A DNA stretch of 64,000 bases from contig NW_003314277.1 in the NCBI RefSeq assembly GCF_000143415.4, forward strand, positions 1,454,493 through 1,518,492. The letters are read 5' to 3'. The DNA is from Selaginella moellendorffii. Lineage: Eukaryota > Plantae > Lycopodiophyta. This document shows positions 1-64,000 of this stretch, one piece after another (position 1 is the first letter of the stretch; every line of letters begins with the position of its first letter). The position numbers and the translations under genes were made by a program. The notes under the pieces are model-generated. The model was not told the origin of the DNA. It searched no databases and was given only the letters and a program-made list of their open reading frames with translations.

Positions 1-111
1 TCATTGTGGAGCCGAAGAAGAACGAGGGCGATGCTCAAGGTAATCTGGATTAAAAACTTTCCACCTTTTGCCTTCTCGGGAACTCACATAACGCCTTTCT
101 TGGACAGACTG
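1..111 (+). CDS. Possible 3' end of a gene entering from the left edge (..IVEPKKNEGDAQ|D*)
   Basis: Open frame from base 3, GTAAT donor at 40, pyrimidine-rich intron to CAG at ~106, then a stop. No recognisable domain. Confidence 0.25.
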
Positions 112-475
112 ATTGATCCATACACAGTGCTGCGAAGGGGGAAGAACAATCCATATCTCCGTCTGGTGTTTTAATGGCGGGAGCTCTTCGACGAAAAACG
201 GCTTGTGCAAGATCTGGCAGCCCTTTAAATTCTGGATGCGATCGTTACTGGCTGGCTGCATTCCAGATAAGTGGATATCTTTTTTATAATCCTCGTATCA
301 ATCTGTCTGTTCTTGAGGCAGGCATTCTCCCTTGAAATCCACGAGAGAAAAGAGTGACCTCCCACGATCTTGCAAGAATCAACGGCCTGTGGCCCGCCAC
401 GTCCGGTGCCACCGCATCGGGACCGTTGGTTTGCTATTTGCTATAGCGGTGGGCACTTGGAAAGGAGGGTCCTTT

Positions 476-503
<28 letters not shown>
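476..503. repeat. (GA)n microsatellite in the 5' region of the 901-1552 gene
   Basis: Visible run of about 13 AG units. Confidence 0.9.
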
Positions 504-506
<3 letters not shown>

Positions 507-900
507 CTCGTCAAGCTTGTGTGAGTTGGGTTATGGTGTCATGGCGCCTTCGTCGGGATTTTGGTGCTTGGTCTGGCCAGTGATCGTCTTCTTGGGCAGG
601 CCATAGCGCTTGGGCTTTGCTGTGTGTGTGAGTGAGAGAGGGAGTGGTTTTGAGTGGATTGCTCTAGGGCTTTGAAGGTACTGAATTCGCAGGATAGCCG
701 CATTCCCGAGGGAGCTCGTTTGCCGGAAAGATCCAACACTCAATGGCCGGAGTTGGCTAGTTCACAATGCTGCTGCCATCGAGCTGAGGTAGCTTCTCTG
801 GTTTTTTTTTTCTTCTTCTAGAAAACAATTTTCCCCTTTCTTTTGGGCTTTCTTGCAGGCTAGTTTCCTCTAAAGCCTCTGGTTTTAGCGACAATTGAGC

Positions 901-1552
901 ATGGAGGGGACGAAAAAAGAAGCAAAGCCATCCAAGGACCTTGAAGGAGGTAGAAAAATTGCGCTTTTTCGAGAGGAAAAATTTCGATTTTTTGGTTGGT
1001 GCGTGTCGTTGTTTTTCCAGGCGATCACACTTCGACTGAGCCCGATAGCCCGAGTGATGGCGAAGGGGAGAGCTCGGCACATCCAAAGGATTTTCCGGTA
1101 AAACTTTCGCTTTGAATTAAATAGCTCGCCCACAGCGACACGCTGACGTTGTTTCTTCTTTAACGCAGCAGTCATCTGATGAGGCTAGCAAATGCGCCGT
1201 GGACAAAGCAAACTCTCAAAGTGGAGACGTTGACACAACATCGCCGTCTCCCGGGAAACGCCCTGTAGAGGTTTGTATACTTGTATTCCTCTGCGTTGCG
1301 GGGAACTTTCATATTATTCTTTGCAAGTTTGATACGTTTTTGCCTTCGTCCTTTTGCTCCCAGGGCTATGCTTTCGACAAAGCGCCTCCCCCGATAAAAA
1401 CACGCCGAGAGGGAGCAGCATCGTCGCATGCGTCTTCTCCTCCAGAGCTTTCGCCACCGCCATCGCCCAAGAGAATGCGGGAGCTTGAGCGGAAAGAAGG
1501 AGTGTTTCGTGCAATCGTCCCTCCCAAGCAAGGACTCCAACAAAACCTCTGA
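901..1552 (+). CDS. Unknown ~138-aa hydrophilic, Ser/Pro-rich protein (4 exons: 901-949, 1021-1097, 1169-1270, 1364-1552)
   Basis: Canonical GT-AG sites with consistent phases give MEGTKKEAK...PPELSPPPSPKRMRELERKEGVFRAIVPPKQGLQQNL*. A 5'UTR intron is likely at ~788-858. Confidence 0.6.
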
Positions 1553-2005
1553 AGTCACAGTACAGCAAAGAGGGAAACGCAATGGTAAATTTTTCCCTTT
1601 CCTGTAGTTTCATGCTATGGCTTCTTTCCTTCTTGGAGAGACACTTCACTCTCGTTGCCATTGTTGCATTCGCTACGTACATAACATAGTTTCGTTTTCC
1701 CGTAACTCTATTCCTTCTTCGAGGCAAAGCAACTACAGGGAACGAGGAACCAATCGCTTGGTAAGCTGTTGAGATAGTTTTGACAGTGCTCACTAATCCC
1801 TTTCCATTGTTTTTATCAGGGAAGGGGACAGTGATTCTACTCTTTCAAAGCTTTGCAAGGAAATGAAACAGTGATAAGTTTTATAAGTTTTTCCTCCCAG
1901 CAAAGAACTCGAGTAAGTACCGCCTCGCGTATTTGTTGTGAGTTGCGTTGTGTTTCTTTGCTCCTAATTTTTACAGTCGAGAGAGCTTCGTTCTCCTCTG
2001 AGTGT

Positions 2006-2667
2006 TCAGTGATGGTGGTGGTGGTGATGGTGGTGGGCTTCTTTTGCGGACAGGAACTTATTCACAGCGAGCAACAGACCCTCTCCGGATCCACTGGATT
2101 GGTGCTCATCGTCCTGGATTGGAGAAAGTAAAGTGTATGGAGTTTTTCTCTCGATCTTCTCAAACCTGGAGGCTTTGCCGTCGCGAGTTTCGACTGCTGT
2201 TCCTTCGACTCCTCGTCTCGATTGATACTCCGGAGCATCTCGTGTGTGCCTCCGAATCGCTTGACCTCGCTTGCTGCTCCTGGAAAGTCTATCCATCAAA
2301 ATCCAGGATGTAGTGGAAACAATTGGAAGAAGCGCCTCACCTTGCTCGCCTTGCTCGATCTAAACACGCGAAAGAGAGTTTCCGTCTGACCAACAAAGCT
2401 AGGATAGAAAACCAAGGAAAGAAGAAGAGCAAAAGCTTTTGGATCGAACCAGAGCTTCTTTGGGGGTTTTTCTTTGATATCGTTTTCCTTTTTACCTTGT
2501 CTATGGCCGCAGCCAAAGCTTTCTCGAGCTCCACGAGTTGAGGTGACGGTGCCGGCTGTGGATTGCTCGCATTCTCTGCAAAATCAAAACAAATAACCGC
2601 TGGTAACCTCCCCTTCTTGCTTTGATTTCTTCTAACCGAGTGTCCAGCACGAGCCATTCCAGTCCAT
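2006..2667 (-). CDS. Small multi-exon gene of unknown function ending in a poly-His tail; exon phases unresolved
   Basis: Exon-like segments QLVELEKALAAAIDK and DDEHQSSGSGEGLLLAVNKFLSAKEAHHHHHHHHH* are bounded by GT/AG sites. One junction cannot be phased. Confidence 0.3.
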
Positions 2668-3007
2668 CCAAGAGCCCTAATTTCCACAACCAAACCCCAA
2701 ATTTCACAGCACTGTGAAATGCCACACGTGGCAGCACCACATTCGTGGCCACAGTAACTGCCAGCTCCTTACGAAACTCTCCAAACCGTGGTTAGTTTCA
2801 TAATGGTGCGAGAATATACCCGGCCTTTTCACCCTTAGGCTTGCCCTAAAATATTAGTAATTTCCGACCGTTAAGAGGGCTACATTGGGATTCTTACAAT
2901 GTAGCTGACAGCGTTGCAGTGGCCGCGAGGTAAATACACGCAGCAATGGACAATGACCGTGGTATATTCTACTTATTCTCTCTCGCGAGAAAATGCCACG
3001 AGCGCCT

Positions 3008-4533
3008 ATGTCGAGAGGAGTGATCATCATCGCAATCGTCTTGTTCGTCATCCAAGGTAGAGCTTCCTTTTTTATCTTTCGATCGGTCGATGGATGGTGT
3101 TCTCTCAGTTGGGCGATCGGTAGACGCAACGTCAGTGGTGGGAGTGAACTATGGGACGCTTGGAAACAATCTCCCATCGCCGGATCAGGTCGCCCATCTC
3201 GTCAATTCCTCCACCTCCATCACCAGGATCAAGCTCTACGACGCCGACGCCAGCGTCCTCCACGCCTTCGCGGGCTCCGGCGTCTCGATCGTGGTGGGCA
3301 TCCCCAACGAGCAGCTGGAATCGCTGGGCAGCAATCCCACCGCCGCGGCCATCTGGGTGAAGCAGCACATCGTCGCCTTCCTCCCCCACACGAACATCAT
3401 CGCCATCGCCGCGGGCAACGAAGCTCTCACCATCGCCAATGGATCCTTCTCCTCCTTTCTCATGCCGTGCATCAACAATGTCTACGCTGCGCTCGCGTCG
3501 CTCGGCCTCCACGATCGCATCAAAATCAGCACTCCCCACTCCTTCGCCGTCCTCGCCATGTCATACCCCCCATCCTCGGGGACTTTCCGCCCGAGTTTCC
3601 TCCAAGTCATAATCCCCCTCCTCCAATTCCTTTCCAAGACCGGCTCGCCGCTCATGATCAACGCCTACCCCTACTTCGCATATCATAACGATCCCGCCCA
3701 TGTGTCACTGAATTACGCCCTCTTGCGCCCCGGCAATGTCATAGTGGACCCCCGGACGAAGCTGCGCTACACCAACCTTCTGGACGCCCAGCTGGACGCC
3801 ACGTACGCGGCAATGCAGGCGCTGGGCGTCCATGACGTGGCGGTGACCATCTCCGAGACCGGGTGGCCGTCCCGGGGTGCCAGTGACGAGCCGGCGGCGA
3901 ACCTCACAAACGCCCGGGCTTACGTCAGCAACCTTGTGGACTACGTGGCGTCCGGCGTGGGCACCCCGGCCCGCCCAAACGCCAGCGTGGACGTGTTTAT
4001 CTTCGCGCTCTTCAACGAGAACGAGAAGCCGGGGTCGGTGTCCGAGCAGTACTATGGGCTCTTCACCTCGGACGGTACAGCGGTGTACGATATTGGGCTG
4101 TTAAAGAGTCCGAGCTCTCCGGGCCCGAGCTCCAGTCCGAGCTCTCCGAGTCCGAGCTCCAGTCCGAGCTCTCCTCCTCCACCTCCTCGGTCGACGAACA
4201 GGCACATTTGGTGCATTGCAAAGCCCAATGCCGACGATTCGGTGCTTCTCAAGGGATTGAATTTCGCGTGTGGAGAAGGGTCCGCGGATTGCCAGGCGAT
4301 CCAAAGAGGGGGCGGATGCTACACGCCGGAGACGCTCAACTCGCACGCCTCGTACGCGTTCAATGCGTACTACCAGAAGCACGGCAGGAACTTTTGGAAT
4401 TGCTACTTCGCTGGAGTTGGAATGCTGTCCATCACAGACCCAAGTAAGTTTCTCATCGATGTTCTTCAAGTGGATCTTTTGATTCGGGTGGAATCTCGCA
4501 GGTTATGGAGCCTGCAAGTACCAGGCTACGTGA
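3008..4533 (+). CDS. Glucan endo-1,3-beta-glucosidase (GH17 + Ser/Pro linker + X8/CBM43), 3 exons
   Basis: Signal peptide exon, VGVNYG, GNE acid/base, NAYPYF, SETGWPS nucleophile, FALFNEN and X8 WCIAKP...SHASYAFNAYY. Last exon YGACKYQAT*. Confidence 0.95.
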
Positions 4534-5462
4534 TGATATAGGGTTGAGCTCTCGTACGTTTGTCGGTTTGTGAGAGGAGGTTCGAACCTGTGACTACTTT
4601 TGCCCCTGTCTCGCATGTCAGCTGCCAGCGTGTGTCAGGAGAAGGATGATATGACATGCTCGCGTCGATTTTTACCGAGGGTCTTTGTCATGGTTTTTAC
4701 TATCCACAAAGAGTACATTTTTCTAAGAGCCGTTGTGTAAGGTCCCACATTGTGGCACTGTTCTATAGGGCCCTCTATACTATGACAGTAAAAAATATTA
4801 CTATCCTTTTGTTCTTATCAAACGACTAGATGAGGGAAGGGGCGTGGCAATGGGTGCGCGCTTGTCATGTAATTTCATGAGTATCGTGTAATTGCCCGAT
4901 TTGTTACCGCCCCTTCCGTACTCCATTGTTTAATGCCGTACGCGCAGCTTTCCTGGCCAATCCAAACGCAAATCCGACTCTTCAAGCTTTTCCAAATCTA
5001 TCAAAAGACCAAAAGGAAAGAGAAAGAGGGATCTTCGCTTTCTTGTGAAACAAAATTTTACCAACACACGATACTCAAAAGTTACTTTGATTCCAAATGA
5101 TGGATTTCCCCGCGCTTCCGTACACCGGGGGGGCTAGATTCTACCCTTCGTACCAGCAGTGTGGAGAAATCTCCTTGTCGCCGCGCGCTTAGCCTTTGTG
5201 TTTTGGGGTAAGATTCTCTTTTACCCAAGCATACGACCGACCGTATGTGTATCGTAAAAGCGTACGCTTCCACATACACCTGCATTTAATGGCAGAGGAG
5301 CGTACATAAGAAAGAGAGAGAAGGGGAGCTCTTCTTTCGGACAGTGTGATCCTAGCCCTTCTTCTCTCTGTTCGAAAGGAAGAAGAGAAGAGGGCAGAGC
5401 TCTCCTTCTTTTCTCTCGTCTAGGATAGAATAGAGAGCTCTTCTTCCAATCGAGCTCGGGCT

Positions 5463-7290
5463 ATGGCGCCAGGGGCTCGCGAAAAGAGGAGGCCGCCGGC
5501 TCTTCTCCTCGCCACACTGCTGCTACTCACGTCCTTCTCTACGATCTCTTCGAGTAAGTCCCACTCTTGGAATCTCTCCTGCTGCATTGCAATAGAATGG
5601 CATTTCTTGGATTCACAGCTTGAGCTTGAGCTTCATGATCGATCGCTTCTCTTGCAGCGTTTCCTCCCAGCGCTCCCTCCGCGAATCCCTGCTGCACCTA
5701 CAGCAACATCGGCATCAACTACGGCCAGCTCGGGAACAACCTCCCGACGCCGCAGAGGGTCCGCGAGCTCGTCCAGTCCACCACCATCACCAAGGTGAAG
5801 ATCTACGACACCAATGCCGCCATCATCGAGGCCTTCGCCAACACCGGCATCGAGTTCACGGTGATGGTGAAGAACGAGCAGATTCACTCGCTACTCGACA
5901 CCCACGCCGCCCAGAAATGGGTCAACGAGAACGTCGCGTGCTACCTCCCGGCCACGCAGATCCGGACCATCCTGGTCGGCAACGAGATTCTGGGGAACGA
6001 CGACCAGATCAACGGCTGGATCGTGCCCGTGATGCAGAACATCCACTCGGCGCTGGTCACGCTCCGGATCGACAACCAGGTAAAGGTCTCCACCCCGCAT
6101 TCCCTGTCCGTACTCTCCTCCAGCTATCCGCCCTCCTCGGGCGCATTCCGTACGGACCTGGTCTCTCACGTCATCAAGCCCATGCTCCAGTTCCTCAGTC
6201 AAACCGGGTCGCCGTTCATGGTCAACACGTACCCCTACTTTGCGTACAAGAGCTCGCCGCTAAACATCACGCTCGCCTACGCGCTCTTCCTCCCAAACGC
6301 CGGCGTGGTGGATCCAAAGACCAAGCTGCGCTACTACAACCTCATGGACGCCCAGGTGGACGCGGTGTACTCGGCCATGGCGAAATTAGGGTTCCAGGAC
6401 ATCGGGATCGTGGTGTCGGAGACCGGGTGGCCGTCGGCGGGCGACCCGACCGAGTTTGGCGTGAGCGTCAACAATGCCATGGTCTACAACCGCAACCTCA
6501 TCGCCCACGTCACGTCCATGGGCACGCCCATGCGACACGGCAAGCTCATGGACACGTACATCTTTGCGCTCTTCAACGAGAACCAGAAGCCCGGCCCGAC
6601 CACCGAGCGCAACTTCGGCCTCTTCAAGCCCGACATGTCGGTGGTGTATGATATCGGGCTGTTCAAGGGGGGACAGCGCTACGCCAACGTGTTCCCGCCG
6701 CCGCCACCTCAGCCGCCAGCTCATCCCTACCCCTCGCCAGACGAGCCCCCGCCAGCGCCCTACTACCACAGCCCGCCACTGTACCAGGTACCGCCCGCAA
6801 CGCCGGCTTACCAGCCTCCCCCAACGCCGGTCTACCAGCCTCCCCCAACGCCGGCCTACCAGCCGCCACCGAGCTACCAGCCTCCTAGCGGCGGTGGCGG
6901 CGGTGGTGGCGGTGGTGGTACCGGGCCGCGAATCTGGTGTATATCCAAGCCCGGGTCGCCCGTGGGATCGCTGGAGGCGGCGCTGAATTTCGCGTGCGGC
7001 GAGGGCGGCGCGGATTGCGGCTCGATTCAAGGGAGCGGCGCTTGCTTCCAGCCGGACACGCTCGAGTCGCACTCGTCGTTTGCGTTCAACAGCTACTTCC
7101 ACAAGCACGGGCGGAACTTCTGGAACTGCTACTTTAACAACAATGCGCTCCTCACGGTGTCGGATCCAAGTAAGTTTTGGGGTTTCTCGCTCGATCGATC
7201 GATCGATCGATGGAGTTTGATGTGTTTTTTCCTTGGTTTTTTTTTTTTCTTTTTCCAGGTTATGGGACATGCGTCTATCCATCGCAGTGA
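5463..7290 (+). CDS. Second tandem GH17 beta-1,3-glucanase with extensin-like Pro/Tyr linker and X8 domain
   Basis: IGINYG, VGNE, NTYPYF, SETGWPS, ERNFGLF, YQPPPTP repeats, poly-Gly and X8. Last exon YGTCVYPSQ*. Confidence 0.95.
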
Positions 7291-7729
7291 TCGAGCCGAT
7301 CGATGGATCCACATTTTGAGAGATTTGCCTCGATCTAGCTAGCTAGCGAATTAGATGATTGACAGCGCTCGACTCTCTGGAGCGAGACAATTTGTTTCAT
7401 TCTTCTCTAGCCTAGCTATTTAAAATCAAAGTGTAGGTTTGCTTATTTTTGTTGTTAGGGCGGGTTAGGTGAGAAGAAGGCGCCCATTCTCCCAGGTAAG
7501 AATCGCGGTCGTCTTGCACGCTCATCTCCTTTGCGTGTCGATTCGCTGAGCTGATCTCGATCCGTCGCTCCATTGCCGAAATCTCTTCCAAAATCTCTTC
7601 TGGAATTGCTAGATCTTCGTGCCGATGCTGCATTCCTGCGCTTGTGTCGTGAAAATCTCGCGAAATTTCGGTCTGGAATGCTGATGGATTGATTGGTCGA
7701 TTTGTTGATGCATCAGCAGCACTAGCGCT

Positions 7730-9719
7730 ATGGCCAGGAAGAAGATCCGTGAGTACGACTCCAAGCGCTTGCTCAAGCAGCACCTCAAGCGACTGGCGAG
7801 CATCGATTTGGCGCTCCATTCCGCGCAGGTAGAATTTATTTCTTATCTGTAGTGTCGTGTTTTTCAAATTGCTTCGTTCTCTATTGTTCTTTTTTATTTT
7901 TTCTTTGCTCTTGATAGGTGACTCAAGAGACCGATTTTGACGCCTTGGCTGACAAGGAACCATGGCTCAATTCGACCAGGCTCGTCGTGAAACCAGACAT
8001 GCTGTTTGGCAAGCGTGGAAAGAGTGGACTGGTGAGTTTGTCAATTTATCCTTCTTGGTCATATAGAGAAGTTGACACAAGAGTTTGTGGTTTAGGTGGC
8101 TTTAAACTTGGACTTGGCCGGAGTCGAGGCTTTTGTCAAGGAAAGGCTGGGCAGGGAGGTTGAGATGGACGGAACCAAAGCGCCCATCACAACTTTCATT
8201 GTGGAACCGTTTATTCCACACGACAGTGAGTTCTACCTTTCGCTGGTGTCACATCGTCTTGGTGTGGAGATTAGTTTTTCTGAGTGTGGAGGCATCGAGA
8301 TCGAGGAAAACTGGGAAAAGGTAGCTTGTTTAATACTTTCAATTGCGGTGTGTTTGTTGCTAGTTGCCTAATTGATGTTTTCTTCTTCTTTCCCAGGTCA
8401 AGACGGTTTTCGTGCCTACAGAACAGCCTTTGACTGCGGAAACTTGTGCACCGCTCATTGCCACGCTTCCATTAGAGGTCAAAGTTTCCAAGTTTAAAGT
8501 CTTGCAATTATATTTCTGAGGAAACAGGTGCTTGATGCAGATTCGTGGCAAGATTGAGACGTTCATAAGGGGAGTTTTTAGCGTCTTTGAAGGTGCACTG
8601 CCTTACGAAACAGCCTGCATTCTTATTTACAAGGCGAATTTTTCTTTTTCAGACTTGGACTTCTCTCTGATCGAGATGAATCCCTTCACTTTGGTGAATG
8701 GCGAACCGTATCCTCTGGACATGCGTGGAGAGTTGGATGACACAGCTCTCTTCAAAAACTTCCAGAAGTATACTGCCACATCTTTTGCTATATGCTGACA
8801 CTTGTGATGTCATGCAGGTGGGGCAATGTGGAATTTCCAGTTCCATTTGGCAGAGTGATGACACCTGCTGAGGAGTCAATCCACAAGATGGATGAAAAGG
8901 TCAGACTTCTTCCTCTCTTTCCTCAGTCTTCTGATGACTCGAATTTGTTTTGTTCAGACTGGTGCGTCTTTAAAGCTGACAATACTAAATCCGAAAGGTC
9001 GCATTTGGACAATGGTCGCTGGCGGTGGCGCGAGTGTGATCTATGCCGACACAGTAATGTTTCCTTCTTTTTTCCTTTTTTTGTCTAAAGCTATTGTCGT
9101 TAATCGAAGGTTGGTGACCTCGGTTATGCTCACGAGCTGGGAAACTACGCCGAGTACAGTGGAGCGCCAAGCGAGGAGGAGACTCTACACTATGCTCGTG
9201 CTTTAATTGACGTAAGAACTTTCACTTTCATAGTGATTCCCAGTCAACGTTGTTCCATTGCAGTGCGTCACTGCGAACCCAGACGGACGTCGCAGAGCTT
9301 TGCTCATCGGTGGCGGCATAGCCAACTTCACCGATGTCGCTGCAACGTTTAATGGTATCATCCGCGCGCTCCGCGAGAAGGTAAACTTTTCACGAAGAGA
9401 TCCTCGCTTTACTACTTTTGGTGTTCTTATTCTCGCTCTTCATCCCCGCAGGAATCCCAGCTGAAAGTGGCAAAGGTGCACATATTCGTGAGGCGAGGGG
9501 GCCCAAACTACCAGAAAGGCCTGGAAAGGATGAGAACACTTGGCAGGGATATTGGCATCCCGATCGAAGTACGTCTAGAGGAAAAAATCCTCCTTTTGAT
9601 CCTTGACAAAGCGTTGTTTACTGACTTTCACGAGGATTGTCTCGCAGGTTTTTGGACCCGAGGCAAGCATGACTGGCATTTGTAGAAACGCGATCGATTA
9701 CATCCGAGTTGCTGCGTGA
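7730..9719 (+). CDS. ACLA: ATP-citrate lyase (ATP-citrate synthase) subunit A, multi-exon
   Basis: [73 protein letters not shown]. Confidence 0.97.
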
Positions 9720-10295
9720 TTTGGATTGATCCACTGGAAGAAGGATTCTCGCTCGAGCCTGGAGATTTACAATAAAAGAAGAAAACGGGAAAAGGAAGCG
9801 TCAAATCGATGCAAATTTCTCAACCAATTCGAGAGACGTGGACGTATTATACGGTGGATTCTACTTACATACCATTTGCTCTTTCACCTTTCACTGTTTG
9901 AAATAAAGTTAAACCCCTTTTAACCTTTTTTGCCTCCACTGTTCCTCCTTTGCACGCAGAGGAGCGAGAGCGGCGCGTGCGCGTCTTCTTGACGCTAGCT
10001 CCGCGAGAAAAGATTGATCGATCGATCGCGGCGGCGCTCTAGGCGACGACCTTTCGCGCTCCTGGGAGCTTAATCCGCGGCGACGGCGATCTCCGGTACA
10101 TTTTGTGGCTCTCGCTCGTAGGATCAAGCGATTGGATGGAGTCCGGCATCGATGCGCCGTGGGGAATTGTGAAATTTCGCGGCCGGGGGAGTTCTTGGGG
10201 CCGGGATCGAGGGAATTCTAGCTAGGTTCCTCGGCAGGGGGATTTCGGCATGGATTTTGGGGGCTGGAGGTAGGTCAAGGCATTGGATCGTGGGC

Positions 10296-11661
10296 ATGAC
10301 AATGAAATTGGGCATGGAGCGCAAGGTCTGCCCCGAGGAAGACGGCGTAGCGACACAGGATGAAGATTCCAGCACAGTGGTGATTAAAGAGACTACTTTT
10401 GACGACAAGAGATTGCAAGCTGTGGAAACTGTGGAGAAGGCCGAAACTCGGGTAGCTGTAGAGAGCTTCGACTCGGCTACTACAACCGCGAGTGGCCCAT
10501 CGACCTCTGGCGATCATCCATCGGGTGGCGATAGTAATGCCGAGATTGGGAGCGTGGAAGTGGTCGTTATTCCTGTTCATGGCGGTGAGGATGTTGGTGG
10601 TGGCACCACCGCCGCAGATCGGAGTGGAGTACCCAGCAAGCCTGGCGAAGAACAAGGAATCTTCAGATGTCCCAGCTCTTTTAGCACGGATAGTTTCGCT
10701 GATTGCTGCAGGTACGTCGCTTCGCTTTTCTTTCTTTCGTTTGTTTCTACGTTCTTCGTCCAGTTCTTTTGTTTCTGACGCAAAGACTTTATCTATGCCA
10801 GGATCTGTCAGCAGCATGCCGAGGAGCCTTTGATTGAGCTCGGGTGCCACTGCCGCGGTGAGCTCTCGCGAGCGCATCGCAGTTGCATTGAGCAGTGGTT
10901 TGGCAACAAAGGCACCAATAAATGCGAGATTTGCCAGTAGGTGCTCTTGTTCTTTCAGTGTCGCGAGAGTAGACTTTCATCTCGATTGTTTGGAGTAATT
11001 CTCACTCACTGCTCTCAGGCACGTCGCTGAAAATGTCCCTGCTCCTCCTGTACAAGTCGCGGTATGTCGAAGTGCTATTTAATTCCTTGTCCTACCACCA
11101 TCTCACGGTCAACTTTGTGTTATCCAGCCACATTTTTGGGTGTGGAGGCTTGGCATCAACCGAGGAAGCCGGAATTACACGCAAAGAAGAAGTGGTGGGG
11201 TAAGCGATCATTGTTTTAAAGCTCAAAATGACCGATCTGCCGGCTTTGCAGGCTCGCTTCCATCCTCTTTGGGCTGCATTGCTCATCTTGATAGCGGGGC
11301 TACTCTTTGACGTACTCATTTCGATTTTTCTTGGAGCTTCCGCTCTTCCTGTGAACATCATAATCGGTAACAGCTTCTGCTTATCTATCCTGTTGTTACA
11401 ACGTTAATACTGTTATCCTTGCGCAGGAGTTTTAGTGGTTTTAGGAATTGGAACAGCAGCTCGCCTTGTGGTCGAGTGCTGGCACGAACGCGGGCTAAGA
11501 AGGAACATACGGAGAATCGAAACAAGTCTTGCAAACTTGCAAGGGGATGGCGCGCTACAGGTTTGTGCGAAAATCTTTTTGCTTGTTTCGAAAACGCGCG
11601 CTTGCATTCCCAGGCTCAATCCAACCTTGTCGCGCAATCGGCAGTCCGGCCCCTCTCTTGA
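10296..11661 (+). CDS. RING-CH (RINGv, C4HC3) membrane E3 ligase-like protein
   Basis: Spliced CRICQQHAEEPLIELGCHCRGELSRAHRSCIEQWFGNKGTNKCEICQ, followed by hydrophobic segments (LWAALLILIAGLLFDVLISIFLG; VLVVLGIGTAARL). The start ATG could be 10296, 10302 or 10314. Confidence 0.88.
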
Positions 11662-12014
11662 GGGCTAACACGATTTACAGCGGAAAATTACAACACACAT
11701 AGAAACACACTCCCAACACGGCGACACGAGACAGACGACAAGGAGCAAAACTTTAAACATTGGGTGGCATACAACAAGTGCGACTTCGCTTTCATTGCCA
11801 GAGAGGAGGATCAGTAAAGAATGGAAGCGAAGGAACTCTCTCAACACCAACTGCGAAATTGAAAGGTTAGCAGCAGCAAACAACAAACAAGACGAATGGC
11901 CCGAGATAGCACTGATCAAGCAATGCATATAAAGAAGAAGAACAAACAACAAATCTACATGATAGAGGAACTCAAATCTACATGCACAAAACGAGAGCCA
12001 ACCGGGACTTACAC

Positions 12015-13739
12015 TCAAGGAATGAGCTGGAGAAGAAAGAGGCCCGAGTTAAAAACTATGCCAGACGAGCTCGGATCATCTACCATGCCACCAAAGACGA
12101 GGACGGCGTGGCCCGTCCCCAGGCTACAGGCACCGTGGAACGACGTCCGGCTCGGGAATTGGCCACGTACTCGCAGCTTCTTCCAAAACTTCCGCCCGTA
12201 GTTCTTCTCCGAGCAAGTTGGCGACGAGGAGGATGGCGCTGCTGCTGCTACTGCCTCGGGATCCAGCACCCACACATCGCGTTTCTTCGTCCGCCGCGCG
12301 TCCTCGCCGCCGAAGATCAGGATCCTGTTGCCGAAGATGATCGAGGCCGAGTGACCGGCCCGGGGAGACGGCGCCTCGTCGGTTATGGTCCGTGAGAGCT
12401 CCGTCCAAGTTGGACGCTGGTCTTGGAGGTTGAGCAGCCAGACGTCGTTGAGGACCTCGAAGTGAGCGCCCCGGCCGCCAAAGAGGACCATCTGGTTGGT
12501 GGCGATCCTCGTGAGAGTGTGACCCGACCTCGCGCAGGGGGAAGCTTGCGTCGCCACCTCCCGCCAAGAGGGCGGCTCTTGGGATAGATCCAGCACCCAT
12601 GTATCGTGGAGCCTCGCCCCGTCGTTACGGATGCCGCCGAAGACCACCACCTTCTTATCGCCGGCGTAGCAGCATGCGTGAGCTCCCCGGGCCAGCGGCG
12701 AGTGCGAGACGGGGAGGAGGTGCCAGGAGCTAGCGGCGGCGGCGGCGGCGGCGGCGGCGGTGGTGTCATTGATCCATGTGTCGAGGTAGCGGGTGCCGGT
12801 GTCGCTGATGCCGCCGAAGAGGACGAGGAGGCCAACGTCCTCGAGGTAGACGCAGCTGTGCCCGAATCGAGCCGGCGGGTTTTGGATGCGTGGGAGCTGC
12901 CAGTGGATGCCGGTGAGCAGGGTGTTGCTGGGAAGTGGCGCGATCCATGTGTCGCCTAGAGCTCTCCCTGCAAAATGCCAAAAGCAGCTTTCCTGAGGGT
13001 TACAAGCATCGAAGTTCATGCATTGAAACAACGCGAGAGACAAGAAGATCCAAGGAATGACTTAAACCACAGCGAAAGACCGTGAAAGTCTCATGGAAGT
13101 CTCAAAAGCATGAACGTGAGCTCTCAAACCATCAAAGATCATGCATTAAAACAATGCAAACACTTCAAGAGACGAGATCCAAGTCACAGTGAGACAAGAA
13201 GATTCGAGGAACGACTTATCCAGTGGAAGTCTCGGACAAAGACGTTAAAACAAACGAGAAGGACCCTTCGCCAGATGGAAAGAAAGTAGGGAGGGAGGTG
13301 GAAACCATATAGAAGTGTAGTATAGATACATACCTCCTTCGCATCCTCCTCCAAAGACGAAAACTTTGCCACCAGCGTTGATCATGGAGTGGGACGCGCG
13401 GCCAAGCGGTAGCGGGTCCGGCTGCTCCAAGTGATGCCACGCAACAGCGCCGCAAAAGAGCATCTCGGCGTAGAGTTGCTTCCAGCTGCGCTTGCGGAGC
13501 CTGGAATTGGGCCACGCATCCACCACCGCCTCGCCCCACTCGCGGCGGCAGATCCTGGCCCAGAGGCTGTCCGAGCTGACGAGATCGTAGAAGCGATGGC
13601 ATGTCAATCCGAAGGCTACGATCCCAGAGACTGGTAAGAAGTGGAGAACGATGAGGAGTTGGTCTGATCCCAGTACCTTAATCCATTCCTCGCCCTGCTC
13701 CTCCTCAATCTCCATCTCGGTGGCTTCATTGGAGCTCAT
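12015..13739 (-). CDS. F-box/kelch-repeat protein (exons 13739-13334 and 12967-12015)
   Basis: F-box LGSDQLLIVLHFLP...SDSLWARICRREWG, then kelch repeats (PPARFGHS, ARGAHA, ARSGHT, PRAGHS with LFGG/VFGG). Confidence 0.93.
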
Positions 13740-14655
13740 GTATTAGGACGAAGAAGATCTATCTCGCTCCCTTCTCTCACGAAGCAACAACAGTTAGATC
13801 TCGGGAAATATCATTCGAGAATACGAGAGAAGAGAGAATCAGGCGTGCCGGGATGGAGAAGAACGCTAGGATGAGGAAAGAATTGGAGAAGAGAAGCGTA
13901 CAGCGAGATTTCAAACCTCTCTCCAGCTCGACGGAGGCACTGCATTGAATTTCGCCTGGCGCTCCGCGATGCCGCAGCGGGCGCGAGCGCCGCCGCGCTG
14001 GCTCCAAACCCTAGCGACAAGAATCGAAGACTCCAGAGCCTCGCAAAATGGTCTTGATTTTCAAATTTACCCGCCGCTAAAATACTAAACCCGGTTAATA
14101 CTAACGTGGTAAAACTCTTAACCCCGAGATATGGACAGGTAAAAAATCGCTGCTAGACGATTTCACCCCAGCAGGGTAAATATTCACACTGACGGACGTG
14201 ATTATTCGGTCGTTATCGACAAGATCTTTGCCACCTAGCGAGATCCCAATGGCAGTCGCAGCCCGCCAGCCACGTTGGTTACGTCTCCGCGAAGAACACT
14301 CTTGAGACTAAACTGATTAAACTGAAGTTTACAGCGCTCACGGGAAAGGGACGCGCTGGGAACGGGGCAGAGGTACGAAATATACGACGCTTCCGAAAAG
14401 CAAAAACGCTTTGATCGTCGCGTTCCTGAAGAGATCGAGAAGAAAAACGAGCTAAGCAAAGTTTGTTTTAGTGGGAATCTCCGCTTACCCGAGAGAAAAA
14501 AGAGAGATGATCTGTGGATGCTAAAGTTGTCATCGAGGCTCTGTAAGAGCAAAAACTAACTTAAGTTTATCGGCAAAACTTTTCTTACCTGGGAAACGAG
14601 CAAAATTGCCATCAAGCTCGAGAGAGGGAAAAAAAAAAACCATTTCTTACTGGAA

Positions 14656-17300
14656 TCAATCGGCACTGTATCCGGGAGTGGGGCAAAAGCAGCACAGCGA
14701 GCGCCACGAGCGTCTCCTGTGATGCATATAATTCCTCTCGGGAGGGGCCATCTTAACCGGACTGCTGTTCCACTCACTTGACAAACTGTAAAGCACTACT
14801 GTTAGAAAGCTCCACCCTTTAAAAGCAAATGCACGAAAGTTTAGCCATGACTTACACCGGGAAAGCGAACGAGCGCGTACTGTTGGTGCTGCTGTCCGAC
14901 CGCAAAGACAAGCTTCCAGAGTATGGCACTGTCCCCGAGTATGAGGAGGGATACGCAATGGGACCGGATAGTGCGATGAGGCCCGAGTAAGGGACGAGCA
15001 GTGACTCCGGCTTCGGTGGAGAATCTGGAGCTTTTGGAGGCTCGCTTTTCTGAGTGGCTGCTATCTCTGGACCATCTTCCTCTCTTAGCCTTTCCAAGTA
15101 ATCCGCCGAGGAGCGAGAATTCTCCGGTGGTGGAAGCCCGTCATCTTTCGAGGCCTCCGAGTGTAGTGCTTCACTTGCTTGGTGATCCTCGGCCAAGAGC
15201 GAGCTCTCCTTCACATCGGCCTGTTTCTCGAGATCTCCATTTCCATCTACACTAGAGCTGTTTAAATGAACGTCGTCCACCACCTGTTCCCCGTTCCTCG
15301 CATCATCATAGTTCTTATCCACGTCTTGTGAGTTCTTCTCACCGGCGCCTCCCAGCTCATCTCCTTCTATGGCTTTGCTCAAGCTTGCGGCTGCTAAATC
15401 CTCGTCTCCCGAGTTGGATGTTGCTTCCTTGAATTTCTCTAACTGGAACTCGGAGTCCCTTGCCTCTGCCGCCAATTCACCACAGCCTGGTGCTTGGAGT
15501 GTTTTTGCTACGAGAATTCCGCCTTGAAGCTTACCACCATTTTCTTCCAAGTTCGCGGTGTCATCCTTGACTTCTTCCGAAACAGGATTTTCCATCCTTT
15601 TCACAGCAAACAGATCATCCTGAACATGTGCTCCGCCTGACTCATTTCTCCAAGAATCGATCGTAACGGGTTGAACCGAAACAGACACGTACTTGTCTTC
15701 GACACTGGGTACTATCACCACTTTAACTTCCTCCATAAGCTCTTCCTCATGCTCGCTGGTGTCGTTGGATGCTTGCTGTTCAGGAGCATTTCTGCGACTG
15801 GCTTCTGTACCGTCTAAATCATGGCCCTCCTTCTCAGAATAAGTCCACATTTCCGGCGCATAGAAACTCAAGTCCTTCTCGTTCTCGGAGCCGGAGCTTT
15901 TGCTTGATAGAACGACCGAGGAGTATATTGGCAGCTTGTCGAGATATTCCTCACCTCCATCCTGGATCTGGATCTCGGGCTTGAAGGCAGGGAAATCGTG
16001 AGCAGGAGCCGAACCTGCCTCCTCCATGCCTGATACAAAACAAAATCAGACAAAGAAGAAACAGAAAGTTGGTGCACACCTGTTTTCCCAGTGCCTGTAC
16101 AACCTTCGGAGTTGTCTTCGGGCACAACCCTTGCCTCGTTTCTACCAGACTCTGAAGCTAAATCATCTGCACTCGATGAACCGGAACTATGCGACTCGGA
16201 CACGGCAACCAGTAAGCTCATTTGGCTTGACGTCGAGAAGCTGTCATCGTCGGAATCGGAGGTGTAGAGCTCACTTCCACCACAACTCATACTACGCCTG
16301 CTGCTATGTCCCCTTGAAGAAACTCCCGACTTCTCCCGAAAGTCCCCGTCCGCAGCAACAAGCTTCGGTGCTTCATCGCTCGCTGCTTGAGCAATTCGAG
16401 GGGCTGGAGGAACAAGTACCCGCATCCTGTTGTTCTCTGCCTCGCCGGCACTAGATTTCTCCACTGTAGATGCGCTCTGCTTTACTGAATTTCGCCTGTC
16501 ATACTGTTCACGCCCGTTGACAACGTCATTGTCGTCTCTCGGCGACGTTGATACAGGTAAAGGCTCGTCCATGCAGCGATCTAACTTATCCGGCCCATCA
16601 CGTTGACAACGAGAGGGTGCCGGAAAGGTGAGACTCCTACTTCCTGTCCAAAGAAGCTGATTCTGACGCTGAGTATGTCTGGGCCTGCTTGAAAGCGGAC
16701 TCCCTAACTCCCATCCGTATTCTAATCCATCTGTTAAACTGTCACCCAAGCCTAGCTGCCTCGTAAGATATGATATCTGGTTGAATAGCTCGAGCACTAT
16801 ATCAGACACTGCCTCGACTCCATACTTTTCAATGGCATCGCCCAATCTTCCAACGAACGGAGCATCTGGAAAACACCAGGGATAAAGCTTTCAGTGACAC
16901 CAAAAAGGCCACCCAAAAGAAAAAAGCTTGAATGCTTAAAGAACCTTGAGAAGACAAGACCGAAATGGTCTCCAATACGAGCTGTGGATTCTCTTTCAGC
17001 CACGATAGCGAGGGTTGCTTGAGAAAGTACTGCAAAACAAGCAATTGGAGTATGCTTCTTGACAGACATAGAATATAAGAAGTTTGTACCTGAGCTTCCC
17101 TGTTGGAGCTATCATAGATCATCTCAACAAGAGCTCGTACTTCGGCATTCTGGAGCAAATCGCCAAATACCTCGTCCTGGGACAAAATGAAAAGGAGAAA
17201 CTTGTCTAGAACAATGCATTGATGGCAAAAGCACAAATCACACCTTCCGCCGGCGAAATTCTTCCCGGAGCCGCTCCACATCCTCCGGCGCATCTGCGCG
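14656..17300 (-). CDS. Large acidic disordered protein with C-terminal BASL-family motif; 5' end uncertain (possibly to ~17681)
   Basis: Exons join in phase (…KT|GMEEAG…; SQ|DAPFVG…). The C-terminus reads SGPIAY…YSGSLSLRSDSSTNSTRSFAFPV|LSSEWNSSPVKM. Confidence 0.8.
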
Positions 17301-17811
17301 CCTTCCAGAAAATACTCTAAGCAAAAAAGCCATCGCGGAGATCAAAGATCAGCAAAGGATTTCCTCTCAATTCATCCCTACACCCCTCTCCCAGGCTTCC
17401 CGGCACCGAATTTCAGCAAGAAAGAGTCAAGAGAGAAGAGAGACGATTTCTTACTTCCAGGCGACGATGACGATCACCGCATCGCCGTGGCGCTGTGAGG
17501 CCCCATCCACATTGAATGCGCGCAGCGCAAGATCACAGAAAAGCAGAGGGAGAGAAACTTCGCGAACCGCGATAGCGCGGCTGAGCTAAGCGATCCACGG
17601 AAAAACCTAATGACAGGGAAATGCGCTGCCCACACGAAATTAAAAGAAAAACGGACCTCGAGCGAGCGAGCGAGTGGCCATTGCCGTTCGGGAATTTAAA
17701 TGCCGTCTACACGACGTGCCATGATATATTCCGGCGCGGAATGTCCAACCGCCACGTGGATTAGGGCTTTTGGGCAAGAAGCCCTAATTTGAAAGATTCC
17801 TAGGGCGCGCG

Positions 17812-18363
17812 ATGTCAGCAGTGGGCGGAGCGGCGGCAGCGCCTCAATCTCCCTCCCCTGCGCCTTCCAAAGGTGATCCTCAGCTCGATTCGCTTCTTTT
17901 CTTTGTTCTTGATCGAGCGCTCGCAGTGAAGGTCCAATTCGTTTCCACGGGAGGTGCGCCAGTGCTGATCCAGTCGGAATTCAAGGTAAGGTTTGGGCAT
18001 TTTCCGGCGGAAGCGACGCAATCGGCTTTGATCCTCGCGCAGATTGACGCGACGGAGAAATTCGCGAAAGTTCTCAAGTTTCTGCGGAGGCAAGTTCAAC
18101 AGGACAATGTGGTGAGCGATTTTTTCTTTTTTTCTCACTGCTCTTTGTGGATTGAATTGAGAGTGTCCTTTGCTACTTCTTTCCAGTTTCCATTCATCAA
18201 TCAAGCATTTATTCCCAGCCAAGACGAGCCCGTGGGAGATCTCTATAAGGTAAAAGCCATCTCTTGGATTTCTTCCTGGACTTTAAGCTTGATCTTCTCA
18301 CAGAACTTTGGCGTGCACGGGAAGCTCATCGTAAACTACGCTCCCACTCTGGCGTGGGGCTAA
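17812..18363 (+). CDS. ATG12: Ubiquitin-like autophagy protein ATG12 (5 exons, ~103 aa spliced)
   Basis: KVKVQFVSTGGAPVL, FAKVLKFLRRQ, FINQAFIPSQDEPVGDLYKNFG and LIVNYAPTLAWG with terminal Gly. Confidence 0.93.
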   Translation: MSAVGGAAAAPQSPSPAPSKGDPQLDSLLFFVLDRALAVKVQFVSTGGAPVLIQSEFKVRFGHFPAEATQSALILAQIDATEKFAKVLKFLRRQVQQDNVVSDFFFFSHCSLWIELRVSFATSFQFPFINQAFIPSQDEPVGDLYKVKAISWISSWTLSLIFSQNFGVHGKLIVNYAPTLAWG

Positions 18364-19369
18364 TCGAGCTCGCTACCAGCTAGCGATAAAGCTCCCTTTT
18401 TTTTACTCTTATCTCTCCCTGTCCATCGGGCGAAATTTCTAATGGTGGGCCAGATAAATTATTTGACTCCAAGGTCAATTCCACAGAATCTACTACAGTG
18501 TTCCCTTATCCAGGAAGCGTATCTACTGTAGTAGGAAGTTTATCTTTAATCACCAGATAATCACTCCATGGTAAGTTAATCACTGTGCGGCCTATGATGC
18601 AAGGATGACATGGGCATGAGGTAAGAGCGCCAATGAGTAACGCACAAGAGAAGAGATTCGAACCTGAAACTGGGGCGGTGGAGATTCCAAATGCCCCACA
18701 CTAGAACACTGGCGTGGGATGGGACAATCCACAATAACACTCGACACCGATTCTTCATGGTCGCCATTTGCTGCCGACAGGATCGAAAACTATGCGTTTC
18801 CGTACAAACGTGTATTTTCTATTGGCTATACGGTATCCCTCGTGGGACAAGGTGTTTGACATTCCAGCGTTTAACAAGGAGCTCGCGACTTGTCAAAGAA
18901 AAAGTTCAAAGAGAAAGGTGGCGAGGCGCTGTAGGGAGGTCGTCTTAGGTCAGACAAGAGGGTAAAGTCGAGCGAAGGCCGGGCGAAATACGACGCGCTG
19001 CGACCATTGGTAGGAATATGCTTATTTTATTCACGGGTATAATGTGCCAGGTTTGATTATTCAATTCAACGAGTGGGAGGAAAGCGACGCGAAGCGATGA
19101 AAAGAAAGTTTCGCTAAGATGATGAGAAACAAAGCGTGGAAGGACCTCTTATCAGCCCTTCCTATAAACGCGCAAGCCACACAGTTGCCCTCTTTGATTT
19201 CTCGTGTGTATCCATCACATTGTCCTCCAGAGACTCCGGGGAAAGGACTGAAAAAAGAGAGAGAGAGAGGAAGATTTGAGCTCCTGGGCGATGCCACTCA
19301 CGTGATTCCTTCAAGATTCTCGAGGAATTCCCCTAGATTTTCGAGCGCGCGCGAGAGCAAGAGAGAGCA

Positions 19370-21004
19370 ATGAGTATGCAATACTCGCGGAACGAGGCCG
19401 GTGGCGTGGGCGTGATTCCTCCGCGGCACCACCACGCGCAGCGATCGATTGGCGGTGGCGGTGGCGATGGGGGGAGTGGCGCCGCCGACCGGGTTTGTTC
19501 TCCAGTCTCTCCCCTAGATCAATCCATGGGCGGCGGCGGCCGCGGCGGGGGATCGTGGTCGAGCCAGAGCTCCGGCTCCTCCTCCTCCCCGCCCACCGCG
19601 GTGAGCTCCGCCGCCTCCAAGCCCTTGAAGCAGGAGGAGCTCGATTTCTACGCGAATCCCTCGCAGCGCCAGCAGGATTATAACAGTAGCTCGAGCAGCA
19701 TCCAGCACGCGCTGCGCGAGATCGAGAGCCGGCTCCTGCTGGACGACGACGACGAGCTCGACTACAAATCCTCGCCGGATTCCTCCACCACCTCCACATT
19801 CATGCTCGATCTCCTGGGCGGAGGCGGAGGGGGAGCCGTGCTTGCGCCCAGCATCTCGCGGGATCTGGTGGAGCGGATGGGCGACCCGCGGCAGCTCCTC
19901 CTCCTGTGCGCGGAATCCATCGCCAACGGCGACTTCGCGCTGGCGGAGGTGGTGATCTCGCGCCTCAACCAGGTGGTGTGCATCTACGGCCAGCCCATGG
20001 AGCGGCTGGCGGCGTACATGGTGGAGGGGCTGGTGGCGCGAATCCAATCGTCGGGCACGGGGCTGTGCCGCGCGCTGCGGTGCAAGGAGCCGGTGGGCAA
20101 CGAGATCCTCTCGGCAATGCAGGTGATGTACGAGGTGTGCCCGTACATCAAGTTCGGCTACATGGCGGCCAACGGCGCCATAGCCGAGGCGCTCAAGGAC
20201 GAGCCACGCGTCCACATTATCGACTTTGAGATCGCGCAGGGGACGCAGTACATCGCGCTCATCCAGGCGCTGGCGCGGCGGCCGGGCGGGCCGCCGACCG
20301 TACGGATCACCGGGGTGGGAGACCCGGCGGCGGGCGTGGCGGCGCCGGGCGGGGTGGCGGCGGTGGGGCGGAGGCTGGCGGCGCTGGCCGCCGACCACGG
20401 CGTGCCCTTCGAGTTCCACGCCGTGCCCGTCAGCGGCGCCGGGGTGACGGACGCGGCGGCGCTGCAGCGGCGGCCCGGCGAGGCGCTGGCCGTCAACTTT
20501 GCCATGCAGCTGCACCACATGCCCGACGAGAGCGTCAGCGTTTCGAACCCCCGGGACCGGCTGCTGCGCATGGCCAAGTCGCTGGGCCCCAAGATCGTGA
20601 CGCTTGTGGAGCAGGAGGCCAACACCAACACCGCGCCGTTCCTGGCGCGGTTCAAGGAGTCGCTCAGCTACTACGGCGCCGTGTTTGAGTCGCTGGACGT
20701 GACGCTGCCGCGGCAGAGCAAGGAGCGGATCAGCGTGGAGCAGCACTGCCTGGCGCGGGATCTGGTGAACCTCATCGCCTGCGAGGGGGCCGAGAGGATC
20801 GAGCGGCACGAGGTGATGGGGAAGTGGAGGGCCAGGATGAGCATGGCCGGGTTCAAGCAGTACCCGCTCAGCCGCTATGTCAACCAGACCATCAGCTGCT
20901 TGCTCAAGACGTATTGCGACAAGTATAAGCTGAGCGAGGAGGATGGTGTCATCTATTTGGGCTGGCTGGATCGATCGCTCGTGTCGGCATCGGCGTGGAA
21001 TTGA
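19370..21004 (+). CDS. GRAS transcription factor, PAT1/SCL1/5/13/21-type, intronless
   Basis: PMERLAAYMVEGL, YEVCPY.KFGYMAANGAI, VHIIDF, LAVNF, VTLVEQEANTNT, ERHE...KWRARM and SAW terminus. Confidence 0.96.
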   Translation: MSMQYSRNEAGGVGVIPPRHHHAQRSIGGGGGDGGSGAADRVCSPVSPLDQSMGGGGRGGGSWSSQSSGSSSSPPTAVSSAASKPLKQEELDFYANPSQRQQDYNSSSSSIQHALREIESRLLLDDDDELDYKSSPDSSTTSTFMLDLLGGGGGGAVLAPSISRDLVERMGDPRQLLLLCAESIANGDFALAEVVISRLNQVVCIYGQPMERLAAYMVEGLVARIQSSGTGLCRALRCKEPVGNEILSAMQVMYEVCPYIKFGYMAANGAIAEALKDEPRVHIIDFEIAQGTQYIALIQALARRPGGPPTVRITGVGDPAAGVAAPGGVAAVGRRLAALAADHGVPFEFHAVPVSGAGVTDAAALQRRPGEALAVNFAMQLHHMPDESVSVSNPRDRLLRMAKSLGPKIVTLVEQEANTNTAPFLARFKESLSYYGAVFESLDVTLPRQSKERISVEQHCLARDLVNLIACEGAERIERHEVMGKWRARMSMAGFKQYPLSRYVNQTISCLLKTYCDKYKLSEEDGVIYLGWLDRSLVSASAWN

Positions 21005-21999
21005 GGGGAGAGGCTCCAAGAGGAGAGATGAGTCTCTGGGACTTTGGTGGTCAAGGGAGAAATGTGAGAGCGTGACTGGCGCGGCACCAACCCAGCACGA
21101 CCGCGCAAGCTACTGGAGGATCGAGGAAAGGGACTGGGGAGGCTATGAAGCTCTTGCTTGACCGCTTGACTGGACTGGATCAGTTGACACATTTTTGCAT
21201 TTATTTTCTAAACGTCAGCATGACACCAGGCTGATGAAAGCCTTTTATTACAACTCTTTAGTAAGCATATTTAAATAATCTATGAAACATGAGAGATGAT
21301 CCCTTGGGTTAACGGTATTGTGTCCTAAATGGAAGGTGTTACTATTTACATCTTCATTGCAAACCATCTTCCAAAATAGGTTTTGGGTTTCCAGCCACCA
21401 TCTCTTTCGAGCATATGTAACTATCAACAAGTTTCAAGACACGCAACGTCTTTTGTTGGAAGTCCTGCCATCCTTATCTGCATCTTAGTCATTGTTACCA
21501 CGTATTGTTGTATCTCTGCATCCTTACACCATGACGTCTTATATATATATATATGAATTTCAATGTCCTTATTTCTGTTGCTCCACATTATTGCTATGCC
21601 TTCCCCTTGTGGCAATAGAAACAAACGTAACAATCGAAACTAATTCATGCAAATCACACGTGTTTTAAGATGGTCATATTTAAAACGCAGAAAAATTTAA
21701 TATTCAGTATCTTTATATTCACAGGTTTGGATCATTTATATATTGATTCTACTAAACCTTTACTATTTTCAAAACATCATAAATTATCTTATAACAAAAA
21801 TCTTTCTCTTCAATTATCTCTTATTCTAATTGTGTAGTGTAATTACATTGAGGAAAAGGTACTGGGGGGATCGTTGTACACTTGGAAAGAAACGCCAGCA
21901 TGACACCAGGAACCTTTTTTCTATTAATGAGAAATTTTCCCTTTAACTGCTCAGCCTCAGTCGCATGATTAAGATAAAAGACCTTTTTTCGACCAAACA

Positions 22000-22510
22000 T
22001 GCATATTGATAGAATATATACATACTTTTGGCAGCCATGAAGTCGAGAAGCTAGCGCATGTGGCTCTGGGAGGGATCTCCAAAGGCTGCCAACTATGGTC
22101 TATGGCCCCATTGCAAGATGATCTTGCTCTACAGCTGATGCAATGGTTCTGGCTGCTTCTTGACGAGATGCCAGCCAAAGATGGACCTTTGGGAGCTCCA
22201 ACCCCAATGCGTCGATGGGAGTAAGGAAGTGGAAACCGCATCGCTACGTCGCCTTCTTATGAGAATAGCCGAGCAAATTGTTAAGAGTCGATGAACCACA
22301 CTATGACCACTTTAGCTTTAAACTAATGTCACGTAGCTGATCCAACACTTTACAAACATAGGATGTTTGCGCTGAAGGTAGCATTCCAGGACTGAGCAAT
22401 GAGCTGGTCGGGAATAGTGACAAGAACCTGAACTTTTGAGCTGGGCAAAGCCCTGCAGCAGCTGCAGCCCTATATGCTCAAACTTGGGGCACCTTATGTT
22501 GACTCATAGT
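22000..22510 (+). pseudogene. Degenerate PLS-PPR/E-domain relic
   Basis: Fragments in shifting frames: LLDEMPAKD, MDLWELQP, EPHYDHFS, VAFQD*AMSWS, ELGKALQQL…APYV. These mimic the L2/S2/E1 motifs of the intact PPRs at 55-59 kb. Confidence 0.45.
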
Positions 22511-22989
22511 GCAAGCAAGCAAGGCACCCATAGTCGGCAACAACCATGCCAATTTGAGCCTCCATGTTGCCTTCGTCACCTCCCCTCCCTTCTCCATGAA
22601 CAAGACCTTGGTTCCAACTGAAAGCCAAAACTGGTAACACCTTCCAGCTGGAGCTTGGAGGGCATGATGTGTTAGAATGAACTAGAGCCACCTAATGTGA
22701 TAAATAACCATCACTTGAAGAAAAAGGATTCCTAAACCATTAAAGAGTTAAGACAAATACATTTAGCATATCCCACTAGTTTCAAGGTTTAGAACAATTG
22801 AAATACCTCACCACCACCACTAACTGTTGGGATGACATTGTTGAGCTTGCATATCCCCACCTCCACACTAGCAGTAGATAGGATGGTCTGATGCTTTTTG
22901 TGAGTCCTCATGACTTCAAAAAGCTGTTGTTATTATTATTATTATTATTACTTATTACTTATTACTTATGCTGTACAACACACTCACAT

Positions 22990-23400
22990 AAAATTGGTGG
23001 AACATTTCCAAAACAGTCTTCCCATCAATCTCTACAACTTGAGCTCCCTGTCAACTAGCTTACACTCGCAACTCACGAGCCCTTAGATGATTAGAGGAAA
23101 GTCTATAGATAAGATTTAATCTAGGGAATCACATACTAATCATGTGCTTGGGAACACCATTAGTCTAGTCTGTACTGGTTGGCAATGCAAGTTGACATTC
23201 TTCCAACAAGAAGGTGGTGAGCTCTTTATTGCACTAAGAATCTTTTCTGGCCATTTTAACTTTTCCCAATGCTCTACTATACTTAGGATCACTATTTTTT
23301 CACAGTTGGTCGCGAGCAACTCAAAGGTTCCCTCCTTAGAATACTATAAAGTTAGCCTGAGCTATAATCATCTCCAGATACCCTAGATTCTAAAAACCCA
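22990..23400 (+). pseudogene. Degenerate extracellular LRR (RLK/RLP-like) fragment
   Basis: LPINLYNLSSLS, LGNTISLV, FSGHFNFSQCS, QLKGS and SLSYNHL fragments, with stops and frameshifts. Confidence 0.5.
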
Positions 23401-23479
23401 CTTGGAGTACTACTATAAAACTTTGGAACACTGTGTTTGAAAGCTAAAAGAAATTCTGGAGTGGGATCCTTAGAACAAT

Positions 23480-24040
23480 CTAGTTTGGCTGGAAGTTGAT
23501 CTGAGGGAAGATGTCAATGAGTTGAACTGCTTCTCCTTTGTTCTTCTTGCAAACAAGGATTTGGACTGGGACATTGTTCTGCAGGACAATCTTCACTCCA
23601 AGGCACACATTAGCTCCCGAATGACCAGATGTCCACTTGTATGTTTCTTGCAAAAGCTCCTCCAATGTTTCATGCCATACCGCTACTGCCCAGACAAAAG
23701 TTGGCTTCCATTCGTGATTACCAAGTCTGGATGCCACCTGGCCGTCGCTTTGCTTTATTCTCCCATTGCATAGCACTGCACTTGTGGACCCTGCACAAGA
23801 AAATAAGAAGCGATATTGAAATCTTACAAAAGTCGTCATGGCTAGCTACCTCCAAGGGAGACAGGTCGTTGACCACTCTCACAGTCGACACCAAACCCGT
23901 CTAGAGCCCTCAGAATGTTGTTATTGAACCAGCATGCACCCTGCTCGTGATGGCCACACGGGTCTCTCAGGCTCGGAGCTGGGGCAAGGGGGGAAGCGAC
24001 CTCACAAACTTCTCTTGCTGTTCAATGCCTTGCACACAAG
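23480..24040 (-). pseudogene. Decayed Uma2/Crinkler-type PD-(D/E)xK nuclease-fold gene with one intron (23849-23791), paralog of 24166-24894
   Basis: Spliced DPCGHHEQGACWFNNNILRALDGFGVDCESGQRPVSLG|GSTSAVLCNGRIKQSDGQ…WKPTFVWAVAVWHETLEELLQETYKW…VCLGVKI. The upstream VQGIEQQEKFVR segment is in another frame and no start codon is present. Confidence 0.65.
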
Positions 24041-24165
24041 AATGTCAGTGGATGTGCAACAACAATAAAAAAATGGTGTCAACTGATAGCCTAGGCTAAA
24101 TCTTCCTCTGGCCAAAGGCTGTATTGAAATGGCTATGACCTAAAAAAAGTGCAGCGTTTTCGGCT

Positions 24166-24894
24166 ATGGACGTCAAGAGCTATGCCGAATTTCTGGAAAG
24201 GTTTTGTCGTGAAGAAGTCGTTCGCCTTACCAGCAATCAAGGGCCAGTGTCGGTGGAATCGGGACTTCGACAGGAAGAGTTTATGCGGATTTACAACGAA
24301 ACCGACGCACACAAGAGAAGTATGCTTTTCATGAAAGATCAGGGTGAGTTGCTTCTACAGTACGATTGCTCTGTCTTCCATGAGCAAGTCCGGATTTTCT
24401 GGTTCATTCAGCTCTGTAAAGCACTCACGAAAGTGGGCCTTCAGTTCGAGGGCAGAGAGAGGCTTGTCCAAATTGGCCCGGGCAGCTTGGTTGAGCTCAA
24501 CGATCGGTTACAGCAAGTTGACTTTATTGTGCTCGAACGATCCTCACAGGAACCAACGTTCCAGAACGCCCGCGTCGCAATCGTTGGTCAAGTTGTCTAC
24601 GCAAATGAGTGCATCGATAAAGTGGTGAACGACCTTGATGCTGTCACGTCTGCTGCAAATGGCGGTGCCAAGCTTGGGATAGTCATCTTTGTTCGGCCCA
24701 CGGTGGAGGAGCCGCTCGTAGTGTGGATCAAGGAGAGAGGATTAGAAACTCAGCGAGTTGAAGTCTCCGACGGTGCAGTGCGGCTCGACTGGTTCAAACT
24801 CTTCGACGAGCCCGAGATTAGATCCCAGATTATTCCTCCTGGAATCTCCGAAATAAGCATGGCAGCGGCCGCGGACTTCATCCGTGGCATCTGA
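24166..24894 (+). CDS. Intronless 242-aa Uma2/DUF820-like restriction-endonuclease-fold protein with altered catalytic motif
   Basis: EEF…GELLLQYDCSVFHEQ, G..…RLQQVDFIV, AIVGQVVY, GAKLGIVIFV, LVVW and terminal LF…I.M. The order and spacing match Uma2-like REases, and it aligns with the adjacent minus-strand paralog. Confidence 0.65.
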   Translation: MDVKSYAEFLERFCREEVVRLTSNQGPVSVESGLRQEEFMRIYNETDAHKRSMLFMKDQGELLLQYDCSVFHEQVRIFWFIQLCKALTKVGLQFEGRERLVQIGPGSLVELNDRLQQVDFIVLERSSQEPTFQNARVAIVGQVVYANECIDKVVNDLDAVTSAANGGAKLGIVIFVRPTVEEPLVVWIKERGLETQRVEVSDGAVRLDWFKLFDEPEIRSQIIPPGISEISMAAAADFIRGI

Positions 24895-24929
24895 TCGATC
24901 CATCGTTGCCAGAGGATTTTAGATTTTAC

Positions 24930-26600
24930 ATTCGCATAGCTTTCCATAGTTAATGTTCTTAATCTTGCCTGCCAGTCGAATGATCTCCAGAGTTTTGAAA
25001 AGCTCGTCATAGCCACGTTGTATGAGCTGCCACCACGTTTCTGGTTATGGCTAGCAGGGTGCTCACACAACTTTGAACGAGAAAAGGAAGGAAAACAAAA
25101 GCTTGCCTGGACTTGTTTCTTCTCTGCAGCACATTGTTCGCAGTATCGCTGACACCTCTTTTCTCGTCTTTGCAAGCCCACAATTCCAGCGTGCTGGCTA
25201 TCACGTCGCCCATGGCGGACCGAAGTGCACCAGCCTGCCTGGAGAAATGAGCTTGCGTTGGCCTGGAGGTGTGAATCCCAATCTCGGTTTGTCCACGGAA
25301 AAGCGCTGGAGCTTTCAAACTCGTCGGGAGCTTAGCATACTCGGACGCAATATCTCCAGCAAGCCTTTCATCTTCGACTTCGCTACTTTGCATGGTTTTT
25401 CATGCGCATGGCGGTTTACTCTGTTACCTGGAGGAAAGCTCGGACATGATACTCGATGCACCGAAAGTTCCCAAGGTTGAGTGGCGCAATCTCCATATCA
25501 TCCTCCAATGCGATACAGTTGCTCGACTCGAGAATCGACTCAGAGAGATGATATGAAAGATGCTGTAGACCCCCTGATGGTTATAGTCAGCCTGTCAACT
25601 TGTTTGTTCTGGATAGTGAGCTTGTAGAGGAACTTCATGTAGTACGGCATGGCATACTCTTCTTGGGCTCCAAATCCTTCTCAGTGCACGGCAAAAAGCT
25701 GTTTCCCGCAGGCAAGCGTGGAGGGCGAGGTCGGGAGCAGTAGAGCGTATTGCCGAGAAGGTTAAGTTCCCTGAATGTTCAGCTCGAGTGGATCCCCCTC
25801 TCTTACGTGGCACTCCACGTCACGCCTGTTTAACGACTAAATATAAATTAGTAATGTTATTAACTGGTGTGTTAACGACTATAATTTCGATATAATTTAT
25901 AAGTGTGGCTTGGTTTAGGTTTTTCCTCATTGTGTTTTATTCTTATATTTTTCTTTCTTATTTTTATCATTCTCTTTAGTATTATGTCTAGATTGGAATA
26001 TATAAATCATGCTATTCTTACTTTTTCTGATTTTATTGTAATATACTAGAACAGTGATGAAGTGGCATGCCTATGTCGGCAATGAGATGGCATGCAAATC
26101 CAAATAAGCAAATGAAGCCCACCCAAGCCGTTAAAACATAAGACCCATCGCCATCGCCACCGGCAAGCCGCCACTGGGCTCTTCGATCATCGACACCAAC
26201 CTCCAAGAGCCGGCGTTCTTTTGGAGCATGAGGCAAACTTCCCACAAATAATCTTTCCGCTTACTGTCGCAACAAGAACGTTATCGCCTGTGTTGGAAGA
26301 CCTGAATTGAAGTGCTTGTAGAGAGCTTCAAAGGAAGGCTCCCGCAAAGCTGCAACTGGAAGAGGTTGCAGAACTTTCATCGAAGGTGAGAATCAAATCG
26401 GAAGCCGCTTTGAGCCACGGATCACGGATAAAACAGAAATCGATCATCACGTACCGCAAGTTGAGCATGGTTTCGCCGCTCAACAAAGCCACGCGGCTAA
26501 GCTCTCCGAACTCCTTCCCACACCCAGTTTGAGGCAATGTTAAGTCGTTCGATTCTCTTACCAAATGAGAAAAGCCTTCAAGCCGCTCCTTCATCTTGTT
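24930..26600 (-). pseudogene. Unidentified multi-exon coding-like relic, split by an AT-rich insert (~25830-26050)
   Basis: GC-richer, protein-like segments bounded by GT/GC-AG sites (MKERLEGFSHLV…, YAMPYYMKFLYKL…, ALEDDMEIAPLNLG…, EDERLAGDIASEY…, YDELFKTLEIIRL…) that need frameshifts to join. Confidence 0.35.
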
Positions 26601-26789
26601 GTTGTCATTACGTGGCGGAGCCCCGCCTTTAAAGTGCCACGCGGGCGAGATGCAACGCACTGACCAGTGTCAACGCTTTATAACGAGAAAGGGAGCTTCA
26701 AGAAAGCTCGCAGCAGCCTTGGATCGACAAAACACTCTTGACCCCCGTGATTGCTTGCGGCACGTCGTCCTGATTCTTCTGCAACTGGA

Positions 26790-28897
26790 AATTATTAATA
26801 TATAATTTATAAACATGTTTCTATTTCTAGAATATTCAGAAATATTCTTCAATTGTACTCGACTAATATATTCATGGTATATAAGCCTTGATTTTGCCAT
26901 GGATTAATACTCAAGCTTTAAATCCTTTTTGGTCTCTAAAATAAACAATTAATAAACCAAGTAACTGTGAACTAACATTAACCATTAATTACAAAACTAT
27001 GTGAAGAGCATAAAGAGGTTATTAATGGAGTAAGAAATTTCTACTTAAAAATCTTATTAACTTTTTATATTTTATGTTCTTCTCTTTAGGAACATCTATG
27101 GCACTGTGGCTAAATCTAGTGTGAAGTATATTTCACAAAGTCACTACAAAATGTTCAAATTCAACCTGATGAATATAGAGACTAATAGCATGGCATTAGT
27201 AATAATTATGAAGAAAATCAGTTCTTTTGATTGTTCTCAATATCTAGGAAAATGAGAAACAAGCAAAAAATACCTTTTAAAACCCAATAAAATCAAAGAG
27301 AAAAAAACAAAAAAATGATATAAAGAAATTAGTTATTTACTCTCTATTTTTCATGCTTTATGAATATTATTTTTTTGGGAGTCATAATTATATAGTTGCT
27401 TCTTGATTGGAATTTGAGGAGGATGCCATTATATTTCTTGAGTTTCTTTTTTTTTCATGAACATGTGGAACAAGTGAAAATTTATCACACTCAACAATGA
27501 AATTACCACATTAACAAATTAACTCTACTAACCATGATTGTGGAGTGAATAATTTCATAAAAGAACATTTAAACTATGTATTAATTTATTATCATGACAT
27601 AATTTAAAGTGGTTATTCACTTTCAATTCTATCATTCTTTTAACAAAATTATTAAAAATAAAAATATTAAAATTTAGAACAATAAATTAGGGAAAACTTT
27701 AATAAACCTTAAAATTAAAATTAAACTTGAACCATATAAGTTATAATTTTTTTTTCATTAGTTTTGCACATTCTTTCTTATTGCCAGAACACTCACAAAA
27801 AACGTTAAAATCAACAATAAATATGAACCCATAGACTAAGTGGAAAGATGTTAAATCTACCTTGATTAATCTATCAAATTCTTTTATTTAAACAAGATGC
27901 ACATATTATACAATAATTCTATATTATTTATATAAACCTTATAATACATTATCTCATAAGGTTGTTTCTTTTTGTTTTCTAAGTTATAAAGAAGAATTTT
28001 ATATTTTTCTGAATGCTTCCCAAATGGTATTGATAGGTGTTTGGTGAAGCAAATATATCAAATGAACTTCCCATTAAACAATTCTCTCTCTTTGCTTATG
28101 TGGTAGTGACTTAATATCAACCTTCTCCCATCTAGACCCTCCTAACCACACCTGTCTTCACCTGTTTTTTTGTTTTTTTCACAAATTTTATATGTAACCT
28201 AAAATATTTCATAGTTCTTGCAAATTACAATCAACTTTAACTTGTCTGGGTTTTCATATATCCCTATCAGGCATGAGATATTAATTCAAAAAAATCATTT
28301 AGGATCCATCAAGCAATTTAAACTGAAATTTATCTAAATCATATATATAATAAAAAGATAAGAATAAGTTTTTAGATTGTGAAAGGGTATGTAAATGAAA
28401 GGTATATTTAACTTTATTGGAAACATGACCCATTCAACTAGAATGAGGGTTCAAAGCACTTTAAAAGAATCTAATTACACTCATTTTTCCAATTAAAAAT
28501 TGCTCTATTGGGATGGGAGGGATCAAAGAATAATTTAGAGAATTACAAACATATATAACACACCATTGTATTATTCTATCCACACAGTTTTTATGAAAAA
28601 AATGTGTGCAGCACTTTTATCCACTCAAACATTACATAAACCATAAATACGTGTAATTTACATGGTGAATTTATAAGGGTTACTAAAGTTACAAGGTGGC
28701 AGCTAAAGATTTCATCCCAAGCATAGATGGCACTTTGAAAGGATTGAGGAAAAAAGCTTGACCACTGTGAGACTCAAGATCTGCTGCACTGCAATTGTGA
28801 AAAACTCACAATGGCATTAGTATTTATATTGCCATTTGATTATCCCTGCATTTGATTTGTGTGAATAACTATTGAGAAATTTAAATAAAATTTATTA
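26790..28897. other. AT-rich non-coding block, possibly decayed transposon or filler DNA
   Basis: Sharp drop in GC and no ORF of 60 aa or more between 26900 and 28897. No termini recognised. Confidence 0.5.
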
Positions 28898-28919
28898 TGG
28901 GTGGAAGTTCCACTTGTTT

Positions 28920-29255
28920 TCAATCCTTCTTCTGGTGTGACCCTGCGTCCGCGAGCTCCACTGCGTCAGTGGCCTCTGCGACGCCATCGTGCCTCGCAAT
29001 GCTCTTCTTGGCATCCTTGTATTCGTCCCTGAGCATCGCCTTGGCACCCTCGTCCCCACCCAAATCCTTCTTCTGCGTTAACCCCTCACTCGCGTTCTCA
29101 TACTTCTCTTTCAATTCCTGATGGGCCTCCTCCACGCCCACGCGAGGATCCGGCGATTGCATCTGCCTGAAAAGCATGAACCAAAGCAAGAATCACATCG
29201 ACATTCAGAACGGGGGAGGAGAAAACCTCGAGACTTGATCTTGTACACCCTGCAT
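28920..29255 (-). CDS. Small (~91 aa) highly hydrophilic LEA-like protein, 2 exons
   Basis: MQGVQDQVSR|QMQSPDPRVGVEEAHQELKEKY…GSHQKKD*. Rich in A/E/K/D, with no Cys or Trp. ABRE lies upstream. Confidence 0.65.
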
Positions 29256-29311
29256 GACTGCTCGGAAACGATCAAACGCTTCAAACCCTGGGTGCAAATA
29301 AATCACCCTGT

Positions 29312-29338
29312 CCTTGACACCTGGTGTACCACGTGTCA
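29312..29338 (-). promoter_or_regulatory. ABRE/G-box (GACACGTGG) plus a related GACACCTGG motif upstream of the LEA-like gene
   Basis: CCACGTGTC at ~29328-29336, about 75 nt upstream of the ATG. Confidence 0.55.
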
Positions 29339-29425
29339 GTCAGCCCATGTTGTTGTTCCATTCAAGATCAAAAGAAAGCGAGTAAAAAGTCGGGGGGGTT
29401 TTAGCTCTTTCAAAAACCCACTGGA

Positions 29426-31167
29426 TTAAAGGACAATCTTTGCCTTTTTCAGCGTCGCCGTGGTGTTGCCACCGCCACTGACGAGGCTGCCATCGCTGCC
29501 AGCAAGGTCAAGATGAGATTTAGGTCTGGAACTCGAAACCTTGGGCGGTCCAAGGCACAAGTCCAGGTCAGGGTGGTTCCCTTCTTGTTGGTTGCGCACC
29601 CTGGGCTGAAATCTTGGTTGCATCACAGCTGCTGGTGCCGGCTCCAAACATATGGGAAACATTGGTGGGAGTGAAGCCTTCTGGCTTGGGTGGTGGACGG
29701 GAGGAGAGGTAGCATTCTGAACTTGTTGCTGTGGATGATAAACCCTGTTGGGGGTCTGAAATGGTGATGGCGGTGGGTGAAATATGTGGTGCTGCTGAAG
29801 GTGGTGCAGGCATGGGTAGCTCTGATCCTTTGGGGCAGGTGGAAAAGTTGGAACAGGTGGAAATGTTGGCAATTCTTCATGAGGCTGCAACCTGAAGCTC
29901 CCCATTGGAGGAAGAAGTGGAGCTGCAAAGTGCGGACTGAAGCCACAAAGGCTCTGCTGCTGCTGCTGCTGCTGATGCTGCTTCTGGAACCTCTGGGCTT
30001 CGATTCCAGAGATTATGGAGAAGTTGACATTGGGATTTGGATTGGTGGCGGTGGTGGTGGCGGTGGCGGCGGGAAAACAAGGAGGCCGGTTTTTGGAAGG
30101 TGGTGGTGGTGGTGGTACTTCGGGCATGGAGGATGGCGGCGATGGATGAGCTTGAGCTCGAGATTTGGGCCATGGCGGTGGCGAGGAGGACTCCAAGCTC
30201 AGGAATGCCAGCGTCTGGGATTGATTGGACGAGGTGGTAATGCAGCTGGTGGTGGCGGCGGCGGAAGAGGTGGCGATGGAAGCGGCGGCGGAGGAGGAAG
30301 AAATCGATGAGGAGCAGCAGGACGTGGAGGAGGAAGAGGAGGAAGAGGAGGAGGAGGAGGAGGAGGATGAGGATGGAGACGAGGAGATAGGGTTCGTGGC
30401 GGAGCTTGTTCTTCGCAGGGACGCTCCCGAGGAGCTATTGCTGATCCTGGGCGGGCAGCTCCTCTGGCCGCGGGGATTCATCTTGGGCGCGCATCCCAGC
30501 GACAATGCAGCTGCGACCCACGAGAGAGGATGAGAAACCCATGAGCGAGGAGTGATCAGACATGGATTTGGAGCGCCCTCCCGATCGGACCGAAGCGCGC
30601 GCTATCGATCGATCGGGGAGAGGAGCATCGCCTCACCTTCCACACAGGGCTCCATGAAGGGGCCATCGCCGGCGGCCTCCTGGTCGCGGTTCTCGTCGGT
30701 TCTCCGGATCATGGTGTTGACGGCGTCGTCCAGGCGCTCCTTGAGCGTGGAAGCGTCGGCGTACTCGGCCTGGATGGATGAATCGATCGACCGACCGATA
30801 AGAATCGCGAGTCAGTGCTTGCTTGCTGGGATTGGGGCAAGGGAATCTTTCTCTCTCACCTCGGTGCGAGCTTTCGAGTAGAGAATCTCTTCCGCCCGTA
30901 GCACCACGATGGGAAGCTTTTCCTGCCATTCCTTTTTGCCGCGGGTGTCGGGCCTATGGAATTCCGTCACGATCCTGGAGGGAAGAAGATCGCCAAGAAC
31001 ACACAAGAACAGTGTGAGAGCGAGGAGAACAGAGACTTTGGAGTGGAAACCTGGGCTGTGCTCTACCTGAAAATCTCCTGCGTGAGGCTCCCGCGAAGAG
31101 CCTGGTGGGATTCGCTGTGCCACGCCCGCCGGATGCACTCGTAAGGCCTCGGCCCCGGCCGCGGCAT
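29426..31167 (-). CDS. KIX8/9-like: KIX8/KIX9-like KIX-domain adaptor with C-terminal EAR motif, 4 exons
   Basis: MPRPGPRPYECIRRAWHSESHQALRGSLTQEIFR|IV…EWQEKLPIVVLRAEEILYSKA…AEY…DAVNTMIRR…PCVEAALSLGC, and the EAR motif DLDLCLGPP. Confidence 0.92.
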
Positions 31168-32109
31168 CGATCCCGCGCGTGGATTTGCTGCTGCTGGGCT
31201 GGATTTTGCTGCTGGATGGCTTGTCCGCGAATTTGGCGCCCCAGATTCGTGGCCAATCGATCGCTCGCGATGGCTGGCTCGAGATGGGACAAGAAATGCG
31301 AAGGCGAGGGACAAGACAAGATCAGACAAGGGATGAAGCGATGGATTGCTCCATCTCTGCGCGCCACTGGCTCAATGCAGGATCGCTCCTCGATGGATTC
31401 AACATGTGCAAAATTTAAGAAATCCACGGGAGCTGTGCAGCCAAATCCTTCCTCTCTTCTCCCTTTCTCTCGCACTCTCTCGCTCTTTCACTTTCTCCTT
31501 CTTTCTAGCTCCTCTTTCGCTATCTGGCTTCTCCCCAAGACAAGCACCGGTCCCTCGTTCGATTCCGGGGACACCGACACGTTTGTTCCATGTCCCCATG
31601 TCACATCCATGGGCATGGCATGGATGCCCATCCGGGGGCTTTAACGGACGGCTGGGATTTTTTGGGTGTTATTTAGGTCAAAGATATCCCTCTATGAGTG
31701 TAGCGTGGTACACAAAGCCATGGACATTCATCACACGCACAAAGAAAGGAAAGGCCTTTCCTTCCTATCACCCCCTGCTGCCACTAAAGAGGCCCCTCTA
31801 CTTATCGCGACAAACAAGAAATATTTTAAATAATATGGCACACTGGTGTTGGGAAGTATGATGTGTTTGATCGAATAAAAATAAAACCATAGTATACTCC
31901 CCATTGTGCTTGAGTTGGGATAATGGGTCCAACACCATGGATATAAAAAAAAGATAGCATTTGTAAGGAGGGGGATCGTCTCCACGTCTTTTCAAACCTT
32001 TCCCATGGGTCCGTCACCTTTTTCTGACTTAAAAAAGGCTTAAATATGATAAAAGAGTAGATTAGTCGTTAATCAGATATCGCGACACGGACATCCAACC
32101 CCCCCAGTC

Positions 32110-32310
32110 CCCACGTGTACTAGCATATGGGACAGTACGGACATGGGCCCCCTTGGCGCGTGTGTACAGTCGGGCATGGGCCACAGCATCCCTTCGTCCA
32201 ATGCGTCCACGTGGCGCAAGCCCAGGTAGCGGACGGGGAGATTTTGACCATTTTCGCGGCCAAGTTGGCCACTTGCCGGGAAAATCCACGTGGGCTCTCA
32301 GACACGTCAG
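32110..32310. promoter_or_regulatory. Cluster of G-box/ABRE-like motifs upstream of the KIX gene
   Basis: CCACGTGTAC, CCACGTGGC, CCACGTGGG and GACACGTCA within ~200 nt. Confidence 0.45.
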
Positions 32311-32449
32311 CGGCCCCCCCGCTTTGTTTTGTTTAAAAACCCCCCCATTGGGTGTGGTGGTCCATGGAGCCAAGGGGGACGCGATGACGCGATGTAAAGA
32401 GTTTGTCTTGGTTGTACACCGTAAGGTAGCCGGCCGCGTGATCGCACAA

Positions 32450-33500
32450 AGAGAGATTCGTTCTTCGTCACTGTGTAGCCTACACGAAGAGAGAAAGCAA
32501 AGTGAGTGAGGGAGGGAGAAATAAATGAAACGAGGATGGGGGAGCTCGCCTGTTTCGATCGAGGATTGCTGGCGGTCGCGAGCACGGTGAGTAATCTGGC
32601 AGCATGAGAGATGTGATCTGCTTTTGATGGCGCTCGATCGATTCGCATAGATCTCTTTCTCCCTTAACGCGGCTCACCAAACAGCGGCCGCGGCAGCTTT
32701 CCTGAAAATCACGTAGTCAGTTCGGTCAGTTGAGTCGTGGTACTGGGAGTTTTTTCTATCTAGAAAAATACGAGGTGAAAGGAACGGAGGAAAGTGAGAG
32801 CACTAAAAACTCTGGTTTGCTTACTTGACGCTTTGTTCTTTGTTGGCACTGTTGCTGTTGATGTTGTCGATTTTAAGATCATCGGTCAGGCGGGCCTGCG
32901 GATCAAAATGGTTTTTTTCTTTTCGTTTTCCTGAAGCAAAAAAGTAAAAAGAGTGCTTGATCGAAGCAAAAGCTACTGCAAACTGCGCTACAATTGGCCT
33001 ACCTCAAGGAACGACAAATAGACCAGCAGTTAAGTCGTGGTACTGAACAGCTCAATCGTTGCGTTTATGTGCTGCGACCTTGTAGAGAGAAAAAAAGGAA
33101 ACAGTGTCACATTCAAAGGAAAGAAAAAAAAAAATTCTGAGAAAAGCCCACTATAGCTACGACAATAGATGAGCGATGAATCGTGGTACCTGAAGAGCAA
33201 GCTACGACAATAGGTGAGCGATACCTGAGGATGAAGAATAGTTATTTTTCCTTTCAAATCCGTTCTAAGGTGTCGCCGGTGCTATTCAATGAATTCTTAT
33301 ACGATCCATCAGGCCTGCAGGAGAAAAGAAGCATAAAAACGACAGAAAAGATAAGAAAATGCAAGAATTTTCTCGAGCTTCTAAGCTAGGAATTGAGAAA
33401 AACTAAGCGAGAACAAAGTAAATTTTGCCTACCTCCATGACAAGAGACTGGCAAAATCCCTGGCGCAAGGCTTGAAAAAAAAAATTTCTAAAGAAGATCC
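32450..33500 (-). ncRNA. Putative spliced lncRNA divergent from SF1
   Basis: Series of strong minus-strand donors (GTAGG, GTATC, GTAAG, GTGAG) and pyrimidine-rich acceptors, with no continuous ORF. Contains a repeated 19-mer. Confidence 0.35.
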
Positions 33501-33667
33501 ATCCCATCGCCACGGGCCGCCCTAAAATCCATCTCCGTGCGCCCTAAAATCTTTTTCAAGCCCGCCCAGAGAATATTCTCCGGGAATCGCTCCGAGTTTT
33601 AAAGACCGCCATAGATGCTAGGGCAGCGCGAAATTTAGGGCACCTTGGAAGTGGAAGAATAGGAGCG

Positions 33668-35776
33668 ATGGAGCAGCCGGCCATGGCGTACAGCACCGGC
33701 GGATGGAACGATCGATGGTATGCGCCAAGCAGCAGCCCGGAGAGCCCCCCGCCAGGTATCCAGCGGCATCACAGCCACCGTCATCACTACGGCAAGGATC
33801 GCCACAGCACGGACTCGGACTCGGATCATCACCACCACAGACACGACCGCGGCGGCTCCGTGGAGAACCAGGGCTCGGCGGAGGGTAAGAAGAGGAGGAG
33901 CCGATGGGAGCCCCAGCCGGAATCCACCGGGGAAGAGGGCGGCGGCCAAAATCCCCAGCAAAGCCAGCAGCAGCAGCTGCAACTCATCGATCCGCAGCGG
34001 CCGCCCGGCGGCGATGGCAGCGGCGCCGCCGCCCCCAAGAAGAGGAAGTCGCGATGGGCCGCGGAGGAGCCCAAGACGCTACTGGCCAATGTGAATTTGT
34101 CGAACTTCCCGACGATCGAGTGGGATCCCGAGATGCAAGCGCTCAATATCAAGGTGTTGGAGCTCAACCGGAGGCTCCAAATGGGACAGCTCTACGACGA
34201 CCGGCCCGACATGCCGAGGTCTCCATCTCCGGAGCCCATCTACGACAACATGGGCATTAGGATCAACACAAGGGAATATCGAGCTCGCGAGAAGCTGACG
34301 AAGGAGCGTCACGAGCTCATCTCCGAGATGATAAAGAAGAACCCACACTTCAAGCCGCCACCCGACTACAAACCTCCGAAGCTCCAAAAGAAGCTCTACA
34401 TCCCGTCGAAGGAGTACCCGGGGTACAACTTCATAGGACTCATCATCGGGCCTCGCGGGAACACGCAGAAGAGGATGGAGAAGGAGACTGGAGCGAAGAT
34501 CGTGATCCGCGGGAAAGGGTCTGTGAAAGAAGGAAGAACGCACCAGAAGAGGGACGTGAAGCCGGATCCGTCCGAGAACGAGGACTTGCACGTCCTGGTG
34601 GAGGCGGACACCGAGGAGGCGCTGGAGGCGGCGGCTGGGATGGTGGAGAAGCTCCTCCAGCCGGTAGAGGAGGGGCGGAACGAGCACAAGCGAGCACAGT
34701 TGCGAGAGCTGGCGGCGCTGAACGGGACGATCCGGGACGACGAGAGCTGCCGCCAGTGTGGACAGCTCGGGCACCGGCAGTACTGCTGTCCGGAGAAGAG
34801 CACGACTTTCAAGGCTGGGGTGGTGTGCGCGAAGTGTGGCGACGGCGGCCACCCGACGAGCGATTGCACGCAGCAGGGACCGGCGGTGAACAAGATGGAC
34901 GGGGAGTACCAGAAGTTCCTGGTGGAGGTGAACGCCGACGGTAGCGGCGGTGGCGGCGACGCCAGCGTCGGCCGCCACACCGGGCCGACTTTGCTTCTCG
35001 GGGGACCGAGTGGTGCTCCGGGGGGCCTGACGGCGAAGCCCAAGGACGATGATACGAACCTCTACGTGGGCTACTTGCCGGCGACGTACGATGACGAGTC
35101 CTTGAAGCGGCTCTTCTCGTCGTTTGGACAGATCGAGGAGGTGAAAGTGATCAAGGACCGAACCACCGGCGCGAGCAAAGGCTACGGGTTCGTCAAGTTC
35201 ACGGACCCGGCGGCGGCGAGCCAGGCGGTGTTTAGCATGAACGGGTGGAAGATCGAGGACAAGACGCTGGCGGTGAGGATCGCTGGCCGGCCCCCGGCTC
35301 CAGGCGCCCCGGCGGCGTATGGAATGGATGGAAGTGGCGGCGGTGGAGCCTATACGGCGTTTCCTCGGCCACCCGGGTCCATGGCGGCGCCACCACCGTG
35401 GGGTCCCGGCCCGCCGCCACCTTTCAATCCTTACGCCGCTCAGTACCCGCTGGCCCCACCGGGGACGGTCCCTCCGCCACCCTTCAACGCGTTCCCGCCG
35501 CCGGGGGTGTACGCGGTGGATCCAGCGCCGCCGCCGCCGGGTTTCTCCCCGCCGCCAGCGTCGCAAGAGTCGCAGGGAGCGGCGTCGCAGGGGTCGGAGT
35601 TCTCGGGCTCTGCGTACCATGGCTATCCTCCGCAGTACTCTGGTGGCTACTACACTGGACCGCCGCCTCCGGCTGTTCCTCCGTGGGCCACGAATGCCGC
35701 CGCGGCCGAGAACCCGCCGGCTAACCAGGTGGAGTCGGAGTACGAGCGGTTTATGTCCGAGATGAAGATGAAGTAA
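33668..35776 (+). CDS. SF1: Splicing factor 1 / branchpoint-bridging protein
   Basis: KKRRSRW ULMs, [15 protein letters not shown]2 ([32 protein letters not shown]), two CCHC knuckles, RRM (KGYGFVKF) and EYERFMSEM terminus. Confidence 0.97.
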
Positions 35777-37934
35777 GGCTCTCCAGGTATGTGATATCTT
35801 ACTCACTTCTCCGCAATTTATTTTTTCGTTTCGCTTACTTGGATTTTTTATTTTTTCTCGTGCCATGGTTTGATTCTTGTGCTGATCTTGTTGTTGCTGC
35901 TAACGCCGTGCTAACTTCAACACAGTGTCGTTTTTTTTTGTTTGAATCTGCGCAGGCTGATGATAGTGATGATGATGAATTTGTGTTGTTTTACTAGCGC
36001 TACGCTGTCAACAAAGAAAAGAGAGAAAGACCAAAGTGGTGGTGGGCATGGTGGACATGGCGCTTCTAACGAGTTTGAGATTCGAGAATTCTTTCCAGGT
36101 GACGACTGACACAGTTGACACTATTAACGTTTTGTGTGTTCGTTTTTGTAGAGGTTTTTTCTTTAAAGTTTTTCCTTTCATAATCGTCTACTACAATGGT
36201 ATGACGCTTCTAAGGCTGTGAGTGATTAGCTTTCTCGCTGTGCTGTGCTAATCCTTTCCATGTTGTGTCTAACCTTGTACAGAGAATGCTCCCTTTTTTT
36301 TTCTTTTTTTTTTCTTTTTCTGGGTTGTAGCTAAACCATAGTTTTTTGTGTATTGTCACCGATGCTTGCTTGCAGCGCAGATCTTTCCAGCCGAAAGCAC
36401 GCTGAATCAATGAACCAACGAAAGTGGGTTGGAAAAGTGCCGCTGTAGTAGACATTTCTTTCTGGGTGATCCGCACGGGAGGAAAATTACAACTTGATTT
36501 AGGGTACTAGTTCTACTTTAAAGAAAAGGTAAAAAAGGTATAGGTATATCAAAACCAAAATTGCTTAGAAATGTAAACGCTTGATTTCAATCCTCTTATG
36601 ACTTGTCTACAAGATCACTATTTATTCCAATGATGCCATGGGATTTTGGCTGGATAGAAAATGATGTTGTCTCTGGAGCAGGGATCTGTGTGATCCCTCC
36701 CAAAATTCGTTCAAGAATCTCATTGGGCTACGAGCTGGAAAGAAGAGAAATGCACCCATCAAAGTGAAGGCGAAGAGTATAGTTAAAAGACGAGAACTTT
36801 GACATGGTGGTCTATAGAGAGAGCTATAGCCATAGAGCTGGGGAGTAAATGCAGGTTAGACAAGTATTATAAGTGAGGAAACTGACTGATGCCAAATCAT
36901 TGCAGGTTACATTATGAACGAGGCTTTTCTGCGGTACCCGAGCGAGTACCAGCTGCACACAGACTCTCACACATATATGCCTGATGCGGATAATTCAAAT
37001 TTAGAAGGCAGGCTTCAGATTTAGAAGCCGTTCGGCGGCGGGTTTAAAATACCAAGCCTGGCAGATTGTAAGGCCGAAGGAGCAAGGGAAGAAAAAAAAA
37101 GGAAAAAAAAGGGAGAGACAAATGTAGCAGCAAGCAGGACGAAAGTGCACAGGACGAAAGCTACGCAACTTTGATGGCGACTTTACGAGCGAGTGTGCGA
37201 ACGAGGGAGGCGCGCGAGCGCGAGCGACCGAGGGATCGTAAATGTTTACGAGCTTCTCTTGTACAAGTTGTTTGTTGCTTTGAGAGGGAGTGAAAAGAGC
37301 GAGCGGGATGGGGAGACTGACAGGCCGGTTTGGAAACGCTCCCTGGTTTGCAAATGGGCCAGATAAAGAGAAAGGCGAGTGGAAAGATGCCAAAGAAGCA
37401 GGACGAGCAGGGTGCAGGACTGTAGCTGAAAGCCCAAGTTGCAGAAGAGGTAAAGAGGGAGAGGCTTTTGAATTTTACCTCCTGTGGTGTTGGTGTTGCA
37501 TAAACCTGCTGCAGTGCTGCAAGAGTGTGTGTGTGTGTGTGTGTGTACTCACAATCCCCCATTTTTGAACTTCTGCTGCAAAAGGGCCAGAACATCACAA
37601 TCACATTTTTTCATTCCATGCTATATGTATTGAGACGTTGCAAGTACCTTTGGCTCGTTGCCTTCGCTTTCTCTTTGTCTGCAGAGGGGGACTGCTAAAA
37701 TACCTGTAAGACGATCTGGTGGTGATGGTGTTTATGGATTTCTTTCTTTTTTTTTTTTTATAGCACATTCATACCAGTAAACCGTTGCTCCTGGTGGATG
37801 CTTGCTTATCGATCCCAACAAAAGAGCACCCGCGTATCCAAACGTTAGGATTCCTTTCCCTGCCTGGACTAACTGAGGCCCCTGTAAACATTCCCGGAGA
37901 GATTAGCTCTAATAGCGATGGACGCGATGGACAA

Positions 37935-39532
37935 TCAGAGAGCTTGGAAAGAAAGAAATGCGATGACTCCAGTCCCAAGGACCACACACACCTGATATAA
38001 AAAGACATGGAAGGTGCAAGCAACACTACTACTGCTACTACTACTACGACTACTACTATACTACAAAAGACATTGAATTCAATGGCTTTACTGTCTCCAA
38101 GAAAATGGACCTCTGGCCTTACGGATTACTTTAATGATATCAGCAAAGGCCTTTCCTTCCAAGATTAAATGCACCTTCAGCATTTACAAATGCCTTGCAC
38201 AGCTACGCTGCTATTCCATACCAGATCAGCCCAAGCATAGCTATTCTTTTCCACAAACGTCAAGGCAGGCGCGCAAGAAAAAGAAGTCCTCCTCCTTCTG
38301 TGTGCTTGTGTGACTAAGTAGAAATAGAAATGCATGCATGGATAACGGTGGCAAAGTGAAGTGCGTCGTCCCAATGCTGCTGCTATGCTACTACTGCATA
38401 TGACTACTATATGCAAAATAACATCTAAAAAACGTAGACACGAGCAGCACAGCTTGGACAAATCATTTCACTTGACTCTAGAACTTCCCATGTCTCTCCA
38501 CCTTTGGAAAACACGCACCTTCAATGCGGCAGAGGAGCAGCAGGAGCAGTAGCAGCAGCGGCAGCAGCAGCAGCACAGGAATGGTATATGACACGGGCTT
38601 TATGGTTCCGAGGCACGCAAAAGGAAAAGATTCCTTGACAAATCAGTAGAGAATCGGTGAGCGAGGTTATATCAGCAACTGGAACTTAGATTTGGATACC
38701 TTCCAAGGTGTTGGAGGACTCGGAGGCCTGACTTTGAGATCATCCAGCTTGGGTGCTTTTCCCATCGCTTTCAGCTGAAATCGCTCTCCTTTCTGCATCC
38801 GGGTGGTAAGACGAGATAGTATCCAGTGGCATCAATGTACATATATATCTATGCATCTCACCATCACTCTTATCGGCTGGATAAAAATTGTAAACGTCAA
38901 CACGAGAAGGACAGCTAAAGGATTGCAGAAAAGAAAGGAAGCCATGAGCTTGAGTTTGCTGCTGCGCGGCGGTTTAGTATAGAAAACTGGGCAACTGCAA
39001 TGAAATCTCAGGCATATGTCCCGGGACAGGAATGCAAAATGCTAAACAAAATTCAGTAATCCAATCAGATATGTCGACCCTGCGAGCAGACAAATCATGC
39101 TCCAAATAATGCAAAATATGTGGATGCAGCGCATATACTATGTGCACTAGGGAGATCGGGCACTGTAAACAAAGGCAAGCAATGCGAAAAGTCTCCAGGC
39201 AAACCAGCTCGAAGGCAAGAGTTCTCTCTCTCAGACAAAAGTCTCCAGTGGCCCTCGATGAAACTCGGAGATGCATCACCAGGCAAGAAGAAAAGCGACT
39301 CCACTGCATCTATCAAAACCAGCAGGAATTAGATAGATTCAGCGAAGAGTATATACCATGGATACAAAAAGAAGAGGCGTGCCGGACGATCACTTGCTCC
39401 TCGCTGCATGCCTAGAGGACAAAAGCAAAATGGCACCGTCAAGGAATAGCCAAGTACGAAAAGATAAGAAATTTGGAACCAGGCACCTGTTCTTGAACAG
39501 TAAAGGACTTTGATAGATCCTTTTCTCACCAT
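37935..39532 (-). CDS. Candidate micropeptide gene (~51-55 aa, C-terminal TM) inside a long spliced transcript from ~40400 to ~36900
   Basis: Phase-0 exons ATG(39532-30)|PIRVM(38876-62)|KGERFQLKAMGKAPKLDDLKVRPPSPPTPWK(38792-00)|VCVVLGTGVIAFLSFQAL*(37991-35), all with GT-AG sites. Confidence 0.35.
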
Positions 39533-40769
39533 GCTGCGTGCGATGCGCGAATTGTGTAAGCTCCAAGCTCTGAATCGAGAATCAAACAGAAAACTTCTTG
39601 ACTGGTACCAGACTTGAATTTGGAAACAAGGGAACCTAGAGCACAAGCATACATCGATCTCCTCCAGACGAAAACAGACAAGAAACTCGAAATCCTTGGC
39701 GCAAATGCACAAATCCAAACCATCACAACGAGTCAAGACTAGCTTGCGTCCAAGCAGTGTTCTTCCTTTTCTCGAAACTTTTCGGAAACAGTGACTGCAA
39801 AGACTGGAATGGCGGTGGAAGGACGAAGGGAATCAAAGCAAGCAGCAAATTACAGTCTAGGTTCCCCTGTTACCAAGCTCAAACCTGTCACCACATTTTA
39901 ATCCAGCGACCATTGACAAGCTCAATCTCCTCTTGTGTTTTTATCGTTTTTCGCTCGCGACTGGATCTAGAATGCTGGTATCGCTCTAGCAGCAGCAGCA
40001 GCAGCAGCGAGGAGAGACGAGGAGCTTTGAAGGAAGTAAGCAAAGAGAAGGAAGAAGAAGAAGAAGGAATGGATGAAAGCCAGTATACCCGGATCCCGAA
40101 AATGCACACCCACACTCTCTCTTTTTTCCATGAGACAAACAAAAGAAAGAAAAACCTTCTTTCCACTTGAAGACGACGACGACGACGACGACGCTCTTCC
40201 CTCTCTCTCGCTCTTCCTCCCACACACTCACAGACAGACTTAAAGATTTATACTCACAAGAGAGGAACGGCACGGCACGGCACGGGCGAAGATCTTCACG
40301 CCTCCGACTAGAACAGCAAAACGGCGCCCTCGGGAATCTGTTGGCCTGGCCTAGTTCCAGCCTCCGCCACTGGCAGCGCTCTCTCTCTCTTTCTCTCTCT
40401 CTCTCGCTCGCCGCGCCTCGATCCCAGCGCAGGCATCCGGATTCCGGAATTTGGAAGGGGGGGAGCGCTGGCTGGCGCCTGTTCTTCCGCCCTGGCGTGT
40501 ACAATCGCGCGTAATATTCACGAGGCCCGCAGTAATGCGGCAGCGGAGGAAATCCTAGAAATCAGAGCGCGAGCCCGAGGCGAGGAGCAAGAAAGAGAGA
40601 TTAATCAATCAATCGCGAATCGAGCGAGGAATGGAGCGAGGCGGAATCAAGGCGGTGGACGGCCGCCCCCGGCGGGCGCTCGTCGCTAGGATTTTTGGCA
40701 ACAACGATGAGCAGCGTAATAACTCCGTCTAAGATTCCGCTAATCTAACGGCGCTCGCCGTCCGTACCG

Positions 40770-41335
40770 TGGCGCCACGCCACGTCCGCGCCCGACGTGG
40801 CGCGTGACGCGGCGGAGGATTGCGACCCGCGTGACGCCACGTGGCCGGGGCTTTATTTCCCGATTTTATCACCTGGCAGCCATGGCCAGGGAGGGAAAGC
40901 TTTCCCTTTTTGGGGGGCCGGGGTCACCACGTTTTGTGGCAAGTGTGTACCGTGGTGAGTGAAGTCACCGTGTATGTATTTCTGGTGTGGAGGACAGGGT
41001 ACAATGCCGGTGGGATTAGAGCGGCCAATTGGAATTTAGGGGCTAAGGCGGGGCTAATCTGGGGCATTAGAGCTAAACCGGGGGATTTTGCGGCTTTTTG
41101 TCCTTGCAGCTTGCATTTCAATTTGGGGTTGACGACTGGGCGAAAAGATTTGATATGAAAGCGCTGAGGAGATTGGACAACACCAAATAAAGTATAAAGG
41201 ACCCACCATCGCTATAGCAAGGTACAAATGTAGAAAATATACCTTCCACGTGGCGCAAATATGTCTAGCCACTTGGCCTACAAGCTGACGTGTTTTGGTG
41301 ACATGACACCGAATTTGAGGCACCACGTGGTGTAA
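40770..41335. promoter_or_regulatory. G-box/ABRE-rich divergent promoter between the micropeptide/lncRNA locus and mitoferrin
   Basis: GACGTGGC, GCCACGTGGCC, CCACGTGGC, TGACGTGT and palindromic CACCACGTGGTG. Confidence 0.5.
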
Positions 41336-41552
41336 GCTGTGCCGTCCATTTGAAAGATAGGGCTCCGGGTAAGGAGAAGAGGATTAGGGTTTTTATTCTA
41401 ACCTGCGCCGCGTGGTATCGGCATTGGCATCGGCAGCATTGGCGCGTGCTCGCTCGCGCGATCTCATGGTACGTTCCAGGGAAATCTCGGACGATCCATC
41501 GGTTTGATCTCTCTCGATTTTGGATCCTCTCAGGGCAGCAGCGCCATTGGGA

Positions 41553-42796
41553 ATGGCAGCAGAGGCAAATCTCCCGCTGTCCATCAGCGGCGCCGCCTAC
41601 GCTAGAGCAATGGCGCACGAGAAAGGTCCCCACGACGGCCTGGGATTTCGGCAATACATGCTGGCGGGATCCATCGCCGGCGTGGTAGAGCACACGGCAA
41701 TGTTCCCGGTCGACACTGTCAAGACGCGCGTCCAGATGCTATCGGCTCCTTCGTCCTGCCCGTGCGGCTCCCCAGTTCCATCGCTCACCAAGGCAGTGGG
41801 ATCGATCATGCGCCTGGAAGGTCTGGCGGGGTTCTACCGAGGATTGGGAGCCATGGTTCTCGGCGCTGGGCCGTCCCACGCGGTCTACTTTGGATGCTAC
41901 GAGTTCTTCAAGGAGAAGTTTGGAGGCAACCGCGATGGCCACCAGCCTCTAGTCCATATGGCGTCCGGGGCTTGCGCCACCGTCGCTAGCGACACGGTGC
42001 TCACGCCCATGGACGTGGTGAAGCAGCGGTTGCAGCTAAGCCGGAGTCCATACCAGGGGGTGGCGGACTGCGTTGCGAGGATTTACAGGAGCGAGGGGCT
42101 TGCGGGGTTCTACGCCTCGTACAGGACCACGGTTTTGATGAACATTCCGTTCACCGGGGTACACTTTGCGGCGTATGAGGCTGCCAAGAAGATCTTGTCC
42201 GAGTTGTATCCGGATCAGGCTGGGGACGATCACTTGTTGACGCATGTTGCCGCCGGTGGCACCGCCGGAGCGCTGGCGAGTGGGATCACTACTCCGTTTG
42301 ATGTTGTCAAGACGAGGCTCCAGTGCCAGGTATGTGTCTCTTTTGTCTCTGAGAAGCGAGTGTTTCATCAAGCTTTCCGTTGTTTCAGTTCCACTCTTCT
42401 TAGATGGGAGTTGAAAGTTTTGCTTTCACAGAGTTGTATTTTTTGTTTAGAGTTTATAGTGTTGGTTCTTGTGGTCTGGTTTAGCGTTTCTTTCTTGAGT
42501 TCTAGGATGCTTGTGCATGTAGATGAGTGTTCGTTTCGTATGCTAGTTTAGTTGCGATGGCTCTAAATTCTGGATGTGGCTGTTCTCAGGGTGTTTGCGG
42601 TGCAACCAAGTACTCAACCAGCTCCGTCACACAAGTGGTGAAGGAGATTGTTCGCCGTGAGGGCTCGGCGGCCCTGTTCAAGGGGTTAAAGCCTAGAGTT
42701 TTGTTTCACACTCCTGCGGCAGCCATCAGCTGGTCCACTTACGAAGCCGGTAAGAGCTTCCTGCAAAGTTGGAACGCGAGTCATGGCTCGGATTGA
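41553..42796 (+). CDS. Mitochondrial carrier, mitoferrin (MRS3/4-like) iron transporter; intron 42330-42589
   Basis: HDGLGFRQYMLAGSIAGVVEHTAMFPVDTVKTR, GAGPSHAVYF, PMDVVKQRLQ, MNIPFTGVHF, PFDVVKTRLQ and PAAAISWSTYE. Three PxD/ExxK/R repeats. Confidence 0.95.
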
Positions 42797-43221
42797 TGCC
42801 TCCCAGAGCATCACGAGATTCTTTGTATTGGCTCTTCGAAAATTTTGACACTGGAAATTTTACAGTTGTTTCTCGCACTTGGGAAGCAAATTATGAAAGA
42901 CTCACTGTTTGAAGTTGCAATACTTTGCCTACATTGTTCTTGCTTTATACTTTGAATCAAAAAAGCCTTAAAATTTTAAAGATGCGTGGCGTATAAACGT
43001 AGTGTTCTGTTTTGTTTTTCTTTTCTTTTCCTCGTTTCTTCATTTCTGGTATTCCAAGTGCGTGCAGCAAGCTAGAAACTCTGGTAAATCAAATTCCCTT
43101 TCTTTCATTCTTTCCAGTGCCAACAACGCGCTCACAGACAAACTCCGATGAGCGAGCGTGTAAGAAAAGCTTGTATATGATTCTTTGATCTAAGGTGAGA
43201 AGAAACATGTGGATCGATGGT

Positions 43222-43800
43222 CTAGAATGCTGGCCTTTTGCTCCTTGGCCTTGGCACCTTGTCTTTGGTCCAGGTACGCTTGCATGGCTTACAGTGGTAC
43301 CTCGGCTGCCCAGGCTTGTGATTGTTGAAATCGTAGAACCTCGTGCACCAGATGCGCCCACACCACGGGCAGTCGATTTGCTCGGGCAGCGTAGCCCTCA
43401 CCTTCGCTAGCAGAGCTCGCAGCTCGGGCGTCACCTTTGCGGACGCGTTCTTCCTCGTCTTGGCCTCACCACCACAGCTTTTCGAAGCCTTTGGCCGCTT
43501 GGGCTCGCTCGGAGTCTTGGGCCTCTTGGGCTCGCTCGAACTCTTTCTCTTGGGCTTGCTCGGAGTCGCTGGCCTCTCAGGCTCGCTCGAAATCTTGGGC
43601 TTGTTCGCGGGCTCTTTGGGCTTGACTCTCGCCGTCACCGGCTCTCCACACCAGTCGTCCATGGCGCAGAAGCTTTTGAGAGCTTCCGGGTCCCAAGGAG
43701 GGCAAGCCAAGCCTCCCTCGTACTCCCATCCGTCGCCTTGGACCTCGTCTTCCAGATCATCTAGCATGGGGATCTCTGCGTCCTGCGCCTTCCTCTTCAT
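43222..43800 (-). CDS. Atypical Dof-like C2C2 zinc-finger protein, copy 1 (intronless, finger at C-terminus)
   Basis: CPWCGRIWCTRFYDFNNHKPGQPRYHCKPCKRTWT resembles the Dof consensus CPRC..TKFCYYNNY…QPR.FCK.C.RYWT. SEPKRP repeats. Confidence 0.75.
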   Translation of the reverse strand: MKRKAQDAEIPMLDDLEDEVQGDGWEYEGGLACPPWDPEALKSFCAMDDWCGEPVTARVKPKEPANKPKISSEPERPATPSKPKRKSSSEPKRPKTPSEPKRPKASKSCGGEAKTRKNASAKVTPELRALLAKVRATLPEQIDCPWCGRIWCTRFYDFNNHKPGQPRYHCKPCKRTWTKDKVPRPRSKRPAF

Positions 43801-44936
43801 GATGCAATAAACCCTAGTGTACACATTCACATTTATACTTATTCTCAAAAAGGTGCCTTTTTAATTAGTTTAATTAAAATGAAAAGGATGAATTGTAGTA
43901 TTAATTATAATTATGCTAACTTTAAGCTTTAGTTGGAATGATGTTGTGAAATGGGAATCCACATTACACTTTCAGTCTTGAAAGGCAGTATTAATATTGA
44001 AGAGCATTTGGATCAAGAAAAGGCTTTGTATTTGGAAATTCCAGGCATGAAGCCATGCAAAACACCCATTGCTGATTTCCATGCTAACAGTAAAATAACT
44101 TTAAAAGCATAAGTAATTAAGATTTATCCTTAATGCAACTCCCTTTGATATTAAATCTTGCTATAATAACAACAAAAAGCCTCACAACTTTAATATTAAT
44201 ATAACTTGTGCAAATAAAATATAAATAAATATAGCAAGATTAAATTTGTGAAACTAGATAGACAAAAGAGAATAATAATTAATAGCACTACATTAAATAA
44301 AACTTAAGCCCACTCTTCATCCTAATATTTAGGCTGTGAGTGATGTTTTTTATATATTATAGAGATTAAAAGGTTAATTGCAAAGAAAAATTAATTTATA
44401 AATACATACTTGGCCATGAACACAATCTTTAGAATAATATATATAATTGTTAATTTAAAAAAGTAAAAGCTATATTTTTAGTTATTTTCTGAAGTTTTAA
44501 TTTAATTTTGAAAGAATTCTTTTTTTCAAAGTTCAAGATTACTCCTCCCACTTACTGTGGCTAGCTTATGGAGGGCAAACCAAATCCTTTTCCTCCATAT
44601 CCGCCAATTCATCTCGGCAATTAATATATTACTAGTAAATTACATACCATAACAATATAAAACAATAATAATAACTTTGGAAAGGTTTACTATAAGATCT
44701 TTCAATTTTGATACAAATCTTAAACATTAAATTTTAACTTCATTTCATGAATTCTTTAAAATTATTTTTCAAAATATTCTTGTGTTTTTTCTCAATGATA
44801 ATTTTACTCTATCAAAATCTTCCAAAATAACATATAAGTGCTGACTCCATTCAATATTTGTGGAAGCCAAATGCAACTTCTAAACTCTTGACAAGAAGCA
44901 ACATCCAAAAGTGCATCTCCCCAATACTCTATAAAT

Positions 44937-45770
44937 CTAGTTCACTGAGTGGCAGTACTTTCGAACCTGTCCACTCTGTCCTGTCAAGACATTGCTGGAC
45001 GTGAGCTTGACGAAAGCCGAAGAGAATGTGTCGAGGAAGAGCTGCTGGTTCGTAGAGAAGCGCGCTACCACGGGCGACGTGCGGCTGTCCAGCGCAAGCT
45101 CCGAATCGATGGTGAAGAGCCCCTGCCCGTTCATAAGGTCCCGGAAGTACTGGTTGTCAAAGACGAGGTTGGTCATATCGTTGTTGATCACTGTAATGTT
45201 GTTGAGCATCCGGGGATTGGCCGTCGGGCACTGGACTCTCAGCCGGCTCGCAAACAGGAGGCCGATCTTACTGTCCTGGTTTGGATAGAGCCGATTCACA
45301 ATGTTGACGCAGTGCCCGACTCCAATTGTGTGAGCTCCTGGAATGCAAAAGTACAGAAGTTCGGATCAATCGTCCTTGGAAAGTGTCCTGGAAAGAAAAG
45401 CCTTTGAGACGTACCGATGATTGCAACGCTTTCGTCGAGAGAGAGGCCCTTGGATGCGAAGAGGCTGATGAAGTTGTCGACGCTTACGGTTGCCGGAGGC
45501 AAGAGCCTGTCGGCTGCGGCGTTGGAAGCGGCTGTGCCGTCTCTTCTTCCTGTGAGCACGGGGATGGTCGGGCCTCCGGTGAAGACGATGGATTCTCTGG
45601 CCACCAGAACGATGATGTCCGCGCACGAGACGACTCCCGGACAGGCGGCCTCCAGCATCGACTTGATCCTGTCGATGAAATCCAAGCGGCGGATGCCAAA
45701 GTTCTTGTCCGAGTCTCTTTCGCTTTTGATGGAACCTTTCGAGTCGAGCAAGATGGACGCGTCGCAACCC
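44937..45770 (-). pseudogene. 5'-truncated class III peroxidase copy (exons 2-3 only)
   Basis: Protein-identical to 47926-48758 but lacks exon 1 (signal peptide and RLAFHDC with the distal His), because the duplication breakpoint lies in intron 1. Confidence 0.9.
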
Positions 45771-46145
45771 TGTAGAACAAAACGTATAAAAACGTATAAA
45801 CGTACAGTTGTTTCTCGCACTTGGGAAGCAAATTATGAAAGACTCTACTGTTTGAAGTTGCAATACTCTGCCTTACATTGGTCTTGCTTTATACTTTGAA
45901 TCAAAAAAGCTTTAAAATTTTAAAGATGCGTGGCGTATAAACGTAGCGTTCTGTTTTCTTTTCTTTTCCTCGTTTCTTCATTTCTGGTATTCCAAGTGGG
46001 TGTAGCAAGCTAGAAATTCTGGTAAATCAAATTCCCCTTCGTTCTTTCTTTCGCCAACAACGCGCTCACAGACAAACTCCGATGAGCGAGCGTGTAAGAA
46101 AAGTTTGTATATGATTCTTTGATCTAAGGTGAGAAGAAACATCGT

Positions 46146-46775
46146 CTAGAATGCTGGCCTTTTGCTCCTTGGCCTTGGCACCTTGTCTTTGGTCCAGGTA
46201 AGCTTGCATGGCTTACAGTGGTACCTCGGCTGCCCAGGCTTGTAATTGTTGAAATCGTAGAACCTCGTGCACCACATGCGCCCACACCACGGGCAGTCGA
46301 TTTGCTCGGGCAGCGTAGCCCTCACCTTCGCTAGCAGAGCTCGCAGCTCGGGCGTCACCTTTGCGGACGCGTTCTTCCTCGTCTTGGCCTCACCACCACA
46401 GCTTTTCAAAGCCTTTGGCCGCTTGGGCTCACTCGGAGTCTTGGGCCTCTTGGGCTCGCTCGAAATATTTGGCCGCTTGGGCTCGCTCGGAGTCTTGGGC
46501 CTCTTGGGCTCGCTCGAACTCTTTCTCTTGGGCTTGCTCGGAGTCGCTGGCCTCTCGGGCTCGCTCGAAATCTTGGGCTTGTTCGCGGGCTCTTTGGGCT
46601 TGACTCTTGCCGTCACCGGCTCTCCACACCAGTCGTCCATGGCGCAGAAGCTTTTGAGAGCTTCCGGGTCCCAAGGAGGGCAAGCCAAGCCTCCCTCGTA
46701 CTCCCATCCGTCGCCTTGGACCTCGTCTTCCAGATCATCGAGCATGGGGATCGCGTCCTCTGCCTTCCTCTTCAT
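46146..46775 (-). CDS. Atypical Dof-like zinc-finger protein, copy 2 (extra 18-aa repeat unit)
   Basis: CPWCGRMWCTRFYDFNNYKPGQPRYHCKPCKLTWT, with an additional NISSEPKRPKTPSEPKRP. Confidence 0.75.
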   Translation of the reverse strand: MKRKAEDAIPMLDDLEDEVQGDGWEYEGGLACPPWDPEALKSFCAMDDWCGEPVTARVKPKEPANKPKISSEPERPATPSKPKRKSSSEPKRPKTPSEPKRPNISSEPKRPKTPSEPKRPKALKSCGGEAKTRKNASAKVTPELRALLAKVRATLPEQIDCPWCGRMWCTRFYDFNNYKPGQPRYHCKPCKLTWTKDKVPRPRSKRPAF

Positions 46776-47925
46776 GATGCAATAAACCCTAGTGTACACA
46801 TTCTGGGTCCACACATTTATACTTATTCTCAAAAAGGTGCCTTTTTAATTAGTTTAATTAAAATGAAAAGGATGACTTGTAATATTAATAAAAATATTAA
46901 TTATAATTATGTCAACTTTAAATTTAGTTGGAATGATGCTGTGAAATGGGAGTTTGTATTGCACTTTTGGTCTTGCAAAGTAATATTAATACTGAAGAGC
47001 ATTTGGATAAAAAAAAGCCTTGCATTGGAAATTCCAAGCATGAAGCCATGCAAAACACTTATCACTAATTGTGGATTTCCATGCTAACAGCAAGAGAATT
47101 TTAAAGGCATAATTAATTAAGAGTTATCCTTAATACAACTCCCTTAGATATTAAATTTTGCTATAATAACAACAAAAAGCCTCACAACTTTAATATTAAT
47201 ATAACTTGTTCAAATAAAATATAAATAAATATAGCAAGATTAAATTTGTGAAACTAAATACACAAAAGGGAATAATAATTAATAGTAAAACTTAAACCCA
47301 CTCTTCATCCTAACAATTATGCTGTGAGTTATGTTTTTGTATGTTATAGATATTAAGAAGGTTAATTACAAAGAAAATTTAATTTATAAATGACCATAAT
47401 ATCTTTAGAATAATATATATAATTGTTAATTTAAAAAATTTAAAGTTACATTTTTAGTATTTTTTAAAGTTTTAATTTAATTTTGAAAGAAATTTAATTT
47501 ATTTTTTCTTCAAAGTTCAAAATTACACCTCCCATTGACTTTACTTTACATTTACTTTGGTTGGCTTATGGAGGGCAACCCAAACCCATATCTGCCAATG
47601 AATTGTCTATCTCGATAATTAATATATTGTTAATAAATTACATAATATAACAATATAAAATAATAAGAATAAAATTTGGAAAAATTTATTTAAAGATTTT
47701 GATACAACTTTAAACATTAAATTTTAAATTCATTTCATAAATTCTTTAAATTTATTTTTCAAATTTGTTTTGTATTTTTTCTCAATGATAATTTTACTCA
47801 AACAAAATCTTCCAAAATAACATATAAGTGCTGACTCCATACAATATTTGTGGAAGCCAAATGCAACTTCTAAACTCTTGACAAGAAGCAACATCCAAAA
47901 TGGCGTCTGCTAATACTCTATAAAT

Positions 47926-49727
47926 CTAGTTCACCGAGTGGCAGTACTTTCGAACCTGTCCACTCTGTCCCGTCAAGACATTGCTGGACGTGAGCTTGAC
48001 GAAAGCCGAAGAGAATGTGTCGAGGAAGAGCTGCTGGTTCGTGGAGAAGCGCGCTACCACGGGCGACGTGCGGCTGTCCAGCGCAAGCTCCGAATCGATG
48101 GTGAAGAGCCCCTGCCCGTTCATAAGGTCCCGGAAGTACTGGTTGTCAAAGACGAGGTTGGTCATATCGTTGTTGATCACTGTAATGTTGTTGAGCATCC
48201 GGGGATTGGCCGTCGGGCACTGGACTCTCAGCCGGCTCGCAAACAGGAGGCCGATCTTACTGTCCTGGTTTGGATAGAGCCGATTCACAATGTTGACGCA
48301 GTGCCCGACTCCAATTGTGTGAGCTCCTGGAATGCAAAAGTACAGAAGTTCGGATCAATCGTCCTTGGAAAGTGTCCTGGAAAGAAAAGCCTTTGAGACG
48401 TACCGATGATTGCAACGCTTTCGTCCAGAGAGAGGCCCTTGGATGCGAAGAGGCTGATGAAGTTGTCGACGCTTACGGTTGCTGGAGGCAAGAGCCTGTC
48501 GGCTGCGGCGTTGGAAGCGGCTGTGCCGTCTCTTCTTCCTGTGAGCACGGGGATGGTCGGGCCTCCGGTGAAGACGATGGATTCTCTGGCCACCAGAACG
48601 ATGATGTCCGCGCACGAGACGACTCCCGGACAGGCGGCCTCCAGCATCGACTTGATCCTGTCGATGAAATCCAAGCGGCGGATGCCAAAGTTCTTGTCCG
48701 AGTCTCTTTCGCTTTTGATGGAACCTTTCGAGTCGAGCAAGATGGACGCGTCGCAACCCTGTAGAACAAAACGTATAAAAAAGCATGAAAAGGAAACGAG
48801 AAAAATGCTTACCCCGACTTGGCAGTCGTGAAAAGCCAGCCGAAGGAGAGCTGCGGGTGCTGTTGGATCGGTAATAAAATTCCCAGAGAAGGCAGCTCGC
48901 ACAATGCTCTCCGCATTTGGACACGATGACGAGTAGAAACCGACTCTTAGACCTGAGTTACCACCGCTGCTCCCAGACGCATCACCTCCGCCGGCATTCG
49001 GGCTACCAAAACCAATTCCACTGCCTCCTCCATTGCCGATATTCCCTCCAGGACTGCCAAAACTCCCTCCGCTTCCACCACCAATTCCGCTGCCTCCTCC
49101 ACTGCCGATGTTCCCTCCAGGACTGCCAAAACTCCCTCCGCTTCCACCACCAAAGTTAGAACCCGGACTACCTCCATTGCCAAAATTTCCTCCGCTTCCA
49201 CCACCGAAGTTAGAACCCGGACCTCCTCCATTGCCAAAATTCCCTCCACTTCCACCACCAAAGTTCGAACCCGGACCACCTCCATTGCCAAAATTCCCTC
49301 CACTTCCACCTCCAAAATTGGAACCCGGACCACCACCTCCAAAGTTGGAACCTGGGCCACCACCTCCATTCCCAAAGCTTCCACCGCTTCCACCCCCAAA
49401 GTTGGAACCTGGGCCACCACCGCCATTTCCAAAGCTCCCCCCACTTCCACCCCCAAAGTTGGAACCAGGCCCTCCCCCGTTTCCAAAGTTTCCTCCACCA
49501 CCACCAAAGTTACCGCCGTTGCCTCCACCAAAGTTACCGCCACTTCCATCACCGATGTTGGGACCTCCACCCCCGTTAAATCTACCCCTGCACCTGTAAT
49601 AATCGCCGTCGTCGTGGTCCGGACAATGGTGCGCCGGTTCCATGACTTCGCTTGTTTCCCTTGCTGCCGAAGACATTGTAGCTACTAGCATCACTGAAAG
49701 GAGCAGCATTCCCCTGTAAGTCTTCAT
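47926..49727 (-). CDS. Secreted class III peroxidase (PER29-like HDCQV) with a ~200-aa N-terminal Gly-rich repeat region; 3 exons
   Basis: Signal MKTYRGMLLLSVMLVATMSSA, (GGGSGGNFGNGGGPGSNF)n, GFYSSSCPNAESIV, LLRLAFHDCQV|GCDASILL, VSCADI, GAHTIG, FDNQYF and GQVRKYC. Confidence 0.95.
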
Positions 49728-50819
49728 TCTAGCACCTCCTCCTAATGATCGAGCTAAGTACTTGCCGGAAAGAGCAGCGAAGAATGCTGCTAGAGAGTTC
49801 ATGATAAAGCTCACCAGTCTCCACAGCTGAAGGAGTAACCAGGATCGTCGTTGTCAACGGCGCTCTTCTTGTTGCTGCGCTCTTCTTGTTGCGGCGCTCT
49901 TCTCGCTCCCCTTTGATCCTTCTAGGATGGGAAGAAAAGACGAGGTAATAAGACACTGCTTTTCCTGCTCTAGAAGTTACCTCGCTCTCAGTCTTAGCAG
50001 CAGCACTCCTGCATTCAATGCACACCACTGTCCTGCCTCAACCTCGTGGCTTGCGTAAGGAAAAGACCACTACCAGTGGCCTCGGTTCCTGGCGAGGAGA
50101 GCAAAACTCTATCAGCTTCGTTCTCTTGTCTTCCACTCTCTAGCCACATTCCACGGTGGAAGGGAACTGAGAGAATCTAGAAGCCGCTGCAAAACGACGA
50201 CCCTCCTCCGTGGAAAGACGGTCTCCTGCTTTTTCAAGCACCACCAGAGCCAGACGGGCCAGCCTTTCCTTTTCGCGCTTGTATGACGGTGCGGAATGAA
50301 TGCCATCTCTTGTGTAGAGCACTTAGCGTGAGAGGTCCTGACCCCTCTGTCCCTGCACAATGAAATCACGTGCAGCTTGTTATACCCGAAACTAGGCAGC
50401 TCTTAGCACAAGAGATGTGTTTGATCTTACTTCTTAGTGTCGCTAGCTGCCCGATCACATCGCTGCTATGAATGCAACGCGGAATTTGGCTTCTCAAAAC
50501 GTCTGTTTCTCTCTGATGCACCACCACGGAACAGGCTTTATAAAATTAAAGCGATTCACACCCCTTGCATGCTCTTTACCAGCTTACTCCAGGAAAATTT
50601 CCCAGATCAAGTTAGGCGAAGATCTGCTACAGGAAGGCATCCGAGTTATATTTTCATATGTTTTGTTTAAAGATCGAGACTTACGCCGAAATAACGCGCC
50701 GATATGTCTGGTAGCAAGTATTTGCATGTTGCGTGCCGACATCCTGGGGAAAAAAGCCATAAACAAGAACAAGGATATTGCTGCAACTGATCCTGTTATT
50801 CAACTGTCTCTACAGTATG

Positions 50820-52489
50820 CTACGTAAACAAAAATCGTGTTGCCAAAACTCTCACTTCTGAGTGGTCACCTGGCTTTTGCCTAAGAATCGACGCCTGTAA
50901 ATTTGAACAGAATAGATTAGAGATGCATTTGAAGCGGACTCGATGTTTAAACCTTGGGCCGCTCCATGAAGTTCGCAAAATATCCTATACCAAATGATGG
51001 AGCAGTGTGTGCTGCGAGGAATTCAACTCCTTCCAATCTATTAGGCTGGAAAACAATCATTATAGATTTTAAACCACATATATCACTTACGAATGACTTG
51101 AAAGACTGTAGAAGTAGAATCCCAGCATCCTGTTTTTGACTGTCTAAGTGTCCTTGATTAAGCTTCAGTAAAATGTCTGAGCAAACGCTTACGGGGCCAG
51201 CATCTGACCTGTTACAACCAGAGAAGTAAGTACGATCAAAGTCCAACGAAAAACATACTCCCACAAAGAATCGCAGCATTCACGCGCCAAAAGAGACTTG
51301 ATAAGCCTCTCTCCTGCTCCTGATGTGCTGCAACCCACGGAAGATGATAAGTTTGATGTTGCCCAGCAACCGCATCCATACACCGCAGCAAGTCCGACTC
51401 GACCTTTAGCCTGCAGCTCTTGGGGATTAGCAACATGATAATCCAAAGAAAACGAAGAATAACGGACTTTCATAGCAATACCACCACTAGAAACTCCAGC
51501 CGAAATATTTCCTTTGTCGTCCACGCACACTGCACCAACCGTGTCCTGCATCACGTCCTCTCTGCTTAAATTACTCTCTGGCTGTTCTGGTCAAGAAAGA
51601 CAATCCAAGTAAGAAAAGAAATTCGGAAACGACGAATCCATACTTGTCATCATGTTCTTATACTTGAGCCATTGCTCCTTGGATCTATTCGTGACAAGCT
51701 GTAAAAGAAGCACTGTAATCAGCAACAACTACGGATTATCAATCACAAACCGTATGCTCCGGACTCTCCATGGTTTCGATTCCATGCTCTTTGGCCCATT
51801 GCCTCGCGCCATCGCCAACTATAAAACTGGAAGCCCAACACTAAGATGATACAGGGAAGAATCAATCAGACATACATGGGTGGAATTAATCCAAGCGAGG
51901 AAGAACCGTGTCTACTTTCTTTAGCCAAAAGCGCAGCTACCTCGATAGGATTTGAGACACCTAGAATTCTTCGCTTGAGCGGACAGAAGAAAAAAAAAAT
52001 TACAAAGGTTTTACCTGAAGTAGCACCAACAGCACCAAACGATCCCGAGTCATCCATTATGCTAGCATCGCACTCCACGTTTCCCTCTTGAGTCAGATTG
52101 GACCCTCGACCAGCATTCGTAATTTCATCATCCTGGAAAATTCATGAGAGATAGAACACGATTGAAGCATTCTTAATCACCTCCAAGGCTTTGATCGCTG
52201 CCACAACGGCATCCATGCTGGTCCCGGAGCTCTAAAGAATCCGCAAGAATTTCGTAAGAACTCGAAACCAAGGGAGCAAATAAGCCGCATTCTCCCAAAA
52301 TTTCCATCAGATCAATCAAGCCCCAGCTCCCACAAGAGAAATCGCGCAATCTACCTGGGAGAGAACCGCGGCGGCGGCCAGACAAGCTCGCCGCATCGCC
52401 CTGCGGTAGTTCTTGGAATTGGATTGAGCGTGGTAGCCAGCGCCGACGTGAACAGCCACGAAGAAGCGCGCCTTGCTCTTCATCGCCAT
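50820..52489 (-). CDS. Threonine aspartase (taspase-1-like, Ntn-hydrolase), multi-exon
   Basis: FVAVHVGAGYH, TNAGRGSNLTQEGNVECDASIMD, FGAVGA, DTVGAVCVD (autocleavage Thr), SSGGIAMK…GRVGLAAVYGCGCWA and SGAGE. Confidence 0.93.
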
Positions 52490-52595
52490 TCCCGCCCGCC
52501 CTAAAACCCTAGAACAAACGTATTGTCCAACTCATAGTCCTACGTGGCAAAATGCTTCAAAACCATGGAAAAGGAGATTAGGGTTCTTCAGAAAC

Positions 52596-53210
52596 ATGGC
52601 AAGGGTAAAGCCTACAATGGTGCTCGACTTGGACAACACGCTCGTCTACGCGCACACGGACATGGTGGCCGGATCAGACTTCACAATGGAGCGCGCGGGC
52701 GAGGAATCTCCACTGTTTATAATGAAGAGGCCCGGAGTGGATGCGTTTCTAAAGAGGATTTCCAAGGTTTTCCGGCTGGTGGTGTTTAGCGCTGGGGTGG
52801 AGGAGTATGTGAACTTCGTCGTTGATCACTTGGATCCAGCAAAGACTATGATCTGGAAAAAGCTTCATAGTGGGCACTGCAAGATCGATGAGGGAACCAA
52901 ATTCAAGGATCTGGGTTTTGCCGATCGAGAGTTTCGTGGTGTGGATTTGAAGAGGCTGGTTGCGTTGGATGATCTTGTGGATTTCTACGCAAAGGAGTAC
53001 AGGGAGAACGTCGTCAGGGCTGAGAAGTTCGAGGGATCGCCCGGGGATTGCTTTCTCCAGGGACTGGCGCCGTTTCTTCTGGCGCTAGCCAAGCTCCCAG
53101 ATTTCAGGAGGGCGATCGTTTGCTACAACAATGGCGAGTGCAAGGAGATGAATGGTAGGGTTTACATCAAGGACGCCTTCGATGATAGCTGGGTGGATGC
53201 CTCTCTGTGA
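52596..53210 (+). CDS. SCP/CTDSP-like NIF HAD phosphatase, intronless
   Basis: TMVLDLDNTLV (DxDxT), KRPGVDAFL, VVFSAG..EY…VDHLDP, KDL and ALDD. Confidence 0.9.
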   Translation: MARVKPTMVLDLDNTLVYAHTDMVAGSDFTMERAGEESPLFIMKRPGVDAFLKRISKVFRLVVFSAGVEEYVNFVVDHLDPAKTMIWKKLHSGHCKIDEGTKFKDLGFADREFRGVDLKRLVALDDLVDFYAKEYRENVVRAEKFEGSPGDCFLQGLAPFLLALAKLPDFRRAIVCYNNGECKEMNGRVYIKDAFDDSWVDASL

Positions 53211-53662
53211 GAACAAAGCTTGTAAACTATTATCATTTGACAATCTCATGGTTTGAGAGGAAAAAATACAAAGAACTTCCTAATTTTCTTTATTTCGGAG
53301 CGATCCTAGATTCGATCGATTTTACATTGGATCATTTCTTCGTCTCTTTCTCCTGTGCTTTGGCCGGCGGCTTCTGCTGGGCAGAATGCTACAAAGAATC
53401 AATCCCCAAAACAGAGAATTAGGGCTGTGGGTTGGATGGAGCGCTTACCAGCAGCAATCCAGCGGCGACCGAGACGCCCAGCACAGCCGAGAAGGCAGCT
53501 GCGGTGCCCGTGAGGAGATTCCACCGTCTGAAGATCATCGCTCCCGCGAAGAGCCCTAAAACCGAAAACCCTAAAAGCTTTAGGGTTCTTGGGTCGTTTA
53601 CCTTTACCGTTGACTATAGCCTTTACTGTACTTAAAATGTTTTTTAGGGTTCTTCGCGAGAA

Positions 53663-54676
53663 ATGGAGCTGGAAGACGGTGAGATTGCCCCTGCGACTGT
53701 GTCTTCTCTTTCTCTAGCGGCTGCAGCATCGGCAGCGTCAGCGGCGGCGGTGGATGAAACGGGCTCCACGAAATCCGATAATGCCGGTGAGAACGAGCAA
53801 TCACCCGGGGCGGCGCCAGTGGTCACAGCCTGGGCGACGGTGACACGCTGTGCTAGCTCGGATCGAGTGCGATCGCTGTTTGGGAGTTCGCAGCGCCATT
53901 CCGCCGACGGCACCCAGTGCTCCGATCCAGGGTTTGTGGAGCTTGCCACGCTCCGACACAAGGAGCTCTACGGCGTGGAACCACCGCTCTCGCGCCTCCC
54001 CATCAAGTTCCTCCGCTACTGCTACCTCGAATACTTTGGCAAGCGAATCGTGGACTACGCCGCGGTTACCCGATCTCACGAGCATCACACCGAGAACCAC
54101 CGCCGCCGCCGCGCCGCCCGTGTCGCCGCCAAGAAGATCGCCTCCACCTCTGCCGCCGCCAAGAAGATCGCCGCCACCTCCGCCGCCGCCGCCAAGTCGC
54201 TGTCTTTGCCGTTCCGCGACGTTCCAAAGAGGCCGAGGACGTCGGGAAAGGCGAACGATCTGATCATGCCCCGGCTCAAGCTCACGATCAAGGAGCTCCG
54301 GCTGGCGGAGATCCGGTGCCGCGAGCTGGAGGAGCGAGTCAAGGAGGCGGAGGAGATCAAGTCTAGAGCTCGGAGTGGCGGCAATGGTGGCGGGCGGAGC
54401 TATAATCCGAGAATGGTTCCCACGCCGCTGGAGGAGCTCCGGGGGCGGCCGCTGGGGTCAGGGTTTAGCGAAGAGGAGAAGAGGAAGGAGTGCCCGGTTT
54501 GCTTCGCGAGGTTCTCCAGCGAGGGGTGGTACCGGCTGGGGTCTTGCGGCCACGAGTACCATCTCCAGTGCTTGATGCTGCATGCCTTGTGCGCTTGCTC
54601 TTGCGCGGTGTGTGACTCAGAGATCCCGCTCGAGTTCTACAAAGCCATTGGGCAGGAGGATCACCGGCCCGCGTGA
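53663..54676 (+). CDS. Intronless protein with coiled segment and C-terminal RING-H2 finger
   Basis: CPVC…SCGHEYHLQC…SCAVC. Confidence 0.8.
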   Translation: MELEDGEIAPATVSSLSLAAAASAASAAAVDETGSTKSDNAGENEQSPGAAPVVTAWATVTRCASSDRVRSLFGSSQRHSADGTQCSDPGFVELATLRHKELYGVEPPLSRLPIKFLRYCYLEYFGKRIVDYAAVTRSHEHHTENHRRRRAARVAAKKIASTSAAAKKIAATSAAAAKSLSLPFRDVPKRPRTSGKANDLIMPRLKLTIKELRLAEIRCRELEERVKEAEEIKSRARSGGNGGGRSYNPRMVPTPLEELRGRPLGSGFSEEEKRKECPVCFARFSSEGWYRLGSCGHEYHLQCLMLHALCACSCAVCDSEIPLEFYKAIGQEDHRPA

Positions 54677-55246
54677 GCGAGAGTTGGCGATTCAGTGTTT
54701 TTTGGTGTATAAAAATATCTTGCAATGAGTTATTATATGTTATATTATTATTATTATTATGTAAAACAATAAAGTTTTCTTGCGGTTAACATTATTATCG
54801 TTGAAAAATATTTCTTTATTAAAATTACATGATTTACAACAGACTAAGAATAATATTAGACTATTAAGCATGAGTTTCCACAGATTTTTTTTAATTAAAG
54901 TAATCATACAGTTTTTTTATCTAAAACTACTAAACTTTGAATAAACATAGACAATATTTGACATTGTTCGTTCATAAGTCATCTTTTTCCTTATAATTCG
55001 TTATTGAGTTTTGTTATAGATATTGAAAATGATTGGGATAAGTGGCTTGTGGAGGTGCTTATATATTAAATTTCAGTGCTTTATATGTTCAAGTCTACTA
55101 GAGGTACCATTAATGCAAAACCTGTTACACTATAGTTATTCTTATTCTCTTAATCTTAGTACTTATTTCCTAGACCACAATATTTCTTAGATCCTCCACT
55201 TAATCAGGATATACTCAGTTTAAGCTTTAAGCAAAGAATTTTCTTT

Positions 55247-57304
55247 TCACAAGCCTACTGATACAATAAAGGGTAGAGACTTTCCACCATCGAGACGAAT
55301 AACACTTCGTGCCGATCGAATAGCGCGCGCTCCATCCTTTTGCATCTTGGAGGCAGCTAGCAGGGCTCTCCATGCCGCGGCTCCAGAGGACGATCCTTGC
55401 TCCTCTTCTTCCTGCCGGATGATCTCTTCGGCGTTTTTGAGCTGGCCCGAGCGGCCCAAGATGTCCACCACCGAGCAGTAGTGCTCCATCGCCGGCGCAA
55501 GATGGTAGTCGGCACTCATCGAGAGGACAAACTCCCAGCACTCGGCGAGCAGCCCGAGATGGTTACAAGCCGTGAGAACTCCGGTGAAAGTGATCTCGTC
55601 GGCCAAGACTCCACCCAAGTTCATGAGCCGGAAGAAATCTAGCGTCGCCTGGCCGTGTCCAGCTCGAGCAGTGATCGTAATGACCAGGTTCCAGGAGATC
55701 AATCCCGTCTCGGGCATTCTCTCGAACATCCTAGCGGTAGCCCGAGCGTTTCCTTCGCAGGCGTACGCCGCCAGCATCGAGTCCCAGCTCACGAGGTTCC
55801 TTTCCGGCATGGACGCGAAGAGATCCTCGGCTTTCCTGGAGTTTTGAGCGTGTCCGGCGAGCAGCGAATTCCAGGATACCAAGTTGTGCTCGGGCATTCG
55901 GTCGAAGAGTTTCTTCGCTTCCTCGAGGTACCCGAGGCGACCGTAAGCCGCGATCATGGAGTTCCAGGAGATCACGCTGTGATGTGGCATCCTGTCCAGC
56001 AGCGACTTTGCGGCCTCCAAGTCCCCGCTTTGAGCGAGTGCCGCCACCATTGCGTTCCAGGACGAGGAGTTCCTTTCCGGCATTTGATCAAAGAGAGTTT
56101 TCGCCTCGGTGATCTTCCCGGCTTGAGCATGAGTCGTCAGCAGCATTGTCCACGCAACCACGTCTCTCTCTGCCATCCTGTCGAAGAGATCCATCGCTTC
56201 TACAGTGTAGCCGAGCTGAGCGTGCGCCGCCGCGATCGCAGTCCAGGAAACAACGTTGGACTCAGGCATTTCGCTGAAGATCTTCACTGCATCCTTGAGG
56301 AGCCCGACTCGAGCGTAGCCGGTTATCATGTCCGTGCACGAGAACACGTCGTGCTCGGGCACCGAGAGGAACATCCGCTTCGCCGACTCAAAGTTCCCGT
56401 TTTGGACGTGGAAGTGGATCATGGAGTTCCAGGAGACGATGTTCTTCCTCGGCATGGAGTGAAACACACTCTCGGCTCCTTCCAGATGCCCGCACCGGAT
56501 GTAAACCAGCAGCATGGCGTTCCAGGCCGTGACGTTCCTGTGCTGCATCCCATTGAAAACCTCTTGGGCTTGCTCCAGGCCACACTGTTGCGAGAGCAGC
56601 GTGACAATCGCAGTGGAGGACGCGGCATCCCACTCCGGCATCTCGAAGAACACTTCCCTGGCATCGCCCAAGTCCCCGGAGTGCTGGACAAAGGCTTGGA
56701 CGATGCAGCTCCAAGAGAGAACGCTCCGGATGGGAATTCTCCCCAGCAGTGATCTCGCTTTGCCAATATGCCCGCACAGGGCATAAGCGGCGATCATGGC
56801 ATTCCACGATACCAAGTCCCACTCTGGCATCTTGTCAAACACTTCCTTTGCTAGCGTGGCATTTCCCTGTTCTCCATACGCTTTGAGAAGAACGTTCCAC
56901 GAGATTATATCCTTCTGTAGCATAGTCGTGAAGAGCGATAGAACCTTGTGGATTTGCCCAGCCTGGGCATATGCCGAGATGATAGCATTTGAAGACACCA
57001 GGTTCCTCTCGGGCATTCTCGCGAAGATCTCCGCAGCGCGATCCAGATGCCCGTTCTGCGCATACGCTGTGAGAAGGATGTTCCAGGAGAAGAGATTGGG
57101 GCGGTCGATCAGGAAGAACACCTGTGTCGCGGCATCGATGCTGCCACAATCGGCGTACATCTCCACCAGGAGATTCAAGAGATACCTGTTCTTGCTGAAG
57201 CCACTGCGCTGGATGAGGCGATCGAGGCGCTGGCCACCGGAAAGATCCCTGATCTGCCCGTAATATCGGATCTTGGACGCGAGTTCTTCCAGATCGAGCG
57301 GCAT
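55247..57304 (-). CDS. PLS-class pentatricopeptide repeat protein (31-aa motif array, degenerate E, no DYW)
   Basis: Repeated F..MPE.N.VSW.A.. units, DEITFTGVLTACNHLG and EHYCSVVDILGRSG. Confidence 0.93.
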   Translation of the reverse strand: MPLDLEELASKIRYYGQIRDLSGGQRLDRLIQRSGFSKNRYLLNLLVEMYADCGSIDAATQVFFLIDRPNLFSWNILLTAYAQNGHLDRAAEIFARMPERNLVSSNAIISAYAQAGQIHKVLSLFTTMLQKDIISWNVLLKAYGEQGNATLAKEVFDKMPEWDLVSWNAMIAAYALCGHIGKARSLLGRIPIRSVLSWSCIVQAFVQHSGDLGDAREVFFEMPEWDAASSTAIVTLLSQQCGLEQAQEVFNGMQHRNVTAWNAMLLVYIRCGHLEGAESVFHSMPRKNIVSWNSMIHFHVQNGNFESAKRMFLSVPEHDVFSCTDMITGYARVGLLKDAVKIFSEMPESNVVSWTAIAAAHAQLGYTVEAMDLFDRMAERDVVAWTMLLTTHAQAGKITEAKTLFDQMPERNSSSWNAMVAALAQSGDLEAAKSLLDRMPHHSVISWNSMIAAYGRLGYLEEAKKLFDRMPEHNLVSWNSLLAGHAQNSRKAEDLFASMPERNLVSWDSMLAAYACEGNARATARMFERMPETGLISWNLVITITARAGHGQATLDFFRLMNLGGVLADEITFTGVLTACNHLGLLAECWEFVLSMSADYHLAPAMEHYCSVVDILGRSGQLKNAEEIIRQEEEEQGSSSGAAAWRALLAASKMQKDGARAIRSARSVIRLDGGKSLPFIVSVGL

Positions 57305-57315
57305 CGATCCATCAG

Positions 57316-59412
57316 ATGAGCGTTAGCAAGCGCCCGGATTATTCCTCCTTCGCCAAGATCATCGCGAGTTGTGCGCAAACCAGGGATCTTGCCCAGGGGA
57401 GGCGAGCGCATGAATCCATCCTGCAAAGCGGCCAGAGCTTGGATCGATACCTTGCCAATCTTCTCATCCGGATGTACGCTCGATGCGGCAGCCTGGAGGA
57501 CGCGATTCGCGTCTTTGACAGCATCCCTGCCAAGAACGTCTTCTCCTACAGCGCGATGATCTCGGCCCTCTTCCAGGATGGAAATCCCCAAGAATCCAAG
57601 AGGATTTTCGATCGCATGCCCTGCCGCGACCTTGTGATCTGGACCTCGATGATCTCCGGCTACGCCGACTGCGGCACCACGCGCGAGGCCGGGTGGATCT
57701 TCGATCGAATGCCGGCCTGGAGCGTCTTCTCCTGCAATGTCCTCCTCGCGGCGAAGATCCAGAGCGGGCAAATCGACGCCGTGAGGAGCTTCTTCGAGAT
57801 TATGCCGCAGAGGGACGTCGTGTCGTGGAATTCGATGCTCCATCTGTGGACCGTGACGAGCGAATTCGCGATGGCGAGATCCACATATTCCAAGAGCCCT
57901 AAACACAGCGTCGTGTCTCACAACGCGATGATGACCGCATTTGCCGAGAGCGGGCATCTACGGCAGTGCGTGGAGCTCTTCGAGACCACCGACGGCAGGG
58001 ATATGCTCACGTGGAACTCGCTGGTTGGTGCGTACGTGGAGAATGGCGCCAGCGTGGATGTTGTGCTGCGTGTCCTGGACCACATGCCCATGTACGGCAC
58101 CGTGTCGTGGACAGTGGCCATTACCGCACTTGCCGAGAAAGGGCATTTTGGCCGAGCAAAGGAGCTTTTTGATTCCATGCCACGGGGATCCAAAGATTCC
58201 ATCTCTTGGAACGCGCTGCTAGCGGCATTCATCGCGACTTCTAGGATCGTAGATTCGAAGAGAATCTTCGATCTAGCGCCAAAGCATGGTGAGTTCTCGG
58301 TGACGAGCATGATCACAGCCTATGGACGCAATCTAGACATCGCCCAGAGCAAAAGATTCTTTGATACCTTGTGCTCTAGAGGCCTCATTCCCTGGAACTC
58401 TATGATCACGGCATTTGGAGACAATTCCTTGATAGAAGACGCGAAAGCTACATTCGAAAAGATGCCAATGCGAAACACCAGCTCCTGGAACGCGATGCTC
58501 CAGGCATATTCCCAGAACGGCGAGCTGCCGGCCGCCCGGGTGCTCTTCTCGCAGATCCCGGCGCCAAACGCGGTGTCGCGCACGGCGCTGGCCTACGCCT
58601 GCTCCCTGGGCGGGCACACGGACGAGTCGATGCGGATATTCCACGCCATCCCCGACAAGAACCTCATCTCCCGGAACGCGATGCTCACGGCATATGCCCA
58701 CGACGGCCGCGTGGCAGATGCCCGGAATCTCTTCGATGCCATGCTCGAGGACGAGGACTTAGCCGTGGATCTCATCACCTGGAACGCGATGCTCCAGGCC
58801 TACGCGCTCAATGGCCACGGCCTGGAAACTCTTGATCTCTTCCAAAATTTGGAGCTCCACGGCGTGGATCCGGACGAGCTCTCCTTTCTCTCGGTCCTCC
58901 TGGCTTGCAACCATCTGGGAATGGCGAGCTTTGGGCGATCCAAGCTGCTGAGCATGATCGCGGATCACGGCGTTGGCGCTGGCCCCGATCACTACGGCTC
59001 CATGGTCGATCTGCTGGGACGCTCGGGAAGAACCGGCGATGCCGAGGAGCTCATACTGACCATGCCGTTCTTTCCTGACCAAGTTGCCTGGGGATCGCTG
59101 CTGGCGGCATGCCGGAAGCACAACGACTTAGATCGTGGATCCAGAGCCGCCGAGATTTTATTAAGAGCCGACGACCAAGCCTCCACACCTTATTTGCTGC
59201 TTGCGAGCCTGTATGCCGATTCTGCCGAGGACCATGATCTTAGTTTCCATAGCGCCACTTCTTCGCCCTTGTCTTCGCTTTCGTCGTCACCATCAAAGCT
59301 TGTCTGTGATCACGGTATAGTTATAGAAGATAGAACTTATAGAAGATATATAGAGCCTAGAGCTCGTCACCTTGTTGAGGAGGGGATGGTGGCGCTCAAG
59401 AGCTCTTCTTGA
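57316..59412 (+). CDS. PLS-class PPR protein with E domain, no DYW
   Basis: MYARCGSLEDA, tandem 31-aa motifs, DHYGSMVDLLGRSG, MPFFPDQVAWGSLLAAC and PYLLLASLY. Confidence 0.93.
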   Translation: MSVSKRPDYSSFAKIIASCAQTRDLAQGRRAHESILQSGQSLDRYLANLLIRMYARCGSLEDAIRVFDSIPAKNVFSYSAMISALFQDGNPQESKRIFDRMPCRDLVIWTSMISGYADCGTTREAGWIFDRMPAWSVFSCNVLLAAKIQSGQIDAVRSFFEIMPQRDVVSWNSMLHLWTVTSEFAMARSTYSKSPKHSVVSHNAMMTAFAESGHLRQCVELFETTDGRDMLTWNSLVGAYVENGASVDVVLRVLDHMPMYGTVSWTVAITALAEKGHFGRAKELFDSMPRGSKDSISWNALLAAFIATSRIVDSKRIFDLAPKHGEFSVTSMITAYGRNLDIAQSKRFFDTLCSRGLIPWNSMITAFGDNSLIEDAKATFEKMPMRNTSSWNAMLQAYSQNGELPAARVLFSQIPAPNAVSRTALAYACSLGGHTDESMRIFHAIPDKNLISRNAMLTAYAHDGRVADARNLFDAMLEDEDLAVDLITWNAMLQAYALNGHGLETLDLFQNLELHGVDPDELSFLSVLLACNHLGMASFGRSKLLSMIADHGVGAGPDHYGSMVDLLGRSGRTGDAEELILTMPFFPDQVAWGSLLAACRKHNDLDRGSRAAEILLRADDQASTPYLLLASLYADSAEDHDLSFHSATSSPLSSLSSSPSKLVCDHGIVIEDRTYRRYIEPRARHLVEEGMVALKSSS

Positions 59413-60501
59413 TACCCATCTCGTTGAGTCTCCGGCAAAGCATGTTGTTCTCGGGCCTCCGGATCGTTCGGCAAAAGGGCCCGATGGTGGGATCCGTGAT
59501 GTATCTGTAGATCACCTCGATCCAGGAGCTGTGCGAGGCTAGCCCCTCGTAGAACTCTGGAGCGATCTGCTTGAGCTTGTAGAGCTTGCTGCCGGGGATC
59601 CGCGGGAAGTCGTGGTGCTCGTTGTGGTAGCCGACGTTCCAGGTGAGGAGATTGAGCGGGCCGTAGTAAGAGTACGTCTCCTGGCCCTTTTGGAAGACGT
59701 AGTGCTCGGAGATGAAGTGCCCGGCCATGGGATGGAGTCCGCCACCCAGGAACGTCGAGAGGATGAGAAAGGCCAGTGGCTTGTAGCCCGCGAAGTATAC
59801 CAAGGCGGCATCGAAGAGTAGCTGTGCTGATAAGTTAAGCGCCTCCCAGAGTCCTGGAGGCTTTGGATTGACGAAGAGTGGCCGGAGAGCGTAGAAGAAG
59901 AGCTGGAAGAACACCCAGACGATCTTGCTAGCGGTGTTCCTGACGATCCGGCCCTCGCTGTAGCTGGGGATGTCGACGTCCAGGCCCTGGATCCCCTGAT
60001 AGTTATGGTGATCCAAGTGGTACTTCTGGAACGTGATGGACATGGGAATGCCGACTGGGAGATTGGCAAAAATCCCGAGGATTTTGTTGAGGAGCGGCGT
60101 GGCGAAGACGAGATTGTGGCTCAGCTCGTGGATCGCAAGGAAGAGGTTGTGATTGAGGAATGCGCCGAAGAAATACGCGAGGAGGACGATGGAGGGCCAG
60201 CCGAGATCGCGGACCAGGGCCGCGGCGCAAATCTGGAGCAGCACCACGCCGGCAATCTGCACAAGAACTGGAGGAATGAATCGAAATATCGCGAATCGGA
60301 GGCGCCAGCATCCCACATTGCCCCGCGGCGATGGGGATTGAGCGCTGGAGCAAGGAGAGAAAAGGGCGGGGCGCTGACCTTAAAGAAGCCCGATGGATCT
60401 GGCCCGAAGAGCTCCTTGATCTCCGGATACGCGGCTAGCATCTGGCGCCGCCTCAATGCGTGAGGCTCGTCGCTCTCGGACCAGAAGAACTCCTCCGCCA
60501 T
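59396..60501 (-). CDS. DES1: Sphingolipid delta-4 desaturase; intron 60378-60257
   Basis: [31 protein letters not shown], His boxes HELSH, HLDHH and HNEHH, and [11 protein letters not shown]. Confidence 0.96.
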
Positions 60502-60690
60502 CGCGAGACCTTCCCTCCTCGAAATAAAAAACTCGCTAACCCACTTTACAATTTATAGCCCCCACGAAAAGTCCCGGGTTCGAGACCAGTGGTAAAAATC
60601 TGCCTTAGATTCCCCAGAGAATATCCGCTCGATTTAAAACGCACGGAGGTTGTTCTCTTTATAAGAAATTCCTTACTTCTATCAACGTTT

Positions 60691-62932
60691 TTAGCTCTTT
60701 GTGGTGATTAAATTGTTTACCATCGTGACAAGCGCTGGAGTTCCTTTGGCCATTATCTCTAGTCTCGATTTTGCCGGTGCGTGCGCGAACAGCGACAGAC
60801 CAAACGCGACGAGCTGCGAGAATTTTTACACTTGTGAGTGGCCGAATCAAACAACAACGGAAAGCTGCCAAGGATGTGAATTGATAGAGGGGAGCGTAAA
60901 GACCTCTGGAAGATAAAGGCGCGAGGACAAAAAGCCCTGCCATAACCGAGGCTCCAAGTCGAAGAAAGCGCTAAAAAACCTCCGCGTCGCGTATAAGTCG
61001 AGCTGGGATAAGTTTGTTTGAGCAGAGAACGAAAAACCAAAAGAACAAAAAAGAGAGAGAGAGAGAGAGAAAGCTTACCTTGAGTAATATGTCCATGCCA
61101 AAGCAGAAAAACTCCCGCTGTCTCTTTCTCTCGATCGGCCAGAGATCGGCCCATACTTCAGCTGATAAATCGTCGGGGAGAAGTGTGACACTGCTGCTAC
61201 TTCTACTGCTACCGAGCTGGCGAACGATAGCGTCTGCGACCACCGGAGCCGCGGCTAATGTTCTCGCAACCATGTAACCTGGAGAGAAAGATCAAAAGAA
61301 AGTTTTGCAGTGAAAAAAGAACGACATTGCGAAGAAAATCGTCTATAAACTTACCAGTGGATGGATGAACTAGGCCTGCGGTACCTCCGATGCCCAGGAC
61401 TCTTTGTGGAATAACCGGAAGAACACCTCCCATTGGAATCACGCAGACTCTACACGAAACTCGCAAACTTTTAGATGCGAAGGACGAAAGCATGGCACTT
61501 ACTCGTCCTCTTCGATGCTCTTTACGTGAATGCCCAGGTGCCTGAGCCGTACCTCCATTCTCTTTTGTATCTCTTTGAGGGGCACGCCGGGTCTCGCTAC
61601 TAGAGAAGTCTCCTCTGCAAAAGCACTGGAGAAGCATAACGAAAAGGAAAAGGAACTTGCGGATGCGAGCTCTGTCCTACCTAGAAAGATCTTGGTTGAC
61701 GAGAACGGCATGGCGTAGAGAAAAGTTGGAAGCTTCTTGTTGCCACGAATCATCTCAGGATTTCCAGCCAAGTGCGAGTCTCTCCAGTCCATAAAGACCA
61801 TCTTGTCCAGATCAAATGGATGCGAGTCCACCTGAGAGGATGGATCACCAAGCCAAAGAAAGTAGCTTTGCGAAAGAACACGAGAGAAACAAAGCTTACC
61901 TCGGCCACAATCCCATAAGCCACCTGGTATCCTGGATTGAAAGGCTGGTCATACTGCACGAGGCATTTCGAAAACCCGGTTGCGTCGAGAACCAACGCGC
62001 TTTCGAGACAAGTTCCATCCTCACACGCGACGCGAGATTTCTCTCTGTCATGCACTACGTTCTTCACCTGAGAAGAAAAAGAGAGAACGAAAAACTCGTG
62101 AGAAAGAAAGAAAAACATGAACCAACTCGCGAGAAAGAGAACGAGGAAGAGCAATGAACGAACTTGCGAGAAAGAGAACGACGAAGATCAATGCATGGAG
62201 CATTGCGACGAGAGATTCCTCTGTCATGCGCTACGTTCTTCAGAACAAAGAAAAGGAAACAAAGAATGAGAACTCGCGAGAAAAAGAACAAGGAAGATCA
62301 ATCCATGAAGCATTCTCAACGTCCGGAAAGAGAGAAGGAAAACTTACCTTGGTTGCCAGGAACTGGACGCCATTAGCGATGCACTGCTCGGTCATCTTGG
62401 CTTTCAATCGCTTCCTGTTCACGCGTCCATATGGCCGCTGCAAGAACTTCTTGACACCATCATCGATGTAAACCACAGCGCTCGCCCAGGTGTGATCCAA
62501 GCAATCGAGCAAATCCAGCGCCTCAAACTCGTCCACCCAGACGCCATAGTTATTCGGCCAGATGCTGAGCGGGCAAGGATCGATGCAGCAAACGCTAAGC
62601 CCGGCGGCGGACACTCGAGCGGCAACTGCGAGCCCGGCAGGCCCTCCGCCCACCACAACCAGATCCAGAGGCCCTTTCCTGGACGGATTGAATAGCGGGA
62701 GCTCGTAGCTCAAGCTCTCCTTCTTCCTCTCCGGGACGAGCTCCAGCAGCATGGACGAGCTCGCGGAGCCGGCGCTGGATTTCAGCCTCGCCTCAATTCT
62801 CCGCGAGCTCGCTCCATTCTGCTGTGGCGCTAGGGCTAGGCGATTACCTCCAAAGCCGATCTTCCTCGTCAGGAGCTCCTGGTGCCTGGCGCCGCCGGAG
62901 AGAGTAGCGGGGGATTCGAGCGCTCCCGCCAT
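60691..62932 (-). CDS. LCYB: Lycopene beta-cyclase, intron-rich
   Basis: LLELVPERKKESL, DLVVVGGGPAGLAVA, WPNNYGVWVDEF, YGRVNRK.LK, PGYQVAYGI, FMDWRD, PTFLYAMP, EETSLVARP, GGTAGLVHPSTGY and FFCFGMDILLK. An upstream in-frame ATG exists at 62941. Confidence 0.95.
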
Positions 62933-63053
62933 GGCCGGCATTGCGATGATCTTCGCGACCTAAGCTAGAGGAGGATGCGCCTGGCGCGATACCATAGCCT
63001 ATATCATCCAAGGCTTTGTCGCCTCTCCACTGCGAGGTTCTCTCGTTTGGATT

Positions 63054-63065
63054 CGGCCACGTGGC
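63054..63065. promoter_or_regulatory. Perfect palindromic G-box GGCCACGTGGCC upstream of LCYB
   Basis: Seen ~120 nt upstream of the ATG. Confidence 0.55.
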
Positions 63066-64000
63066 CCATTTATCTGTGGTGTTGCGCATTTGCTTATTGG
63101 ATTTGGTGGTTGATTGCGCAAATGGATGAAATAGTAAAAGAGAAAATTCTCCCACTTCCAGGACAACTCCAGAAAGGTTATTAATCAATAAACATTCGCT
63201 ACTGGCTCAAAAGGTGGAACCACCCGTGATTCCTCGAAAGAGTTATCTGCAAAACAAGTAAAGATTAGCATATTGACAATCACTTTGATGGAAGATGTGC
63301 AACCAGAGATTAAAGCCAAAGTCTGATCCTTGCCTTGATTTGGTTGTTGTTTCTATCAGATGTTTCCTCAGGTTGCCCTCATCTCCATATTGAAACGAAG
63401 CTATGAAAATGGCATGAGGGTGGGATTGTTCAATCGGTTGGCGGGGCAACCGATGAGAGGGGCCTCCAGTGCATGTTGGAGGTTTGGGAGAGTATGGGGA
63501 GCAGGTGGAGCTCACATATGGGGACTTATAAAGAATGTTATAAAATAAAATGTATTTTAATCCAAAAACCAACAATGAATATACTACACACTTATACTCC
63601 TTGTAGAGATTCACCATGACAATATATCATACTTGTATAAAGAGGAAATAAACAAATAACTTGCTTTTCTTTATGATATTTAAGTGTGTGAAGGTCAAGT
63701 GTACAGCTACAATGCCATATACTAATATTAGCATAGTGGGATTTTGGTAGCCGTCGGATTGGTTTTAATCCGGACCACTCGCTCCTGTATATAAACTAGG
63801 GTTTTTGGGCTAATTGATATGCACATTTCTGTATTCCCTTATGCATTCACATTGGTAGAGATGAGGGGCACCTTTGATTGTCCCTGGGGAGTGCTTGGAT
63901 TTGGGATTTCGGTTTAGATTTAGCTTTTGCATTGTCTAGATCTAGCTTTTTCCATTTCCTTTTTTTTGTTCTTTCCTTTCAGGATTTTGATTTAGATCTA

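Follow-up and report, generated by a model that had tools for sequence, protein, structure and literature searches.

Uma2/DUF820/TT1808 (PF05685, COG4636) is a large bacterial family of proteins of 170–220 residues for which, to our knowledge, an activity has apparently never been demonstrated. The family was listed as bacterial in a 2012 survey of the PD-(D/E)xK superfamily (PMC3424549), and in bacteria its genes mostly sit in cassettes of paralogues (Makarova et al., 2009; PMC2701414). The ESM Atlas holds fungal, Mucoromycota and oomycete clusters of "restriction endonuclease domain-containing" proteins, and Crinkler (CRN) proteins carry REase domains of the same general superfamily fold. 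Restriction enzymes in which Glu is mutated to Gln, as in EcoRI E111Q, bind DNA without cutting it, and this replacement at the metal-binding position normally abolishes cleavage.

Here we describe a locus in a window of 64,000 nt (the whole stretch of DNA that was analysed) from Selaginella moellendorffii, a lycophyte, which the original prediction, made from the letters alone, had viewed against a flowering-plant setting. The window probably contains a working gene and a dead one, both from a small family of Uma2-like proteins (PD-(D/E)xK, restriction-endonuclease fold); the identity and the anatomy of the locus we regard as highly probable. What is new here is the division of the family into two branches, A, with a fixed Gln, and B, with a PD…E arrangement.

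Results

The plus strand carries an intact, intronless gene of the A type (24166–24894), which runs from ATG to stop and codes for 242 amino acids, as predicted. The product shares 98% identity with the annotated protein SELMODRAFT_403467, and the window represents the second haplotype of GL377566.1; judged by sequence, the ORF is the allele of this orphan gene on the other haplotype. Comparison of the two haplotypes gives a dN/dS of 0.24 for the window gene, and its GC3 is 0.58 versus 0.71–0.89 in the neighbouring ORFs. Three contigs from run X1, whose status as RNA is a guess, fall on the plus gene and are confined to 24142–24975; since they begin at 24142, the 5′ UTR of the gene would lie inside the spacer of 144 nt (24022–24165; predicted as about 130 nt) that separates the two divergent copies. 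The spacer also holds the stop codon (24022–24024, minus strand) that closes the frame of the minus-strand copy upstream. Three RNA-seq runs from 2026, which bear the same species label and lack a positive control for the organism, gave 0 reads over 23100–25300.

The minus-strand copy consists of two exons. Exon 1 (23850–24021) is an open frame without an ATG; it covers the D-x-x-x-H-H-E-Q helix region (positions 59–95 of the family profile) and lacks the ~55 N-terminal residues, with the G-P-x-x-V motif, that are common to all intact members. Exon 2 (23480–23790, minus strand, with its open frame at 23483–23790 and its stop codon at 23480–23482) carries a PD-like S-D, the β3 strand and the G-V-K-I strand; it has Ala at the Glu/Gln position of β3, has lost the family-invariant Tyr and Asn, and stops ~55 residues before the end of the intact members. 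By itself, exon 2 is an intact ORF of 119 codons with its own ATG. The intron of 59 nt between the exons (23791–23849, minus strand) was correctly foreseen: it has GT at 23849–23848 and AG at 23792–23791, preceded by a pyrimidine tract, its length is not divisible by 3, and its excision joins the frames in phase and restores the register with the paralogues.

The other haplotype has identical dinucleotides at both splice sites, a deletion of 14 nt (23928–23941) and an insertion of 12 nt (at 24010) in exon 1, and no counterpart of the relic stop codon; the 14-nt indel breaks the frame. In exon 2 the haplotypes differ by 4 synonymous and 11 non-synonymous changes, at a substitution rate of 0.042 compared with 0.015 for the intact ORF (2.8 times), which argues that the relic is drifting neutrally. 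No gene is called in this region in GCA_000143415.2, and neither the three RNA-seq runs lacking a positive control nor run X1, of guessed RNA status, placed reads or contigs on it. Because the start codon is absent, invariant residues have been lost, the sequence drifts neutrally and a 14-nt indel between the haplotypes breaks the frame, the minus-strand copy is a pseudogene.

The original prediction held that the two copies can be aligned with each other. In direct comparison their similarity is not significant: in BLASTP against the intact protein, exon 2 of the relic scored E 1.5 and exon 1 yielded no alignment, and tblastn between the copies found nothing. Their relationship emerges through the rest of the family. 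When a profile of seven Selaginella members, of both branches, was run against the window in six-frame translation (1,837 pieces), exon 2 ranked second (E 0.0021, 14.4 bits) and exon 1 third (E 0.13, 8.4 bits), the exons being searched separately and not as one spliced protein. The two pieces are collinear on the profile (positions 59–95 and 129–188), in the register first proposed, and the peptide motifs quoted at that time were all found. An A-only profile places the pieces at the same ranks, each match with an E of 0.2–0.5, and BLASTP against an intact B-type paralogue from another scaffold gave E 9e-4 for exon 2 and E 0.016 for exon 1. The similarity becomes significant, at the level of sequence, once family information is used, and the view of the minus copy as a decayed relative stands.

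All intact genes of the family are simple ORFs of about 210–245 amino acids. The A branch is made up of the window gene (403467), 431661/413824, 413829 and 421957, and the B branch of 413823, 416522, 431346 and one further copy. The branches are homologous (hhalign probability 91%, E 1e-6; cross-HMM matches with E 6e-5), with an identity between A and B of 18–20% within the genome and saturated dS, and both are under purifying selection (dN/dS of 0.12–0.39 for the A paralogues and of 0.25–0.26 for deep B pairs). At two independent loci an A gene stands next to a B gene, the pair being convergent at GL377586, a locus that is itself tandemly duplicated, and divergent in the window; three further loci (L003, L005 and L006) hold single family genes, and a search with family profile A3 found no additional partner relics adjoining them. 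Beyond Selaginella, both phmmer against 1.84 billion representatives and word-seeded profile searches returned S. moellendorffii proteins only, in agreement with a lineage-specific family as originally proposed; by sequence, the family appears to be confined to this species. The genes on either side of the pair in the window are of ordinary plant kinds (APG12, GRAS and SF1/KH/RRM), the locus is syntenic on both haplotypes, and gene calling placed no mobile-element genes beside the family copies. The idea of an accessory island was rejected, the neighbours being APG12, GRAS and SF1-type genes.

Pfam detected no domain of any kind in the window protein, and Uma2 (PF05685; gathering score 27 bits, with a Nostoc Uma2 control scoring 120.6 bits) was not found at E ≤ 10 in the window protein, four other A-type proteins, four B-type proteins or the relic. 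The search of NCBIfam for a known family and that of plasmids by tblastn with the B type were blank, and phmmer and hmmsearch found no sequence match in the PDB; matches to IspH and ribosomal entries (E 0.09–0.4) were put down to chance. The structural part of the expected check came out positive. An AF2 model of low confidence (pLDDT 53; the single-sequence model, with pLDDT 38, was unusable) matched 1wdj_A in Foldseek (E 3.3e-5, probability 1.00), and VIA-align superposed this pLDDT 53 model on 1wdj with Z 12.6 over 163 residues at 3.7 Å. The Uma2 structures 3ot2 (Z 10.8) and 6okh (10.3) followed, then 3ijm (8.8) and 9y1l (8.6), and the remaining, unrelated rows had Z ≤ 7.0. The aligned Uma2 domain spans residues 27–213 of 242 and leaves over a short N-terminal helix. 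The ESM Atlas model of the exact window protein (pTM 0.74) reaches TM 0.75–0.76 with eukaryotic, mainly fungal clusters, one of them 23% Uma2, and TM 0.61–0.62 with bacterial clusters that are 100% Uma2. In profile–profile alignment against 11 Pfam-verified cyanobacterial Uma2 proteins, family profile A3 gave a probability of 73% (E 3e-5, 104 columns), with D119 on the Asp of PD, Q142 on the invariant Glu and Y145 on the invariant Ser; the A-only profile gave the same residue mapping (37%, E 3.6e-4), and the B-only profile barely aligned (2%). The window protein is therefore modelled with a Uma2-like PD-(D/E)xK restriction-endonuclease fold, as had been proposed; the assignment to the Uma2 family itself would combine this fold with one profile–profile alignment of moderate probability.

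The residues that are invariant in the family are, in the window protein, H72, E73, E110, D119, E124, Q142, Y145, N147 and E148; H72, E73, E110, E124 and E148 are unchanged across all five A genes, and N147 and E148 are constant in both branches. The Asp of PD is kept in the A type as the invariant D119 (Q-Q-V-D), aligned with the Asp of Uma2, and its counterpart is E-P-D in the B type and S-D in the relic. The metal-binding Glu of the E-V-x-S strand of Uma2 is replaced by Gln (Q142) in all A-type proteins and by Ala in the relic, a pair of substitutions that had been anticipated from the letters and that hhalign, BLASTP, MAFFT and the family profile bear out; the B-type paralogues at other loci retain the Glu, with which Q142 pairs in BLASTP, hhalign and MAFFT alike. 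The invariant Lys of Uma2, about 10 residues past the Ser (D-Y-x-x-K), has no conserved A-type counterpart after Y145 (K152 is found in two of the five A genes). The B type has Lys/Arg at +9, a correspondence drawn by spacing alone, as the hhalign alignment ends before this region.

Discussion

The best structural matches of the window protein are Uma2 proteins (1wdj, 3ot2 and 6okh), over the whole domain and with Z of 10–12.6. The order of the motifs is also alike (an N-terminal G-x-L strand, the His helix, PD, and the hydrophobic strand E/Q-V-x-S/Y), the sizes are similar, and paralogues as neighbours are common to the bacterial genes and the Selaginella family (PMC2701414). Unlike Uma2, the Selaginella family has no Pfam match at any threshold and a eukaryotic host; the window protein carries an additional helix at its N terminus, A and B both lack the near-invariant Glu of the "Y-E-L" strand, the A type has Gln in place of the invariant Glu and no conserved Lys, and a spliceosomal intron is present in one copy. 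In the Atlas, A and B alike lie nearest to the fungal, Mucoromycota and oomycete clusters (language-model features at 0.93–0.95; the TM of 0.75–0.76 extends over residues 5–242). These clusters share the N-terminal extension with the window protein, whereas bacterial Uma2 proteins do not have it; the likeness is one of structure and language-model features, with no sequence similarity by phmmer or hmmsearch. The Crinkler link made in the original prediction finds no footing here: the nearest Atlas clusters are proteins of 260–300 residues, mostly without any common Pfam family, and what the window protein has in common with the REase domains of Crinklers is the general superfamily fold. The Pfam search showed no Crinkler header, signal peptide domain or other Pfam domain in it, and, unlike a Crinkler, it is the product of a resident plant gene.

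Two other readings of the minus-strand copy have to be weighed. It could be a chance likeness in non-coding DNA, with a single family gene at the locus, and the lack of a significant direct match to the adjoining gene, of a gene model in the reference annotation and of any read or contig, together with the weakness of each A-only match taken singly, would fit such an explanation. Chance, however, hardly accounts for two pieces, adjacent, on one strand and collinear, that come second and third of 1,837 with both profiles, the A and B profile matching exon 2 with E 0.0021; for the independent BLASTP matches to a B-type protein of another scaffold; or for a canonical GT–AG intron of 59 nt whose removal brings back frame and register. 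We consider it very unlikely. Slightly less probable still is a working, spliced short gene, that is, a truncated member such as an inhibitor fragment. The deletion in exon 1 and the missing stop codon of the other haplotype speak against this, as do the 4:11 ratio and the raised substitution rate, which indicate neutrality, the loss of the family-invariant Tyr, Asn and Glu/Gln, and the absence of annotation and of transcripts in runs that are uncontrolled or of guessed RNA status; on the other side are the 119-codon ORF with its ATG and the splice sites kept in both haplotypes.

With the minus-strand copy taken as a pseudogene, the question turns to what the intact A-type protein does and where the family came from. 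Because of the analogy with the Glu-to-Gln mutants of restriction enzymes, the A type would most likely be a cleavage-deficient, nucleic-acid-binding pseudo-nuclease retained for a non-catalytic role. The analogy concerns the same substitution at the metal-binding acid of β3, and such variants stand, with natural pseudo-nucleases of the PD-(D/E)xK fold, among the systems closest to the A type; but the EcoRI E111Q-type variants are engineered single mutants, whereas the Gln of the A type occurs naturally, does not vary among five genes and goes together with the loss of the Lys. We put the chances that the A-type protein is non-catalytic at about even; the B type is likely an active nuclease. 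The original prediction suggested a domesticated pseudo-nuclease, a decoy or an antidote; an invariant Q142 under purifying selection fits a functional, non-canonical protein and does not in itself indicate the role. A fully active A-type nuclease with a rearranged active site, in which Q142 and E110, E124 or E148 stand in for the Glu and Lys, is an appreciable but minor possibility: D119 is retained, H72, E73, E110, E124 and E148 are invariant in the five A genes, N147 and E148 are so over both branches, the family is under purifying selection, and PD-(D/E)xK enzymes can relocate catalytic residues (PMC3424549). Q142, however, lies exactly on the Glu that is invariant in the 11 Uma2 proteins and present in the B type, and the conserved Lys of Uma2 has no conserved counterpart. 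Moreover, a change from Glu to Gln here normally ends cleavage. As to origin, the original prediction allowed for horizontal acquisition, and a recent arrival from fungi, oomycetes or bacteria of a selfish or toxin-like element would agree with the presence of S. moellendorffii proteins alone among the 1.84 billion representatives, the fungal, Mucoromycota and oomycete clusters nearest by structure and embedding, the bacterial distribution of Uma2 in the 2012 survey (PMC3424549) and the lower GC3 of the gene. It seems unlikely nonetheless, as the 18–20% identity between A and B and the saturated dS point to an old resident family, one copy has gained a spliceosomal intron, the neighbours on both haplotypes are ordinary plant genes, and no mobile-element genes are called beside the copies; nor did the searches return a sequence-level relative beyond Selaginella from which a tree could be built.

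In bacteria, too, Uma2 genes are mostly arranged in paralogue cassettes, so that A might plausibly act by modulating or targeting the nuclease within an A/B or A/A dimer. A partnership of A and B is nevertheless doubtful. Complex prediction for an A-type with a B-type protein gave ipSAE values of 0.07 and 0.01, which speak neither for nor against binding. With regard to a toxin–antidote pair, A and B are adjacent at two independent loci, stand singly at three and differ in orientation between loci. Their adjacency may be a mere remnant of tandem or inverted duplication. At the window locus, A would now act without a partner in cis. It is improbable that A and B form a eukaryotic nuclease/pseudo-nuclease pair, with A restraining or targeting B, derived from bacterial cassettes through horizontal transfer by way of fungi or oomycetes; in such a pair the Gln-bearing A would dimerize with the Glu-bearing B, as a toxin–antidote-like or a defence module.

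A resident land-plant family with a Uma2 fold would offer a tractable eukaryotic system in which to probe the function of Uma2. It amounts to a natural experiment, with active-looking and inactive-looking paralogues and a locus at which the partner is dead. The practical weight of the finding is modest unless an activity or a phenotype is demonstrated; for Selaginella, a set of "orphan" genes invisible to Pfam now has a predicted fold.

Results

The locus comprises an intact, Uma2-like, Gln-bearing gene (24166-24894, plus strand) and a pseudogenised relative on the minus strand (exon 1, 23850-24021; exon 2, 23480-23790, including the stop codon), in a two-branch family that by sequence is restricted to Selaginella. 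The 242-aa ORF shares 98% identity with SELMODRAFT_403467, a hypothetical protein of the annotation; the minus strand beside it has no gene model in the reference annotation. Since GL377566.1:2653074-2673802 aligns with the window at ~96% nucleotide identity, the window represents a second haplotype of the same locus. Around the locus, the reference annotation lists unremarkable plant genes, namely those for APG12, a GRAS factor and an SF1/KH/RRM splicing factor plus one 522-aa unknown, and the locus is not the accessory island of the original prediction; moreover, the source is a lycophyte, S. moellendorffii, rather than a flowering plant, and a Crinkler link was supported by none of our tests. 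What had been observed at the locus holds, and its interpretation does so in part. Just downstream of the intact gene, this haplotype carries an AT-rich segment of ~2.2 kb (25826-28004; GC 0.33), the counterpart of which in the reference haplotype measures only ~38 nt (locus L001, 11642-11681); a polymorphic insertion, of a transposon or otherwise, is the probable cause.

The 242-aa protein has no sequence match in Pfam, NCBIfam or PDB, and phmmer, run exhaustively against 1.84 billion representative proteins, returned two other clusters only, both from S. moellendorffii. With their members added, the Gln-bearing branch (A-type) consists of five genes with 38-50% identity (403467; 431661/413824, which are allelic; 413829; 421957). 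The reference annotation seems to be wrong for three A-type paralogues (L002:10001-11623, L004:10001-11361 and L003:10001-10660): the models of proteins P0004 and P0002 carry spliced C-terminal extensions and that of P0003 splices out 11 residues, while an uninterrupted ORF encodes in each case a full family-like protein that ends as in P0005.

The fold is recognised by structure. The ESM Atlas model of the exact 242-aa protein (pTM 0.74) has as nearest structural neighbours eukaryotic, mainly fungal clusters (TM 0.75-0.76, residues 5-242), one of which is 23% Uma2; bacterial clusters that are 100% Uma2 rank next (TM 0.61-0.62), and an oomycete cluster is among the nearest neighbours by sequence features. 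Our own AF2 model, built from a five-sequence alignment, has low confidence (pLDDT 53) and agrees with the Atlas model on the fold, as does an Atlas search with it. Foldseek of this low-confidence model places 1wdj (TT1808) on top (E 3.3e-5), with 3ot2 and 6okh next, and VIA-align gives Z scores of 12.6, 10.8 and 10.3 to these DUF820/Uma2 structures, 8.8 and 8.6 to two other restriction-fold proteins, and 7.0 or less to all others. The predicted Uma2-like fold is borne out by these structure searches.

To assess homology and place the active-site residues, we aligned 11 genes that carry a Uma2 annotation on plasmids, cyanobacterial and other; two of these, from Nostoc, match Pfam PF05685 at 120.6 and 92.6 bits. 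The Selaginella family profile matches this set by hhalign (probability 73%, E 3e-5, 104 columns), and the A-type alone does so in the same register (E 3.6e-4). The Selaginella G-E-L-L-L-Q/D-x-S-x-x-H-E segment pairs with the Uma2 G-x-L-V-E-M/H segment, D119 with the invariant PD aspartate, Q142 with the Glu that is invariant in the E-V-x-S strand and Y145 with the invariant Ser. The replacement of the expected catalytic Glu by Gln is therefore confirmed, and every one of the five A-type genes has the Gln; no conserved counterpart of the conserved Uma2 Lys was found in the A-type. Taken together, the family fails to match Pfam, shares the fold, aligns with Uma2 in profile-profile comparison with moderate probability and retains the PD Asp; we class it as Uma2-like, in a divergent eukaryotic form, and not as a member of Pfam Uma2.

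The second branch (B-type), which keeps the Glu, was found as an opposite-strand gene of unannotated family adjoining A-type genes on GL377586 and on the allelic scaffold GL377729. This gene lacks a Pfam match and carries G-D-P-S-x-V-H, E-P-D, I-E-V-A-Y-x-N-E and I-G-V-K-I motifs; 413823, 416522, 431346 and one more copy belong to the branch, which, like the A-type, was found solely in Selaginella. Judged by sequence comparison, A-type and B-type are homologous (hhalign probability 91%, E 1e-6; reciprocal HMM matches of ~6e-5; BLASTP E 0.021 over 133 residues), and Q142 of the former pairs with Glu of the latter in three of three alignment methods. The true ORFs are uninterrupted in all members, and dN/dS values of 0.12-0.39 (A) and 0.25-0.26 (deeper B comparisons) indicate that both branches encode selected proteins.

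Direct comparison of the minus-strand copy with the neighbouring intact gene gave no significant alignment, an outcome that, read literally, would refute the original prediction by its own terms, but family profiles and BLASTP with the B-type link the two. With an A-type profile the minus-strand pieces rank second and third of 1,837 six-frame pieces; with a profile of seven Selaginella family members their E values are 0.0021 and 0.13, at profile positions that are collinear (59-95 and 129-188), and BLASTP against a B-type protein encoded on another scaffold gives E values of 9e-4 and 0.016. Between them lie 59 nt (23791-23849), a length not divisible by three, that open with GT and close with AG after a pyrimidine tract. 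Their excision restores frame and register, and the segment is, as had been proposed, a true spliceosomal intron of small size. The copy itself is dead or dying. No ATG occurs in its exon 1, which a stop at 24022-24024 closes; ~55 N-terminal and ~55 C-terminal family residues are missing, the family-invariant Tyr and Asn are gone, and in the family-profile alignment Ala occupies the Glu/Gln position, again as predicted. Between haplotypes it shows 4 synonymous versus 11 non-synonymous changes and a substitution rate of 0.042, versus 0.015 for the intact ORF, and in the other haplotype 14 nt of exon 1 are deleted and the stop codon is gone. Closer to B than to A by BLASTP and with features of both, the relic cannot be assigned firmly to either branch.

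RNA-seq from three runs with the species label, themselves without a positive control, gave 0 reads on 23100-25300. One small run of uncertain type yielded three perfect contigs, all within 24142-24975, that correspond to the plus-strand gene with short UTRs and leave the relic and flanks uncovered, a slight indication of transcription, and for the intact gene only. In addition, a run of 2024 labelled as another organism contains ~20% of the words sampled from 23300-25100, which points to an almost identical stretch in a different accession or species.

Discussion

Replacement of the beta-3 metal-binding Glu by Gln classically gives restriction enzymes that bind without cutting, as in EcoRI E111Q. 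From the Gln at this position and the lack of a conserved Lys, we infer that the A-type is most likely a conserved protein that binds nucleic acid and is deficient in cleavage, and that the B-type is the probable active nuclease. The invariant E110, E124 and E148 of the A-type leave room, however, for a rearranged active site. In bacteria, Uma2 genes mostly form paralogue cassettes (PMC2701414), and a partnership of A-type and B-type, in which the one would bind nucleic acid and the other cut it, is a reasonable but unproven model. The two are convergent neighbours at GL377586, within a tandemly duplicated MR_MLE/A/B block, and an intact A-type gene again adjoins a minus-strand relative in the window; three other loci carry a lone A or B gene, the adjacency could be mere duplication history, and a complex prediction for the pair gave no answer. 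The duplication on GL377586.1 (L007:8271-13457 and L002:8286-12748) comprises an MR_MLE enolase-superfamily gene with the A-type and B-type genes, and the allelic scaffold GL377729.1 (L004) also carries the whole block.

Uma2 was listed as bacterial in a survey of the PD-(D/E)xK superfamily (2012; PMC3424549) and was recorded in one fungus in a survey of fungal domains (2014; PMC4102429); our literature search found no paper connecting it with Selaginella. A horizontal origin is possible, given the fungal and oomycete nearest neighbours and a GC3 of 0.58 in the intact gene (24166-24894) versus 0.71-0.89 in large neighbouring ORFs (19370-21004 and 33668-35776), although this value could reflect either low expression or foreign origin. 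Against a recent arrival, the deep A/B divergence, the plant-gene context, the presence in both haplotypes and the acquired intron show that the family is an old resident and not contamination. With the Selaginella family, a known but functionally obscure nuclease fold gains a new variant in eukaryotes, in which paralogues of predicted active and inactive type stand in natural contrast.
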